From: Candidatus Latescibacterota bacterium
GTDB taxonomy: Bacteria; Latescibacterota; UBA2968; GCA-2709665
Length of the DNA stretch: 64,000 nt
NCBI GenBank assembly: GCA_965237675.1
Contig: OZ250150.1
Span: 4,320,001 to 4,384,000 of the forward strand
Direction: 5' to 3'
The notes beneath the pieces were generated by a model. The model saw only the letters and a list, made by a program, of their open reading frames with translations. It was not told the origin of the DNA and did not search any database. Each line of letters opens with the position of its first letter. Within the stretch, counting starts at the first letter, position 1. Position numbers and translations under genes: made by a program. This document shows, piece by piece, positions 1 through 64,000 of the stretch.

Positions 1-500
1 TCGACCTCGATGCTTTTCCGCAACAATGCGACCTCGTCGGAGTTTTTCCGTTTGTGCAGACCCGCCAGCAAATCATCAACGGGCGCCCAGGTATCCGGCG
101 ACAGCCTTCGGTCCACCGTCTCCGCCAGGAGCCTTTCAAGACCCTCCTGTTGCCATCCGATACGGGAAACCGGCTTTGCGCCGCTCAGCCTTGACGACAC
201 CGCCTTGTCGAGAATACGGACGGGATCGGGATTCATCGTACTCATTTTGTGCCATTCGTAGGTGATCCGTTCATCCACCTGAGCGTCGCCCTCGTGTGTA
301 TGGGCGGCCAACCAGCAACCGCCGTCTGTCTCGAGAAACAGAAAAGCGGGAAAATAAAAGGCCGGAAAACCGGACAGCAACAGACCCGTGAAATAATAGA
401 TTTCGATATGATCGGTAAGCACGACAGCGTCAATTCCATCTGCGTTCAGTTTCCCGTGTAGCCTGTTCTGCCGGTCCCTGCAGCCTTCCGGTGTCAACAT
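1..500 (-). CDS. M24 family (Xaa-Pro) peptidase, N-terminal part; runs off the window edge
   Basis: Manual translation from ATG 500 (RBS AAGGAG) gives MLTPEGCRDRQNRLHGKLNADGIDAVVLTDHIEIYYFTG...LHKRKNSDEVALLRKSIEV. This fits a creatinase-N domain followed by the KxxxEIxxLR start of the M24 catalytic domain. Not in the ORF track because it is open-ended. Confidence 0.75.
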   Translation of the reverse strand, partial: MLTPEGCRDRQNRLHGKLNADGIDAVVLTDHIEIYYFTGLLLSGFPAFYFPAFLFLETDGGCWLAAHTHEGDAQVDERITYEWHKMSTMNPDPVRILDKAVSSRLSGAKPVSRIGWQQEGLERLLAETVDRRLSPDTWAPVDDLLAGLHKRKNSDEVALLRKSIEV

Positions 501-518
501 GAGAGGGACTCCTTTCCG

Positions 519-614
519 TAGTGTTCTGTCCCAAAAATATCTCACCATTCTCCCGACGATTCATCCCGACTCGTCGGCCGAATTTAGGCAACCTATTTCC
601 GGGACAGAACATTA
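519..614. mobile_element. MITE-like element, copy 1
   Basis: Terminal inverted repeats TAGTGTTCTGTCCC...GGGACAGAACATTA. Internal AAATATCTCACCATTC and GGCAACCTATTTCC are shared with copies at 27394 and 44881. Confidence 0.7.
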
Positions 615-794
615 GCATCCCGTTGAAAAAGTCCATCCGGTCTGCGGAGCAACTTTATCAACGGACTGTTAGCCGGGCTGTTTTGCTGTTCGGAATTCGG
701 TTTCTATCGTATGATAACAGAACCGGAGGCGGCCAGTCAAGCGAATTGGCAGCCTGAGATTCAAATTCGGGTACGATAAACTGAAAGGAACGTT

Positions 795-1829
795 ATGGCA
801 TCTTTTCGTGCCGGCGTGGTAGGCGCAGGAAGTATTTCGGTTCGACACATCAAGGCATGGCAGGCCCATCCCGATGTCGATTTGGCCTGTATTGCAGACA
901 TCAGCGAACAGGCCGCGAACAGCCGTGCGGATGAATTCGGCATCCGGAACCGACATACCGATTACGTGGAAATGTTCAACAAGGAAAATCTCGACATTCT
1001 CAGCATCTGCACGTGGATGAATACCCACGCGGAGATCGCCGTTTCCGCGGCGGAAACCGGCGTTGGCGGCATCCTGTGTGAAAAGCCGCTGGCCGGCAGC
1101 CTGGAGGAAGTGGATCTCATCCTGGACGCCGCAGAAAAAAACGGCACCCGGGTTGCGGTGGGCCATCACCAGCGGTTCCGCGGCGCATGCGAGAAAGGCC
1201 GGGAACTGGTGTTGGGAGGCGCGATCGGGCAGCCCGGACTCTTTCACGGAAACACGACGGGGGGCCTGCTGAACAACGGCAGCCACCTTGTCGACATCGC
1301 GCAATACATGATGGATGATCCCGCACCCGTCTGGGCGATCGGCCAGGTGGCACGACACACCGACCGCCACGAACGCCACGAACCTATCGAAGATCTTTGC
1401 ATGGGAGTCATCGCGCTGAACAACGGCGCACGCATCCTGATTGAAAGCGACGTGCCCGAGCCGGCTCCGCCCTATGGCGCGATGACACTGCACGGAACGG
1501 AGGGCACGCTCGTCGTCGGACCTCGGAAGGCGCAATTGCTCAATGGCCAGGGATGGCAGGACCTCGATGCGACCGATTCCAAAGACGTGGGCGTCGCACA
1601 GGCGGAGGAACTCGTGGACTGGATGGAAGGCCGCGTCAGCGAGCACCGTTGCGCCATCCGGAAGAACCGCACGGTTATTGAGATGCTCATGGCCATCTAT
1701 GAATCCGCCCGAATCCGCGACACCGTCACCTTTCCCCTCGCTTCCGGACCGTCACCGCTGAAACGGATGATCGAAAACAAAGACCTTCCGGTTACCGTAC
1801 CCGGGAAATATGACATCCGGATCAGGTAA
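795..1829 (+). CDS. Gfo/Idh/MocA family oxidoreductase
   Basis: GVVGAGSIS Rossmann motif, CEKPLA, GSHLVD; RBS AAGGA. Confidence 0.9.
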   Translation: MASFRAGVVGAGSISVRHIKAWQAHPDVDLACIADISEQAANSRADEFGIRNRHTDYVEMFNKENLDILSICTWMNTHAEIAVSAAETGVGGILCEKPLAGSLEEVDLILDAAEKNGTRVAVGHHQRFRGACEKGRELVLGGAIGQPGLFHGNTTGGLLNNGSHLVDIAQYMMDDPAPVWAIGQVARHTDRHERHEPIEDLCMGVIALNNGARILIESDVPEPAPPYGAMTLHGTEGTLVVGPRKAQLLNGQGWQDLDATDSKDVGVAQAEELVDWMEGRVSEHRCAIRKNRTVIEMLMAIYESARIRDTVTFPLASGPSPLKRMIENKDLPVTVPGKYDIRIR

Positions 1830-1854
1830 TCGATCGCGCCACCCAGCCCGGACT

Positions 1855-1921
1855 GTGATTCGTGTGATTGGTGTGATTAAAGGCTGATTAAAACCCGTGG
1901 AGAGACTGTGATTGATGTGAC
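1855..1921. repeat. short degenerate tandem repeat (TGTGATT-based, about 9 bp unit)
   Basis: tgtgattcg tgtgattgg tgtgattaa aggctgatta ... actgtgattgatgtgac. Confidence 0.5.
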
Positions 1922-2039
1922 TTTGGGAATGGCCTTAGGTGAGTGAGGGCGACATGAGGACATGGGTTGTACATCTTGAATAAGCCCGATCGGTTTCGAG
2001 GATCGGATCAACCCAACCAAAAACAGCAGAGGCATCGCG

Positions 2040-3239
2040 ATGGCTTCGCAACGCTGTACCCCCACAGTCACCGTCGGTCATACCAAGGCCGATATAACCG
2101 GAAGTGACAACAGGGCCGTTCAGGCCGCCGTGGATTATATCGCGGGTCTTGGCGGCGGGACCGTGGAGATCTGCCTAGGGACCTATACGATGCGGGACTC
2201 GCTTCACCTGAGGAACCGTGTCACGGTGCGCGGGCAGGGTAAAGAATCCGTTCTCCTGAAAGCGGATGCCGTTGAAAGCCCGCTCACCCTTGACGGCGAC
2301 TATGGCGAGGAACAGATCACCGTTGCCTCCCCCTCCGGCTTCGCGACCGGATACGGCGTCAGCGTTACGGACAACAGTTCGGTCGGTTTTCACACCGTCG
2401 TCTGTACGTTGATCTGGGCCGACGGCAACACATTCGGCGCCAGTAAGCCCATGCTGGGCGATTATCTCGTCTCCCGAAACGCCCGTGCCGCAACCACGTT
2501 TCCGGTGATTAGCGGATATGGCGTCGAAGGCGCGGGGATCGAAGATCTGACGATTCAGGGCAACCGGAAAAACAACCCGTACCTCAACGGATGCAGGGGC
2601 GCCGGCATTTTCCTTTATCGTAGCCACGGAACACGAATGACCCGCTGCACGGTTGAAGACTTCAACGGCGACGGCATCAGCTTCCAGCAGAGCAACGATG
2701 TGTCGGTGGACGGCTGCGTCTGCAACGGGAATACCCACCTGGGCCTTCACCCCGGCAGCGGAAGCGGGTCGCCCACCATACGAAACTGCCAGGCAGCCGG
2801 GAACGGGCGGATCGGCCTCTTCCTCTGCTGGCGGGTCAGGAACGGGCGTTTTGAAAACAACGCCCTCATTGACAACGGAGAGACCGGTATCTCCATCGGC
2901 CACAAAGACACGGACAACACATTCACCAATAACCGCGCCATCGGAAACAGAAATGAGGGCGTGCTGTTCCGCGACGAATCCGATGCGATGGCTGGGCATC
3001 GGAATTATTTCGAGAAGAACGAAATACTGGACAACGGAACTGGAGCCGATGGCTGCGGCATCCGCATCCTGGGAGAAACCCGCGACCTGACCTTTGTCAA
3101 CAACCGCATCGGCAATTCGCCGAAAGGCAAGCAACGAATCGGCATCATCATTGGAGAAAAATCGGATCGTATCCAACTCAAAGAGAATGAGTTATCCGGA
3201 AACATTGATCGAGAAATCGAAGACCGCCGTAAGAGGTAA
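2040..3239 (+). CDS. right-handed parallel beta-helix (pectate lyase-like) protein
   Basis: N-terminal AVQAAVD..GGGTVEI motif and repeated N-x-x-x-G-I beta-helix coils. Confidence 0.85.
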   Translation: MASQRCTPTVTVGHTKADITGSDNRAVQAAVDYIAGLGGGTVEICLGTYTMRDSLHLRNRVTVRGQGKESVLLKADAVESPLTLDGDYGEEQITVASPSGFATGYGVSVTDNSSVGFHTVVCTLIWADGNTFGASKPMLGDYLVSRNARAATTFPVISGYGVEGAGIEDLTIQGNRKNNPYLNGCRGAGIFLYRSHGTRMTRCTVEDFNGDGISFQQSNDVSVDGCVCNGNTHLGLHPGSGSGSPTIRNCQAAGNGRIGLFLCWRVRNGRFENNALIDNGETGISIGHKDTDNTFTNNRAIGNRNEGVLFRDESDAMAGHRNYFEKNEILDNGTGADGCGIRILGETRDLTFVNNRIGNSPKGKQRIGIIIGEKSDRIQLKENELSGNIDREIEDRRKR

Positions 3240-3706
3240 TGATGGCCAGTGCAGATAAGACGTTGAGAGAGACCATCGAAGACGCCTACGACTACCACGA
3301 CGCGCTTGTCGAAGAAAGTGACAGGGGCGCAGCTGTGCTTGCCGCATCGAGATTTGAGGAATTCTTACGTGTGGCCATTAGCGAAAGGCTCATTGATCTA
3401 AACGAAAAGGACCAAAAGACAATATTCGGTCCGCGTGGGCTACTTTCGGAATTCTATAGAAGAACAAACATCGCCTACGCCTTGGGATACTATGACCGCG
3501 ATACTCTACGCGGACTAGATATCATTCGAAGGATTCGCGACAGATTTGCTCATTCAATTGAGCCGATGGGATTTGATCATCCCGATATAGCCAATCAATG
3601 TCGAAATCTTGTTACTCTTCGGAGTGTTGATGATTCGCGCGAACGGTATCTGACCTATCTGCGGGAGACGGAGGACGAAGTTCGGCGAAAAATGCTTAGT
3701 GGCTAG
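3239..3706 (+). CDS. MtlR/MltR-family (HEPN-fold) protein
   Basis: ESDRGAAVLAAS, AYALG and IRRIRDRFAH (RxxxxH) motifs. Confidence 0.7.
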   Translation: MMASADKTLRETIEDAYDYHDALVEESDRGAAVLAASRFEEFLRVAISERLIDLNEKDQKTIFGPRGLLSEFYRRTNIAYALGYYDRDTLRGLDIIRRIRDRFAHSIEPMGFDHPDIANQCRNLVTLRSVDDSRERYLTYLRETEDEVRRKMLSG

Positions 3707-3872
3707 ATTTGTCGGACGAAAGAAGTTGCCATTTTAGCATCTCTATATGCCACAATAGCATATAGCTTCGCTGGCGTGTACGGAAATCGTGATGAGCAGA
3801 ATGTCAAACGAACGGAAGTGTTGCGACGCTGTGATCAGGGTCCTGGAAGAAAAAACGAGTGAGACTCGAAGA

Positions 3873-3899
3873 GGTGTCTGGTCTCCGGAGGTAACTCCA
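3873..3899. mobile_element. orphan IS3-family-like terminal repeat
   Basis: Reverse complement TGGAGTTACCTCCGGAGACCAGACACC resembles IS2/IS3 ends and shares GGTAACTCCA with 4644-4669. Confidence 0.4.
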
Positions 3900-4007
3900 C
3901 TTTAACGACCTCGCCATGTCTTTTGGGATTTTTCTTCCGCTCCGCCGAACGAAAACAAGGAACCCAGAAACACGAAAATACGCGAAAACAACCTCGATTC
4001 TCTACAT

Positions 4008-4433
4008 TTATCGGGGATCAAATGTCGTGGCCGTTCCCCAATAAGTTACAGTAGTAAGCCCTAACGAAACACTCTCAAAGTACTGCAACCCTGGTCCATC
4101 AAATCGATGTGATTCAGAGAGAATGCGTTGGTCCAGAACCTTTATCCATCCTCCGCCACGATGGTCAGAGAATATGTGAAAAATACCGCTGTTATTATAA
4201 GCCAATTTTCGGTTTTCTCGACTTGCCCAACGAAAAGAGAGCCCGTCCCGGATAATCGTAGCCCGATTCTTCTCGCTCTCTTTGTGTGCAAGAAGCTCCC
4301 GACGAGTCCCTTGCCGATCTGAAACGACCCGCGTTTCCGGCACCGCATCCAATACCACGTGTGGGCGAGTCTGTGTACCTATCGTTTCCACGGACGCGAT
4401 TAACACAACGAAAAGCAGAACTAGATTACGCAC
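4008..4433 (-). CDS. exported hypothetical protein
   Basis: GTG 4433 with AAGGA RBS; hydrophobic signal VRNLVLLFVVLIAS; the ORF track extends it to 4517. Confidence 0.6.
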   Translation of the reverse strand: MRNLVLLFVVLIASVETIGTQTRPHVVLDAVPETRVVSDRQGTRRELLAHKESEKNRATIIRDGLSFRWASRENRKLAYNNSGIFHIFSDHRGGGWIKVLDQRILSESHRFDGPGLQYFESVSLGLTTVTYWGTATTFDPR

Positions 4434-4539
4434 AAGTCCTTTTTTCTCTCTTACACCATTCATGCGGTCAACTCCTTGTATTTCAGCCGCTTGCCAATTA
4501 TATACAGCACAATCCACGCCGTGCGGATCGAGACGTCGA

Positions 4540-4641
4540 GTGAGCAGTCGGCGAATTATGTCTTCCGTGCGCGATCTGACGGATCAGTTTATCGATGAGT
4601 GGAACAAGGTGAATAGGCCGGACGGGAAGTGTGTGGAGTAA
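4540..4641 (+). pseudogene. C-terminal fragment paralogous to the gene at 12401-14649
   Basis: IMSSVRDLTDQFIDEWNKVNRPDGKC* aligns with ILRMVDKYTDIFIKEWTKVNKPGC. Confidence 0.6.
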
Positions 4642-4643
4642 AA

Positions 4644-4669
4644 CCGTCCGCTAAACCGGGGTAACTCCA
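4644..4669. mobile_element. orphan IS3-family-like terminal repeat
   Basis: CCGTCCGCTAAACCGGGGTAACTCCA, a typical IS3-type ...CA end; no transposase nearby. Confidence 0.45.
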
Positions 4670-4710
4670 GTGTTGAGGTTAGCTAATCGGTAGCAAAGAG
4701 GAGGGGCGAG

Positions 4711-5457
4711 ATGCGTTTACTTATCGTGATGTGGTATCTATTATTCGTCCCAACGTTAGTTTTCGGTGATCATCATTTCTCAGACCCGGTAATTGGACAC
4801 ATACCAATAACCCCCGTTACACAAGTTGAACTCTATACCATAGAGCATGGCGACTGTCAGGCTTCGAGTCGTGTGATGGCCCGTCTTGATATTGTTTTAC
4901 AAGAGAAAGGTATTGAATCTGTTCGTGTGGCTGTTCCTGCCGTACACGCTAAACTTACACAGCTTCTGGACAAAGAAGAACGTTCTGGTGAATGTGAAGG
5001 AGAATACGCCCTTAGCCTGGTGGGGTTTTTGGGTGAGATTGGAGACCCTGGATCCAAGTCGATTCTATTAAGGGCGATTCGAAAGTCAATTGGGACTGCG
5101 CACATTGGCTTGGCTAAAATGGACTCTGCTGTTGACAGTGTGATAACTTACCTACAACATGATCAATTACGTACACGTGGTACAGCGGGTCACACTTTGG
5201 TCAGAATGTACATGAGTAAACCGTCTTTGTTTAGTGAATCACAGATAAAGTTGATAAGACGCATGCTTATGGAGAATTTAGAACGATATGTGTATAAGGG
5301 CACATATTGTTTTGCCTTGGCTACGTTTGGCGATTCGACAGCCATCCCTATTTTGAGACAAATTGCCACTAAGGACACATTAACCGGGTTCGGTGGTCGA
5401 AAATATCTAAATCGACGTATGGCACAATACGCGATTGATAAAATTCGAGCACGATAA
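4711..5457 (+). CDS. secreted HEAT-repeat protein
   Basis: RBS GAGGAGG; signal peptide; HEAT-like units LGEIGDP, ALATFGDSTAIPIL, RRMAQYAIDKI. Confidence 0.7.
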   Translation: MRLLIVMWYLLFVPTLVFGDHHFSDPVIGHIPITPVTQVELYTIEHGDCQASSRVMARLDIVLQEKGIESVRVAVPAVHAKLTQLLDKEERSGECEGEYALSLVGFLGEIGDPGSKSILLRAIRKSIGTAHIGLAKMDSAVDSVITYLQHDQLRTRGTAGHTLVRMYMSKPSLFSESQIKLIRRMLMENLERYVYKGTYCFALATFGDSTAIPILRQIATKDTLTGFGGRKYLNRRMAQYAIDKIRAR

Positions 5458-5932
5458 GTGTTCGCGCACTTGTGGATAGAGGTTATGAGAAAATCTCTAC
5501 TAATCTTAATAGTAATGTTGGGCAGTTGCGGGGCGGGTTATTTGTCTATTTGGCAGATAAGTCAAGTACGTTCACCGTTTGAGGGTTTTGCTGTATTAGA
5601 GCGGAAGGGTGAAATTGCACCCACTTATCGCAATTGGCACTTTGGACACAGTGACACGATAGATTGTTCTCTGTTACTTTTAACCACCGTTGTCGCGATT
5701 GAGTATCCCAAGACTCGTTTTCTAGCTGGCGAACGCCCTGAATCCTCTCAACAAGACGTGGCTTTTAGAATGAGTGGTAAACAGAAAGGTAGAGATCGAG
5801 TTTGTGTAGTTCCTGAGGTATTTACCGAAACCAAGAATGGCCGGAATATAATTCTGATCCCGGCGAATTTTTCTAAACGCATACTGAGAGATATACAATC
5901 AAACCGGTACCACACCCTTTCTGTTTACCTAA

Positions 5933-7628
5933 CCTGATCAATTCATGAATCGTCACGGATTGCAGTTTCAGGAAGCAGAACCAGCTACCGAGTGAATTGA
6001 GAAACGGAAGAAAAGCCGGCTGTGACGGATTTGGTGTTTTCGAGCCGCTTCAGTGGCACCTGCTGGTAACACGGTAGGGCGGTGGAGTCAGGTTGACCTT
6101 TATGCCCCGGTCAAAAGCACAGACGTGTGCCTGGGTTTTGGTGGTGTCGAGCAAGACGTGACAGCGGATGCAACCGGACGATGTTATGGAACGGACGATG
6201 CCAGATTGTAAAGGATTTTGCCATAGAGGTGTTTGAGTGGAAATGCCGTTGGCAGATGGAACGTGATTTTGGTTTTCATCTCACAAACGCGTCCGGCGAC
6301 CTTCAAGAGGCGATTTTGCAACGTATTAACCTGGGCGTTCGTCCACGTGGTGCCGCGCAATCCAATTTCAGCCAAGGTCTGCAACAACACATAGGCGGCG
6401 CTGTGGAGAAAGAGCCGGAAGTGATTGGCCTCGAACGTGTGACAAGAGGTGCGATCGGAATGGAGAAAGGTCTTGTGATTCTTGATGAAGCCTTCCATCC
6501 TGCCGCGTCCACAATAGACGGTTTTGTAGATGAATGAAGGGTTGGCGCGTTTCAGGTTGGTGGCCACGAAACGGATATTGTGTCCTTGCGGTGTCACTTC
6601 CGCCTTACAGATGATGCGTTGTGGCGAAGCCCAGGTGCTGGACTGATCGTCCCACGAGGTATAAAGGCGCACGGTTTTTCCAGAAGCGGCATACAGCGCT
6701 TTGGCCTGGTCCATCAAGGGCTGTGCCCTGACAAGCAGCTTGGCGTTGCCGCTTTGTCCAAGGGCAAAATACACATCCTGATCCTCACACAGCTCGTGAA
6801 CTTCCGGACACGAAAAATGTGAATCGCCACGCAACAGGATCGCCACATGGGGCCAAGCGCGACGCAGGTAGGCGATCACCCGTTTGAGAATCGAAACGAT
6901 CTGTTTGCCCGAAGGCCGCGCGCCAGGACGCAGAACCGTCGTGATCAACTTGCCGGTTTGTCCTTCATAGATATGCAACGGCTGGTAGCAATGACTCTTA
7001 AAATACGCATTGAATAACGACAACTGCCCAGACCCGTACACTTTGTCTTCCGTATCGTCGATATCCAGCAGGATGGCTTCGGGCGGTTGCTTATACGAGG
7101 CGATAAACCCATCGGCAAAGGCCTGGCCGATCCGATATAGGTCACGTCTGTTGATCCGGTTTTCCAACCGACTCATCGTGGGTTGACTGGCCAGCGCCGC
7201 ACCGGAGACCGGCAACCGATCACAGGCCGCCTTGAAGCCGGGGTCCGTGCGCAACGCATTGCAATCGTTCGCATCCTCATACCCACACGCCATCTGAAAC
7301 ACACGCTGACTGACCAGGTCCGCCAATGAGTGATCCACATAACTGGGATGCCGACTATCGGTTAAGGCCTCAGTGATCCGACATAAAATGCCGATCTTGG
7401 CCTCCACCTCCCGTATCAGCATCACCCCGCTGTCGCTGGTCAGGATACCCCCATCGAACGCGGCTTCTACCTGTTTGCCCAAAAGACTTGCGAAAGACAC
7501 CCTGTGATGTTTATCTTGAATCTCCACGGTAGTTTCCTCCCGGTTCATTGTGTTAAGGTTATTCGGCTAACCATAATATAATACAATGACTTGGGTATGG
7601 AAACTACCTTTTTTGTGAATTATTCAGA
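5933..7628 (-). mobile_element. IS1380-family insertion sequence, copy A
   Basis: Ends CCTGATCAATTCAT / GTGAATTATTCAGA; flanks CTAA / CTAG; encodes a transposase. Confidence 0.9.
6184..7548 (-). CDS. IS1380-family transposase (likely start GTG 7527)
   Basis: FDGGILTSDSG, GYEDAND, LDIDDT, RGDSHF, RGRMEGFIK motifs. Confidence 0.95.
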   Translation of the reverse strand: MNREETTVEIQDKHHRVSFASLLGKQVEAAFDGGILTSDSGVMLIREVEAKIGILCRITEALTDSRHPSYVDHSLADLVSQRVFQMACGYEDANDCNALRTDPGFKAACDRLPVSGAALASQPTMSRLENRINRRDLYRIGQAFADGFIASYKQPPEAILLDIDDTEDKVYGSGQLSLFNAYFKSHCYQPLHIYEGQTGKLITTVLRPGARPSGKQIVSILKRVIAYLRRAWPHVAILLRGDSHFSCPEVHELCEDQDVYFALGQSGNAKLLVRAQPLMDQAKALYAASGKTVRLYTSWDDQSSTWASPQRIICKAEVTPQGHNIRFVATNLKRANPSFIYKTVYCGRGRMEGFIKNHKTFLHSDRTSCHTFEANHFRLFLHSAAYVLLQTLAEIGLRGTTWTNAQVNTLQNRLLKVAGRVCEMKTKITFHLPTAFPLKHLYGKILYNLASSVP

Positions 7629-7793
7629 CTAGGTTCTTTTCCGAGAGAAATGCCAAAAGATCCCAGGGCCTTTATAAAGAACCTTGTTGATTGGACATTC
7701 AAGTTTGATCTGGCGGGCGGTAGGTCGGCGGTTAGAAGGTTGCGCGACAGCACACGACACAATTGAATTAATCATAGGTGGAATGAAAATATA

Positions 7794-8933
7794 ATGAGTT
7801 TCCGATTTTTCTACATCGCCTGTCTCCTCTCGCTGTCCCTCTCCTGTTCCAAGTCCCAGGACCCGATCTCCAACGATACAATAAGAATCGGTTTCCTGGT
7901 CTCCGGCGATCGTTCCTCGTATGCAGATGCGGCCTCGTTGGCTGTAGACGAGATCAACACGAACGGTGGGCTGCTCGACAGAACAGTCGAACTGGTAACA
8001 CGAACCAATATTGTGGATGCCTCAGTAGCGGTCCAGGCCGCTCAACAGATGATCCAGAATGATAGGGTCTTCGCGATCCTCGGCCCCAACCGCTCAACCC
8101 ACGCGGTTCACGTGGGGCCGGTTGCTCAGCAGGCACAGATTCCTATGATAACGACCGGGGCCACTAACCCGAACGTGACGCGGGCGGGTCACTTCGTATT
8201 TATGGCAGCTTTTACTGATCAGTTCCAGGGCGCGGTTCTCGCCCGTTTTGCGTGGGAAGATTTGGGTAAGTCTGTAGCGGCGGTCCTGACCCTAGAGGGT
8301 GATGTATATACTGAAGGTATTTCAATGTTCTTTGTTTCCCATTTCACTGAGCTCGGCGGGACGGTCGTCGCAAACGAGGTTTTCTCTGCCGGCGATACCA
8401 CCTTTACAGAACAGCTTGGGCGGATCTCCGAGGCCGAACCGGATGTATTCTTTATTTCGGGCTTGGTCTCGGATATGACCCACGTGGTCCGGGAAACGAG
8501 AACTGCTCCCGTGCTGAACGCCCAGGGCACACCTGTAGTCCTCCTGGGCGCTGATGCTTGGGACAATCCGTTGTTTCTGGATGCGGTACTGGCCGATGTC
8601 GAAGGAAGTTTCTTTAGCGGACACTTCTCCGCGGAGTCAACCGAACCTGGCGCGAGGATGTTCGTAGAGGCGTACGTGGCCGCATACCAACGTACCCCCA
8701 GCGGTGGGGATGCAGTTAGTTATGACGCTGTATGGGTGCTCTCTGAGGCGGTAGAACGGGCGAGAAGTTTTGAGGGAGAGGTGGTCCGGAACCAGCTAAC
8801 GGCAACGCGAGATTACGGGGGGGCGACTCAGATCGCGCGGTATGATGAAAACCGACATCCGACCAAGAGTGCGGCGATATTGACTATTCGGGATGGGGAA
8901 AGAAGGTTCTTCAAGGAGGTTGGGGCGGAATGA
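7794..8933 (+). CDS. ABC branched-chain amino acid-type substrate-binding lipoprotein (LivJ/LivK-like)
   Basis: Lipobox LSLSC; AVDEINTNGGLLDR; periplasmic binding protein type I pattern; no permease genes adjacent. Confidence 0.9.
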   Translation: MSFRFFYIACLLSLSLSCSKSQDPISNDTIRIGFLVSGDRSSYADAASLAVDEINTNGGLLDRTVELVTRTNIVDASVAVQAAQQMIQNDRVFAILGPNRSTHAVHVGPVAQQAQIPMITTGATNPNVTRAGHFVFMAAFTDQFQGAVLARFAWEDLGKSVAAVLTLEGDVYTEGISMFFVSHFTELGGTVVANEVFSAGDTTFTEQLGRISEAEPDVFFISGLVSDMTHVVRETRTAPVLNAQGTPVVLLGADAWDNPLFLDAVLADVEGSFFSGHFSAESTEPGARMFVEAYVAAYQRTPSGGDAVSYDAVWVLSEAVERARSFEGEVVRNQLTATRDYGGATQIARYDENRHPTKSAAILTIRDGERRFFKEVGAE

Positions 8934-9447
8934 AGGTGTAGAGAGAGACCAGGACAAGGTGTTCGCGTAACACAACGAGGCCCTTGGGCTATTACTCGAT
9001 TATTTAAATTGCCCAGCGGCTCGCCGGCTACGTGCCATTCACGACTTTATCGCTGATACAATAGTAATTCGGACGAATACTGAAACGATCTTCGACTGGT
9101 CTGATTAAACCGATCCTGCAGTGGCCGCATATCGGCGATCATTAAAAGACAGCGAATCGATATCTCAGTTGGAAAAAAATTGGACCGTATCGAACTCAGG
9201 GACAACGACGTATGCGGGGACATTAGACTCGAAATCGACGACCACACGGAATGTATAGCGATGGAGCAATTCCGATCAGCGATATCGGTGGTTGGCAGCC
9301 GCGCTGTTGGATATACAGCCCCGTTTGCGGAGGATCAAAGGGTTCCGCTTTCTTCCCGCACTCAGACTTGCCCTACGCAAAGAACTGAAGCTCGATTTTG
9401 ACACCCAAGACGCTTTCGCCGCTGACTGAACGCCTCTGATATTTCAA

Positions 9448-9618
9448 CTAAAAATAGTACTTGCCCGAAATGAGCGCCTGGGGCGGATACTGTTTCAGTA
9501 ACTCAGTGGCCTTGTCTACATCCAGTCGCAATAAAATTGACAACAGTTCCTCGTTCCTTAACGCCTCCGCGCCCAGGGCTTCCAGCTTCTCCTGGGCTAG
9601 CATTGCCCGGTAAGACAT
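9448..9618 (-). pseudogene. RadC/JAB N-terminal fragment
   Basis: QEKLEALGAEALRNEELLSILL matches the RadC N-terminal REKLxxxGAEALSDxELLAILL motif; the JAB domain is absent. Confidence 0.65.
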
Positions 9619-9621
9619 AAA

Positions 9622-9680
9622 TAATCCTCTCACAAAGGGTTAGGGGCTTGTAAGCCCTTTAACCTACGTAAGAGGATTAT
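9622..9680 (-). promoter_or_regulatory. long hairpin sequestering the RBS of the RadC fragment
   Basis: ATAATCCTCT...GGTTAGGGGCTT-GT-AAGCCCTTTAACC...AGAGGATTAT inverted repeat. Confidence 0.5.
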
Positions 9681-9804
9681 CGGAATACAATCAAAACTTT
9701 GGGAAAAGCGATATAGATGGTGTTACGTCGTTAAGCGCGTTTTAAGCGCTCCTCGGGTCGCGCTCGGGTTTGTTTGGCGGTAAAGTTTAGTGTAGACCCT
9801 GCAC

Positions 9805-9838
9805 GGGTGCCTGGCGATGTCTCAGGGTGCCTGGCGAT
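9805..9838. repeat. 14-bp direct repeat, 20-bp period
   Basis: GGGTGCCTGGCGAT at 9805 and 9825. Confidence 0.6.
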
Positions 9839-9840
9839 AC

Positions 9841-10611
9841 TTAGTGCCGCCTAATATACTGAAGCGCCTGTTGTGCCTTCATACGGACAGGAAACGAACC
9901 ATCTTCATGTTGAGTAATATCTGTTAAACTCATAGCCGTCAGGAGTTCAACCACTGTCTTATCTCCAACATGTCTAAGGGCCTCTACTGCTTGGCCCTTA
10001 ACAAAGTAATAAGGTTCCTGCCCGATCACATGCAATAGCCCTTGCCGGATTAAGTATTGATTTACTTCATCTTGCAAAAAGGGCCAGTTATGCTCAAACA
10101 TCAGGTCAATTGTTTTTGCCGCCGCCCCTGGACGAAACTCAAGATCGTTACGATAAAGAGCCTTCAAGACTGGTTGAAATGCAGGTTTCCCAATCTGAGC
10201 CAGACTCTTTGGAATTGTTAATCCACCCATGCCAAGATATTCCATTAGAAAAGGGACAAATCGAACATCTGCCTGATAAGCGGCCATATCTGTCACAACC
10301 ATATATGCCTCGCCGCACCCACCTAACTTGGGTAGTTGTCGGTATTTTCCATTTATGTGATGTTTATTGATCATATCCAATAACAATACCTTTAATCGCT
10401 CCGGCCAGGGTTCGTGTGGTAAAACACGTAATTGATTGACAACTTTATGATAATTCTCAGGTGTGCTTTTGTAGTAATGATTTTCCCACAAACTGATTGT
10501 CAGTTCGTTAGGAAATGTTCGCTTTGGCCCGCGTGTACCGTCGGGTTGAAGATATCGATCCGCACCAGCACTACCAACTATGATACTGAGAAGAACAATT
10601 AAGGTTTTCAT
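9841..10611 (-). CDS. secreted HEAT-repeat protein
   Basis: ATG 10611 with AAGGAG RBS; signal MKTLIVLLSIIVGSAGA; SLAQIGKPAF, ALRHVGDKTVVELL, VRMKAQQALQYI. Confidence 0.7.
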   Translation of the reverse strand: MKTLIVLLSIIVGSAGADRYLQPDGTRGPKRTFPNELTISLWENHYYKSTPENYHKVVNQLRVLPHEPWPERLKVLLLDMINKHHINGKYRQLPKLGGCGEAYMVVTDMAAYQADVRFVPFLMEYLGMGGLTIPKSLAQIGKPAFQPVLKALYRNDLEFRPGAAAKTIDLMFEHNWPFLQDEVNQYLIRQGLLHVIGQEPYYFVKGQAVEALRHVGDKTVVELLTAMSLTDITQHEDGSFPVRMKAQQALQYIRRH

Positions 10612-10622
10612 AGACACGCTCC

Positions 10623-10969
10623 TTACCATTGAATATGACCTTTCGTGTAATCAGAACCAGAAAATCCGGCCGGTTTTGTGGGGTAACTCGGTAGTCCAGT
10701 GTACCAGTTGTTAGCATTGTCGTAAAGATAGGTGCTAAGTCCAACAGCTGTTGCGGCCTGGTACACTCTGTAGTTCTCCGCACTAGTAGGTTCATCAAAG
10801 TCAATTGCTCTGCCATAAATATGCAGGCTTTCGTCCTCATGATCATTATCAACAGGACAGGCGTACCCTGCTGTATAATAGGGCGTGCCATTGTACCTTG
10901 CATCCACGCTTCTGGCATTTGTGTTAATCGTATTTAGAATACGATGAGTATGATGATTTCCATAATCAA
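10623..10969 (-). pseudogene. peptidase M15A (D-Ala-D-Ala Zn peptidase fold) C-terminal domain, 5' part removed at IS256
   Basis: TAGYACPVDN...SLHIYGRAIDF...GHIQW supplies the SxHxxGxAxD and distal H zinc ligands. Confidence 0.7.
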
Positions 10970-12356
10970 GAGATATTGTCAAATGTTGTGGATGGCGGCG
11001 AGCGCATCCTGATGGATTAGGCGGCGGCTTTGACGTCTCCATCCTGAAATTCAACGCCCTGGACGACGAGTTCAATGAGTTTGTGACTGTGTAACCGCTG
11101 CCAGTGTTTTTGGGCTTGGGTGGCCAGTTTGTAGACCATCATCATGGTGGCATTTCTAGAGCCGCATCCTTTGGTTTGGCGTGTGCGGTGGCGGACGGTG
11201 CTGAAGGTGGATTCAATGGGATTGGTGGTACGGAGGTGTCGCCAGTGGGGGGCTGGGAAATCGTAAAAGGTGAACAGCACGTCCTTGTCTTTTTCCAGGC
11301 AGGAGCAGGCCTTGGGGTATCTGGCTTCATACAGGGACAAGAAGTCCTCGTAGGCGCCCAGGGCATCCTCCCTGGTGGGTGACAGATACATCTGGTGGAG
11401 GCGCGCTTTGGCCTGTGCCTGGACGGTTTTGGGGAGGTTATCCAGCACGTTGGCACTCTTATGCACCCAGCAGCGCTGATGTCGTGTTTGAGGGAAGACT
11501 TCCTCCAGCGCTGCCCAGAACCCCAGACCGCCATCGCCAATGGCCAGGGCAGGCGCTTCTTTCAACCCTCTTCTTTTCAGGTCCGTCAGCACACCTTCCC
11601 ACGACAGCTTGCTTTCTCGGTGTCCATCTTCGATGGCCAGCAGTTCCTTACGGCCGTCCTTCGTGGCACCGATGATCACTAAGATACAGGGCCGGTCCGG
11701 TTCCAGCCGCACCTGGAAATAGATGCCATCGGCCCACACATACACGTAGTGCTTATCTGAGAGATCCCGATGTTTCCACTCTCGATATTCTTCATCCCAG
11801 ATCTGTTTGAGCCGAACAATGTTGGCTGGCGACAGGCCGACGGCATGCTCACCCAAAATCTCAGAAAGCGCCTCTGGGAAGGACGACGTGGAGACCCCCT
11901 TGAGATACAGCGCCGGAATCAACGCATCGATCGACGGTGCCCGACGCATATATCGCGGTAAAATGGCAGAACCGAACGTCTTGCCCTCACGCCTGTCGTG
12001 CACACGCGGCTGACGGATCTCAAGGTGTCCTACGCCCGTGATCAGTTCCCGCGGCTTGTGAGAACCATTCCTGACCACTTGCCGGTGACCACGTTCATCT
12101 TTCTCGTCTTGCAAGTTCTCGACATAGGCTTCCACTTCAAACTCCAACACGGCTTGCAGCATCCGCTTGGCCCCAACACGAATCAGGCCTTCCAGGCTCA
12201 ACGTCACTTCATCTTTGACTATCGTCTCAACTTCGGAGGCTGTATATTGTCTCATCGAGCGTATCCTTTCTCCCTCGTCTGAGGGATCTCGGGTTTGTTG
12301 TGAAACTATAGGATACGCTCTTTTTTTGCCTCATCCACAACTTTTGAATATACCTC
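10970..12356 (-). mobile_element. IS256-family insertion sequence
   Basis: Inverted repeats GAGATATTGTCAAATGTTGTGGATG / CATCCACAACTTTTGAATATACCTC; no target duplication. Confidence 0.9.
11017..12255 (-). CDS. IS256-family transposase
   Basis: RNG..PR, LYLKGVST, YVWADG, GDGGLG, QRCWVH, RTTNPIES. Confidence 0.95.
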   Translation of the reverse strand: MRQYTASEVETIVKDEVTLSLEGLIRVGAKRMLQAVLEFEVEAYVENLQDEKDERGHRQVVRNGSHKPRELITGVGHLEIRQPRVHDRREGKTFGSAILPRYMRRAPSIDALIPALYLKGVSTSSFPEALSEILGEHAVGLSPANIVRLKQIWDEEYREWKHRDLSDKHYVYVWADGIYFQVRLEPDRPCILVIIGATKDGRKELLAIEDGHRESKLSWEGVLTDLKRRGLKEAPALAIGDGGLGFWAALEEVFPQTRHQRCWVHKSANVLDNLPKTVQAQAKARLHQMYLSPTREDALGAYEDFLSLYEARYPKACSCLEKDKDVLFTFYDFPAPHWRHLRTTNPIESTFSTVRHRTRQTKGCGSRNATMMMVYKLATQAQKHWQRLHSHKLIELVVQGVEFQDGDVKAAA

Positions 12357-12785
12357 ATGGGGTCCACTTCCGGGACTCAATGTAAATAAGGGAATTTGGT
12401 ATGAGATTAATTGGAATAATGATTGCGGTCTTTCTACTAACAGTTCAGGTGATCGAGGCCAATTCAAAAATGTCCCAATTTCAATTGTATACGAAATGTC
12501 GGGGAGTACATCTCACGATTGAAGGTTTACCCGAACGTGCAGACCAAATAAACTTGACCTGGAAACAGGTATTGCAAACCGTAAAAGGAAGATTAAAAGC
12601 GGCTCGACTATATGTGCCCCGGAGTCCCGTCATTGGCGCGAATGAAGATATACACCCGGTCTTGTATGTGCATATCAATATATCCAGGACCGCTTTCAGT
12701 CTCGGAATTGAACTACGGAAGGTTGTCTCAGATGATTACTCGGGAGAGTCTGAATACGCAACGACCTGGCGGATAGGTATTCTAG

Positions 12786-14484
12786 CCTGACCTATTCATG
12801 AATCGTCACGGAATGCAGTATGAGGAAGCAGAAACAGCATCCGAGTGAAACGAGAACCGGAAGAAGAACGTAGCTGTGACGGATATGGCGTGTCAAAGCC
12901 GTTTGGGAGGCAGGTGCTGGCAGCCCCGTAGCGCCCAGGTGTCAACTTGACGTTCATGTCCGGATCCAAAGCACAAACGTGTGTATGGCCTTTGGTGGTG
13001 GCGATCAAAATGTGAAGGCGCGGTCAGCTCGACGATGCGTTATGGAACACACGTTGCCAGGTTGTAGAGGATCTTGCGATAAAGGTGTTTGAGTGGAAAC
13101 GCCGTTGGCAGATGGAACCTGATTTTTGTTTTCAACTCACAAACGCGCCCGGCGACTTTCAAGAGACGGTTTTGCAGGGTATTGAACTGTGCGTTCGTCC
13201 ACTTCGTGCCGCGCAACCCGGTTTGTGCCAAGGCGTGCATCAGGACATAGGCGGCGCTGTGGAGAAAGAGACGGAAGTGATTGGCCTGGAAGGTGTGACA
13301 AGAGGTGCGATCGGAATGGAGAAAGGTCTTGTGATTCTTGATGAAGTTTTCCATCCTGCCGCGTGCGCAATAGGCGGTTTTGTAGATGAATGACGGTTGG
13401 GCGCGCTTTAGGTTGGTGACCACGAATCGGATATTGTCTCCTTGCGGGGTGACTTCCGCCTTGCAGATGATGCGTTGTGGACAAGCCCATGTTTTCGCCT
13501 GATAGTCCCAGCAGTGATAAAGGCGCGTGGTTGTTCCGGAATCGGCATACAGCGCTTTGGCCTGGTCCATCAAGGACTGTGCCGAGCGCAGCAGTTTGGC
13601 GTTGCCGTTTTGTCCGAGGACAAAATACACATTCTGGTCTTCACACAACGCGTGCACTTCCGGACACGAAAAATGAGCATCGCCGCGCAACAGGATCGCC
13701 ACGTCGGGCCAGGCGCGGCGCAGGTAGGCGATCACCCGTTTGAGGATGGTGACGATCTCTTTACCCGTGGGCCGCCTGCCAGGACGCAAGACCGTCGTGA
13801 TCAACTTGCCCGTCTGGCCTTCATAGATATGCAGGGGCTGGTAGCAATAGCCATTGAAATACGCATTGAACAACGACAACTGTTGAGACCCATACACCTT
13901 GTCTTCCGTGTCATCGATATCCAACAGAATGGCTTCGGGCGGTTCCTCATACGAGGCGACAAACACATCCGCAAAGGCCTTGGCGATCCGATACAAATCG
14001 GTTCTGCTGATCCGGTTCTCGAACCGACTCATCGTGGGTTGACTGGCCAGATCCGCACCGGAAAGCGGCAACCGATCACAGGCCGCCTTGAAGCCGGGAT
14101 CCTCGCGCAACGTATTGCAATCGTTCGCGTCCTCATAGCCACAGGCCATCTGAAACACACGTTGTTTGACCAGATCCATCATCTGATGATGTACGTAACT
14201 TTGATGTCGACGATCCGTGAGCGCCGCAACCATCCTATGCAAAATCCCGGTTCTGGCCTCCACCTCACGAAGCAGCAGCACCCCGCTGTCGCTGGTCAGG
14301 ATGCCTCCGTCGAAGGTGGCTTCTACCGGCTTACCAGAAAGACTTGCGAAAGACACCCTGTGATGTGTATCTTGAACTCCCACGGTAGTTTCCTCCTGTT
14401 TCATTGTGTTATGGTTATTTGCGTAACCACAATATAATACAATGACTTGGGTAAGGAAACTACCTTTTTTGTGAATTATTCAGG
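12786..14484 (-). mobile_element. IS1380-family insertion sequence, copy B
   Basis: Ends CCTGACCTATTCAT / GTGAATTATTCAGG with a perfect CTAG target duplication. Confidence 0.92.
13040..14404 (-). CDS. IS1380-family transposase
   Basis: Same motifs as copy A; colinear but clearly diverged. Confidence 0.95.
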   Translation of the reverse strand: MKQEETTVGVQDTHHRVSFASLSGKPVEATFDGGILTSDSGVLLLREVEARTGILHRMVAALTDRRHQSYVHHQMMDLVKQRVFQMACGYEDANDCNTLREDPGFKAACDRLPLSGADLASQPTMSRFENRISRTDLYRIAKAFADVFVASYEEPPEAILLDIDDTEDKVYGSQQLSLFNAYFNGYCYQPLHIYEGQTGKLITTVLRPGRRPTGKEIVTILKRVIAYLRRAWPDVAILLRGDAHFSCPEVHALCEDQNVYFVLGQNGNAKLLRSAQSLMDQAKALYADSGTTTRLYHCWDYQAKTWACPQRIICKAEVTPQGDNIRFVVTNLKRAQPSFIYKTAYCARGRMENFIKNHKTFLHSDRTSCHTFQANHFRLFLHSAAYVLMHALAQTGLRGTKWTNAQFNTLQNRLLKVAGRVCELKTKIRFHLPTAFPLKHLYRKILYNLATCVP

Positions 14485-14823
14485 CTAGGAATACACGGAC
14501 ACCGAAATCAGTTCATCTTACGTATGGTTGACAAGTACACGGATATATTCATTAAAGAGTGGACCAAGGTCAATAAGCCAGGATGTCATGAAGAAAAGGC
14601 AGCCTCACCTGAACAGGGGCCGACAAAACCACCTGTACGGATTCGATAAGTCAATAAGCCGGCGACACGACCGCTTTCTCAGTTTGATCCACTTGACAAA
14701 CGAGAATAGGAACTTTCACTACCATTCACCACCACAAAAAAAGCACGCTTAAGACTACCTCCCGATGATTTCGGAATTTGGTTGACGTCCTCGAAGTTTG
14801 CCTGAAATCTTATGTACGCTAAC

Positions 14824-15885
14824 TCAACTCTCCACCTCCTCCGCAAGATCCACCCCAAACTCCACCCCGATTTCGCAGACCATTTCCCAGGTCGTCTCGT
14901 CCACCTCGATGCCCTCCGTGGCGCGGCGCTCCGCGGTCCTGAACTCCGGCTCTCCCGGTGCGAGGATTTCCTCGAATCCCGGTGCCAGCCGGCTGGATTT
15001 CACGTGACCCATCAATCCTTCCACCTCGTCGTAGAACGTCTCCAGATCCGTGAAGTGTTCGATGTCGTAGGCATTGATCAACACGCCATTGCTAATCATC
15101 TCCCGGTCGCCCGCCGCGCACCCCTGACCGCTCAGCGCCCCGCCCAACAACTCGACCATGATGCTCAACCCGTATCCCTTGTGACCCGCTGCTCCGCCCA
15201 ACGGCAAAATGGCGCCAGGTGGATCGTCCTTGAAATCGTCCGGATCCGTGGTGGGCTGACCCTTCGCGTCGATGAGCCACCCTTCCGGAACCTGCACGCC
15301 CTGGTTGATCGCCAACCGGATCTTGCCTTCGGCAACGACGGACGTCGTCATATCCACAAGAATCGGATCGTGGTCACGGCGCGGCGCCGCAAACGCGATC
15401 GGATTCGTACTCAACCTGCCGTCAATTCCCCCAAATGGCGCAATCTGATATCCCAACCGGCCGGCATTCACGAAAATCTGCCCGATCATCCCCGCCCTGG
15501 CAACCATTAACGGATACGCGCCCGCCCGTCCAATATGGCTCGTATTGCGCAGTACCACGGTAGCAATGCCGCTCCGGCGGGCTTTCTCCATCGCCAGCCG
15601 GGTGGCAAACGTCGCCCCAACCTGGCCCATCGCGCCGCCGCCGTCCACGACCGCTGTACACGCGCGTTCGTTCACCACCTCGGGAGACGCATTCGGGTTG
15701 AACCGGCCGTCCTGCACCGCCTTCGCGTACTCGTAAAAACGGATGGCGCCGTGGGAATCGTGCCCGTACAGATTGGAATCCACCAGATGGTCCACCACCG
15801 TCCGCGCGTCCTCGTCGCGGCATCCTGCCGCCCGGAACAGCGTATACCCCACCTCTCGCAACACATCGGGCTTGAACCTTGGCAC
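14824..15885 (-). CDS. Ldh_2 family (malate/L-lactate/ureidoglycolate) dehydrogenase
   Basis: GHDSHG, SHIGRAG, TNPIAFAAP, GHKGYGL, PGEPE; GTG 15885 with AAGGAG RBS. Confidence 0.9.
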   Translation of the reverse strand: MPRFKPDVLREVGYTLFRAAGCRDEDARTVVDHLVDSNLYGHDSHGAIRFYEYAKAVQDGRFNPNASPEVVNERACTAVVDGGGAMGQVGATFATRLAMEKARRSGIATVVLRNTSHIGRAGAYPLMVARAGMIGQIFVNAGRLGYQIAPFGGIDGRLSTNPIAFAAPRRDHDPILVDMTTSVVAEGKIRLAINQGVQVPEGWLIDAKGQPTTDPDDFKDDPPGAILPLGGAAGHKGYGLSIMVELLGGALSGQGCAAGDREMISNGVLINAYDIEHFTDLETFYDEVEGLMGHVKSSRLAPGFEEILAPGEPEFRTAERRATEGIEVDETTWEMVCEIGVEFGVDLAEEVES

Positions 15886-16260
15886 GTTAACTCCTTCCGG
15901 CAAAAAGTATAAGGCCGCGCCCGGCATCAGCGCCGAGCCCGGCTCGCACGAGATAATTTACCCGCCTTCTGTGTTTCAGCGATACAGCCGAACGATAATC
16001 CTTTTCCCGGCCAGGATCAAGCACAAAGCGACTGTATCGTCGCGACTGCGGAAAGCCATCCGGCAGATGCCTGGCGTATCACCCCATGCCACACTCGCGC
16101 TCGGATCACACGGCCAGCTGATGACACAGGTACGGGCTTCTGCAACGTCCTAACCTGATTAATTCATGCAATTGCCACGTTTAGCTGCTTTATTCGCGAA
16201 TCAATCATCCCCGGCCCCCACATTATGGCTTGTCAAGCCGTTGAGGATGCGGGTGTGAAG

Positions 16261-16567
16261 GTGGGGCAGACATTCCTGTCTGCCCTTCTCGTGTTTACGC
16301 AACGCTTCGTTCGACTCCCCCTCTCCTCGCAGGAGAGGGGGCCGGGGGGAGAGGTCCTTCTGCCGCAATGCACACACAAGAATGGCTTGCGCCGCCTATA
16401 TAGTGTAGGGGCGACCGGCCCGGTCGCCCCTACACGTGGTCACGCATTCAGGCTTTTGTGGGATCTTCCCACTCGGTGTCAGTCCACGGTTCGGGGTGGC
16501 GTACCCGGACACAGGATTCTGAGATTTCGGCTTGATGTATGTGAGCAGACAAGAATGTCTGCTCCAC
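16261..16567. repeat. cluster of REP-like palindromes
   Basis: GTGGGGCAGACATTCCTGTCTGCCC (16261) and its inverted partner (16543-16567); CCCCTCTCC-TCGCA-GGAGAGGGG (about 16317); GTAGGGGCGACCGGCCCGGTCGCCCCTAC (16405). Confidence 0.75.
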
Positions 16568-16667
16568 CTTTTAAAGCTTTTATTCGACGTATCGCTTGAG
16601 CGCACCAACCATCCGAGACAAGACGTCTGTACTTACTTCCACTTCCCGCAACAGCATGTTGTCACTG

Positions 16668-17690
16668 TCACCTGTCTTCGTGCGAATGTGCATTGTACGT
16701 CTGTATCCTGTATTGTGCCGCGGTCATTTGGTGTTCCGACATGCGAAGCTGAAAATACTGTCGGCCGATGCCGCTTTTTTTGGCTGCTCGAGACACGTTT
16801 CCACCCGTCTCAACCAGCGCCCGGTGCAGATACTCTTGTGTGAACCGGTCCATGCAGATCCTTCGGGCGTCTTTGTACGGCAGACTGTAAATGCCACGGT
16901 CCGATCTTATCTCCGCGTCTTTAACCTCGGAGGGCAGGTCATCCGGCGTGATGACGTCTCGCTCCGTAAGCGCCAGCGCGCCAGCGATGGTGTGAGCGAG
17001 TTCTCTGATATTGCCGGGCCAGTCATAGCCCTCCAGCAAGGCGCCGGTTTCGGGAGCTATCCTGCAAGCCGTTTTTCCGAGGTCACTGAACTGATCCAGA
17101 AAGTGGTCGACCAGGAGCGGAATATCGCTTCGACGTTCCCTTAGCGCGGGCAGATGCAGATGAATGACCCGGAGACGGTAATATAGATCGCGACGAAACC
17201 GCCCCGCTTCAACACCCTGCTTCAAGTCACTATTCGTTGCCGCGACCACCCGGATACCCGCTCGTTTCCATCGGTGATCTCCAACCGTCCGGTATTCGCC
17301 CTCCTGTATCAGGCGCAGCAACTGCCGCTGCAGTGCCTCATCGAGTTCACCCACTTCATCGAAAAAGAGCGTTCCGCCTCTCGCAACCCCCACCAACCCA
17401 GGACGGGACTCCGTGGCGCCCGTGAATGCCCCCCTGACATGCCCGAACAGTTCGCTCCGACCCATTTCCTTGGCCAACATCCCACAGTCCACAACCACGA
17501 ATGGCGCGTCCGCCCGGGGGCTCCGATCATGGATTTCACAGGCGAGGAGTTCCTTCCCGGTTCCTGACTCTCCCGTGACCAGAACAGGTAATTCGCTCTC
17601 CCCGGCGCGGCCGGCGAGTTTTCGCACCGCGCCGAAGGCGGGATGGACGCCCACCATCGGGACGTTTCTGCAACCGGACTTCTCAGGCAT
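16668..17690 (-). CDS. sigma54-dependent activator lacking an N-terminal sensory domain
   Basis: GESGTGKE, SELFGHVRGAFTGA, FRRDLYYRL, WPGNIREL, Fis-type HTH. Confidence 0.9.
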   Translation of the reverse strand: MPEKSGCRNVPMVGVHPAFGAVRKLAGRAGESELPVLVTGESGTGKELLACEIHDRSPRADAPFVVVDCGMLAKEMGRSELFGHVRGAFTGATESRPGLVGVARGGTLFFDEVGELDEALQRQLLRLIQEGEYRTVGDHRWKRAGIRVVAATNSDLKQGVEAGRFRRDLYYRLRVIHLHLPALRERRSDIPLLVDHFLDQFSDLGKTACRIAPETGALLEGYDWPGNIRELAHTIAGALALTERDVITPDDLPSEVKDAEIRSDRGIYSLPYKDARRICMDRFTQEYLHRALVETGGNVSRAAKKSGIGRQYFQLRMSEHQMTAAQYRIQTYNAHSHEDR

Positions 17691-17791
17691 GTTTCGGTAC
17701 CGGAACCGCCCGACCGGGAGCGGCGGGGGGATATCGTCTTAAATTGCGGTACGCCGCCAAATGGCGCACACGAATTCCAATGAATCCGTCG

Positions 17792-17808
17792 CGCAAACAT
17801 CGTGCCTG
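17792..17808 (-). promoter_or_regulatory. sigma54 (-24/-12) promoter
   Basis: Minus strand CAGGCACG-ATGT-TTGCG, exact GG-N10-GC spacing, about 100 bp upstream of the 17690 start. Confidence 0.7.
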
Positions 17809-17962
17809 GAATTAAAAAAACGCCCCGGTTCATCGCAGACGCTTACGAAACAACGTTTTATACATTCAACCGTTATGTGTGTTCAACCTGGATTTGTCTC
17901 TTCCGGTGTTTCCTCACGTAGACACCCATTTAACCGGGAACAACAACATCGCCGGTCGTGGG

Positions 17963-18012
17963 TGTAACCTGTTGATACAGTTGAGCAAATCAACTGTCAA
18001 CGCGAGTTGACA
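17963..18012. promoter_or_regulatory. candidate enhancer (activator-binding) palindromes
   Basis: TGT-N11-ACA (17963-17979), ACAGTTGA-N5-TCAACTGT (17977-17997) and TGTCAAC-N4-GTTGACA (17995-18012). Confidence 0.55.
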
Positions 18013-18046
18013 TGCGTCTTCAGAAATGCCGGCCCGTTAACAGGCG

Positions 18047-21000
18047 TCAACGCGCGCGCCGCAGGCCGAAACGCTCGAGTTTTTTGTACAGTCCGGATCG
18101 CGTGAGTCCCAATTCCAAAGCCGTTCGGGTTACGTTCCCATCGTTCTTGGCGAGCACCTGGGAAAGATACCGCTTCTCGATCGATTGCAGAAATATTCTC
18201 AAACTGCCCGGTGTGCTATCATCCCCGGCCCAATCACGACGTACGCGTTCAGAAAGTAATTCTACCTCGAATTCACCGCCATTTTCCACGAGGGTTACCA
18301 CACGGCGTATCTCGTTATCCAACTGCCGCACATTGCCGGGCCAGTCGTAATTCATCAGAGCTTTCATCGCCCCTTGCGTGAAACCCGCCACGGCTTTCCC
18401 CGCTTCAAGGGCGGCGTTCCGAAGAAAGTGCCCCGCCAGCGCGGGAATATCGTCTTTTTTGTCTTTCAGCGACGGCATCTCGATGGACAGCACCTGAAGG
18501 CGGTAGAATAAATCTTTCCGAAACGCCCCCTGAGATACGGCCTCCTCCAGATCCACATTCGTTGCCGCAATGATGCGCACGTTCACACTTCGGGGCACGC
18601 TCTCACCCACCCGTCGAACCTCTCCGTTCTGTAACACCCGGAGCAGGCTGGCCTGAACTTCGGGCGAGGCATCAGCGATCTCATCGAGAAAGACCGTACC
18701 GCCTTGCGCGGTTTCGAATATCCCGGCGCGATCCGCCACGGCTCCCGTAAACGAACCTCTCCTGTGGCCGAAAAATTCACTCTGCAGCAACTCTCCCGAT
18801 AGCGCTCCACAATTCTGCGACAGAAACAGGTGATCTTTCGTGACGCTGTTATCGTGGATAGCTCGGGCTGCCAGCTCTTTTCCCGTCCCGGTCTCTCCAT
18901 GAATGAGTACCGTCATATCCGTACGGGCCGCCCGCTCGATCCGGCGATAGACCGCCTGCATCGCGCGACTGGCTCCTACCAGCCCGCCCAATCCCTTCCT
19001 GCCGGACTCGTCGCGCTCCCGATACAATGCCCGTTCCTTTAACCTGCTTCTCATCCGGGCCTGAATCACGCCCGCGGACAGCAGACCGGCAAGTGCGATC
19101 AAAAACCTCCGGTCCGCTTCGGAAACGGCGTTTCCATTACCGCGACGTTCCAGATACAACGCTCCCAGCGAACCTCCCTCTCGATGGTATAGTGGCACGC
19201 ACGCCACCGAGCGGACGTCGAAATCGAAAACACGCTGCCGTTTCTTGAATCCCTTATCCGCGGGGGCGTCCGCGGTAAACACCGGTTCGTTGTTCTCCAT
19301 TGCCCGCCGTACCACGCCCAGGTCTATGCCCTTCGACGCTCCATTTCCACCCTCGCCAGACCGTGCCATTTCGGTACGCAACGCTCCTGACGTGGCATCT
19401 TTAAACACGACGATTGCCCTTTCCGCCCCCACCACCTTCAAACACCCGTCGAGCGTCCTGTCCATCAGTGAAGTCAGGTCGAGGCCCCGACCCAAATCCG
19501 CGGCAACCTCGGAAACCGCCGCAATCCTGTCATACATCGGCCGAGACTCTGCTGAACCCACCGATGCAGATCGCACTTCCAGCCGTGCCAACCTGGAGAG
19601 TAGATTCGACGCTTTCCGTGCAAAGAAGGGCGTCTGCAGTGCCTCCGCCTTGCGTTTTGCCGCCTCGAGCCGCAAACGTGCAATTTCCAGATTGCCATGC
19701 TCGAGATAAAACCGACCGGCCGCCAGTAACGAACGGAACCATTCAAACCGTCGGTTTACCTGCTTGTTCTCTATAGCCCGTTCGAACGCATCCTCGGCCG
19801 CTTCATGTCGCTTTGCAGCGGCCGACGCGACGCCGATCCCGCGCCAGGCCACCGTACCGGTTTCTCCGGCTATTTGAGTGCCGGGTCGGGCTTTTTCCGC
19901 CCATCTCACCGCCTCGTCCGCGTTCCCCAGAGCCGAGTGAGCCTCGGCCATCAGGCCAAATGCCCAGTACAGCTGACGTGCATCCTTTACATGAGACAGA
20001 ATCTCAACCGCCTTTTTGCCATATGCCACCGCGGACTCTGCATCTTTCTTTTCCAGCGCTATGGCCCCAAGATAAAAATGGCTCACGCCTTCTGGCGCCG
20101 TTCGTCTCCAGTCACGACTTGAATCTTGGCGTGCCTGAAAGATATCTTCAGCACGCTGAAAATTACCGGTTCGAAATGCGGTTGTTCCTATCAGGCCCAT
20201 ATTGCCGATATTCTCGGCTCGGTCTCCGGCTTTCTCTGACCATTCCAAAGCAGACTCGAAGAGCGTATAAGCGTCTCCAAGACGATCCTCGAGGTAGGCA
20301 CCGTAGCCCTTGAAGTAGCTGGCCATCGACCTGCTCAGCACGCCATCGGCCTGCTCGTATTGCTCGGAGATCAGATTTATCTGAACCCTGGCTTCCTCTC
20401 TTCTCTCCATACGTTCATAAAGGGAGGCCAACCAGCCCCTCGTGTCACTTTCCTTTTTCCTGTTTCGGAGCCTTCGGTAAATTTCAATCGCTTCCAGAAA
20501 TGCCGTCTCTGCTTTATGATACGACCGGGAACGGGCGTTAAGGATGCCGAGTTGGCACAGAACCAGCGCCCTGTCAGCCGTGGTGCGGTCTGAAACCAGC
20601 GACAATGCGTCTTTCGCTTTCTCTCGTGCTTCCTCAATATAACCTCGCGAAGACAATGCGTTTGAATAGTCGCACAGAAACCTCACCCTCGACTTGATTT
20701 TCTCGACGGGGACGGCCGTTGAATTTTCTACGTGAAGATTCTGCGCCGATACGTCCTTAAACATGCTCAATGCGCGGTCTACCGCACGTACACTGAGCGC
20801 CTGCTTACCCGCTTGAATGAGGAATTGATCGGCCTTCTCGACATCTCCGGATCTCTGGTAATGAAATGCCAGGTCTTCGACTCGCTGCGGTTGCGCATCG
20901 GAATTCGGAACCTCCAGCGTCCTGGCTACCTCCCGATGCAATAGGATACGTCGCTTTGCACCCAGGCTGCTGTAGACCACGCGTTGCAAAAGCATGTTGG

Positions 21001-22876
21001 AAAGTCGGTACTCGTACGGAGCGTCTGCTCCCGTTTCGTTTCGCAACAGGTCGAGATGTACCAGATATTTCAGGATCTCTATCAGATCTAACTCACTCCC
21101 CTGCCATACTTTCGCAATCAGATCCAACGTGAATCCGCTCGCACAGACAGAGGCATAATCCAGGACTCGACGCTGTGCCGGGTGGATTGCCTCCAGGCGT
21201 CTGCGAAGGATCTCCGCGACACGATCCGGCATCAGCCCGGCAGGAATCGGATTCCACCGCCATCCATCGTCGCCCTCGTTCCGAACAACGCCCTCCGCAA
21301 CCAGCGAATGAACGGATTCGACAACGTAGAGGGGGCAACCGCCCGTCTCTTCAAAGAGTCTACGTGCGACTTCCTCCGGGACCTGCTGTTCATCAAGGAT
21401 GGAGGCCGCCAGGCGCGCCGTCGCGGTCTCCGTGAGACAACCCAGGTGAAATTCATGAAACCTGCCGGCCGCTCCATCTCCTGGGAGCCCTTCCATGTGT
21501 CCCGCTACGTGCGTATCTACATCCCGAGAACATGTCAGGCAGAGCAACAGCGGAAAGTCTTCCTCTTCGTTCCTGCATCGTTGCAAGAGCCGGAGTGTGA
21601 GTTCATCCGACCATTGAAGATCTTCGATACACAGCAGGACCGGTTGGATACACGCAAGTTTTCGCAGCAGATGCCAGGTTTTTTCCAATGCGGCGCAGGC
21701 GTCGTCCCCCGCGTTGGCAAAAACAGGCTCCTGCCGAACGACATCTCCGAGCGCTTCCATCAGCGGCAGGCAGGCGTCACGACGTTCCTGACGGCACGCG
21801 CCTGAAAGCACCTGCATACCATAGAGTGCGGCGTCGCCCAGTACTTCCTCCATCAGACGCGACTTGCCCATGCCTGCTTCCCCTGAAACCAACACCGTCT
21901 GCCGCCGACCCGCGTACGCAACCGAGATGATTTCCCGCAGCGCCTTCATTTCCGTTTCCCTACCGAGGAGGGGAGGCACCGTGAGGCGGCATCCGGTTTC
22001 CCCTGTCTTTTCTTCCTGTCGCGCACCCGTCGCGACAATTGAGTCAATTCCGGCGAGGAGTTCGCGGGCAGACTGGAATCGGTCTACGGGTTCTTTGGCG
22101 AGAAGCTTCATCACCAGTGCCAGAACCCGCGCCCCCTGCTTCGGGTTCAGGGATTGAAGGTGACGCGGCTGTTCCCTCACATGCCTCAGGATGACGGCAA
22201 CCTGGCTATCGCCGGTAAACGGCGGCGCGCCCGCCAATATTTCGTAGAGTACAATGCCCAGGGAGTAGAGGTCGGACCGCTCGTCCACACACCCGCCACG
22301 TCCGTGTTCCGGAGACATATATTCCGCCGTGCCCATCGCTGGAATATCACAGGTGGACGACGCTGCGGGTGCTTTAGTGATATGCGCCAGACCCAGATCC
22401 AGTATAGCTGTTTCGATCTGCCTGTCCTGCTCCACGACCACTATATTCGAGGGTTTGAGGTCAAGGTGCAGCAGACCTTGACCGTGTATGCAGGCCAGTC
22501 CATCGACAATTTGCCGAACCAGTGGCAAAAATCCCTTCCCCCTCAGCACGTCCTCCCGGGTTTCGTCCTTGATCATGCTCGCAAGGGTCTGCCCTCCCGG
22601 ACAGTCCATGGAAAAATAGGGCCGCCCTTCATGCACCCCCCAGCTACGGGCCCTCATAACCCGCGGATGCCGGATGCGTGAGAGCATGTGAAACTCCCGC
22701 ATAAACCGCCGCCGGTGTTCCTCCTGTTTAACTTCCCCTTGCAGCACCTTGAGCGCGACCTCACCGCCCCGATCCAGGTCCCGCGCCCTATAAACCACCC
22801 CCACACCTCCGGTACCAAGGACTTCGAGTGTCTCGTATCGCCCGTCGATTAGAATTCCGGCTGTCTTCTCTGTCAT
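18047..22876 (-). CDS. Ser/Thr kinase - STAND/AAA ATPase - TPR - GAF - sigma54 activator - Fis HTH fusion (1609 aa)
   Basis: LGTGGVGVV, VALK, HLDLKPSN, DLG, YMSPE; Walker A GEAGMGKS and Walker B IEDLQWSD; RSVACVPL (GAF); GETGTGKE, GSFTGA, WPGNVRQL, HTH. Confidence 0.92.
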   Translation of the reverse strand: MTEKTAGILIDGRYETLEVLGTGGVGVVYRARDLDRGGEVALKVLQGEVKQEEHRRRFMREFHMLSRIRHPRVMRARSWGVHEGRPYFSMDCPGGQTLASMIKDETREDVLRGKGFLPLVRQIVDGLACIHGQGLLHLDLKPSNIVVVEQDRQIETAILDLGLAHITKAPAASSTCDIPAMGTAEYMSPEHGRGGCVDERSDLYSLGIVLYEILAGAPPFTGDSQVAVILRHVREQPRHLQSLNPKQGARVLALVMKLLAKEPVDRFQSARELLAGIDSIVATGARQEEKTGETGCRLTVPPLLGRETEMKALREIISVAYAGRRQTVLVSGEAGMGKSRLMEEVLGDAALYGMQVLSGACRQERRDACLPLMEALGDVVRQEPVFANAGDDACAALEKTWHLLRKLACIQPVLLCIEDLQWSDELTLRLLQRCRNEEEDFPLLLCLTCSRDVDTHVAGHMEGLPGDGAAGRFHEFHLGCLTETATARLAASILDEQQVPEEVARRLFEETGGCPLYVVESVHSLVAEGVVRNEGDDGWRWNPIPAGLMPDRVAEILRRRLEAIHPAQRRVLDYASVCASGFTLDLIAKVWQGSELDLIEILKYLVHLDLLRNETGADAPYEYRLSNMLLQRVVYSSLGAKRRILLHREVARTLEVPNSDAQPQRVEDLAFHYQRSGDVEKADQFLIQAGKQALSVRAVDRALSMFKDVSAQNLHVENSTAVPVEKIKSRVRFLCDYSNALSSRGYIEEAREKAKDALSLVSDRTTADRALVLCQLGILNARSRSYHKAETAFLEAIEIYRRLRNRKKESDTRGWLASLYERMERREEARVQINLISEQYEQADGVLSRSMASYFKGYGAYLEDRLGDAYTLFESALEWSEKAGDRAENIGNMGLIGTTAFRTGNFQRAEDIFQARQDSSRDWRRTAPEGVSHFYLGAIALEKKDAESAVAYGKKAVEILSHVKDARQLYWAFGLMAEAHSALGNADEAVRWAEKARPGTQIAGETGTVAWRGIGVASAAAKRHEAAEDAFERAIENKQVNRRFEWFRSLLAAGRFYLEHGNLEIARLRLEAAKRKAEALQTPFFARKASNLLSRLARLEVRSASVGSAESRPMYDRIAAVSEVAADLGRGLDLTSLMDRTLDGCLKVVGAERAIVVFKDATSGALRTEMARSGEGGNGASKGIDLGVVRRAMENNEPVFTADAPADKGFKKRQRVFDFDVRSVACVPLYHREGGSLGALYLERRGNGNAVSEADRRFLIALAGLLSAGVIQARMRSRLKERALYRERDESGRKGLGGLVGASRAMQAVYRRIERAARTDMTVLIHGETGTGKELAARAIHDNSVTKDHLFLSQNCGALSGELLQSEFFGHRRGSFTGAVADRAGIFETAQGGTVFLDEIADASPEVQASLLRVLQNGEVRRVGESVPRSVNVRIIAATNVDLEEAVSQGAFRKDLFYRLQVLSIEMPSLKDKKDDIPALAGHFLRNAALEAGKAVAGFTQGAMKALMNYDWPGNVRQLDNEIRRVVTLVENGGEFEVELLSERVRRDWAGDDSTPGSLRIFLQSIEKRYLSQVLAKNDGNVTRTALELGLTRSGLYKKLERFGLRRAR

Positions 22877-22960
22877 CGTACGAATGTCGTTAAAGATGCA
22901 TTCAAAGTGGACGTGAATTCATGATTCGGGTGCGTCGCTGTAGAACGGACCCTCCGACAT

Positions 22961-25102
22961 TCACCCGGTTTCCTTCCGTTCCATCAGCAGTTCCAGCGGG
23001 TGCACGACTTTGATACCCGTACCCTCGCGCAGATGGATCGCACACACGCTGCTTTCGGTGACGATGGTATCCACCTTCGCCTCCTGGAAGGCCTGAAACA
23101 GCGGTTCTCCGACGGCCTGTGCAAGTTCGTATCCGAGCAGCCCTTTCTTCAAACCGAACGTACCCGCCATCCCGCAACACGTACCGGTCTCAATCAACTC
23201 GACTTCCGCGCCTCGCCGTTTCAGATAATCCCTCGCCTCCTGTCCGGAGCCCAGGGGCCGCTGATGGCAGGATACGTGAAATCCGAACCGGCGGCCGTCG
23301 AAGACAGACGTCTGCTCGTCGTCGCCGGTGAGCGTTTCGAGCATTTCCAGATACGCGAACAATTCATACGTACGGTCTGCCACCGCGCTGGCATCCGCCC
23401 GCCCGTGAAGCAGCTTGGGGTACGAAACCTTCAGACAATAGGCCGCCGTCGGCTCCGTGGTCACAACATCGTACCCGGCCTCGACGTAGGGCGTCATCAA
23501 GCGCACATTCTCATCGGCCACCTTCCCGGCCCGCTTCAGGTCGCCATAGCCGATGTAGGGGTAGCCGCTACCACGTTGTTTGGGCAGAACGACCTCGCAT
23601 CCGAGGGCTTCCAGCGCCTCGACAGCCGCCCGGCCGAGTTCCGGGGCATTATACGCCGCGTAAATATCCGCGAAGAATACCACCTGGCGCAACGGATCCT
23701 TCAAGCGTGGCATTTCACCCCGTTTCCTGAACCATTTCGCCAAGGTACGGCGCCTGAACGGCGGCAAAGTCCGCCTTCGGTCGATGCCCGGAAACACCTC
23801 CATCACCCACCTGAACAGCCCGTTCCTCAGCATCCAGTTGGAAACCGGCGCGATGGCGCAGCCGAACTTCGCAAAGGCCTCCGCGGCCATCAGCATTCGG
23901 TTCACCCGTGGGTGCCCGTTTTCCTCGCCGTCTCGATCCTTAACGCCGGCAATCATCATGGGAATATCGATCTCGGCGGGACAGATCTCCTTGCAGAGCC
24001 CGCACGAGATACAAAGCGACGCAAACTCGGCGGCTTTGTCCAGTCCGTGCACCTCCGATGTCCAGGGAATTCCGATCGGCCCGGGATAGATGTAGCCAAA
24101 CGTATGCCCGCCCACCACGCCGTAGGTGGGGCAGATATTCATGCAGGCGCCGCAACGGATGCAATTCAACGCGTCCTTGAACAGCGGGTCTTGCCGCATC
24201 CGGCTGCGCCCGTTGTCCAGTATGATGATATGAGACTCGCGCGGGCTCCGTCCACCGCCGTTGCCGAGAGGAGACCTCCCCGCCATCATCGTCACATACG
24301 TGGTGAGATGCTGCCCGACCGCGCTGATGGGATGCGCAAGCATCATCTGCAATGCATCCTCCACCGTATCCACAGTCTTCTCCCGACCCATGATGCAGAT
24401 GTGCACATCGGGAATGCTGGACACGAGCCGAGCGTTGCCCTCATTGGTCTCGATGACGATGGCGCCGGTTTCGGCGATCCCCACGTTGGCGCCGGTCATC
24501 CCGATATCCGCATTCAGAAAAATCGGCCGCAGGTATTTGCGCACGACGCGCATAATGGCGTCGACGTCCGGCGGCACGTCCTGTTGCGTCACCTCCCGGA
24601 AAATCTCCGCCACCTCCACCGCCGTTTTGTGCACCGCGGGAAAGACCAGGTGAAAGGGTTTTTCCTTCACCTTCTGTATGATCAATTCACCCAGGTCCGT
24701 CTCAATCACCTCCACGCCGGCTTCCTCGAGAGGATGATTCACCTCGATCTCCTCGCTCGTCAGCGACTTGGACTTGGCCACGGACGCGGCGCCACGCTCC
24801 TTAACGATGCCCAGAATGTATGAAATCGCTTCGGGGCCGTCGTCTGCCATGAATACCCTGGCGCCACGTTCCCGCGCCTTGGCTGCGAACCTGTCCACCA
24901 GCTCGTCCTGCTGCTCGAGGCACCGGACCTTGATCGAACGAACCGTGCTGCGAAACCCCTCGCCTTCCGGCAACGCGCCAACAGCCTTGTTCCGGCTGTC
25001 CCGACCACGTTTCATCACCTGATATAATGCCGTGCGTTTGGATCTTTCCTTGAGTGCCCGATCGATCTTTGCTTCCAGCTGCTGATACCGGCCCTTCGGC
25101 AT
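22961..25102 (-). CDS. LutB/LldF-type LUD + 4Fe-4S protein fused to CCG (GlpC/LutA-like) domains
   Basis: KSKSLTSEEI, ETDLGE, TNEGNA, CIRCGACMNICP, CISCGLCKEICP, CCGMAGTFG. Confidence 0.88.
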   Translation of the reverse strand: MPKGRYQQLEAKIDRALKERSKRTALYQVMKRGRDSRNKAVGALPEGEGFRSTVRSIKVRCLEQQDELVDRFAAKARERGARVFMADDGPEAISYILGIVKERGAASVAKSKSLTSEEIEVNHPLEEAGVEVIETDLGELIIQKVKEKPFHLVFPAVHKTAVEVAEIFREVTQQDVPPDVDAIMRVVRKYLRPIFLNADIGMTGANVGIAETGAIVIETNEGNARLVSSIPDVHICIMGREKTVDTVEDALQMMLAHPISAVGQHLTTYVTMMAGRSPLGNGGGRSPRESHIIILDNGRSRMRQDPLFKDALNCIRCGACMNICPTYGVVGGHTFGYIYPGPIGIPWTSEVHGLDKAAEFASLCISCGLCKEICPAEIDIPMMIAGVKDRDGEENGHPRVNRMLMAAEAFAKFGCAIAPVSNWMLRNGLFRWVMEVFPGIDRRRTLPPFRRRTLAKWFRKRGEMPRLKDPLRQVVFFADIYAAYNAPELGRAAVEALEALGCEVVLPKQRGSGYPYIGYGDLKRAGKVADENVRLMTPYVEAGYDVVTTEPTAAYCLKVSYPKLLHGRADASAVADRTYELFAYLEMLETLTGDDEQTSVFDGRRFGFHVSCHQRPLGSGQEARDYLKRRGAEVELIETGTCCGMAGTFGLKKGLLGYELAQAVGEPLFQAFQEAKVDTIVTESSVCAIHLREGTGIKVVHPLELLMERKETG

Positions 25103-25167
25103 CGTTCATTTCCTTTCGTACTCGTGATTAAGTCACTCCGATCCAATCCGTGTGTCCAACTCGTCTT

Positions 25168-25734
25168 CTATTGGTCCAGAATAACCGCATGCGCCATCTC
25201 CGGGCCATGCACACCCAGCGTAAGCCGCATCTCGATATCCGCTGTCCGGCTCGGGCCCGATATGAATGTCACGGTGGCGTTGCCCGGCTGTTCGTTCATG
25301 AACGCTCGGATCCGCGGGCCCGCGTCCATCAGCGTCTCTTTTATCTCCGCGGCCCTAACGACGCCCAGATGTATCCTGGGTAACGTAGATACGAGGCGGG
25401 TCGCGTCGTTTGTCGCGAACTCGACAAGGGCGCCGGCGTCCGCCACCGCGAACTCCGCCCAGGACACCCCGACGTGGGCGGCATCGATGGCGCCTGGCAG
25501 CGTCCGGTCGTCGTAGGGCGGCTTCAATAGTTCAACGCCCTCATCGGCGCACCGACGATCCAGAATCTGCCTCAGCGCATCCGGAAGTTCGGCCGCTGCC
25601 AGGCGGGTCCCTTCAGCATCGCGAAGGACGGAAAGCACCGCCTCTGCAGCGGACTCCATGCTGTCCGCGTGGTGTACGCGTCCGGATAGCGTTTCGTACT
25701 TTGAAACAAACTGTTCAATCACGTCGACCGCCAT
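25168..25734 (-). CDS. LutC/YkgG family LUD-domain protein
   Basis: FISGPSRTADIEMRLTLGVHGP; ATG 25734 with AAGGGG RBS. Confidence 0.88.
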   Translation of the reverse strand: MAVDVIEQFVSKYETLSGRVHHADSMESAAEAVLSVLRDAEGTRLAAAELPDALRQILDRRCADEGVELLKPPYDDRTLPGAIDAAHVGVSWAEFAVADAGALVEFATNDATRLVSTLPRIHLGVVRAAEIKETLMDAGPRIRAFMNEQPGNATVTFISGPSRTADIEMRLTLGVHGPEMAHAVILDQ

Positions 25735-26100
25735 AACGGCGTCCCCTTTCGATGGAACCCCGGAAAAATGCAGAACGGGGGCCATCAAGGTAAGTGCAAA
25801 ACCACCTCCGGTCAACCGTCTCACGAACGGATTATCCTCCCAAACGGGTTCGTTTTCATTTGGTGCGTTTTTGAAGGAAATGTATATTCGTCAGTCGCCG
25901 GCTTAAACCTCGTTTCGCATCTCATCCAACCGGCTTCTGCCCGATCAGTACCGGGCGATGCGGTCACCTGTAACGGGCGCCAATTCCTGCACTGCCCACC
26001 GCTTCGCAGGTCTGCCGATCGGCGTGCGACATGATTCTTTGTCCGCATTGACGCGGCAATCTCAGAATGGGAGGCCGTAATTCGAAAAGGAGCATTTCCG

Positions 26101-27096
26101 ATGGCAAAACCCATTCGTATTCTGCATATCGGTCTGGGGCCGCTTGGCCAGATGCTCGGACCGTATTTGACGGAAAAGGAACATTTGAAGCTTGTCGGCG
26201 CCGTCGACGTCGATCCCGCAAAGACAGGTCGTGATCTGGCGACACTGTACAACCTGGACCGGCCGTTGGACGTCGCCGTCGGGAGAAAATTGGACGCCGG
26301 GATGATGAACGACGCCGATGTGGCCATTCTCACGACGGTGTCCGAACTCCGTTCGCTATACCCCACGCTCGAACAACTGATGGACGGCGGCCTGAACGTC
26401 GTTTCCACGTGCGAGGAACTGGCATATCCCTGGGTTGCGGATCCGGAACTCGCGCAACGTATCGACGATCGCGCGAAGGCAAACCGTGTTTCCGTTCTCG
26501 GCACGGGCGTCAACCCGGGGTTTCTGATGGATTTTCTGCCGACGGCGACGACCGCCGTTTGCCGGAATGTGGACTCCATCCTGATCGAACGAATCCAGGA
26601 CGCATCCCAACGCCGCCTGCCCTTCCGTCGAAAAATAGGCGCGGGTCTTACCGTCGAAGCCTTTGAGGACCGCGTGAGAAGCCGTCAAATTCGCCACGTG
26701 GGCCTGGCCCAGTCCATGCATATGGTTGCGTCCAGACTCGGCTGGTGTCTGGACAAGACCGAGGATATCGTGGAACCGGTCGTCGCACGAACGGAGGTGC
26801 GCGGTATGGGTTGGTCCGTACCCGCCGGCCATGCCACCGGCGTGAACCAGACCGGTCGGGGTTATGCGGGCAACAGCGAGGTCCTCACGCTCGTGTTTCG
26901 CGCGACTGTGGGCGAGTCGCGCCCGAGAGACCGCATCCGCGTCCGCGGCACCCCGGAAATCGATCTCACGATTGCCGGCGGTATCAATGGAGACGTCGCT
27001 ACGTGTTCCATCGTTACCAATGCGATTCCGATCATCCATCATGCGGCGCCCGGTCTGCGCACCATGGTCGATATCGCCGCTATTTCGGCGTTCTAG
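26101..27096 (+). CDS. DapB-like / 2,4-diaminopentanoate dehydrogenase (Ord)-family reductase
   Basis: GLGPLG, NVVSTCEELAYPW, LGTGVNPGFLMD, GGINGDVAT. Confidence 0.85.
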   Translation: MAKPIRILHIGLGPLGQMLGPYLTEKEHLKLVGAVDVDPAKTGRDLATLYNLDRPLDVAVGRKLDAGMMNDADVAILTTVSELRSLYPTLEQLMDGGLNVVSTCEELAYPWVADPELAQRIDDRAKANRVSVLGTGVNPGFLMDFLPTATTAVCRNVDSILIERIQDASQRRLPFRRKIGAGLTVEAFEDRVRSRQIRHVGLAQSMHMVASRLGWCLDKTEDIVEPVVARTEVRGMGWSVPAGHATGVNQTGRGYAGNSEVLTLVFRATVGESRPRDRIRVRGTPEIDLTIAGGINGDVATCSIVTNAIPIIHHAAPGLRTMVDIAAISAF

Positions 27097-27112
27097 TGTT
27101 CTGTCGCGGAAA
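27094..27112. mobile_element. solo MITE-like end overlapping the TAG stop of the upstream gene
   Basis: (C)TAGTGTTCTGTCGCGGAAA. Confidence 0.5.
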
Positions 27113-27393
27113 CACTTGATTCCACAATCACGGGAGACTCCGCCTTCAACCTCGCGTCCGTCCCGAACCCCTTCAGGATCACCGACTGTTCGCCGGAAAC
27201 CACGAAATTGTTGCAAAATATACACATCTGTGTTATTCTTTCACAGGCTCCGGCCATGCGCCGATCTTTGTTTTCGACGCAAATGGTTTATTTTGAATCC
27301 CTTTTCTATCTGACGTGACGCGGTCATCCTGGTACGGTTTTTGCGTGCTCTGATTAACCTCTCTGAACGTGGTCGACGGATTCCAGCGGAGGT

Positions 27394-27464
27394 TAGTGCC
27401 CTGTCCCAGAAATATCTCACCATTCGGCCGACTTCAGGCAACCTATTTCCGGGACAGAACACGA
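27394..27464. mobile_element. MITE-like element, copy 2 (shortest)
   Basis: TAGTGCCCTGTCCCAGAAATATCTCACCATTC...GGCAACCTATTTCCGGGACAGAACACGA. Confidence 0.7.
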
Positions 27465-27469
27465 GCCCG

Positions 27470-28759
27470 ATGTGGCGCACATTTGTTCTTCTCTCACTCC
27501 TCTTCGCCTGTACGGATTCGTCCCTGTACGCCCAGGATGCCACCGGATACGTGGTCGAACGAATCGAAGTTCGAGGCAATCACAAGACAAGTGCCGACAT
27601 TATCCTTCGATCCCTTCCGATTCACAAGGGTGACCGGCTCACGCCCGGCAGATTGGATGCCAGCCGGGAATCACTGTACCGCACGCGCCTCTTCCGAACC
27701 GTGCACGTCGCGCCCAAGCCCGGCACGGAACAGGGCAAGGCCGTGCTGGTGGTTTACGTCGACGAGAAACGGTTCGGCGACGTCGGCGTCAGTTTTGAAT
27801 ACACCGAACTGGATGGATTCGGGGTTGCCGCTGACGCCTACCACGTCAACCTCGGGGGAGAAGGCAAGACCGTTGGCGCCGAGTATTCACATGGCGAGCG
27901 TCTGACGCGCTTCGGATTCAGCTATACCGACCCCTGGCTCACCAGCGACTGTATCTCCCTTCATGTGAAAGCGCTCTTCTCCAGGGCGGACCGGGACATG
28001 TATCGCAGTACCGACCCGCTAAAGCGCGGCCTGTACGACCTGGACAGAATCGGCGGCGCGGTTGGCGTTGGAAAGCCCATCGGCGAGAAATACCGGCTGG
28101 TCGCCCGGTACGCTTTCGATGAGATCCGCGTAAACGACTTCGACGAGCCAGAGGTCTTCATATCAGGCCCCGAATTCACCCGGGAAGTCAGCTCGGCCCT
28201 GGGACGCACGCCGATCTCCACCTTCGGCATCGAGCTCTACCGGCAGCCCACCTCGAGATTCTGGGGCAGCGCACCGGGTTTCGATCTCAACTTCCGAATG
28301 GACTACGCCCCCGGCGCCCTGGGCACCAACCCGAGCTACCTCCGGTTTAGAGTGGAGTCCTACCGCCATTTTGCGACCCTGCCCGGACAGATCCTGAGCG
28401 CTGGAGGACGGGCGGGGTTGATTTTCGGATCGCCGCCGTTTTTCGAGCGGTTTTACCTGGACGGTCAGAATCAACTCAGAGGGTTCGAACGGCGTGCGAT
28501 CGGCCCCGAGGGCGGCACGGAGTTCGTTTCGATAGAAGGTGTCTACGCGATTGCAGTCCGACCGATCGGCAGGATCTATTGCTTTGCCGAGTGGGCTGCG
28601 ATTCGTCGGCCGGTCGCGGAAATTCATCACGAGGATTCAAACGGCACCTATGGTATCGGCGCGTTGCTGTTTAACCGGATCGATATCAGCTACGGCTTGA
28701 AAAGGGGCACTCTAATTGTAAAATTCCACCGGTTTGGCGGTATTAATATGGGCTTGTGA
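27470..28759 (+). CDS. Omp85/BamA-TamA family outer membrane protein with a POTRA domain
   Basis: Signal MWRTFVLLSLLFAC; IEVRGNHKT POTRA; FYLDG..LRGF motif. The ORF-track extension upstream runs through the MITE. Confidence 0.8.
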   Translation: MWRTFVLLSLLFACTDSSLYAQDATGYVVERIEVRGNHKTSADIILRSLPIHKGDRLTPGRLDASRESLYRTRLFRTVHVAPKPGTEQGKAVLVVYVDEKRFGDVGVSFEYTELDGFGVAADAYHVNLGGEGKTVGAEYSHGERLTRFGFSYTDPWLTSDCISLHVKALFSRADRDMYRSTDPLKRGLYDLDRIGGAVGVGKPIGEKYRLVARYAFDEIRVNDFDEPEVFISGPEFTREVSSALGRTPISTFGIELYRQPTSRFWGSAPGFDLNFRMDYAPGALGTNPSYLRFRVESYRHFATLPGQILSAGGRAGLIFGSPPFFERFYLDGQNQLRGFERRAIGPEGGTEFVSIEGVYAIAVRPIGRIYCFAEWAAIRRPVAEIHHEDSNGTYGIGALLFNRIDISYGLKRGTLIVKFHRFGGINMGL

Positions 28760-28957
28760 GTCGGTTGGATCGGGATGCGAAGCACGAATGAAACCGTCCC
28801 GTGGAAGGGTCACCGGACAACGACGGGCGCGGTCCTGACTGAACCTGCCGAATACAAAGACCGGATCGTCAGATCAAAGTTGCGCGTAATCGGCGATTCT
28901 GCGACCCACATTCCCGGTTACCTGCCCAGACGGCAAGAACCTTACCAATCTCCCAAA

Positions 28958-29584
28958 ATGCACACCTATCGCGGCACACCTGAGGCTTTCGGGCGAAGCG
29001 TTACCATTTGCACGTACGTCTTTTTTTTTGTGGTATTCCCGGTGCGCTCCGACGCCCGGGACGTCGTTATCGCCGCCAGAACCCTCTACCTGCAGGCGGA
29101 TACGCTCAAACTGGATGTCGAACTGGATTCTCTGTTTTCCCGGCGTGCACTGGACGCCATCGAGTCCGGATTAATCACCTCCGTGGCCATGGAATTCCGC
29201 CTGGATTCGGACCGGCAGTCGAAAGCACTGGAGTTCGCGCTCGGCATGCGCCTCGACCACGACATCTGGGAGGGACGGTATCGGGTGGTGCGTGACACCG
29301 GCAGATTGGACACCCTGCAAACTGCCCATTTCGACGCTGTCAGAAATTTCTGCTCGGTGCTTCACGGGCTCGCGCTGGGGCCACTGCCCGACGGGCGGAA
29401 CTTTCAGCTGCGTCTTCGCGTTGGCGTCACTCCCATTTCCATCGAACAGGAGCAGCGCTCACGCCGATGGCTCAATGTCCTGCAAAAAGGAAGCCTGTTG
29501 GAGCTTTTCTTCTCACTGGACCGGCCCACGAAACGGACGCCGTGGATCGAAGTGAGCCGATTTTCGCCGGAGGATCTACAATGA
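28958..29584 (+). CDS. DUF4390-like periplasmic protein (start uncertain)
   Basis: ALDAIESG, HDIWEGRY motifs; lies directly upstream of an NtrY-like kinase, a common context for DUF4390. Confidence 0.6.
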   Translation: MHTYRGTPEAFGRSVTICTYVFFFVVFPVRSDARDVVIAARTLYLQADTLKLDVELDSLFSRRALDAIESGLITSVAMEFRLDSDRQSKALEFALGMRLDHDIWEGRYRVVRDTGRLDTLQTAHFDAVRNFCSVLHGLALGPLPDGRNFQLRLRVGVTPISIEQEQRSRRWLNVLQKGSLLELFFSLDRPTKRTPWIEVSRFSPEDLQ

Positions 29585-31077
29585 GATCCCTACCCATGCG
29601 CTGGCGCATCGTCATCGCCCTCATCGCCCTGACGCTGGGTACCACACTGGCATTGTCTCTACTTGCTCAACACTTCCTGGAATCCAGCCTGCAGCTACAG
29701 GACAATATCAGCGCAAGCACCAACCGGGCATTGAACGACGCGGTTGAACTGGCTAGAAATCATTACGACCGGCGCAAGGCCGCGCTCACCGACATCGGGA
29801 ATCGCCTGATCCAATCCCCGCTGCCATCGGAAGCCGTTGTTACGCGAAACCTGCAGCCAATCCGCGCCTTCCTGGAAAGGCACGACCTGGGTGACACACA
29901 ACTCCGGTTTGCAGATGCGGCGGAAATCGCGTCGCTCAACCTGCAAGGGTCCGCTTCCAGCGCCTCCGTACGCAGGGCCGGCGACCGCGATGCGTCGCTG
30001 GAACTGTTCGTGCCCGCTCAACAGAATGGACCGGCTGACGCGGCCCTCGTCATCACAAGCCCCATGGTCGAGTTGAACCGTGTTGAGCAGGCGGTCCAGG
30101 CCCATCAGTACCTTCGGATGATCGGGAGCGACCTCAGGAGCGAATTTTTCTTTTATTTCCTTGCTGCGACCATCGCCCTGCTCCTGCTGGCCTGTCTAAT
30201 GGGTGTCCGCATCGGCTTCCGCGTCACCCATCCGCTGGATGAACTCGTCAAAGGCACCCGTGAACTGGCCCAGGACAACCTGGACTACCGCATTCCTCCA
30301 GGACGGGACGACGAAATCGGCCTGCTGATCGGTTCCTTCAATCGGATGGCGGAAGATCTGACACAGAACCGCAAACAGCGGATCGAGGCAGAAAAAATCG
30401 CGGCCTGGCGTGAAATAGCCAGGCGCCTGGCCCACGAAATCAAGAACCCGCTCACACCCATCCAGCTTACGGTTCAGCAGATCCGCGACAAATATACGGG
30501 CAACGATCCCGCCTACCGGAAGCTGGTTCAGGACTGCACCGAAATCGTAACGGAAGAGGTGGAAAGCCTGAGGAAACTGGTGCAGGAATTCGCCGACTTT
30601 GCGCGCATGCCTTCCTTGTCCCTGGGTCGACACAGCCTGAACGGTGTCATAACCGATATCGTGCGCCTCTACCCCGAAGCCGGAATCGCGCTCGAACTCA
30701 CGCCGGAGATACACGAACTGGACCTCGACAGCGAACAGATGCGCCGCGTCCTGATCAACCTGATTGAAAACGGCCTGGAAGCTACCGGCGAGCAGGGCCG
30801 GATTGTCATTCAAACCGAAAACCAACCGAATGCAGTGAAGCTCCTCGTGGTCGACTCGGGCCCCGGTGTACCCGAACGGGATCGGGAGCGCATCTTTCAG
30901 CCGCGTGTGTCTTCCAAGCAAAGTGGAATGGGCATGGGGTTGGCCGTGGTCCGCAGCATCATCGAAAGCCACGGCGGCCAGATCGTCGCGGCGAGCGCGC
31001 CCGAAGGAGGCGCTCAGTTTGAGATTACCCTGCCCATTCCCAGGGAACAGACAAGAGAGCCGGAGGAAAGGATATGA
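29581..31077 (+). CDS. NtrY-like HAMP sensor histidine kinase
   Basis: Two TM segments, HAMP, AWREIARRLAHEIKNPLTPIQL, DSGPG, GMGMGL; ATG overlaps the upstream TGA. Confidence 0.92.
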   Translation: MRSLPMRWRIVIALIALTLGTTLALSLLAQHFLESSLQLQDNISASTNRALNDAVELARNHYDRRKAALTDIGNRLIQSPLPSEAVVTRNLQPIRAFLERHDLGDTQLRFADAAEIASLNLQGSASSASVRRAGDRDASLELFVPAQQNGPADAALVITSPMVELNRVEQAVQAHQYLRMIGSDLRSEFFFYFLAATIALLLLACLMGVRIGFRVTHPLDELVKGTRELAQDNLDYRIPPGRDDEIGLLIGSFNRMAEDLTQNRKQRIEAEKIAAWREIARRLAHEIKNPLTPIQLTVQQIRDKYTGNDPAYRKLVQDCTEIVTEEVESLRKLVQEFADFARMPSLSLGRHSLNGVITDIVRLYPEAGIALELTPEIHELDLDSEQMRRVLINLIENGLEATGEQGRIVIQTENQPNAVKLLVVDSGPGVPERDRERIFQPRVSSKQSGMGMGLAVVRSIIESHGGQIVAASAPEGGAQFEITLPIPREQTREPEERI

Positions 31078-32456
31078 CGGAACCAACCATTCTGGTGGTG
31101 GACGACGAACGCAATATACGACGGTCTCTGGAGATGATTCTCTCCGCCGAAGGTTACCGGGTTGTCTGTGCGGCTTCAGGTCGGGATGCCCTGGCCGCGA
31201 TGAAATCCGACCCGCCACAGGTAGCACTGCTGGATATTGTCCTACCCGGATCAAACGGGATTGAGATCCTGAAGACCGCACGGCAGAACTATCCGAACCT
31301 GGCCGTCATCATGATTTCCGGCCATGGAACCGTCCACGACGCGGTTGTGGCGACGAAACTGGGAGCCTATGATTTCCTGGAAAAGCCGCTTTCTCGGGAA
31401 AAAGTGCTGCTTACCCTCGCCCACGCCCTTGAGAGCGTCGAACTGACCGAGGAAAATCGCAGTCTACGCCGAAAGTTCGAGACGCGATTCGAGATGGTGG
31501 GCAAAAGCGATGCCATTGCATCCGTACGCGATCAAATCGGGAAGGTTGCTCCAACAAACGGACGCGTCCTCATCCTGGGCGAGAGCGGTACCGGAAAAGA
31601 ACTGGTTGCGAGGGACATCCACCGCAACAGCCGGCGTTGCGAGGGCCCGTTCGTCAAGGTCAACTGTGCGGCGATTCCTGAGGAACTCATCGAGAGCGAA
31701 CTGTTCGGCAGTGACCGCGGCGCGTTTACGGGCTCGGTAAAAACCCGCGATGGGAAGTTCCTGCTTGCCGATGGCGGCACGCTGTTTCTGGACGAAATCG
31801 GCGATATGAGCCTCAGCGTCCAGGCCAAGGTTCTGCGTGCCCTCGAGCAGGGGGAATTCGAGCGTGTTGGCGGGTCGAAGACCCTGAGAGTCGATGTGCG
31901 GGTCATTGCCGCAACCAACAGGAACCTTCAACAACAGGTCGAGAAGGGGTCCTTCCGCGGGGACCTCTACTTCAGGCTCAATGTCGTACCCATAACGGCT
32001 CCGCCGTTGAGAGATCGGAAGGACGACATATCCATGCTCGCGGAGCATTTTCTGAAGGGGTACGCCGAAGAGAACGACTTCCGCCCGAAAAACCTCACCC
32101 CCAACGCGATGGAGGCTCTGAAAAACTACGGTTGGCCGGGCAACATCAGGGAACTCAAGAACCTGATCGAGCGCCTCTCAATCATGGTCAACGAAGATAC
32201 GGTCGATGTCCATCACCTGCCCGGACTGGACGGTCCCCAACTCGCCCGGGCCGGGGAGACCCCGGTCACCGTTAACCCACTGCCCGGAATCGAGTCCGGG
32301 AAGAGCCTTCATGAAGTCCGTGAAGCCGTGGAGAAGGCCTACATTTCGGATGCGTTGAAAGACAACGCCTGGAACGTCACGAGGGCCGCCGGATTGCTGG
32401 GCGTTGACCGCACAAACCTCCACAAGAAAATCAAATACTACAATATCGAGCGCTGA
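31074..32456 (+). CDS. NtrX/NtrC-family sigma54 response regulator
   Basis: Receiver (VVDDE, LLDI, MISGHG, FLEKP), GESGTGKE, GAFTGS, HTH. Confidence 0.93.
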   Translation: MTEPTILVVDDERNIRRSLEMILSAEGYRVVCAASGRDALAAMKSDPPQVALLDIVLPGSNGIEILKTARQNYPNLAVIMISGHGTVHDAVVATKLGAYDFLEKPLSREKVLLTLAHALESVELTEENRSLRRKFETRFEMVGKSDAIASVRDQIGKVAPTNGRVLILGESGTGKELVARDIHRNSRRCEGPFVKVNCAAIPEELIESELFGSDRGAFTGSVKTRDGKFLLADGGTLFLDEIGDMSLSVQAKVLRALEQGEFERVGGSKTLRVDVRVIAATNRNLQQQVEKGSFRGDLYFRLNVVPITAPPLRDRKDDISMLAEHFLKGYAEENDFRPKNLTPNAMEALKNYGWPGNIRELKNLIERLSIMVNEDTVDVHHLPGLDGPQLARAGETPVTVNPLPGIESGKSLHEVREAVEKAYISDALKDNAWNVTRAAGLLGVDRTNLHKKIKYYNIER

Positions 32457-32516
32457 CGGGGCACGCTGGTCGCGCTTCCGCGTCACGATGAGGCGGTCAA
32501 CGTCCAGAGACATCGT

Positions 32517-33653
32517 TTGAAAGCAGCGATCCTCATTCTTCTCCCGATTCTTGCCTGTGTCCGGGATGCCCGCGCGCAACCGGACAACGTTTCGTGGTTG
32601 GAGAAGTTCTACCGAGGCGCCCGCCTCCGATACAATCGCGTCGAGGGGGTCTTCCTGGGGTATCGTCTTTCCGTCAGCCGCAAAGATTGGCCGCGACTCA
32701 GGGTATTCACGGAAAGTGGATACGGCTTTGCCAGCGGCTCCCCCAGGTGGGAAGCCGGCGTGGAATACGGGGGCCCAGGAGCCAGACTGACCTTCGCTGC
32801 TTTTGACAGAACCGATAACCATGACCCGGAAATTGTGGGAACCACCGAAAACAGCTTGTTCAGCGTGCTTTTCAAATGGGACCAACGTGACTACTTCCGG
32901 GCAAAAAACGGTTTTGAAACGACGGCCTCCCTAAGGTCTCTACGACCGCTGTTCCTTCTGGTCGGCTTTACCGCGTACAGATGCGAACCCATGCCGATCA
33001 GGACCGGCTGGAGTCTGTTCTACCACAGCCGCCCCTTCCGGTTCAACCCGCGTGCCCGGCCAGGCGACGTCGGTGTGTTGCACGCGAGCATTGTGCTGGA
33101 CACACGCGTCAAGAGCCCGCTCTTCCGGAATGCCTGGTACGGCAGAATTTTCTACGAACGCGGCCTTCGGGACTTCGTCTTCAACGGCCTCACCCTTGAG
33201 GCCAAACGCTATCAGAAGGTCATGTTCGGCAGACAGGCTCTGATTGTCCGGGCCCGGCTGAGCACCCGTGAAAGCACGGCGCCGCAGTTCCTGTTCGGCC
33301 TGGGCGGCGTCGGCACTCTCCGCGGATACGATATCAAGGAATTCCGAGCCAACCGACTGGTATTTTTCAACTTCGAATACGCCTTCCAAGGCGACCTCCT
33401 TCCGCGAATCCCCGCCAGAGGTTTCCCTCTGCTCAACCTCACCATCTTCGTGGACACCGGATGGACCAGACTGGTGCCGGAATCCGCCCACCTGTTCGAA
33501 GGATTCGGAGACCTGGGCTTCACGGCCTTCAGGACGAGTACAGGCCTGGGCATCGCACTTCCCCGGCAACTGCTTCGACTGGACATCGCCCGGCGGCTGG
33601 ACAGGGCCGATGCCTCCTGGACCCTTTCCGTCCGGCTCAAATTCGATCTCTGA
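32517..33653 (+). CDS. Omp85/BamA-type beta-barrel outer membrane protein without POTRA
   Basis: Signal peptide, RYNRVEG, LGGVGTLRGY, C-terminal LSVRLKFDL. Confidence 0.75.
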   Translation: MKAAILILLPILACVRDARAQPDNVSWLEKFYRGARLRYNRVEGVFLGYRLSVSRKDWPRLRVFTESGYGFASGSPRWEAGVEYGGPGARLTFAAFDRTDNHDPEIVGTTENSLFSVLFKWDQRDYFRAKNGFETTASLRSLRPLFLLVGFTAYRCEPMPIRTGWSLFYHSRPFRFNPRARPGDVGVLHASIVLDTRVKSPLFRNAWYGRIFYERGLRDFVFNGLTLEAKRYQKVMFGRQALIVRARLSTRESTAPQFLFGLGGVGTLRGYDIKEFRANRLVFFNFEYAFQGDLLPRIPARGFPLLNLTIFVDTGWTRLVPESAHLFEGFGDLGFTAFRTSTGLGIALPRQLLRLDIARRLDRADASWTLSVRLKFDL

Positions 33654-33690
33654 TTCGAGGCCTTCCGCGCTGCCGCAGCGGAAAATGGAA

Positions 33691-33720
33691 AGGCCCCGGG
33701 GATATCCCTCTCCGGGGCTT
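33691..33720. terminator. hairpin between convergent genes
   Basis: AAGGCCCCGG-GGATATCCCTCT-CCGGGGCTT. Confidence 0.4.
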
Positions 33721-33837
33721 GTCAAATCGCCGACCTGGGACCGCCGTTCGGCGGTCGAAAAACTGTCGTGTGCGGTTCTCAGGTTTGACAACCGTACGCT
33801 CGAGGAAGAAATGCCGAGCGGCGGCGAATCGGTCGGT

Positions 33838-35088
33838 CTACGTGCCTTCTTGCCAGGAACCGAGATACCTCTCCTGTTCGGAGGTCAATGAATCAATCTG
33901 TACGTCCATCGCCTCCAGTTGCAACCGGGCAACCTCCAGGTCGATCTCGTCGGGCAACCGGTAGACCCTCGGCTCCAGTGTATCGGCGTTCTTGATGCCG
34001 TACTCCACCCCGAGGGCCTGATCACAGAATGACAGTGACATGACGGTGGAAGGATGTCCCTCCGCACAGGCCAGGTTCACGAGACGGCCCTCGCCACACA
34101 GGAACAGCGAGCGATCGTTCAGGGTATATTCGTGAAACAGAGGTCGTACTTCCTCCTTCTTGTCGGCCATCGCCTCGAGCGCGTCCACGTCGATCTCCAG
34201 ATCGAAATGGCCGGCATTGGCCATCACCGCGCCGTCCTTCATAACGTTCATGTGTTCCGCGCTGATGACGTGCTTGTTACCGGTCACCGTCACGAACAGA
34301 TCGCCGATTTCGGCCGCCAACGCCATCCGGACCACCCGGAACCCGTCCATCCGCGCCTGCAGCGCACGAAAGGGATCCACCTCCGTGACGATAACTTCCG
34401 CTCCCAATCCCCGCGCCCGTGAAGCCACGCCCTTGCCGCAGCTGCCATAGCCCACAATCACGACCGCTATTCCGCAGATCAACAGGTTGGACGCCCGAAC
34501 AACGCCGTCCAGCGCGGACTGACCCGTTCCATAGTAATTGTCCATCAGGTGTTTGGTATCGCAATCGTTGACGGCAATGATGGGATATTTCAGCGCATTG
34601 TCCTTCTCCATCGCACGCAGGCGGATGATCCCCGTTGTGGTCTCTTCACAACCGCAGACAATCTCCGGAATCTGGTCCGCGTAACTCGTGTGCACCTCGT
34701 TCACCAGGTCACAGCCGTCGTCGATGGTCACGTGCGGCCGGGTCTCTATAACCGTGCGGAGATACCGGTAATAATCCTCACGTGTCTCTCCCTTGTAGGC
34801 ATAAACCGCGACGTCCTCGGAAGCAAGCGCCGCGGCCACGTCGTCCTGCGTGGAAAGCGGATTGCAGCCGGTAATCGACACGGTGGCTCCGCCGGCCCGC
34901 AGCGTCCGCACCAGCACCGCCGTCTCTTTGGTGACGTGAAGCGCCATGCCGATCCGGTATCCCCTGAGCGGCTTTTCCTTCTCAAAACGTTCCCGTACTT
35001 TCAATAGGGCGCCCATCTGCTTCTCGGCCCACTCGATATTCCTGAATCCCTGTTCCGCCAGACCGATATCCTTAACCTCGTAACCCAC
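33838..35088 (-). CDS. ahcY: adenosylhomocysteinase
   Basis: CNPLSTQD, DDGCD, EETTTG, DNYYGTGQS, GRLVNL..AEGHP. Confidence 0.96.
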   Translation of the reverse strand: MGYEVKDIGLAEQGFRNIEWAEKQMGALLKVRERFEKEKPLRGYRIGMALHVTKETAVLVRTLRAGGATVSITGCNPLSTQDDVAAALASEDVAVYAYKGETREDYYRYLRTVIETRPHVTIDDGCDLVNEVHTSYADQIPEIVCGCEETTTGIIRLRAMEKDNALKYPIIAVNDCDTKHLMDNYYGTGQSALDGVVRASNLLICGIAVVIVGYGSCGKGVASRARGLGAEVIVTEVDPFRALQARMDGFRVVRMALAAEIGDLFVTVTGNKHVISAEHMNVMKDGAVMANAGHFDLEIDVDALEAMADKKEEVRPLFHEYTLNDRSLFLCGEGRLVNLACAEGHPSTVMSLSFCDQALGVEYGIKNADTLEPRVYRLPDEIDLEVARLQLEAMDVQIDSLTSEQERYLGSWQEGT

Positions 35089-35115
35089 GTCTGTCTCCTC
35101 TCCATCCGCCGATGG

Positions 35116-36282
35116 TTACGCCAGCTTCCTCGCGGCCTCCTGAAGGGCATCCGCCTTGTCCGTACGTTCCCAGGTAAACCCATCCCCCTTCCGCCCGAAA
35201 TGTCCGTAGACGGCGGTGGATTCATACACCGGGCGCAACAGATTCAGCGTCTGGATAATGCCGGACGGACGCAACTCGAAATGCGTGCGTATCAACGCCG
35301 CGATATCCGCATCGCTGATCTTGCCCGTACCGAACGTATCCACGACGATCGACACCGGCTCGGCCACCCCGATGGTATAAGCCAACTGCACTTCGCACCG
35401 GTTCGCAAGCCTGGCTTTCACAACGTTCTTCGCGACGTACCGGGCAGCATAGTGCGCGCTCCGGTCGACTTTGCTGGGATCCTTTCCCGAAAACGCCCCG
35501 CCGCCATGTCGCCCCATGCCGCCGTACGTATCCACAATTATCTTGCGGCCCGTCAACCCCGTGTCTCCGTGGGGCCCACCGACCACAAAACGCCCCGTGG
35601 GATTGATGTGATAGACCGTTTCCTTGTCGAGATACCGCGCCGGGATGACCTTTTTCACAACATGCTGAATCATATCGCGGGAGATGCGGCTGTGTCGTAC
35701 GTCGGGGTCGTGCTGCGTTGAAATCACGACCGTATGCACGCGCACCGGTTCGTCGTCGTCATACTCCACCGTCACCTGCGACTTGCTATCGGGCCGCAGG
35801 TAGGGAAGCGTCCCGCCTCGACGGAGCCTCGCCAGGGCCATCACCAGCTGATGGGACAGCATAATGGGCATCGGCATCAACTCCGGCGTCTCCCGGCAGG
35901 CGTAGCCGAACATCATGCCCTGGTCGCCTGCGCCCTGCTCCTGGTGCAGACCCTCGCCCTCGGTGACTCCCTGGGAGATGTCGGACGACTGTGTATGCAG
36001 CGCAAGAAGCACGCCGCAGGAACGGTAGTCGAATCCATACTCCGAGTCCGTGTAACCGATGCGCCGAATGACATTTCGCACCAATTCCTGAATATCCACC
36101 TGCGCCCGTGTGGTTACCTCGCCCGAGACAATTACCTGCCCCGTAGTCACCATCGTTTCGCACGCGACCCGCGATCGGCGATCCTGGGCCAGCATCGCAT
36201 CCAGGACCGCATCGGAAATCTGATCGCAGATCTTGTCCGGATGCCCTTCGGACACCGACTCTGAGGTAAATAGGCGCCGCAT
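35116..36282 (-). CDS. metK: S-adenosylmethionine synthetase
   Basis: [28 protein letters not shown]. Confidence 0.98.
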
Positions 36283-36406
36283 GAATGCCTCGTTTCATGT
36301 CGTGGGAGTACTGAAATGCCTCGGGCCGGTTTCCGTACCGACGCCCACGGAAACAACCGTTCAGCAACCGGATGTCGCGTCACCCGGCCTCAAGGTAAGA
36401 TACGCC

Positions 36407-38188
36407 TTATCTCTCGATTCCGGCCGGCTCTTTCTCGAATCTGCTCTGTCTCGTCCGCGGGCCCCGCATTTTGGACAACGCGGCGTGGAGATACTTCCGA
36501 ATGGCGCCCCGGGTGGGCAGCACGAGCGCCTCCTCCGCCAGGGCCCTTGCCTCCTCCATCGTAACCGACCGAATCGTCTGTTTGATCTCGGGAAGCATAC
36601 GCGGACCGATGCTGAACCCATCCACCCCCAAGCCCATCAACAGGACACTACTGTGCGGGTCGCCGGCCATTTCTCCACATACCGTGACCGGGATGCCGTG
36701 CCGGTGGCCGGCGTCGACCACCGATTTAATCAAACGCAACACGGCCGGATGAAACGGATCGTACAGATAAGCCACCCGCTCGTTGCTCCGATCCACCGCA
36801 AGGGTATACTGAACAAGATCGTTGGTGCCGATGCTGAAAAAACTCACCTCGCCCGCCAACTGGTCGGCAACAACGGCTGCCGAGGGCACCTCGATCACCG
36901 CGCCCACCTCGCACTCGTCGTCAAACGGCACGCCGTCCCGCTTCAGTTCGTCGCGGGCCTCGGCCAGCACCGCCTTGGCCTCCAGCAATTCCTCCACGCC
37001 CGAAATCATCGGAAACATCAGCTTCACGTTGCCGAGGACGCTGGATCGGAGAATGGATCGCAACTGAACCCGGAACAGATCCCGGTTTGCCAATGAATGG
37101 CGGATGGCGCGCCAGCCCAGAAACGGATTGGTTTCCTCGGCGGAATGAAAAGCCTGCGTCAGCTTATCGCCGCCCAGATCCAGGGTTCGCACCACGAGCG
37201 GATGGGGCGACATCTGTTCGGCAAGCCGTGTGTACGCGCCCGTCTGCTCGTCTTCATCGGGCAGTCGGGATCCCGCGAGGTAGAGGTATTCGGTACGATA
37301 CAGACCGATGCCTTCAGCGCCGTATGCCAGCGCGGATCGACCCTCTTCCGGCAGTTCGATGTTGCCCTGCAGAAACACGCGAACGCCATCGAGGGTTTCG
37401 GCGGGCACGTCGGTGAACTTCAACAGGCCTTTTTGTATCTCCGCGAACCGGCGGGCTTCGGCGCGGTACCGGCTCAGTGTTTCGGGATCGGGCCGGATAC
37501 AGATCAGCCCTCGATTCCCATCCACAATGGCCGTATCGCCCGGCTCGGCCGAGCCCAGGGCCGCTTCGACACCCACGACCGCCGGAATCTCGAGCCCCCG
37601 TGCGATAATCGAGGCATGCGAGGTGGCCGCGCCCGCTTCGGTGACCATACCCAACACGCTGTCCCGTTTCAGACGGGCCGCATTGGTGGGAGTCAACTCG
37701 TGTGCAATTACAATCGCCGGGGCGGTCATCCGGTCCAGCAACGAATCTTCCCGCCTTCGCAATCCGGCCAGCACCCGCGTCTCGATGTCCAGAATATCCG
37801 CTCGCCTCGCCCTGAAGTACTCGTCCGGAATTGCATCGAATTGCCGGCGCACTTTCTGAAGGGTCAGCCAGAACGCATACTCGACATTCACCAGATCCTC
37901 CCGAATGGAAGCCATGGTCGGCTCTCTCAGGGCCGGGTCATCCAGAATCATCAAATGCGCGTCGAATATCTGGGCGTGATCATGGCCCAACTTCTCCTCA
38001 ACCTGAACCCGCGTGGTCTTCAGATCTTCCGCTACGGAGGCCAGCACATCGAGAAATCGCCGCACCTCTCCCTCGACCTCATCTTCCGAGATACGCCGGT
38101 AGTCCACCCACGGCTCCTCCGGATCGTGAAGATAGACCGGGCCGATGGCAATACCGCTCGATGCCTGGATGCCTTTCAATACCTTCAT
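36407..38188 (-). CDS. ptsI: PEP-protein phosphotransferase (PTS enzyme I)
   Basis: TSHASIIAR, GIGLYRTE, NPFLGWRAIR, SIGTNDL, CGEMAG; likely start ATG 38188. Confidence 0.95.
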   Translation of the reverse strand: MKVLKGIQASSGIAIGPVYLHDPEEPWVDYRRISEDEVEGEVRRFLDVLASVAEDLKTTRVQVEEKLGHDHAQIFDAHLMILDDPALREPTMASIREDLVNVEYAFWLTLQKVRRQFDAIPDEYFRARRADILDIETRVLAGLRRREDSLLDRMTAPAIVIAHELTPTNAARLKRDSVLGMVTEAGAATSHASIIARGLEIPAVVGVEAALGSAEPGDTAIVDGNRGLICIRPDPETLSRYRAEARRFAEIQKGLLKFTDVPAETLDGVRVFLQGNIELPEEGRSALAYGAEGIGLYRTEYLYLAGSRLPDEDEQTGAYTRLAEQMSPHPLVVRTLDLGGDKLTQAFHSAEETNPFLGWRAIRHSLANRDLFRVQLRSILRSSVLGNVKLMFPMISGVEELLEAKAVLAEARDELKRDGVPFDDECEVGAVIEVPSAAVVADQLAGEVSFFSIGTNDLVQYTLAVDRSNERVAYLYDPFHPAVLRLIKSVVDAGHRHGIPVTVCGEMAGDPHSSVLLMGLGVDGFSIGPRMLPEIKQTIRSVTMEEARALAEEALVLPTRGAIRKYLHAALSKMRGPRTRQSRFEKEPAGIER

Positions 38189-38344
38189 CGGCTTGAAACC
38201 TCGATAGCGAGAAACATCAGTCGCGAACCCCTCGACCCGATGGTCTTCGGGAGGTGGGGGTCGGTTGGCTCGAAACGGAGCACCCGGAACTCGAACGGGA
38301 AAGCCGGCATGGAAATGGGCGCCGAGAATCACCGGTACGACGCC

Positions 38345-38605
38345 CTAATCGAACTTGCGTTCGATCATCCCAACGATTTCATCCAGCGCTTCCTCTTCAT
38401 CCGGACCCGCGGCCCGCACGCGGATTTTCGCATCCGTCTCCGCGGCCAGCATCATCACGCCCATGATACTCTTGCCGTTGACTTCGAGCCCCTCTTTGAT
38501 CAGGGTAATCTCCGATGCAAACTTTGCGGCCACCTGCACAAGAAGGGCCGACGGCCGCGCATGGATACCCAACCTGTTTTTCACCGTGGCTTCTCGTTCC
38601 GCCAT
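38345..38605 (-). CDS. ptsH: phosphocarrier protein HPr
   Basis: GIHARPS, NGKSIMGVMMLAA. Confidence 0.95.
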   Translation of the reverse strand: MAEREATVKNRLGIHARPSALLVQVAAKFASEITLIKEGLEVNGKSIMGVMMLAAETDAKIRVRAAGPDEEEALDEIVGMIERKFD

Positions 38606-38803
38606 ATCCTGTTCGTACCGTTATGATAGCCCATATTGGAAGCTTACAATCTATCTAAATCCAGACATCATGTCAAGCGCCGCCGGGCACGTCCATAACC
38701 GCTTGTTCCCCCTTCACATGCTCGTGTCCACCGTCCTCCCAAAAAAAACCCGCCAACTTCATTCCTGGCGGATACCCGTCATTTCACCCCGATCGGACGA
38801 ACC

Positions 38804-39550
38804 CTAAACCCCGTGAACGGCACTGGCAAACTCCCGTACCAGGGCGGGGTCCCGTTTGGCTTCGAGAATACTGCCCACCACCACATAGTCGGCGCCCGCT
38901 TGTACCTTCGCCCCGGCATCCTGGGGTCTCCGGATGCCGCCCCCCACAATCACCGGAATGGTGATATTTTCCGCGACGGCGGCGATCATTTCGTCGGACA
39001 CCGCCTGGTCGGCGCCACTTCCCGCATCCAGATAGACGCATTGCATGCCCAGGTACTGGGCGGCCAGCGCGTGCGCCGTTGCGATTTCCGGTTTGTCTCT
39101 GGGCATCGGTTTGGTATTGCTGATGTATTCCACGGTCGTCTGCCGCCCGGAATCCACCAGCATATACCCCGTTGAAATCGCCTCCAGACCGAATGCCTTG
39201 ACGATGGGCGCCGCTTTCACCTGCTGCCCGATCAGCAGGTCTGGATTTCGCCCGCTGATCATGGACAGAAAGAGAATGGCATCCGCGGCAGACGAAACCT
39301 GGTTGATATCCGGCCCGGGAAAAATCAGCACGGGAATCCCCACGGCCCGTTTGACCTCCCGGACGACCCGGTCAAAATCGGTATAGAGCAGAAGACTGCC
39401 CCCCAGCAACAGCGCGTCGGCCCCGCTTTCGGCACACATCGCTGCCGTATGGACCAGGTCCTGTTTGTCCATGCGATCGGGATCCAGAAGACACCAGAAT
39501 CCCGCGCCCCGCTGTCTGAGAACCGCTTTGAGGTGGTCGTACGTCGACAT
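38804..39550 (-). CDS. geranylgeranylglyceryl/heptaprenylglyceryl phosphate synthase (group II-like)
   Basis: LLDPD, LLGGS, FLSMISGRNPDLLIG, YLDAGSGA, VGGGIR. Confidence 0.9.
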   Translation of the reverse strand: MSTYDHLKAVLRQRGAGFWCLLDPDRMDKQDLVHTAAMCAESGADALLLGGSLLLYTDFDRVVREVKRAVGIPVLIFPGPDINQVSSAADAILFLSMISGRNPDLLIGQQVKAAPIVKAFGLEAISTGYMLVDSGRQTTVEYISNTKPMPRDKPEIATAHALAAQYLGMQCVYLDAGSGADQAVSDEMIAAVAENITIPVIVGGGIRRPQDAGAKVQAGADYVVVGSILEAKRDPALVREFASAVHGV

Positions 39551-39559
39551 AAATACGCT

Positions 39560-42181
39560 CTACCTTCCCAGTTGTGCCCGGACGATCTGTGGAACCCGGG
39601 CAAGCGCGTCGGACATCTTCTCCGGATGCCTGCCCCCGGCCTGTGCCAGATGGGGGCGTCCGCCGCCACCGCCGCCCACCAGTTCAGCTACCGCCTTAAC
39701 GATAGTTCCCGCCTGAACGCCCCGTTGGATGAGGTCGTCCGTTACCACTGCGATCAGGGAGGCTTTGCCGTTCATGGCCGCGCCGAGCACACCCACGCCC
39801 GACCCCAGGGCTTCACGGAGCCGGTCGCCCATATCCCGAAACGCCTCCATGTCCGCCGGCTGAACGGCGGTAGCCACCACCCGAACCCCATCCACGGTTA
39901 CGGCGTCGCCGGCCAGATCGCGCATCCGCTCCCCGGCCGATGCGCTCCGCAGCGATTGATTCGTCCGCTCGAGTTCCTTGCTTCGAGAGATCAATCGATC
40001 CACGCGATCGGGCAACACGTCGGCCTCGACGCTCAACATCTCCTCCAGCGTGGAGAGCGTGGACCGCTGCCTTGCGATCAGGGTCTCCACGCCGGCCGCG
40101 GTGACCGCTTCCACCCGCCGCACGCCGGCCGCCGTGCCCGTCTCCGCCGTCAGCTGGAGCATGCCGATCTGACCCGTCGATCCCACGTGCGTGCCGCCAC
40201 AAAGTTCCAGGCTGTAATCGCCCACCCGCACCGTACGCACCAACTCCCCGTATTTTTCGGAGAACAACATCCGGGCACCCATCCGACGCGCCTTCTCCAG
40301 GCCGACGGTATCGATTTCCACGGCGATATCCTGTCGGATCACCCGATTCACGATATGCGCGATCTTTTCCCGCTGGGCGGGTGAAACGGCTTCGAAGTGG
40401 TTGAAGTCGAACCGCAGTCGGTCCGGCGCGACCAGAGACCCGGCCTGGTTCACATGGTCTCCAAGCACCTGCCGGAGGGCCTCGTGGAGCAGATGGGTCG
40501 CCGTATGGTTGCAGGCGATATCCATCCGGCGCACGGGGTCGACCTGCGCCTGCACGCGCGCCGCGTCCAGTGCGTCGGCGCTTCCCCGCGAGAGACGCCC
40601 CCGGTGCACAATGCCCGCGCCCGACCGGAACGTATCCTCGACCTCAACCTCCAGATCCGCATTCCTGATCTGTCCCCTGTCGCCCACCTGCCCGCCGGAT
40701 TCGGCGTAAAACGGCGTCTCTTTCAGATATACGTCCACCCGCCCGTCGGCCGTGGATTTCCATGCCGCGACACGGGTGTCCAACGCCAGACACTCGTACC
40801 CGACAAATACGGAATGTTCGCGCGGAAGGAAATCGTCCGACACCGCCTCCTGGGACGCGAAGACCCGCCGCCCTGCCTCGCGCGAGCGCGCCTGCTGGTC
40901 GGCCATCTCACGTTCAAACCCGTCCAGGTCCACCTCCAGCCCGCGCTCGGCGCCCATCAGCTGGGTGAGATCGATGGGAAATCCGTAGGTGTCATATAGA
41001 CGAAACGCATCCCGGCCAGAGACTTTCCCCTTCCCGGATACGACCTCGAACATTTCCAGCCCCCGGTCGAGCGTCTTCCCAAACCCTTCTTCTTCGGACC
41101 GGATGACCCTGGAAATGTGATCGGCCTGTTCTTCCACCTCGGGGAAGACACCGCCCATGACCCGTGCGACAACAGGCACCAGCCCGTGAATGAACGGATC
41201 GTGCAATCCCAGGGTACGCCCGTAACGCGCCGCGCGCCTCAAGATACGCCGCAGCACATACCCGCGCCCCTCGTTGGATGGCAGTACCCCGTCCGCTATT
41301 GCAAAACAGAGTGTGCGGATATGGTCGGCGATGACCCGCATGGCCACCCGATGTTCATCGTCGTACGGTTTCGCGGCGACCTCGCCGATCGCGGCAAGAA
41401 TGGGCTGGAACAGATCGGTATCGTATGTGGAATCCACCCCCTGGAGCACGGTACAGATGCGCTCGAACCCCATTCCGGTGTCTACGTGTTTATCGGGCAA
41501 CGGATGAAGCGTGCCTTCGGTATCCCGGTTGAACTGGATGAATACCAGGTTCCAGATTTCAACCACATCCGGCCCGTCCAGGTCCGGGGCCTCGCGGAAC
41601 CACGACGCCGGATCGTCTCCCAGGTAGTAATGCACCTCCGAGCAGGGGCCGCACGGCCCGGTTTCGCCCATCTGCCAGAAGTTATCGGCCTTGCCGAGCC
41701 GAAAAACCCGTTCCGCCGGCAAGTCGGTCACCTCCGTCCACAACGCTTCCGCCTCCTCATCCACGGCCAGACCGTCCGCGGCGTCTCCGCCAAACACAGT
41801 GGCGCAAAGTCGATCTTTGGGAAGCTTCCAGACCTCGGTTAGCAACTCCCAGGCCCAGGCGATGGCCTCCCGCTTGAAATAATCTCCGAATGACCAGTTG
41901 CCCAGCATCTCGAAAAACGTATGATGCTGTGAACTGAAACCCACCTCCTCCAGGTCGTTGTGATGCCCCGATACGCGGATGCATTTTTGCGTATCCACCG
42001 CCCTGCTGTAATCGCGCCGGCCCGTACCCAGAAACACGTCTTTGAATTGGTTCATCCCCGCATTGGTAAACAGCAGGGTGGCATCGCCGTGCGGCGCCAC
42101 CGGCGCGCTCGGAACAACCGTATGCCCCTTACGCTCAAAGAACCGCAAATAGTCCGTCCGTATATCGGCCGAAGATTTCAT
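39560..42181 (-). CDS. alaS: alanine--tRNA ligase
   Basis: FTNAGMNQFK, HHTFFEMLGNWSFGDYFK, HTATHLL, ELCGGTH, GGGGG. Confidence 0.98.
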   Translation of the reverse strand: MKSSADIRTDYLRFFERKGHTVVPSAPVAPHGDATLLFTNAGMNQFKDVFLGTGRRDYSRAVDTQKCIRVSGHHNDLEEVGFSSQHHTFFEMLGNWSFGDYFKREAIAWAWELLTEVWKLPKDRLCATVFGGDAADGLAVDEEAEALWTEVTDLPAERVFRLGKADNFWQMGETGPCGPCSEVHYYLGDDPASWFREAPDLDGPDVVEIWNLVFIQFNRDTEGTLHPLPDKHVDTGMGFERICTVLQGVDSTYDTDLFQPILAAIGEVAAKPYDDEHRVAMRVIADHIRTLCFAIADGVLPSNEGRGYVLRRILRRAARYGRTLGLHDPFIHGLVPVVARVMGGVFPEVEEQADHISRVIRSEEEGFGKTLDRGLEMFEVVSGKGKVSGRDAFRLYDTYGFPIDLTQLMGAERGLEVDLDGFEREMADQQARSREAGRRVFASQEAVSDDFLPREHSVFVGYECLALDTRVAAWKSTADGRVDVYLKETPFYAESGGQVGDRGQIRNADLEVEVEDTFRSGAGIVHRGRLSRGSADALDAARVQAQVDPVRRMDIACNHTATHLLHEALRQVLGDHVNQAGSLVAPDRLRFDFNHFEAVSPAQREKIAHIVNRVIRQDIAVEIDTVGLEKARRMGARMLFSEKYGELVRTVRVGDYSLELCGGTHVGSTGQIGMLQLTAETGTAAGVRRVEAVTAAGVETLIARQRSTLSTLEEMLSVEADVLPDRVDRLISRSKELERTNQSLRSASAGERMRDLAGDAVTVDGVRVVATAVQPADMEAFRDMGDRLREALGSGVGVLGAAMNGKASLIAVVTDDLIQRGVQAGTIVKAVAELVGGGGGGRPHLAQAGGRHPEKMSDALARVPQIVRAQLGR

Positions 42182-42324
42182 CGTTCGAAATGGCATTGAT
42201 AAAGGCGCACAACAATCGCGGCGGCCGGTTAAGGATCGGGAACCGCGCGCGTTCGATTCAGATGCTGATAGACCGGGACAACGACCGCGCCCTCACACAA
42301 CGGAAGGGCGGCGCACCGGATGTT

Positions 42325-42951
42325 CTACCCACGTTCCCGGCTCATGCATTCCGGGTCTGCATGGTTTCCGCTTTCACGAAACTCCAGCCACGCCCGCTCC
42401 GCCGCCGACTGCGCCACGGCCGCGAATCCGCGACGCCCGAGGAATCCGTACATTCGAGAAAGCGCCTTCCGCCGGTCGACGCCGTCGTATTGCCTGCGGC
42501 GCGACCTGAGAAGATCTAGGGCGACGGCCTCGACGTCCACGCCGTGAAACGCCTCATCCAGCGCATTCTCCCCGGTTTCGGGGTCGATTCCGCGTTTCTT
42601 CAGGTCGTGCGCGAGCAACGCCCGGCCGGCGGGTCGACGACGCATGCGTTCCTGTACAAAGCGGCGGGCGAAATCCCGATCGTCGACCAGCTTCAGCCTC
42701 CGCAACACATCCATGGTCTGATCGACCACAGATTCCTGAAACCCCCGCCGGCGCAGTCTTTCTTCAACTTCCCTGTGCGAATACGCACGCGCGCTCAACA
42801 GTCGAAACGCTGCGTTCTTCGCCTTTTCGACGGTCGCATGGAGATCCGATGCCGGCGCCGAACGGGTGTTCGGTTTCATGTGCAGCACCTCGATGACACC
42901 AAACCGCGGCCCTCCCGGATTGCCCGCAGAGACGACCTGTTTCCGAGACAT
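42325..42951 (-). CDS. recX: regulatory protein RecX (start may be further downstream)
   Basis: AFRLLSARAYS..E..RL, LVDDRDFA, FLGRRGF; between recA and alaS. Confidence 0.88.
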   Translation of the reverse strand: MSRKQVVSAGNPGGPRFGVIEVLHMKPNTRSAPASDLHATVEKAKNAAFRLLSARAYSHREVEERLRRRGFQESVVDQTMDVLRRLKLVDDRDFARRFVQERMRRRPAGRALLAHDLKKRGIDPETGENALDEAFHGVDVEAVALDLLRSRRRQYDGVDRRKALSRMYGFLGRRGFAAVAQSAAERAWLEFRESGNHADPECMSRERG

Positions 42952-42957
42952 CCCCTT

Positions 42958-44025
42958 CTACGTGCGCGGGTTTCCCTGTGTGTCTTCGCCTTTGTCGGCC
43001 GCCTCCGGCGTACCGTTGTCCGACAGGCCCACGGCCTCCCGCACCCGGGCCTCGATCTGTGTGGCAAGCTCCGGATGTTCCTTCAAATGGTTCTTTACGT
43101 TTTCCCGCCCTTGCCCCAGACGATCGCTTCCGTAGGAAAACCAGGTTCCGCTCTTGCTGACAATACCGTGAAGTTCGGCAATGTCGAGAAGGCTGCCCTC
43201 TCTTGAGATGCCCTCTCCGAACATCAGATCGAACTCCGCCTCTTTGAACGGCGCCGCCATCTTGTTCTTGACCACCCTGACACGAACCCGGTTGCCCGTG
43301 ACTTCCTGGCCGTCTTTAATGGCTCCGATTCGACGGATATCCATTCGTACTGACGCGTAGAACTTGAGCGCATTTCCGCCCGAGGTGGTTTCCGGATTGC
43401 CGAACATGACGCCGATCTTCATTCGGATCTGGTTCGTGAACATCACACACGTCTTGGACCGGCTGATCGAACCGGAAAGCTTCCGCAGCGCCTGAGACAT
43501 CAGCCGCGCCTGCAATCCCACGTGGGAATCGCCCATGTCCCCTTCCAGTTCCGCGCGCGGCACTAGCGCCGCCACCGAGTCGACCGCCACCGCGTCGAAT
43601 GCGCCGCTGCGCACGAGCGTGTCGGTAATTTCCAGGGCCTCTTCGCCGGTATCGGGCTGGGAAATGAGCAGTTTTTCCAGGTCGACCCCAATCCGCTCGG
43701 CAAGCTCTACATTGAGCGCGTGCTCCGCATCGACAAACGCGCACGTTCCGCCCGTCCGCTGTGCCTCCGCGATGACGTGCAGAGTCAGCGTTGTTTTTCC
43801 GGATCCTTCGGGACCGTAAATTTCGACGACGCGGCCACGCGGCACCCCGCCCGCACCGAGGGCGACATCCAGCGCCAACGCTCCGGTCGGGATCACTTCG
43901 ATGGGCACCCGTCCACCCTCCTCGCCACCCAGGCGCATGATGGAACCCTTGCCGAACTGCTTTTCAATTTGAGAGATGGCCAGATCGATGGCCTTCTCTT
44001 TACCGACGACGTTGCGTTTCGCCAT
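42958..44025 (-). CDS. recA: recombinase RecA
   Basis: [38 protein letters not shown]. Confidence 0.99.
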
Positions 44026-44135
44026 TGCATTGCCCCTCCTGAAACGAAATTGACTGTACTTACCTATCGGATCACGGCGCAGCCCACGGCCGGTGAGGAG
44101 CCCGATTCTCTGCGCCGCAACATGTGTCGTCGTTA

Positions 44136-44164
44136 AATATAGTGAACATTTGTATATTAATCAA
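44136..44164 (-). promoter_or_regulatory. sigma70 promoter of recA with a possible LexA box in the spacer
   Basis: Minus strand TTGATT-17 bp-TATATT; the spacer contains GAAC-ATTT-GTAT (44144-44155). Confidence 0.55.
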
Positions 44165-44297
44165 TGCCAATTTTTCGTGACAATCCACGAAAAAAGACGG
44201 AGAGAGCGTCTGTTATCGAAAAATATAATATATCCGCAGTCCATCACGAAGTCAAGCACTCCCCGGTTCGCGAACGACTCCCCCGGAGACCGGTTGT

Positions 44298-44879
44298 TCA
44301 AGGGCCCGATCCACGCGGTTTCCGTGACCCGGAAAGATCCGCATGACCCAGCACGTTGTAGACGGCGCCGCCCGGCCGCAGGTCACTGCTGTACAACGCC
44401 AGCCGGTCCACCGTCAGATGCGCCGCCTCGACAGCTCCCGTCAATCCGGCGGGCAGGCGAACGGCGTTTCTTCTGGCGCGTGCAAGCGTCACGTGCGGAT
44501 GAAACCGCCTGGTCTCTCTCTCAAACCCCATCCCGCACATCGCGTCGTCCAGGTCTGCCCGCAGCCTGCCCAGAATCCCGGTCTCTCCCCCCACGCCCAG
44601 CCAGATGACCCTCGCCCGAGCCGGGTTCGGCGCTCCCACATCCGTGGTGCGCAGTGCCATCGGCGGCGTCCGCCCGGCCACCGTACGCACGGTCTCCAGA
44701 ATGTGCGGCACGGCCGTGAATTCCACGTCTCCCAGAAACTTCAGGGTGATATGAATGCCCTCGGGCCGCACCCATCGTACCCTTGCATCCAGATCGGCAA
44801 GGCATCTTCTGGCAGCCTCGTACGCGGGGATCACCGCCACGGGAAGTTCAGCGGCCACAAATGCGCGAAGAGTCGCCAT
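44298..44879 (-). CDS. thpR: RNA 2',3'-cyclic phosphodiesterase
   Basis: Two HxT motifs (HITLKFLG, PHVTLAR); upstream of recA. Confidence 0.92.
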   Translation of the reverse strand: MATLRAFVAAELPVAVIPAYEAARRCLADLDARVRWVRPEGIHITLKFLGDVEFTAVPHILETVRTVAGRTPPMALRTTDVGAPNPARARVIWLGVGGETGILGRLRADLDDAMCGMGFERETRRFHPHVTLARARRNAVRLPAGLTGAVEAAHLTVDRLALYSSDLRPGGAVYNVLGHADLSGSRKPRGSGP

Positions 44880-44880
44880 C

Positions 44881-45000
44881 CAGTGTCCCGTCCCAGAAAT
44901 ATGTTACCATTCATCCCTGTCTGCGTGCGTGAGGCAGCACGCACAGGCAGGCGACTCGGCGGCCGAATTCCGGCAATCTATTTCCGGGACAGAACACTAG
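44881..45000. mobile_element. MITE-like element, copy 3, with an internal palindromic repeat
   Basis: CAGTGTCCCGTCCCAGAAATATGTTACCATTC...TATTTCCGGGACAGAACACTAG; internal CCTGTCTGCGTGC...GCACGCACAGGCAGG. Confidence 0.7.
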
Positions 45001-45458
45001 CCGCTCCACCAGGCCAGCCCCACACGAAGCAGAAGATTTCCGTATACCCCCGCGATCACATCGTCCATCACCACGCCCCACCCACCGGGCAACTTTTCCG
45101 CCGCCCGGGCCGGCTGCGGCTTTAAAATATCCAGTACACGAAAAATAAAAAATCCGGCAACCCCCACACCGAACGACAGCGGCAGGAAAGCTACCGTGAT
45201 ATAAAACCCCACAAACTCGTCGATGACAACCGGTCCGGGATCCTGACCCCAGACCGTTTCTCCCGCGGAGGCCGTATAAACCGCCACCGGAAAAATCAGT
45301 GCCAGAACCAGACACCACGCCAGATTCCCGAACCCCGGCGTCAGGTAACAGGCCGCGAGGTACGGAACCATCGCCGCGGCCGTGCCCGCCGTGCCCGGCG
45401 CAACCCGGGCGTATCCGGAAAAAAATCCGGTGGCGAGCAGCCGGGTCCACAGATTCAA
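44997..45458 (-). CDS. pgpA: phosphatidylglycerophosphatase A
   Basis: APGTAGT, DPGPVVIDEFVG, FRVLDILKP, VMDDVIAG. Confidence 0.93.
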   Translation of the reverse strand: MNLWTRLLATGFFSGYARVAPGTAGTAAAMVPYLAACYLTPGFGNLAWCLVLALIFPVAVYTASAGETVWGQDPGPVVIDEFVGFYITVAFLPLSFGVGVAGFFIFRVLDILKPQPARAAEKLPGGWGVVMDDVIAGVYGNLLLRVGLAWWSG

Positions 45459-45481
45459 GACAGCGGCCTCCGATCCCCCGT

Positions 45482-46132
45482 TCAGGCCTGGTCCCGGCTA
45501 TGTTCCACCAGATAGAAAACACCCGACACGACCGCCAGCAGGGTAACCGCCGCCACCAGGACATTCAACACCATCTGCGACCCGGTATCCACCAGCACCA
45601 GGGGTTGAGAGGTCAACTCCGCGGTGATCACGCGCACGTTGATAAAGACCAGGATGCCGAAAGCCAGCACGAGTTGCAGCATGGTCTTCCATTTCGCCAG
45701 CCGGGATGTGACCACCGGCCGTCCTTTCCGGAGTGCATACACCCGCAGGCACGTGATCACGGCATCCCGGATCAACATGGCGCCCACGAGCCACGCCTCG
45801 ACCATCCCCAGGAGCACGAAGGAAATCAGCGCGGAGGAGACCAGGAGCTTGTCGGCCAGCGGATCCATGAACCGTCCCAGGCTGGTCACCGTCTTGTCGC
45901 GCCGAGCGATCCAGCCGTCGAAGAAATCGGTCAGCGACGCCACGGTGAACACCAGCAGCGCCAGGATCTTGTTGAATCCGCTGTCCGAAAAAATAAGCGC
46001 CAGGAAGACGGGGGTGAGAACAATTCTCAGGCCTGTCAGGATATTCGGGAATGTGACCATTCGGTCGGCGGGCTGCGGCTTGGGCAGCCGGATCCCCTGC
46101 GGCCTGCCGCGGAGTGTGTCGGTACGGTTCAT
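45482..46132 (-). CDS. pgsA: CDP-diacylglycerol--glycerol-3-phosphate 3-phosphatidyltransferase
   Basis: PNILTGLR, TDFFDGWIAR...G..MDPLADK. Confidence 0.9.
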   Translation of the reverse strand: MNRTDTLRGRPQGIRLPKPQPADRMVTFPNILTGLRIVLTPVFLALIFSDSGFNKILALLVFTVASLTDFFDGWIARRDKTVTSLGRFMDPLADKLLVSSALISFVLLGMVEAWLVGAMLIRDAVITCLRVYALRKGRPVVTSRLAKWKTMLQLVLAFGILVFINVRVITAELTSQPLVLVDTGSQMVLNVLVAAVTLLAVVSGVFYLVEHSRDQA

Positions 46133-46722
46133 AGTTCTCTGCGTCCATCCAACGCCCGGGCCAGCGTGACCTGATCCGCGAGGGCGAGGTCGCTGCCCAC
46201 GGGCAGACCCCGTGCGATCTGCGTTACGGTCACGTCGTGCGTTCCCATGATCTGTTTGAGGTACTGCGCGGTTGCGTCGCCCTCGACGGTGGGCCCGTTC
46301 GCCAGAATCACCTCGCGAATCCCGCCGCCGTTCAGCCGCGCCACCAGGGACTGAATGTTCAGTTCGTCCGGCCCGATACCGTCCAGTGGTGAAATCCGCC
46401 CACCCAGGACGTGATACAGGCCGCGATAGGCATGCATCCGTTCCATTGCCAGCAGGTCGCCCACGTAATCGACCACCATCACCTGAGACCGGTCCCGGCG
46501 TTCATCCCGGCAGATCGGACATGGTTCGCTCTCCGACAGGTTGTAACAGGAAGCGCACGCCCGGACGCGGGTTTTTACCTCCACCATCATTTCGGCCAGC
46601 GCGCGCACGTCCTTGGTCTTCCAGGTCAGGACGTCCAGTGCGATTCGCCGCGCGGACTTTTCGCCGATACCCGGCAGCCTTCCCAATCCGGCCACCAGCC
46701 GATCAATGGCATCCGAAGCCAT
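46129..46722 (-). CDS. recR: recombination protein RecR
   Basis: LPGIGEKSARR, C4 zinc finger, YHVLGGRISPLDGIGP, EGDATA. Confidence 0.96.
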   Translation of the reverse strand: MASDAIDRLVAGLGRLPGIGEKSARRIALDVLTWKTKDVRALAEMMVEVKTRVRACASCYNLSESEPCPICRDERRDRSQVMVVDYVGDLLAMERMHAYRGLYHVLGGRISPLDGIGPDELNIQSLVARLNGGGIREVILANGPTVEGDATAQYLKQIMGTHDVTVTQIARGLPVGSDLALADQVTLARALDGRREL

Positions 46723-46872
46723 CCAGATCCTCCTCAAATACGGACATCCGGATCCCTGCGCTTCGTGCCGGCGCAGACGCCGCACTGTAATTGCGGGTCC
46801 GGGTGACCCGCGACGGGCCGAGTGAGACGCTCGGCCGCAGGGTTATCCGGCACTTCAAGCGATCTACAGGTC

Positions 46873-47196
46873 TTATATGCCCAGATTGGCACCCGGCGGC
46901 AACATACCGGCCGTTGCCTTCTGCATTTCCCGGTCGGCCACCTCCTGCGCCTTCTCCCGGGCCTGCTGTATGGCAGCCATAATCAGATCTTCCAACATCT
47001 CCACGTCTTCGGGGTCCACCACCTCCGGGTCGATCCTGATGCCCACGATCTGCTGCTGCCCGTTGGCCCGCGCCACTACCATGCCTCCGCCCGAAGATCC
47101 CTCCACCTCCTTGGACGCAAGGTCCTCCTGCACCTTCGCCAGCTTCGCCTGAAGCCTCTGGGCCTGCTTCATCATTCCAGCCATGCCCTTTGCCAT
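46873..47196 (-). CDS. ybaB: YbaB/EbfC nucleoid-associated protein
   Basis: MMKQAQ, GSSGGGMV, EMLEDLIMAA; between dnaX and recR. Confidence 0.93.
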   Translation of the reverse strand: MAKGMAGMMKQAQRLQAKLAKVQEDLASKEVEGSSGGGMVVARANGQQQIVGIRIDPEVVDPEDVEMLEDLIMAAIQQAREKAQEVADREMQKATAGMLPPGANLGI

Positions 47197-47216
47197 TGCG
47201 TCCTCCCCGCGTCGTG

Positions 47217-48923
47217 TCAGCGCCGTACAACCTCGCCATCGAAAATATCGATTGCCATCTGGACGCGTTCGTCGGACGCCGCACCGTCGTCTCGCTGCGC
47301 CGGGCCGCCGCCGTCGTCCTGGTCGAATTCACACCGGATGCGCAGAGAAACGCCGAATACATCGGTCGTCACCACCTCCAGAAACTCCCTGTTGCGCCTG
47401 ACCTGTTTCGCGTGAAACGTATTTCCCGCCTTGAAGACCAGATCCAGCCGCCGGTCTTTCAGCGCCACCGGCTCGGCCTCCGCCAGAAACGGCCCCAGAC
47501 CCGGCCTCTGCGTCTTCACCTTCTCAACAAGGTTCGGCCATTTCGCCCGTACCGCGTCCAGCGTCAGGCCGTCGCCGCGGGGCTGTTCCGGTTCCGATGG
47601 CGTCGGCGCGGCAGGGACCTCCCGGGCGTTGGCTTCAGGAGGCGCTGTCCCGGTGTTGACGGCGGACGGTGCCGAGGGTTTTTCAGGGGCCGGCCGGGCC
47701 GGCGCGCGGGGTTCGCCGCGCACGGCATCGGGCGGGGGCGGCGGGTGCCGCGGATTCTCCGAAGGCGCGGCCTTCCCGCTCCGCAACATGCTTTCCAACC
47801 GGTCCAGCCGGGCCATCACCTCGTGGACCGCCTCCGAGGGCGCCATGTTCACGAGCTTCAGCACGGTCAGTTCCAACCAGAACCGTGGATTTGAAACCCG
47901 GCCCAACTGTGCTTCCAGATCCGTAACCGCCTGCAACATGCGCAGGAGATCCACCTCCTGAAATCGCGCGGCCGTCTCCTTGTATCGCGCCTGGTCGGCC
48001 GCGGACAGATCGGCGCCGGGCAGACCTTCCGACACGCACGCCACCAGCAGGTGCCGCACGTGTTCCAACAACCCCTGGGTGAACTCGCCGGCATCCCCGC
48101 CTCCATCCAGCACCCGTTCGAGCGCGCGCAGCGCCGTGGCCCCGTCTGAATCGAGAAAAGCCTGCGTCAGTTCGAAATAGAGATCGGTGGGAACGACGCC
48201 CAGCAGTTCCCGGACCGCGCCCGCGGAAACCGACCCATCCGAATACGCGATGGCCTGGTCCAGCAGATTCTCCGCGTCGCGCAGCGCGCCGTCGGCCTTG
48301 CGCCCCAGCAAAAACAGGGCGTCGTCTTCCGCTTCGATCTTGTCCGCCTGCAGGATCTTCCGGAGTTGGCCGACAATGGCGTCGGTGGATATCCGCCTGA
48401 AATTGTATCGCTGGCACCGGGAGAGAATCGTTTCCGGCATCCGGTGGGGTTCGGTGGTGGCCAACACGAACACCACGTGGGGCGGCGGCTCCTCCAGCGT
48501 TTTCAGCAGCGCGTTGAAGGCCTCCGCCGTGAGCATGTGCACTTCGTCTATAATGTAGACCTTGCGCTTGCCCTTGGACGCCGCGTAGCCCACCTCTTCA
48601 CGCAACTGACGGATCTCATCGATGCCCCGGTTGGACGCCGCGTCGATCTCCAGAACGTCCATGCTCCTGTTGTCGGCAATTGACGCGCAGTAGCCACACG
48701 TGCCGCACGGCTCCGGCGTGGGCCCCTGTTCACAGTTGAACGCCTTGGCCAGCAGCCGGGCCATCGTTGTTTTGCCCGTTCCCCTGGGACCGCAGAACAG
48801 ATAGGCCTGGACGACGCGCCCCGAACGGATGGCGTTCTGTAACGTCTGAACGACGTGGTCCTGTGCAACCACATCCTGAAACACGTTGGGTCGCCACTTG
48901 CGGGCGATCACACGATAGGCCAT
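47217..48923 (-). CDS. dnaX: DNA polymerase III subunit gamma/tau
   Basis: ARKWRP, GPRGTGKTT, EIDAASN, IIDEVHML, SRCQ; Pro-rich linker. Confidence 0.97.
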   Translation of the reverse strand: MAYRVIARKWRPNVFQDVVAQDHVVQTLQNAIRSGRVVQAYLFCGPRGTGKTTMARLLAKAFNCEQGPTPEPCGTCGYCASIADNRSMDVLEIDAASNRGIDEIRQLREEVGYAASKGKRKVYIIDEVHMLTAEAFNALLKTLEEPPPHVVFVLATTEPHRMPETILSRCQRYNFRRISTDAIVGQLRKILQADKIEAEDDALFLLGRKADGALRDAENLLDQAIAYSDGSVSAGAVRELLGVVPTDLYFELTQAFLDSDGATALRALERVLDGGGDAGEFTQGLLEHVRHLLVACVSEGLPGADLSAADQARYKETAARFQEVDLLRMLQAVTDLEAQLGRVSNPRFWLELTVLKLVNMAPSEAVHEVMARLDRLESMLRSGKAAPSENPRHPPPPPDAVRGEPRAPARPAPEKPSAPSAVNTGTAPPEANAREVPAAPTPSEPEQPRGDGLTLDAVRAKWPNLVEKVKTQRPGLGPFLAEAEPVALKDRRLDLVFKAGNTFHAKQVRRNREFLEVVTTDVFGVSLRIRCEFDQDDGGGPAQRDDGAASDERVQMAIDIFDGEVVRR

Positions 48924-48995
48924 ATAGGACCAGCCTCTCACCCATTCATCCGGCACGCGCGAACTTGGATAACGATCTAGGAAGGAACATTAAAC

Positions 48996-49270
48996 AGGCC
49001 GTGCACCCCGCTTCGGCGTTCACGCCGGGGTATTCGGAAAGCGCCAGCTCCCGCCAGGGGGCCCCGCGGCACACGGGCCGGGTTACCTACCGCTGCTACC
49101 TTCCGGTCCTGACGGGGTTTGGTAATCGTCCGTTGCGCAGGACCTGGCGATCGACACCGCGTACTGACCGAATCACGTTCCGGAATGAAGAGCCTCAGAC
49201 GAGGAATTCAACCCCGCTATAGCGGATTGCGGGCTACAGGGCGCCGCTACTTCCCCGTCTAGCACGACCT
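48996..49270 (-). ncRNA. ffs: signal recognition particle RNA, large (Alu-domain) type
   Basis: Core CCGTCAGGACCGGAAGGTAGCAGCGG; 5' Alu-like GGTCGTGCTAGACGGGGAAGTAGCGGCGCCCTG; ends pair (AGGTCGTGC/GCACGGCCT); upstream of dnaX. Confidence 0.9.
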
Positions 49271-49334
49271 GAAAAAACAACCGGCAGACGGCCTGAAGCC
49301 GATGGGAACCACCGAGGGCCGATGCCTGTTTTGC

Positions 49335-49410
49335 TGGTGGAGCTGATGGGATTCGAACCCACGACTTCCAGAGTGCGATTCTGGCGCTCTCCCAACTGAG
49401 CTACAGCCCC
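49335..49410 (-). tRNA. tRNA-Ala(CGC)
   Basis: GGGGCTGTAGCTCAG...CCAGA-ATCGCAC-TCTGG...GTTCGAATC...CAGCTCCACCA; G3:U70 pair. Confidence 0.95.
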
Positions 49411-49462
49411 ACAAAATTGCGACGACACGCGAAGCGCAAGGCGAGTGAAGGCCACTCGCTTT

Positions 49463-49840
49463 TCATGTTTCGCTTTGTTCGATGAGGATTCCATCGGTCC
49501 TGGAGACGCTTTTCAGCGCCTCCACGCCCCCAAGCACGCGCCCGATGGGATTCACGGGACTGGCGGGCCGGATCTCATCCCCTTCGCTGGCGGGTGTCGG
49601 ACCGTAGAAGATACAGAATGCCTTGCCGGGCGGCCAGTACCCCAGATCGCCCAACGCCACCGTTTCCCGGGGATCTTCCGGGTCGGCGGTTACGGGGATC
49701 TGAAAATAGATCTCGTCGCCCCACGTATTGAAGGTGCTCCGGATGGGCAACTCGGCCAACACCTGCGATGCGGTTTCCGATTCGTTCAACTCGGCATCCA
49801 GTTCAACCTCTCCCACCCGGATTTTGATGGCATGCGCCAT
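49463..49840 (-). CDS. cyclophilin-like fold protein (DUF369/Cyclophil_like)
   Basis: LPIRS..NTWGDEIYF, GDLGYWPPGKAFCIFYGPTP. Confidence 0.85.
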   Translation of the reverse strand: MAHAIKIRVGEVELDAELNESETASQVLAELPIRSTFNTWGDEIYFQIPVTADPEDPRETVALGDLGYWPPGKAFCIFYGPTPASEGDEIRPASPVNPIGRVLGGVEALKSVSRTDGILIEQSET

Positions 49841-49917
49841 TTCCGTTTGCGACCTCGTAATGCGAGCCTTCCCTGCCAACCGCCGCCGGTGGCGGGGGAT
49901 GGGCTCATTCATATTTC

Positions 49918-50010
<93 letters not shown>

Positions 50011-50748
50011 ACAAAAGCGGCTCGAGATCCGAGCAGCGAAGCATCAAAGCGTGTATCATTGTCCCGGCGAAAAGATGGACATTGCAAGGATGCTGCAGCA
50101 ATTCGCCCTCGCCCGTAACGCCCTCCATTACGCGTACTAAGATACAATATTCTACTGTCCTTCGCAACCTTTTCCCAACCAATTCAGAGCCCGGCTGAGG
50201 GCGCTGCGCAGTGCGGATTCCATTGGCGGCTTTGAGCTTGAAAACCTGAAGTTACGTACGTGCTGGGTTAGACAACCGAGACTGGGCGGGATGGGGTGTT
50301 GAGGACTGCGACAAGCCGGCCTGCGCAAGTAAGGACCTGGTAGAAATGGGAAAAGCCGCCTGGCGACCTTTCTATGCCTTGATCTTTGCTCAATCTAGAG
50401 CGGCCAGACGGACGACCTGACTCTCAACTTGATGACTGTGGTCCAAGTTGTCTGGTTTGGTATAATTAATTGTTTATACGAAAAACAACAAAATACGTGG
50501 TGGATTGGATGAGCACCGGTTTTCGCTTTCCTTTTCGTCCCGATTTGTCTTGTCTGTCCCCGTACAAAACAGGCTGTGAATACAGCCTATCGCATTCGTC
50601 CTCGTCTTGACCCGTTTCTCTATTTTGGCTAAATTCCACGGGCAGATCGGGGTTGATATTGATGATAATAGAACTGGCGAAAAATCCATGAACCGCCCAA
50701 TGCTACGGCCGACATTCCCACAAGCAGGTAAAAAAAGGTAATCTGAGA

Positions 50749-51411
50749 ATGGGCGACATCCACTGGGACGGGATAACGCAGGCTCGGTCCCTCGGGGACG
50801 AAGAAGCCCGGACCCGGCACGCTTTTGCGGATGCTGCCAGGGACGCCGACTGGACCCGCGTTTTCGAGCTTCTATCCAGACATGCGAAGTGGATCAATTC
50901 TACGCGGCCTGGCGGATCGACGTTATACGCCCCTCTGCATCAGGCGGCCTGGCACAGCGCGCCAGTTGCGGTCGTCCAACGTCTGATCGGAATGGGCGCA
51001 TGGCGGACGCTGGGGAATTCCCGAGGAGAGCGTGCCGTGGACGTGGCCGAACGGCGAGGGCATCGGCACTTGCTCCGGGTGCTGGCTCCCGAAATCAAGC
51101 ACCACGTTCCGCGTGAGGCGCTGCTGAAGGTTCAAGCGCACTTCCACGCCGTCATCCGCGGTCGCGCCGAACACCTGGTGGACGAACAGGGACTGCGATT
51201 GCCAGAACTGGAACCGTTGCTGGAGTTGGACCCGCCGGAAATGTGGTTTCCCGTACCTGGTATGGCCGGTGGATTCCACTACCGACTGGAGCAAGAAGGT
51301 ACTCAGCCCAAGCTCTTCTCCGAAAGTTGGTGCCGAATGGTTAACGGATCGGGACAACGGCATGAGATCACGTCGCGCGGCAGCCGGCTCGTCGACGAGG
51401 GGTTCGTGTAG
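50749..51411 (+). CDS. ankyrin-repeat-containing protein
   Basis: APLHQAAWH...LIGMGA...NSRGERAVDVA ankyrin unit plus a C-terminal domain (WFPVPGMAGGF, SWCRMVNGSGQRH). Confidence 0.75.
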   Translation: MGDIHWDGITQARSLGDEEARTRHAFADAARDADWTRVFELLSRHAKWINSTRPGGSTLYAPLHQAAWHSAPVAVVQRLIGMGAWRTLGNSRGERAVDVAERRGHRHLLRVLAPEIKHHVPREALLKVQAHFHAVIRGRAEHLVDEQGLRLPELEPLLELDPPEMWFPVPGMAGGFHYRLEQEGTQPKLFSESWCRMVNGSGQRHEITSRGSRLVDEGFV

Positions 51412-51501
51412 CCGACTCCGTCTGACAGGTTGCTCCGAACGGGCTTCACGCGGACAGTGACAAACTTCGCCTACGAGATGCCGAGAAACCCAGGAAAAGG
51501 T

Positions 51502-51834
51502 ATGGACATTGCGATTAGACGTTTGACGGTGTGCATCGGGAGAGCCCTTCAGCACACCCAGTTCAGGAACGTATTCAGGCAACGACTCGACTCGTCCGTG
51601 ATGGGTCAGTTCTATGCCAGAAAGATGCGGAGGCAGTATTGCCTGTCCAATACGGACGCAATAGGCGTGCGCGAATCCGAGATAACCCACCTCGTCGACG
51701 AACTCGAGCCGTTGGTGAATCGCTACAGGTTGTCCGAGACCGGTGCCGTCGGCAACGGATTCTATGAATTGCTGGGGTCAGCTGCTTCGCCACGTCTGCC
51801 CGCCGTCGAGGACTGCGTCAAAACGAACGCCTGA
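51502..51834 (+). CDS. hypothetical protein (possibly a fragment)
   Basis: ATG after AGGAAAAGG; no recognised motif. Confidence 0.35.
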   Translation: MDIAIRRLTVCIGRALQHTQFRNVFRQRLDSSVMGQFYARKMRRQYCLSNTDAIGVRESEITHLVDELEPLVNRYRLSETGAVGNGFYELLGSAASPRLPAVEDCVKTNA

Positions 51835-51866
51835 ATATCGGGCTACTGCCGGCTTACCAACCGCCC

Positions 51867-52508
51867 TCAAATTCCCCCCTTCTCAACCATCGGACGCTGT
51901 GACAGGTCCAGTACAGAGACATCGCGTGGAAGTGCAAACGGATAACCCGGACGAGAAGGTTCCAGAAAAGTAATTGACTCATAGTAATCATCTAACGGAA
52001 CGAAAACACCATTATTTTCTGCCCACAGATGCATCCCCCGATTGCAACAATGCTTCCAGGACAAGACCTCGATTTTCCAACCTCTCTTATACAACCGCTC
52101 CAACGTACTATGAAATCCGCGACCTTCAATGTATCCGGCACCGTCACCGGTCAATAGCACCACAACGCCAGGATTATCAATATTGTCCCAGCCGTCCTCC
52201 ATCATACGCAGTTGCAGCCATTGGTCAGGCGTCTCTTGTTTCCCGCCGCCGGAAACACCACGATCAAACAAATAAACTTCCACATCCTGATTCTCCAGAC
52301 GATTCCATAGTTGATTCATCTCAGGGGGAATGGAACCAGCAGCATAAGCCTTCTCCAAACTTCTATCCGCCTGCGCCAAACGAAACAAGTTCTCAAAGTG
52401 AATTCGGACACGATAACGGGCAGTAGGGTCTCCATTCAACTCCTCCGCGAGTCGCTGCGCCTCGCAAGAGATATTTGAGTTGTCCCAATAAATGAATACG
52501 CCGCACAT
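51867..52508 (-). CDS. NYN-domain (PIN-fold) ribonuclease-like protein
   Basis: FIYWDNSNI, KQETPD, LLTGDG, GWKIEVLSW; lower GC than the core. Confidence 0.85.
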   Translation of the reverse strand: MCGVFIYWDNSNISCEAQRLAEELNGDPTARYRVRIHFENLFRLAQADRSLEKAYAAGSIPPEMNQLWNRLENQDVEVYLFDRGVSGGGKQETPDQWLQLRMMEDGWDNIDNPGVVVLLTGDGAGYIEGRGFHSTLERLYKRGWKIEVLSWKHCCNRGMHLWAENNGVFVPLDDYYESITFLEPSRPGYPFALPRDVSVLDLSQRPMVEKGGI

Positions 52509-52882
52509 AAGAAAGGAAACCTCCTTATCACCTCTTTGCCGTCCACGCCTCAAAATCCCTCATCGACTGTTTTCCCTTCCCCGATTTCGCCACTGGCAGA
52601 TCAGTCGGAAACACAGTTTCCTCGTCCTTCCCATTCCGTATACCCCGCACAGCACCTTCCTCCAGCAGCGTGGCGAACACTGCCGCCGGCGCCGCTTTTA
52701 TAAAGCGATTGACGAAGCATCTCCGCCAAAGCCGCAGGTCGGCCTGCAACCGATGAGCTTGGATGCGGGCATTGAAGGAAATCAACGTCGGCACGCCGCA
52801 AGGCCGCCTGCGCCTAACGACCCAACGCGATGACCTTCCGGCCCTCTACCTCATGCCGGGTCACCGCCTTGATTGAACAATA

Positions 52883-52974
<92 letters not shown>

Positions 52975-53062
52975 GCCCTAACGCTTTAAGCTATTGCCCC
53001 GGACACCCCTTCCGTGTTGCGCATTTTACAACCTGATTTTCGCCACAGGCTTGTTCGCGGGG

Positions 53063-53539
53063 TTACGACTTCTGCTGACGCAATGTTTGAAAGAACTGTT
53101 TCAGAATCTCTGAACAAGGCGCTTCGAGCACGCCTCGACGAACGTCGATCCGATGGTTTAGCCTCGGGTCTTCGACGATGTTGCGCAGCGAACCGCAGGC
53201 CCCGGTTTTCGGGTCGTTGGCGCCAATCACCAGGCGCGATACCCGCGCGAGCACGAGCGCCCCCGCACACATCGCGCACGGCTCCAGGGTGACGTAGACC
53301 ACGCATTCGGTAAGCCACTTCATTCCCGTGCTCGCCGTTGCGGAACGAATGGCCAGCATCTCCGCGTGCGCCGTGGGATCATTGTCTCTCAGAATGCGGT
53401 TCTGCCCCCGCCCCACCACCACCCCGTTCTGCAGGACCACCGCCCCCACCGGCACTTCACCTGCATCGCCAGCCGCCCGGGCCTCGGCAAGCGCCAGTTG
53501 CATTCCGGCTTCGTCCGCGTCCGTCAATTCGCGCACCAT
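53063..53539 (-). CDS. tadA: tRNA adenosine(34) deaminase
   Basis: EVPVGAV, AHAEM, TLEPCAMC, DPKTGACGS, RLNH. Confidence 0.95.
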   Translation of the reverse strand: MVRELTDADEAGMQLALAEARAAGDAGEVPVGAVVLQNGVVVGRGQNRILRDNDPTAHAEMLAIRSATASTGMKWLTECVVYVTLEPCAMCAGALVLARVSRLVIGANDPKTGACGSLRNIVEDPRLNHRIDVRRGVLEAPCSEILKQFFQTLRQQKS

Positions 53540-53694
53540 CCAAGCGGAAAATCGTCTACCGAAAGTCCTCTAAAGAGCCGGACAAAAATACCGTTTTCCG
53601 GCTTCGCCGTCAACCATTTTCCCGCTGGAACGGCGGTGGATCGCATCGGCTCATTCGACCGGGAAGGCCGGTGCAAATGTTGGATGAGACCGGA

Positions 53695-55005
53695 TCAGCC
53701 GCGGGCGCCCAGCCTCGTAATGAAGAAGGGCACCAGCATTTCCCGCTCGTGCAACCCGCCGTGACGGCCGCCAACCAGGTCGGAGGGTGTGGCGTCATCC
53801 TTGTATGCGTGAAACAGCGTGGCGCTGCCGCGCATCAGGGCAAGCAGATCGCCGATCCGCCCGGAAAGTCCCGACGCGTGCGGCCCGTCCCCCCACAGGC
53901 CATCGGCGAGCGCGCGTTCGGTTTCCACAACACATGCCCGGTCCGCCAACCCACGCTTCAGGGCGGATTTCACTTCTTGCGTCGCGCCGTCGCGCACGTG
54001 GAAATACGCCGACCGCGCCGTCCCGGTCGGCGGCGCCACGAGCCGGTGTTCCAGCCCCTCGAGCGTGGCAACCGGCACGATATCCGACTCGTCGACCTGA
54101 ATGTGCCCGTGATCCGCGAGAAGCATGAAGGCGGCGCTCACTTCCTGTCCGTCGAGAGGCGCAATCAGTTCTCTTTCTACGGAGTAGCCCAGGCTGCAGA
54201 TCTCTCCCGCGGGTTCTTCCCCCCCGGCGCCGTACCGATGCTGAATCGCATCCAGCGTATCCGTGTAGAGCCAGATACACGCCGGCTGTCCTGGATCCGT
54301 GGTCACCATTCTTCGAACCTGGATAAACAGATCCGACGCATTCACGAACGGGATCACGTCGGTGGCGCCGTCATACAACATCTCGGACAGGCCGCTGTGC
54401 GCCAGCGAGCGATGAATCATGCAATAGGACGAAACCCCCGCCCGCGTCAATAGGCTGTGCACGGTGGGCACGCCCAGCAGGGCCCGGGCGTCTCCGCTGT
54501 TTGGCAACATCCGGCCGAGACGTTCGTCAACCTCCGGACTCAACCGGATCATATTCGCCACGTACCCCCTGTCCGGCATGTACATTCTGTATCCCGCGAT
54601 GCCATGTCCGGCCGGCGGCAGCCCCGTGTGAAAAGACGAAAGCGCCGCCGCGGTGGTAGATGGAAAAACCGACGTGAGCGGCGCGAACCGTCCACGCTCC
54701 GCCAGCGTCCGGAACCCCGGCACCGGCCCGGATTCCAACGCCTCGGTGAGCGTGAGATAGCCGAGGGCGTCCGCGAGCATAATCACCAGTTTGCCGGCGC
54801 CCTCCAGTTCGCCGCCCACGACCTCCGCGGCCAGCCCCGGCGACTTGACCCCGCCGATGCCGAAATGCCGCAGCACCGTGGGCGCCACGTTCGCCACGCT
54901 GTATCCGTCGTACGCCGGCCACACAAACTCGTCCGGCAACGACGTATCGCCGATTCGACCGGGCCGGCGGAGTCGCTTCAAGACTCGCTCAGCAATCGGA
55001 TTCAT
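53695..55005 (-). CDS. alkaline phosphatase superfamily (nucleotide pyrophosphatase/phosphodiesterase-like) protein
   Basis: DALG, SVFPSTT, DAIQH, ADHGH, HGGLHEREMLVP. Confidence 0.85.
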   Translation of the reverse strand: MNPIAERVLKRLRRPGRIGDTSLPDEFVWPAYDGYSVANVAPTVLRHFGIGGVKSPGLAAEVVGGELEGAGKLVIMLADALGYLTLTEALESGPVPGFRTLAERGRFAPLTSVFPSTTAAALSSFHTGLPPAGHGIAGYRMYMPDRGYVANMIRLSPEVDERLGRMLPNSGDARALLGVPTVHSLLTRAGVSSYCMIHRSLAHSGLSEMLYDGATDVIPFVNASDLFIQVRRMVTTDPGQPACIWLYTDTLDAIQHRYGAGGEEPAGEICSLGYSVERELIAPLDGQEVSAAFMLLADHGHIQVDESDIVPVATLEGLEHRLVAPPTGTARSAYFHVRDGATQEVKSALKRGLADRACVVETERALADGLWGDGPHASGLSGRIGDLLALMRGSATLFHAYKDDATPSDLVGGRHGGLHEREMLVPFFITRLGARG

Positions 55006-55181
55006 TCCATCTCCTGGCGAAGGATTTCCCCCTGGAAAACAAGGCCCCAAAATAGACCGGCCGTGGCATCATGTCAAGGCCGAATCCTGGCACACAAACG
55101 CCATCCGTGCCCTCCGTTGTGAACGCGCGAAACCGCCATTATGGAATACCCGGACCGTGGCGCCGGAAGCGGATTTTGTGC

Positions 55182-55210
55182 TTGACACCAGGGGCCCCTT
55201 GTGGTAAGTT
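55182..55210 (+). promoter_or_regulatory. sigma70 promoter of tRNA-Asn
   Basis: TTGACA-17 bp-TAAGTT. Confidence 0.7.
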
Positions 55211-55234
55211 TTTCCCGCTCTTGGATTACAGGGT

Positions 55235-55310
55235 TCCGGCGTAGCTCAGCTGGCAGAGCGGGTGGCTGTTAACCACTAGGTCGTAGGTTCGAGTCCTACC
55301 GCCGGAGCCA
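55235..55310 (+). tRNA. tRNA-Asn(GTT)
   Basis: TCCGGCGTAGCTCAG...GGTGG-CTGTTAA-CCACT...GTTCGAGTC...GCCGGAGCCA. Confidence 0.96.
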
Positions 55311-55347
55311 ATTTCCTTTGTCGCCTTCCTGCCCCCTGCATACCAAC

Positions 55348-55384
55348 ACGAGACCCCGCGGCGAAATGCCTGCGGGGTCTCGTC
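55348..55384 (+). terminator. hairpin downstream of tRNA-Asn
   Basis: ACGAGACCCCGCGG-CGAAATGC-CTGCGGGGTCTCGT. Confidence 0.6.
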
Positions 55385-55511
55385 GTATCCGATGTTTTCT
55401 CAATAGTTTATGCCCGGCTGCACATACTCCCTGATTGTCCTTATGACACGTCGCGGACGCATCCATTTCGGGTTCGGTCCGATACTGACCGTTACTGCTC
55501 TGGAGAGGGGC

Positions 55512-55697
55512 TTACGCTTCGACGCGTAGTCGTCCGGACCGCTCCGAGTGGGATTCACGGATGACGATGTCCACGTCGCGCCCAAGCGCCGTCAGAAGGC
55601 GCAGGAGCCGCTGCAAGGACTACCTGAGTGATGTGCCTGATGCTGCCTCGCCGGGGAACCGGCCGACGTCATCGAGGGTTCGCTGGAAGAACTCCAT
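55512..55697 (-). pseudogene. decayed RelE/HigB-like toxin start joined to an HTH_37 antitoxin C-terminus
   Basis: MEFFQRTLDDVGRFPGEA...* followed by SLQRLLRLLTALGRDVDIVIRE...RLRVEA*. Confidence 0.55.
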
Positions 55698-55751
55698 CTG
55701 CAATTCCTCGACCGGATCGCCTCATTGAATCGGCATGCCGGCGGAGCAGCA

Positions 55752-56078
55752 CTACGCCTGAAGCAGGCGCCGCTGCAGCAATGTCTGCATGTCACGCCGC
55801 CCGTCCGCGATGACGAGCACAAAGACGGTATCGCCGATCACCCGATAGATGATGCGGTAGGGCTTGAAGAAGACCTCCCGGTACTCGCGCACCCCGACGT
55901 CGAGCAGCTCCCTCGGATAGCTCCCACGCTGCGGATGCTCGGACAGGGCCTGGAACGTCCTTTCGATCCGTTCCAGCACGTGATCCGCTCGGGCCGGCGA
56001 ATCGTGTCGGTCGATATAGTCGCAGATTGCTTCCAGGTCGCGGGCGGCGTCATCGGTCAACTGAACGCGAAAGGACAT
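55752..56078 (-). CDS. RelE/ParE family toxin
   Basis: VQLTDDAARDLEAICDYI, YRIIYRV, DGRRD. Confidence 0.9.
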   Translation of the reverse strand: MSFRVQLTDDAARDLEAICDYIDRHDSPARADHVLERIERTFQALSEHPQRGSYPRELLDVGVREYREVFFKPYRIIYRVIGDTVFVLVIADGRRDMQTLLQRRLLQA

Positions 56079-56353
56079 CAGCGATCCCGTTTCCGCTCCC
56101 GGAGCCGCGCGATCACGTCCGCCGCGGGTTCCACCTGGCCGGCCTCGATCTGCCGGTTGCCCAGTGCGAGAATCTTGAGCAGCGCCATCGTCTCCTGCGT
56201 CTCCTCAAAGCTGTCGATGTCCTGCAGCACCACCTTGGCTTCGCCATTTTGCGTGATGACCAGGGGCTCTCCCCGATCGCCGAGCGTGCGCACGATCTCC
56301 GAGACGTGGGCCTTGAGGTAGCTGATCGGCTTGATCTGGTCGGACAGTTTCAT
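56078..56353 (-). CDS. Phd/YefM family antitoxin
   Basis: IKPISYLKA, PLVITQNGEAKVV; TGATG coupling to the toxin. Confidence 0.9.
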   Translation of the reverse strand: MKLSDQIKPISYLKAHVSEIVRTLGDRGEPLVITQNGEAKVVLQDIDSFEETQETMALLKILALGNRQIEAGQVEPAADVIARLRERKRDR

Positions 56354-56811
56354 GGGCACCTCCTTTCCAGTCTAAATATAGTCCATAAACAGGTCTAAAA
56401 ACAAGCACGGACTTCGCCGGTCGGCAACTGCAAAGGAAGACGGGCGACATCAGGGCGCCGATCGGACCCTTTCACCAGGCCCTCGCCAGCCCACGTCCAA
56501 CCAGATTGTCCCCCGCCTTTTCTTTGTTCGCGCGCACGGTTGGCGGCGAAGCCTGTCGCGGCTGCCTGCAACGCGCCAGGCATCTCCAACACGTTTTTCA
56601 AAGCGCCGAGATCCGCCTTACGCCCCATATCGGCGTGGTTTTTTTTGGCGTTTGCCCAACTTCGGAATTGACCTGAACTCGTTGAGTTCATATATAGTTT
56701 GTACTCATTCGATATCCGGTCCGTTTCTGTTCGAAGTTGAACCGGATTCGCCGTTGGCTGTCCGATATCAATGCCAAGGGCTGCTTTGATGTACTTTGGA
56801 GATTAAACCGC

Positions 56812-58461
56812 GTGCCTGAAATCGACTATCTCACGGATCTGATAATCGTACTCGGCTCGGCGGTGCTGGTCGCAACCGTACTGCGGCGCGCAGGGATCCC
56901 GTCGATCGCCGGACTGATTCTGGCGGGTATGCTGGCCGGACCCACGGCGCTGGCCCTCGTGGACGACACCCACCAGGTTGAGGTGCTGGCAGAGATCGGA
57001 ATCGTCCTCCTGCTCTTCGGGATCGGTCTGGAACTCTCACTGAGCCATATGCGGCGCCTCTGGAAAGCCGTCCTGCTGGGCGGAGGCATCCAGGTGACCG
57101 CCACCATCGTCTGCACCGCGGCTGCGGCAAGTTGGTTCGGTCTTGCGCCGGGGCCGGCGGTGTTTCTGGGCTTTAGCGTCGCCGTTTCCAGCACGGCCAT
57201 TGTCCTGCGAGGCCTTTCCAAGCGGGGTGAACTGGATGCGCCGCACGGCCGCCTGGCTGTCGGCATCCTGATCTTCCAGGACCTGAGCGTGATTCCGATG
57301 ATCCTGGCGGTGCCTTTTCTGGCCGGACAGGAAAGCTCCGCGCGGGAGATCGCGCTGGCAGCCGCCACAAGCCTCGCCATCCTGGTAGGTGTGCTCGTTG
57401 CAGCCAACCGCGTTGTTCCATTTATACTCGCATTCGTGGCCAGGACGAGGGAGAGAGAGTTGTTTATTCTGACCGTCTTTCTCGTCTGTTTCGGAATTGC
57501 GTGGGTGCTTTCGCTGGCGGGACTCTCGCTGGCGCTGGGTGCGTTCCTGGCGGGCATAATCGTCGCGGGAAGCGAGTTTCGTCACCAGGCAATGTCGGAC
57601 CTGATTCCCGTGCGCGAAGCCTTCGCCAGCCTGTTCTTCGTTTCCGTGGGCATGCTGTTGGACGTTTCGGAAGTGTTCGCGCACCTCCTGCCGACGCTCG
57701 GGCTCTGCGCCATTATTCTCGTGGGCAAATTCGCCATCGTGCTTGGAATGGGCCTCGTGCTTCGGCTGCCGCTGCGCGTAGCGATCCAGTCCGCGGCCAC
57801 GTTGTGCCAGATCGGCGAGTTTTCGTTCGTGCTCCTGAAGGCAGCCTCGGGAACCGGCCTCCTCGATCCCACACTATCTCACAACCTCCTGCTGGCGATC
57901 ATCCTGTCCATGTTGCTCACACCCATGGCCATCGCATTCGCCCCGCACCTGGCGCTCGGCGTCAGCCGAATCCCATGGCTCAACCGGATTCTGGATGCCG
58001 AGCCCCCCGGAATCGATTCCCACGAACCGTACAGCGACCATGTTATCGTCGCCGGGTACGGCCGGGCGGGCAGAGAGGTCTGTCGGGCGGCTCGAAACGC
58101 AGGGTTCGCCTGTGTTGCAGTTGACGTGAATGTCGACAATGTCCGCAAGGCAAAAGCGGCGGGAGACCTGGCGGTGTACGGAGACGTTACGCAGACGGAA
58201 ATCCTTGAGGACCTCGGTTGCAGGGATGCGCGCCTTGTTGTGGTAACCATCAACGACACACGTGCTACCGAGATCGCCGTCCACGCGATCCGCGCCGCGG
58301 CGCCCGACACCTCCATCATCGCTCGCACCCTGTACGACATGGACGAGAACTCGCTGCGGGACGCAGGCGCCACCCGGGTCATCACGGCCGAAGCCACGAC
58401 CAGTGACGTGGTCGTCAATACATGCCTTGCGGAACTGGAATCGGGAAAGACGGAGACTTAG
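56812..58461 (+). CDS. CPA2 cation:proton antiporter (KefB/KefC-like) with TrkA-N domain
   Basis: LAEIGIVLLLFGIGLE, SSTAIV, FQDL, LGAFLAG, QIGEFSFV, VAGYGRAG. Confidence 0.92.
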   Translation: MPEIDYLTDLIIVLGSAVLVATVLRRAGIPSIAGLILAGMLAGPTALALVDDTHQVEVLAEIGIVLLLFGIGLELSLSHMRRLWKAVLLGGGIQVTATIVCTAAAASWFGLAPGPAVFLGFSVAVSSTAIVLRGLSKRGELDAPHGRLAVGILIFQDLSVIPMILAVPFLAGQESSAREIALAAATSLAILVGVLVAANRVVPFILAFVARTRERELFILTVFLVCFGIAWVLSLAGLSLALGAFLAGIIVAGSEFRHQAMSDLIPVREAFASLFFVSVGMLLDVSEVFAHLLPTLGLCAIILVGKFAIVLGMGLVLRLPLRVAIQSAATLCQIGEFSFVLLKAASGTGLLDPTLSHNLLLAIILSMLLTPMAIAFAPHLALGVSRIPWLNRILDAEPPGIDSHEPYSDHVIVAGYGRAGREVCRAARNAGFACVAVDVNVDNVRKAKAAGDLAVYGDVTQTEILEDLGCRDARLVVVTINDTRATEIAVHAIRAAAPDTSIIARTLYDMDENSLRDAGATRVITAEATTSDVVVNTCLAELESGKTET

Positions 58462-58762
58462 TGTCAAGATGCAAAGCCACAATTGACTGGTTGTCCTAGG
58501 ATTCCCTGTGGTCATTTCCCTCCCTTCTTATTGATTTTATTATTTTTACGCCCTTTTTCTTTCTCGCCCAAGAAAAAGGGCCAAAAAGAACGGCGCCGCT
58601 CAGACGCCGCGGGGCTGCTTTTCCGAGAACCACCTCAAAGGCGATTGCCTGGGTTGGTGGCCTGCGTAGTTCCGTGGTGTTCCGTAAACCGTGTTGCTGC
58701 GCGAAGGGCGGCGGTTCGCGAACCGCCCCTACAAAATCTGATCATCCGCAAATCTTAATCGC

Positions 58763-58840
58763 CGGGTCGTAACGTTGGACGACGGCGAGACTATTCACAA
58801 TGCATTCTTTGACAGGGGATTTCGAAAGGAAATGCGATGA
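58763..58840 (+). pseudogene. C-terminal remnant of the putative toxin partner of DUF2283
   Basis: RVVTLDDGETIHNAFFDRGFRKEMR*, with its TGA overlapping the DUF2283 ATG. Confidence 0.55.
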
Positions 58841-59052
58841 AACTACACTATTATCCGGAGACCGACAGCCTCTACGTCGAATTCAAACCCGAACCGGGCG
58901 CGGAAACTCGCGAGGTCGCCGACGGTCTGAATGTCGATCTTGACGCCAATGGCGACGTCGTGGGATTTGACATCGATAAGGCTTCCGTCCGCCTGGACCT
59001 TTCCACTTTGGAAACGACGGCGCTGCCGGTGCGCGCTTACAAAGCGGGATGA
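58837..59052 (+). CDS. DUF2283 family protein (putative antitoxin)
   Basis: MKLHYYPETDSLYVEF...VDLDANGDVVGFDI. Confidence 0.85.
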   Translation: MKLHYYPETDSLYVEFKPEPGAETREVADGLNVDLDANGDVVGFDIDKASVRLDLSTLETTALPVRAYKAG

Positions 59053-60752
59053 ACTGCGGCGGACCTGCGCTTCACGAGTGTGTAATTGAAGAACACGCCC
59101 ACCCAGATGGTATTGCAGCATACGACGAGGAAGCGGAACCACTTGTTGTTCCGGGAATTCTAATTGTCGCTAATTAGCAACGCGCCACCCGGGTCATCAC
59201 GGCCGAAGCCACGACCAGTGACGTGGTCGTCAACACCTGCCTCGCGGAACTGGGATCGGGAAAGACGTAGGCGTAGGCAGGGTAACGACGGAAAACGGCC
59301 AATGATGATCGGTTGTGCTCCGGGCCTGTGAGGTCACTTCCCTCTGCCTTATTATCTCATTTTTCTTTTTTCTTCGTCCTTTTTCTTGTACGCCAAGAAA
59401 AAGGGCGAAAAAGAAGGGCGCCGTTCGGCACGGGGCCGTTCTTTCCGCGAAGCGCCTAACGACCTGGCACAGGCTTCTTTGCCCTTCGTTCCCGTACGAA
59501 CCCACAGGGCTTCGGTGCTGGACGGATTAACGCGGAAAAACCCCCAACCCCCAGACCGGACGCGCCGTCGTTGTATTTGTAGGGGCAACCCTTGTGGTTG
59601 CCCTCGTCGTGGCGCGCGCATCTCCGATTGGCTTCGCCGGGCCATATCGATGTCCGGTGGACGCCGGGTGGCCTTCTTACGTTTCCCGTTTCCCGTCTCA
59701 CTGCCTCATGCGGTGTGGTCCTCTCACTTCTACCGGCTTACGGCTTACGGCTCTTTGGAACTGCGTTTCGGTCGGACACAGGCTTTTCCTCCATCCCTTC
59801 AACTCTCATTTTTCTTTTTTCTTCGTCCTTTTTCTTGTACGCCAAGAAAAAGGGCGAAAAAGAAGGGCGCCGTTCGGCACGGGGCCGTTCTTTCCGCGAA
59901 TTGCCGAAATGGAGAAGACGTACGATGTTGCCCTGCCGGCGCCGCAGGCTATCCAAAACGACATTGCTGAACGGAATAACGCGGAAAAACTCTCCCGCCA
60001 CCGATGTTGCATTTTGCGACACGTTAAGGTGCGTGCGTCCCGCCCGCACAATCGTTTGGCCATATCGCAGAGGACTCCCGCAGGTTCTCTGCTGTAGGTT
60101 TCTCGCTGAATGCTGATGGCTGATCGCTGCGTTTCCTATATGTCTTCGTGCCTTTGTGTGAGCCCATTGTCGGCGCGGAAAGACGGGCGGTTCGCGAACC
60201 GCCCCTACAAAATCTGACATCCTTGATATTGATATCGCCGTGTTACGCGCCGCCTTGGCATTTGTAGGGGCAACCCTTGTGGTTGCCCTTGTCGTGGCGC
60301 GCGAATCTCCCGTTGGATTCGCCGGGCCATATCGATGTCCGGTTTTGGCTGAGTGCTGACAGCTGTTAGCTAATAGCTGTTTTCTGATTGCTTTCCTTAG
60401 CCATTGATAAACATAGTGTTATTCTCTCACACCAGGCGACGAGTGTCCATAGGCTGGGTTTCACATAGAGCTTTCTCGTCCTGCGATTTCCACCGGGCTG
60501 CCGCTAGTAACGAGATCACAATGTAGAATTCCATCGGGTTCTTTTTCTGTACTGAACAATGCATCGGAACTGTCGCAAAATGCAACACATCCGGATCAGG
60601 GTTGAATTGCCCACCAATGCCGATTTTCATATATTCCCCAGGCATCCAATTGACTCCATCCAGGCGGGTTCGGTCGAAGATAGCCACCCATGTAGACTTA
60701 AGGCTTCCAAAGTGGTGACTGTCAATCGTGGAAATGCGAAACGGAATTGCCA

Positions 60753-61571
60753 ATGAACGATCCCCACGTGGTCGCGTTATTTTACAGTATTGATCACGGA
60801 AATGCGGTGAACTACGACGAAGCGGAACCGCTTGTTGTGGAAGAAAAAGCATTTCGTCTTGAAGTAAAGGACAAGAAAGCGTCGGTCTTCCTGAAGGATC
60901 ATTACGGGACGGAAGCAGAAGCCCGTAAAGCCATCGAGGAATACATCCGCACGTGGGAGTTCGATGCGTGTCTGCAGGGCGGGCCGGACTACTTTAAGTT
61001 GAATTATGAACGCCCTGAGATTGTGGACCGCAATCCTCAGACACCACCCCCGGGAGCTGTAGAATTATACCTAACACCAGTGATATTCCCACCGGCATCC
61101 ATTGCAGTTTCTGTTTCCAGAGTTGCCACGAGTTACCCGTCACCGCCGGCCGATGTCAGCGTCACGCCGGACGTCAAGACAATGTATGATCGGTATTTGG
61201 GGTATCGCCGAGGCCGCGAGCCGTTAACCGGGATGGCGTATTTCTGTGTGACTATCTTGGAATGGATGGCCAAAGAAGAGATTGGACGCCATAACAACCG
61301 AAAAATAAAGAAAAAAGGACGCGATGCTGCCGCCGAATATTTCCAGATTTCCAGTAGCGTCCTTAATAGAATTGGGAAGTTATCTACAGAAAGAGGTGGC
61401 CCATCGGAGGCAAGAAAGCGTGAGGGCGTCAAGCAGGATCTGACAGGAAACGAACGTCGCTTTCTGGACGAAGCGATCAAAAAGATTGTTCGCCGAGTGG
61501 CTGAGAAGGCGAAGGCAGGAAAAAGGGAATTAACGAAAATGACAATGTGTGACCTGCCGCCCTGCAAGTAG
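60753..61571 (+). CDS. hypothetical protein
   Basis: 272-aa ORF with protein-like composition and lower GC; no assignable motif. Confidence 0.65.
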   Translation: MNDPHVVALFYSIDHGNAVNYDEAEPLVVEEKAFRLEVKDKKASVFLKDHYGTEAEARKAIEEYIRTWEFDACLQGGPDYFKLNYERPEIVDRNPQTPPPGAVELYLTPVIFPPASIAVSVSRVATSYPSPPADVSVTPDVKTMYDRYLGYRRGREPLTGMAYFCVTILEWMAKEEIGRHNNRKIKKKGRDAAAEYFQISSSVLNRIGKLSTERGGPSEARKREGVKQDLTGNERRFLDEAIKKIVRRVAEKAKAGKRELTKMTMCDLPPCK

Positions 61572-61925
61572 TCGGTTTTATTCCGACGCCCGTGCGCGTA
61601 CGTATCGTCGTCGGTGCGGGACGGAGCAAAAGCTAAGCAAATTGGAAAAGGCAAAGACGAACCGAGAACTGGCGGACGTAAGTACGTGGTTGTATAGCAA
61701 GGTGTTATTTTACTCGCACGCCTATCGAATGCGGATGACATCAACCGTCATGCTTTGAGTTGCCGGGACTGCAACGCGCATCTGCCGAGCTGGTCGGTGG
61801 TCGTCCTATTGGTGTCCGGAACCGATCCCATTTGCATGGCTAACTAAGACGAGAAACTCACACCGTTCCTTCCGACGAGCCGTCATGTCTGGCGGATCTC
61901 GGAGAACGAAAAGGAAGACTAAAGC

Positions 61926-62623
61926 ATGAGTGTCGAACCGAGCAAAATCGTGACCATGGAGCACCGCGCGGTGTTTGCCTTAGTCGGGATGATCCGTACC
62001 GCAACACGTAGGCTGCGACACGGGATCGCACAGGGCGAATGGAATAATCTTCGCAATAACGTGGACCGAATCATTGCAGAGATGGATTCCTCTAACTCTA
62101 GCAAGCCAACACATCGGATGTGTCAGCTTCTAGTCGCTGGTGAGGATCGCCGGTTTTACCATCATCCTGGCGTCGATCCCATTGCTCTGTGTCGAGCCCT
62201 GTGGAAGACGGTCTTCTGTGACAGCCGACAGGAGGATCAACAATTGCGATGCAATTCGTGCGCACCGTAAAAGGGCGCTTCGAATGGACGTGGAAGCGCA
62301 AGCTACTCGAAGTCATTCTCGCAGTTCGCTTGACGCGCCACATCGGACGTGACCGGCTGCCGGCTCTCTATCTCTGGGTCGGATACTACGGCTGGGGAAT
62401 GGACAATTTCAATCAGGCTTGTTCACGTGTTCGCATCGACCCACTTTCAGCAAGCGAACTCGAATCGGCGATGCTTGTCGCGCGTTTAAAGTACCCGGAG
62501 CCACGAAACTTGCACCGCGAACAGATGCGAAGAATTCAATGTCGGGCAGCCCACCTGATCTCGTTGAGAACTTCCAGGGAGGAAAACCTGTTTTGGAACA
62601 ATTCAGCATCCCGGATCCATTGA
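61926..62623 (+). pseudogene. GT51 transglycosylase-like protein with a -1 frameshift near 62230
   Basis: Frame 1 gives EDRRFYHHPGVD; the shifted frame gives GGSTIAMQFVR, RKLLE and ESAMLVARLKYP (GT51 motifs). Confidence 0.75.
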
Positions 62624-63282
62624 GAAAGCTCACTGATCCTTATCCCTCATGGGAAGTTATGCTAAATGCAGCAGGAGGTGGGCGTGAGGCACGGATAGCT
62701 CTGGCTCGTCTCTGGATGTCGGAGGGCATTCCTTATGCATTTCGAAAGTGTCCGGCGGTTTATGAGTCCGTGCGCTCTTGGTTGAGCTTCTCTCTGGGGG
62801 TACATGCAAAGGAAATCGGGCTGGTTGGCAGCGCTCGCATTGGAGAGTCGCTAAATCCTAGGAAATTCGGGAAGCGATTTTCGTGCAATTCTGATTTGGA
62901 TTTGGTTATCGTATCGGAAGTCCTGTTTGGGAAGTTGACGGAGGAATTCCGTCAGTGGTCTCTATCGTTCGAAAGCGACAAGATAACACCGGGAAATTCC
63001 ACAGAGGAAAGGTATTGGCCAGATAATAACAAAAGGGTACCAAGAAATATTGCGGCCGGGTTTCTTGATTCGAAGTTTATCCCTAACCACGAATCCTACC
63101 CGATTACGAGGCGAATCGAAGAAAGCATGTTCCTCTTGACTCGAAAGCTCGAATGTACTCCTAATGCACCCAAAGTCAGGAAAGCATCTGTTCGATGCTA
63201 CGAGTCTTGGGACCGCTTCGTGAGACAGGTTTCCCTAAGTCTCTGGGATGGTTGGGAAAAATGGAAAAGAGATGAATCATGA
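62593..63282 (+). CDS. Pol-beta superfamily nucleotidyltransferase-like protein
   Basis: GLVGSARIG...SDLDLVIVS (GS...DxD); TTG 62593 preceded by GGAGG; overlaps the upstream gene. Confidence 0.7.
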   Translation: MEQFSIPDPLRKLTDPYPSWEVMLNAAGGGREARIALARLWMSEGIPYAFRKCPAVYESVRSWLSFSLGVHAKEIGLVGSARIGESLNPRKFGKRFSCNSDLDLVIVSEVLFGKLTEEFRQWSLSFESDKITPGNSTEERYWPDNNKRVPRNIAAGFLDSKFIPNHESYPITRRIEESMFLLTRKLECTPNAPKVRKASVRCYESWDRFVRQVSLSLWDGWEKWKRDES

Positions 63283-63651
63283 ACCCTTGAAAGCGAATCC
63301 CTGCTTTATCAAAGGGCTAAGTCCTCTGCAGTCAAAAGCGAGATGGACAGAGCATCCGCCTTGACTCTCGCTACTTTCCTCGAGTTTTTTCAAGACGTCG
63401 CTACGGATCCATGCCACATCTTACCGCACCAAGTTCATAACAGGGCGAAATCCTGCGGAACTGACTGACAGAAAGGGCGATAGGGACGTTAATGGCATCG
63501 ACAACAAGACCGAATGGTCAAACCGGATCGGTCAGGGCCGAGAATTCAGCCGGCGTGAGGACGTCGGATCTGCGCACATGATACGCGGTGTCAGTCCTTC
63601 AGTGCGGCAAGGAGTAGAGCGCGAAAACGCAAATAGAAGAAGGAGCGAGGA

Positions 63652-64000
63652 ATGACTTTTGATTTCAGACACGACATGTCAGCGCGCGACGCACGGAAAC
63701 TGGAAAGTTCACGACCGATGCGCCGAACACGGCTTTTTCATTGGATCCGGTGGACGGCTGGAGTGCTGCTGCTCCTGATCATCGCCATACCGATCATGGC
63801 GGCAGCGCAGGACCGGCAGTTGAAGCTCGTGTCGACGGCGTGGCCGCCGTTCACCAACGCGCCAGGCCAGCCGCGGTTCGCCCTCGATCTGGTCGAGGCG
63901 GCTCTCGAACGCATGGGGATCACCGCCGAAACGGTCATCGTGGACGAGGCCAGGCTGACGCCCTCACTACTGAGCGGCGATTTCGACGGAAGCGCGGCCC
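63652..64000 (+). CDS. periplasmic substrate-binding protein (family 3-like), N-terminal part
   Basis: RBS AGGAG; signal segment; LVSTAWPPFT..FALDLVEAALERMG; runs off the window edge. Confidence 0.7.
   Translation, partial: MTFDFRHDMSARDARKLESSRPMRRTRLFHWIRWTAGVLLLLIIAIPIMAAAQDRQLKLVSTAWPPFTNAPGQPRFALDLVEAALERMGITAETVIVDEARLTPSLLSGDFDGSAA

Follow-up and report, generated by a model that had tools for sequence, protein, structure and literature searches.

A GT51 transglycosylase-like protein paired with a nucleotidyltransferase-like protein: a candidate mobile conflict module

Introduction

Enzymes of the GT51 family are textbook cell-wall synthases which act outside the cytoplasm and serve as antibiotic targets. 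In the 64,000-nucleotide stretch of DNA analysed here as a whole (the window), a GT51-like gene without membrane anchor overlaps the start of a gene for a putative nucleotidyltransferase (NTase). This raises the question of what such a domain would do together with an NTase, and on which side of the membrane. A first reading of the window, made without any database search (the sequence-only reading), proposed that the two genes form a defence or conflict module. The locus, its relatives and their genomic neighbourhoods were analysed computationally with regard to this proposal.

Structure of the locus in the window

Joining two reading frames at about position 62230, as already suggested in the sequence-only reading, was confirmed to give a GT51-like gene of 232 codons that matches the Pfam Transgly family PF00912 and displays the motifs EDRRF, GGSTIAMQ, RKLLE and ARLKYP. 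The ORF at 61926-62270 (114 aa) matched PF00912 positions 23-58 with 35.3 bits, and the frame-shifted stretch 62222-62623 matched positions 64-167 with 48.1 bits (cut-off 27 for both). In the 5' part lie the decayed remains of a hydrophobic segment at the N-terminus, as well as motif 1 (GEDRRFYHHPG) with the first catalytic glutamate. The 3' part carries motif 2 (GGSTIAMQ), motif 3 (RKLLE) with the second catalytic glutamate, and the stretches YLWVGYYGW and ARLKYPEP, and it ends with the stop codon TGA at 62621-62623. When aligned with intact relatives, the homology of the first piece stops at ...FCDSRQ and that of the second opens at GGSTIAMQ, with no residue missing. A clean one-nucleotide frame change at 62229-62231 is therefore indicated, downstream of which homology resumes in the -1 frame, while frame 1 reads on to a stop at 62268-62270. 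The absence of a transmembrane anchor and of a transpeptidase domain, both noted before, also held: the highest Kyte-Doolittle mean over 19 residues was 1.05 in the window protein, and no transpeptidase domain was detected in it by Pfam search.

Contigs from two other studies (runs X1 and X3) span positions 62229-62231 with no gap relative to the window, the frameshift included, so that an assembly error was judged unlikely. Related sequences in run X6 have an extra G behind position 62230 (three contigs, depth 25.1 of 36.3). The evidence of all three runs consists of contigs and not of raw reads, and one of X1 and X3 may correspond to the source sample. A programmed frameshift was rejected as well: no slippery heptamer was seen at 62229-62231, the relatives listed or aligned are single ORFs (with the exception of a split match at locus L017), and the related DNA has the extra G. 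As its GT51-like gene is frameshifted, the window copy is probably inactive in its genome.

The NTase gene is intact and, as reported in the sequence-only reading, overlapped by the GT51-like gene; its start, however, had to be corrected. Setting it at TTG 62593 gives a protein identical to a database entry, the relatives of which begin with MEPFxIP, and the overlap therefore amounts to 31 nt (Table 1). A promoter and terminator scan of 61500-63700 gave nothing beyond shuffled expectation, and no terminator was found. The GC content is lower around the module (0.52-0.53) than upstream (0.57-0.65 at 34-60 kb), and hairpin repeats are present in the region. The 274-aa ORF located upstream (60747-61571) showed no Pfam or PADLOC match and is unrelated to the upstream ORFs at other loci. 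The region had been described as rich in toxin-antitoxin (TA) modules, which was not confirmed: only one DUF2283 ORF and one NYN-domain ORF were detected between 47 and 64 kb.

Table 1. Features of the GT51-like/NTase locus in window coordinates
Feature	Position	Strand	Remarks and evidence
GT51-like gene, complete	61926-62623	+	232 codons when joined; split by a one-base deletion
GT51-like gene, 5' part (frame 1)	61926-62231	+	Pfam Transgly; alignment to P0206, P0175 and P0183
One-base deletion (G missing)	62229-62231	+	Sequence; alignment; run X6 contigs
GT51-like gene, 3' part (frame 2)	62231-62623	+	Pfam Transgly; alignment to relatives
Shine-Dalgarno-like GGGAGGAAAA	62576-62585	+	Within the end of the GT51-like gene; GGGAGG 8 nt before the NTase start
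NTase-like gene	62593-63282	+	Intact; 229 aa; TTG start; identical to P0001

Linkage of the two genes

The idea that the two genes form a linked module was clearly supported by surveys in both directions. A GT51-like gene was found upstream and on the same strand at 57 of the 58 genome loci with the NTase; it is adjacent at 56 of these loci and lies at a distance of about 0.9 kb at locus L054. The lone NTase locus without a GT51-like gene (L033) is on a contig that begins 72 nt before the NTase. The reverse survey started from strong GT51-like matches at 62 metagenome loci, 57 of which have the NTase directly downstream. Among the remaining five, four have no room for it and one has room but gave no match, i.e. 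the NTase follows in 57 of the 58 metagenome loci with room.

Of 37 pairs, 33 have overlapping genes, and in 18 the overlap is exactly 14 nt; an overlap of 14 nt is also seen in the annotated plasmid copy. Six natural fusion proteins were identified in total. Fusion proteins match PF00912 with E-values from 1e-27 to 1e-36. Five of the six, found among the 150 profile matches listed, have the GT51 domain at the N-terminus and the NTase at the C-terminus (428-634 aa), and the sixth comes from Vibrio mytili (404 aa). An apparent 521-aa fusion at locus L043 was discarded as an artefact of the longest-ORF rule, its two tblastn matches being in different frames. Clustering of 843 flanking ORFs revealed neither a third conserved gene nor a conserved biosynthetic partner, flippase or transporter beside the pair. 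The GT51-like and NTase genes are a self-contained, translationally coupled two-gene operon and almost never occur apart.

Family and fold of the GT51-like protein

All 120 GT51-like relatives listed contain PF00912. In an alignment of 31 sequences, residues E44-D45, G74/S76/T77/Q81 and R96-K97-x-x-E100 are invariant, and motifs 1 to 3 align with the corresponding motifs of Aquifex PBP1a; the motif names and the catalytic roles of the glutamates are those commonly used for GT51 enzymes. A profile search against the PDB matched the GT domain of Aquifex PBP1a (E 1e-20). Using the structural model (pLDDT 80.3), Foldseek matched 3vmt_A, the MtgA of S. aureus with a lipid II analogue (E 2.9e-4, probability 1.0, TM 0.57), and 3d3h with a TM of 0.55/0.63. 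The protein thus resembles MtgA and the GT domains of class A PBPs in matching PF00912 above threshold, in both catalytic glutamates at the same 56-residue spacing, and in the GT51 fold, the Foldseek probability being 1.0 to Aquifex PBP1a as well.

The differences from these families are equally clear. The scores are far under the family cut-offs, with 42.9 bits for the MtgA model TIGR02070 (cut-off 182.65) and 88.9 for the PBP_1c model (cut-off 494.2). The transpeptidase domain of class A PBPs is absent, GGSTIAMQ replaces GGSTITQQ, and YYGW(R)MN and ARLKYPxP are family-specific. Moreover, the protein is obligately paired or fused with the NTase, and it is accessory and mobile instead of core; the same genome encodes, besides the module, three full-length class A PBP-type GT51 genes. 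The suspicion that the GT51 homologues are not ordinary anchored MtgA proteins was upheld by the TIGR02070 score and by the general lack of a hydrophobic segment, and judging from its sequence the GT51-like protein is not one either. In public annotation the gene is called 'biosynthetic peptidoglycan transglycosylase', a name which probably misleads the genome-based inference of wall synthesis.

Predicted location and proposed function

A hydrophobic 19-residue segment is absent in about 110 of the 120 GT51-like relatives listed; of the others, nine have such a segment at the N-terminus and one a borderline internal segment. None of 120 NTases has one. All nine N-terminal anchors have no K/R before the helix and three to six after it. 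This bias predicts an N-out/C-in topology with a cytoplasmic domain, the opposite of the canonical N-in/C-out anchor of MtgA and the PBPs. The window copy belongs to the minority subclade bearing the N-terminal helix, which is present in its nearest relatives P0175 and P0206 and decayed in the window copy. No signal peptide was found in the GT51-NTase fusions. Since the fusions have no signal peptide, the NTase needs NTPs and the anchors show this charge bias, both proteins are predicted to be cytoplasmic. An anchor-less GT51 protein would still have to get to its membrane-embedded substrate, an assumption based on work with truncated GT51 domains. If true, a cytoplasmic anchor-less GT51 branch with all catalytic residues would represent a new biological use of the fold, and a naturally soluble GT51 protein could serve as a reagent in lipid II biochemistry.

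It is quite possible, and it is our preferred although tentative reading, that the module is a mobile conflict system with a GT51-like effector acting on cytoplasmic lipid II-type precursors under the control of the NTase. Both proteins would cooperate on the cytoplasmic side of the membrane. The GT51-like enzyme would bind or polymerise precursors of the lipid II type (polyprenyl-pyrophosphate-sugar) that have not yet been flipped, thereby trapping the undecaprenyl carrier and halting wall synthesis. The NTase would be the controller and most plausibly nucleotidylylate the GT51-like enzyme or its substrate, comparable to the action of MNT on HEPN toxins. The module could serve in anti-phage or anti-mobile-element defence by abortive infection, or in TA-like addiction. 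The more specific proposal of a new class of abortive-infection or toxin effector is doubtful; here an inward-turned GT51 enzyme would polymerise or sequester lipid II, lock up the undecaprenyl carrier and be restrained or activated by nucleotidylylation, with the NTase founding an unclassified family.

The matches of the GT51-like model to the moenomycin-bound structures 3d3h and 3vmr, and the existence of NTases that inactivate sugar-containing antibiotics, would also be in line with a resistance or decoy function against phosphoglycolipid antibiotics of the moenomycin class, with the GT51-like domain as the drug-binding part and the NTase as the inactivating enzyme. These drugs act outside the membrane, whereas both proteins are predicted in the cytoplasm; no transporter is linked, and the context is that of defence islands and not of antibiotic clusters. 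Such a function is highly improbable.

The NTase-like protein

Alignments of the NTase revealed the conserved residues G79-S80, S100-D101-x-D103, D159 and R201/Y203. Conservation among 131 representatives is 0.99 for G79-S80, 1.0 for D101 and D103, and 0.86 for D159, a candidate for the third carboxylate of Pol-beta-type NTases, which is located on a predicted strand (157-159) of the structural model (pLDDT 86.8). The Pol-beta signature hG[GS]...[DE]x[DE] is present with a spacing of 21 residues between G-S and DxD; this spacing is usually shorter in Pol-beta-type NTases. The earlier assignment as a Pol-beta NTase was therefore sustained as to the GS...DxD signature, but the window protein gave no Pfam, NCBIfam or PADLOC match above threshold. 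The most recurrent weak match was PF01909: 6 of 31 members gave it below threshold, with an E-value of 0.026 at best, and the fusion P0374 gave it at E 0.01. Sequence comparison with the PDB produced only chance-level matches to QacR (E >= 0.18), and Foldseek with the model gave no match at E<=1e-3. The top structural neighbours obtained with VIA were MNT 1no5_B (Z 4.7, rmsd 3.7, 92 aligned) and 5yep_A (Z 4.5), within a common Z range; 8xeh_E (Z 3.4) was weak, and so was cGAS (Z 3.2, rmsd 8.2, a range that the tool calls common). Only 'hypothetical' clusters were matched in the ESM Atlas, one of them having PF01909 in 11% of its members, which is a lead only. Compared with an MNT, the model has four additional helices at the N-terminus as well as long insertions. 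With its fold suggested by motifs and weak matches, the protein is best described as NTase-like and unclassified. It has more than 1,000 representatives at 50% identity, is annotated as 'hypothetical' and would define a new family.

The invariant catalytic signature would also suit an NTase acting as the toxin, which nucleotidylylates tRNA or another target like MenT/AbiEii, with the GT51-like protein as antitoxin or regulator. The gene order agrees with this, as the antitoxin is encoded upstream and the NTase toxin downstream in AbiE and MenAT. An antitoxin, however, is not expected to have all catalytic motifs of GT51 preserved unchanged in different phyla. The window has an intact NTase next to a broken partner, from which it is evident that the NTase can be tolerated by itself. 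In addition, no match to the AbiEii/MenT families was obtained with PADLOC or Pfam, and stable N-to-C fusions exist. An NTase toxin is thus considered very unlikely.

Genomic context and distribution

Credible PADLOC matches were located at most two ORFs away from the pair at 16 of 40 loci, in a search covering 148 of 216 neighbour ORFs. With PADLOC and Pfam combined, restriction-modification (R-M), defence or TA-type neighbours were counted at 24 of 59 loci; both figures are raw counts. At the other 35 loci, all neighbours up to two ORFs away are of housekeeping or unknown type. At four loci (L022, L026, L027 and L029), the pair is inserted between hsdM/hsdS and hsdR of type I R-M operons. 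The genome of the window has another copy of the pair (copy 2), located in a clear defence island with the order Res-like helicase, Schlafen-like, type III MTase, GT51-like, NTase, GmrSD/HEC-06, UvrD-like and PD-(D/E)XK. The plasmid copy is accompanied by TIR, PLD-like, DUF4365, HNH and AAA ATPase genes. The defence-island context presumed for the pair is thus often found, copy 2 and the plasmid copy included. Beta-lactamase or PBP-type neighbours at L017, L019 and L057 could hint at cell-wall metabolism.

The module was detected in 4 of 41 related genomes (45-49% identity). It spans at least ten phyla, which are intermixed in a quick tree of the module. It was found in none of 50,697 phage records and in one of 72,556 plasmids; a single locus in IMG/VR follows P2-like tail genes and may belong to the end of a prophage or to the host. 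The module is horizontally mobile, patchy in its distribution and often near R-M and other defence genes. The rarity on plasmids and in phages is neutral for defence and does not fit a plasmid-addiction role.

The many loci with housekeeping neighbours only, together with the three PBP/beta-lactamase-type loci, would be accommodated by an accessory pair in envelope metabolism without any role in conflict. It could, for example, make or modify a glycan or glycolipid on the cytoplasmic side, the carrier being a polyprenyl pyrophosphate or a nucleotide; the NTase would then activate or tag the substrate. GT51 enzymes polymerise glycans, and all their motifs are retained; sugar hydroxyls are adenylylated by Pol-beta-type aminoglycoside and lincosamide NTases. 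Against this stand the lack of a conserved biosynthetic partner, flippase or transporter, the patchy and phylum-mixed occurrence with both copies in the genome inactivated, the position of the pair in R-M operons and defence islands, and the three class A PBP-type GT51 genes that the genome already has. An envelope role is rather unlikely.

The window copy and copy 2 are 45% identical, and each has one inactivated gene. In copy 2 the GT51-like gene is intact and the NTase contains a stop codon, so that the genome retains exactly one intact gene of each kind, the GT51-like gene in copy 2 and the NTase in the window. This would fit the need for cross-neutralisation in a type VII-like TA addiction module without anti-phage role, where a GT51-like toxin poisons the lipid II cycle and the NTase is a nucleotidylylating antitoxin. 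At 45% identity, however, cross-neutralisation is doubtful, and the intact GT51-like gene of copy 2 beside a truncated NTase would then kill. The best, weak structural neighbours of the NTase are MNT antitoxins (1no5_B, 5yep_A and 8xeh_E), and the compact operon with overlapping genes speaks for addiction too; the order of effector first and NTase second, on the other hand, is the reverse of that in HEPN-MNT, and plasmid copies are rare. The GT51-NTase fusions do not exclude a TA module, since fused HEPN-MNT forms are reported (PMC12839542). Taken together, addiction without any anti-phage role is unlikely.

Comparison with known conflict systems

No description of the pair was found in the open-access articles searched, nor in PADLOC and NCBIfam. 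As supposed at the outset, the pair is not catalogued in PADLOC-DB v2.0.0: the intact GT51-like protein and the NTase matched none of its families. The sequence-only reading had named three findings that would speak against the module, namely NTase homologues unlinked from GT51-like genes, ordinary MtgA homologues and an already catalogued system, and none of them was encountered. All this points to a module undescribed as a conflict system.

The HEPN-MNT modules share with the GT51-like/NTase pair a small NTase, putatively of Pol-beta type in our pair, with a partner enzyme, the compact operon and frequent defence contexts. Fused forms occur in both, and MNTs are the top neighbours of the NTase model at weak Z. 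The partner here, however, matches only Transgly and not HEPN, and an MNT is only about half as large as the NTase. AbiE and MenAT are likewise two-gene modules with a downstream NTase-like protein in defence islands. They differ in that no sequence match to the AbiEii or MenT models was obtained, that the upstream gene of our pair encodes an enzyme with intact motifs and not a wHTH antitoxin, and that the NTase is tolerated without intact partner.

The likeness to CBASS invoked in the sequence-only reading is limited to the design idea of an NTase plus an effector. Neither protein matched a PADLOC CD-NTase at E<=0.01, and the effector has a GT51 domain only, with no recognisable nucleotide-sensing domain of the CBASS kind. 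The direct GT51-NTase fusions also argue against the need for a diffusible signal.

The zeta/PezT toxins poison peptidoglycan precursors. Cytoplasmic immune effectors, the Lipocone 'Min-Wnt' proteins, were predicted and proposed to attack lipid II before flipping (PMC12419801); GT51 is not mentioned in this paper. If the GT51-like/NTase pair is a defence or toxin module, the lipid II cycle, hit from inside, would join the targets of immune effectors, an attack which, as far as is known, has been predicted only for an unrelated fold (PMC12419801). The pair would share with zeta/PezT and 'Min-Wnt' the attack on cytoplasmic or unflipped wall precursors leading to cell arrest or death, while folds and chemistry are unrelated, with a kinase in one case and phosphoester cleavage in the other.

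Linkage and fusion of the two genes

The GT51-like (peptidoglycan glycosyltransferase-like) gene and the NTase-like gene constitute a real, strongly conserved and tightly linked module which is uncharacterised so far. A scan from the NTase side, with one genome per species, recovered 58 loci from many phyla. In 57 of them a GT51-like gene preceded the NTase gene in the same orientation, and in 56 the two were adjacent; they lie about 0.9 kb apart in locus L054, and the contig of locus L033 starts 72 nt ahead of the NTase gene. The linkage in other genomes expected from the sequence-only reading was thereby confirmed. From the GT51 side, a strong GT51-like family match was present in 62 metagenome loci, 57 of which have the NTase gene directly downstream; in four others the contig ends before that position, and one offers 487 nt of room with no NTase match. 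None of 18 weak, partial GT51 metagenome matches was followed by an NTase gene. Clustering of 843 flanking ORFs revealed no third conserved gene.

Under a longest-ORF rule, 33 of 37 pairs showed overlapping genes; the overlap was exactly 14 nt for 18 pairs, and the annotated plasmid copy likewise shows 14 nt. When 1.84 billion representatives were searched with a profile, at least five natural GT51(N)-NTase(C) fusions (428-634 aa) stood among the 150 matches listed, where no NTase was fused to any other partner; a search for longer forms added one further fusion only (404 aa, Vibrio mytili). The possibly damaged or atypical copies in L017, L060 and L054 may be MAG assembly errors.

Table. Features in the window, in the source genome (G000:C1) and in other loci
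Feature	Location	Strand	Remarks
tRNA-Ser(CGA)	52884-52974	-	window
tRNA-Asn(GTT)	55235-55310	+	window
GGGCGGTTCGCGAACCGCCC palindrome	58710, 60185		window
105-nt repeat copies	59355, 59804		window; 97% identical
99-nt repeat copies	59560, 60245		window
274-aa ORF	60747-61571	+	directly upstream of module
GT51-like gene	61926-62623	+	in two frames; Pfam Transgly matches
NTase-like gene	start TTG 62593	+	229 aa; identical to database protein P0001
Second copy (L156)	G000:C1:4234000-4253000	-	about 130-150 kb upstream of window; in defence island; order: ResIII (Res-like) helicase, Schlafen/AlbA_2-HATPase_c_4 protein, type III methyltransferase, GT51-like, NTase, GmrSD/HEC-06, UvrD-like helicase, PD-(D/E)XK nuclease
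Small ORFs L154, L153	G000:C1:2251459-2251716, 2255465-2255734		4 kb apart
L066	142-8660		IMG/VR contig; only viral-collection match
L017	9494-9948		GT51-like match in two frames
L060	10001-10571		NTase match in two frames
L054	8638-10001		atypical spacing of the two genes

The GT51-like protein

Residues E44-D45, G74/S76/T77/Q81 and R96-K97-x-x-E100 were invariant in 31 relatives; they cover motifs 1-3, including both catalytic glutamates. They align with the same motifs of Aquifex PBP1a (profile E 1e-20), and the structural model (pLDDT 80.3) matched the lipid II analogue complex of S. aureus MtgA (E 2.9e-4, probability 1.0, TM 0.57). The protein scores far under the curated MtgA and PBP family cut-offs and is thus not an ordinary MtgA, as the earlier reading had held. 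Three full-length class A PBP-type genes are present in the genome besides the module. Two small ORFs (L154 and L153, the latter of 208 aa with an N-terminal hydrophobic segment) match only the C-terminal half of Transgly (positions 89-174), outside the motif 1-3 region, and seem unrelated to the module.

A 19-residue hydrophobic segment was absent in 110 of 120 relatives, N-terminal in nine and borderline internal in one; none of 120 NTases displayed such a segment. The absence of an anchor noted in the earlier reading is shared by most of the family. The nine anchored proteins stand nearest to the window protein, the N-terminus of which is a decayed form of their anchor. Basic residues flanking a helix mark its cytoplasmic side (positive-inside rule). 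In all nine anchored proteins no K/R precedes the helix and 3-6 follow within 15 residues, which predicts an N-out/C-in topology, opposite to that of the anchors of MtgA and PBPs. A cytoplasmic location of the GT51-like domain is also suggested by its fusion, in proteins that have no signal peptide, to an enzyme that depends on NTPs.

The NTase-like protein

Among 131 representatives, G79-S80 (0.99), G84, S100-D101-x-D103 (1.0) and D159 (0.86) were conserved, the last being located on a predicted strand of the model (pLDDT 86.8). The window protein had no match in Pfam, NCBIfam or PADLOC. PF01909 was the commonest sub-threshold Pfam match (6 of 31 members, best E 0.026). Structure searches gave no significant match: the wide search ranked minimal NTases of HEPN-MNT pairs highest (1no5_B, Z 4.7, rmsd 3.7, 92 aligned; 5yep_A, Z 4.5), and these values, like that of cGAS (Z 3.2), are in the Z range common for the tool. 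Of the proposed Pol-beta assignment, the G-S and D-x-D residues were retrieved but a significant family or fold match was not. Since the matches are sub-threshold or non-significant, the protein is probably, though not provenly, a Pol-beta-type NTase of an unclassified family.

The window copy carries a pseudogene

The ORF 61926-62270 matched Transgly positions 23-58 (35.3 bits) and the stretch 62222-62623 positions 64-167 (48.1 bits; Pfam gathering score 27). The first piece ends with FCDSRQ and the second starts with GGSTIAMQ; alignment with intact relatives showed no residue lost, so that one base is absent at 62229-62231, a G as read off the window sequence. The proposal that both frames make up one GT51-like protein was therefore correct, as was the overlap with the NTase gene: the two genes share 31 nt, from the NTase start, which has GGGAGG 8 nt ahead of it, to the GT51-like stop (62621-62623). 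The frameshift also appeared outside this assembly. In a comparison of assembled contigs rather than raw reads, the site was covered gap-free in two public runs from two studies, one run possibly being the source sample; in related sequences from a third study, 3 contigs (depth 25.1 of 36.3) contained one G more, behind 62230. A programmed frameshift was considered and rejected; because the site has no slippery heptamer and almost all examined relatives are single ORFs, the frameshift is taken to be an ordinary inactivating mutation. In the window the module contains a pseudogene.

A second copy is located 140 kb away in the same genome, in an island flanked by dnaG and GcpE (ispG-like) genes. 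Its GT51-like gene (204 aa) is intact and is followed directly by an NTase gene (45% identical) that an in-frame TAG interrupts. Each copy has thus lost a different gene, which fits, as an anecdote of two copies, a costly module that needs both proteins and is disabled by either mutation. The same two copies argue, equally anecdotally, against the NTase as toxin, because the intact NTase persists beside its broken partner.

Genomic context and distribution

The module is accessory and mobile. The NTase was found in only 4 of 41 related genomes (45-49% identity); phyla are intermixed in a quick tree, with some cross-phylum pairs strongly supported, and GC around the window module is lower than in the upstream DNA. 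The module is hardly present in phages. In L066 the pair stands between P2-like tail genes (sheath, tape measure, GpU, GpD) and a uracil-DNA glycosylase-family ORF, and may be prophage-end cargo or flanking host DNA.

The defence setting suggested earlier was frequently observed. Credible R-M/defence PADLOC matches lay at most two ORFs from the pair in 16 of 40 loci, a count covering 148 of 216 ORFs with five generic matches set aside. With Pfam added, R-M, defence or TA-type neighbours occurred in 24 of 59 loci (a raw count), and transposase, integrase or resolvase neighbours in five further loci. The pair is located between hsdM/hsdS and hsdR in L022, L026, L027 and L029; Schlafen-like and GmrSD neighbours are common to L045 and L156; the single plasmid match is next to TIR, PLD-like, DUF4365, and HNH plus AAA ATPase genes. 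Beta-lactamase (PF00144), PBP transpeptidase or metallo-beta-lactamase-fold ORFs adjoin the pair in L017, L019 and L057, which may be coincidence or hint at a cell-wall link.

In the window, the 274-aa ORF had no match in Pfam, NCBIfam or PADLOC and no relative among module neighbours elsewhere. A 41-nt stretch (59109-59149 versus 60798-60838, 78% identical) repeats the coding of its N-terminus (YDEAEPLVV), which suggests a decayed duplicate upstream. Several families of hairpin-forming direct repeats occupy 58500-60350, with a DUF2283 ORF on one side and the module on the other; REP/MITE-like elements or cassette boundaries are candidate identities. The low-GC stretch holding the module has the two tRNA genes 7-9 kb upstream of it; no integrase was seen in the examined part.

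Possible function and relation to known systems

We infer that the module may be a conflict system. The GT51-like enzyme would bind or polymerise lipid II-type precursors at the inner membrane face before flipping; the undecaprenyl carrier would thereby be sequestered and wall synthesis arrested. Dead-end carrier-linked intermediates are toxic. The NTase could control the GT51-like enzyme, most simply via nucleotidylylation, by analogy to MNTs, which nucleotidylylate HEPN toxins.

As the earlier reading had supposed, the pairing is provisionally new: no description of it turned up in the main texts of the openly accessible literature, and the NTase had no match in PADLOC. No family-level membership in HEPN-MNT, AbiE/MenAT or CBASS was found; the module shares with them the NTase-plus-partner design. 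Immune effectors of unrelated fold that attack lipid II before flipping have been proposed (PMC12419801).
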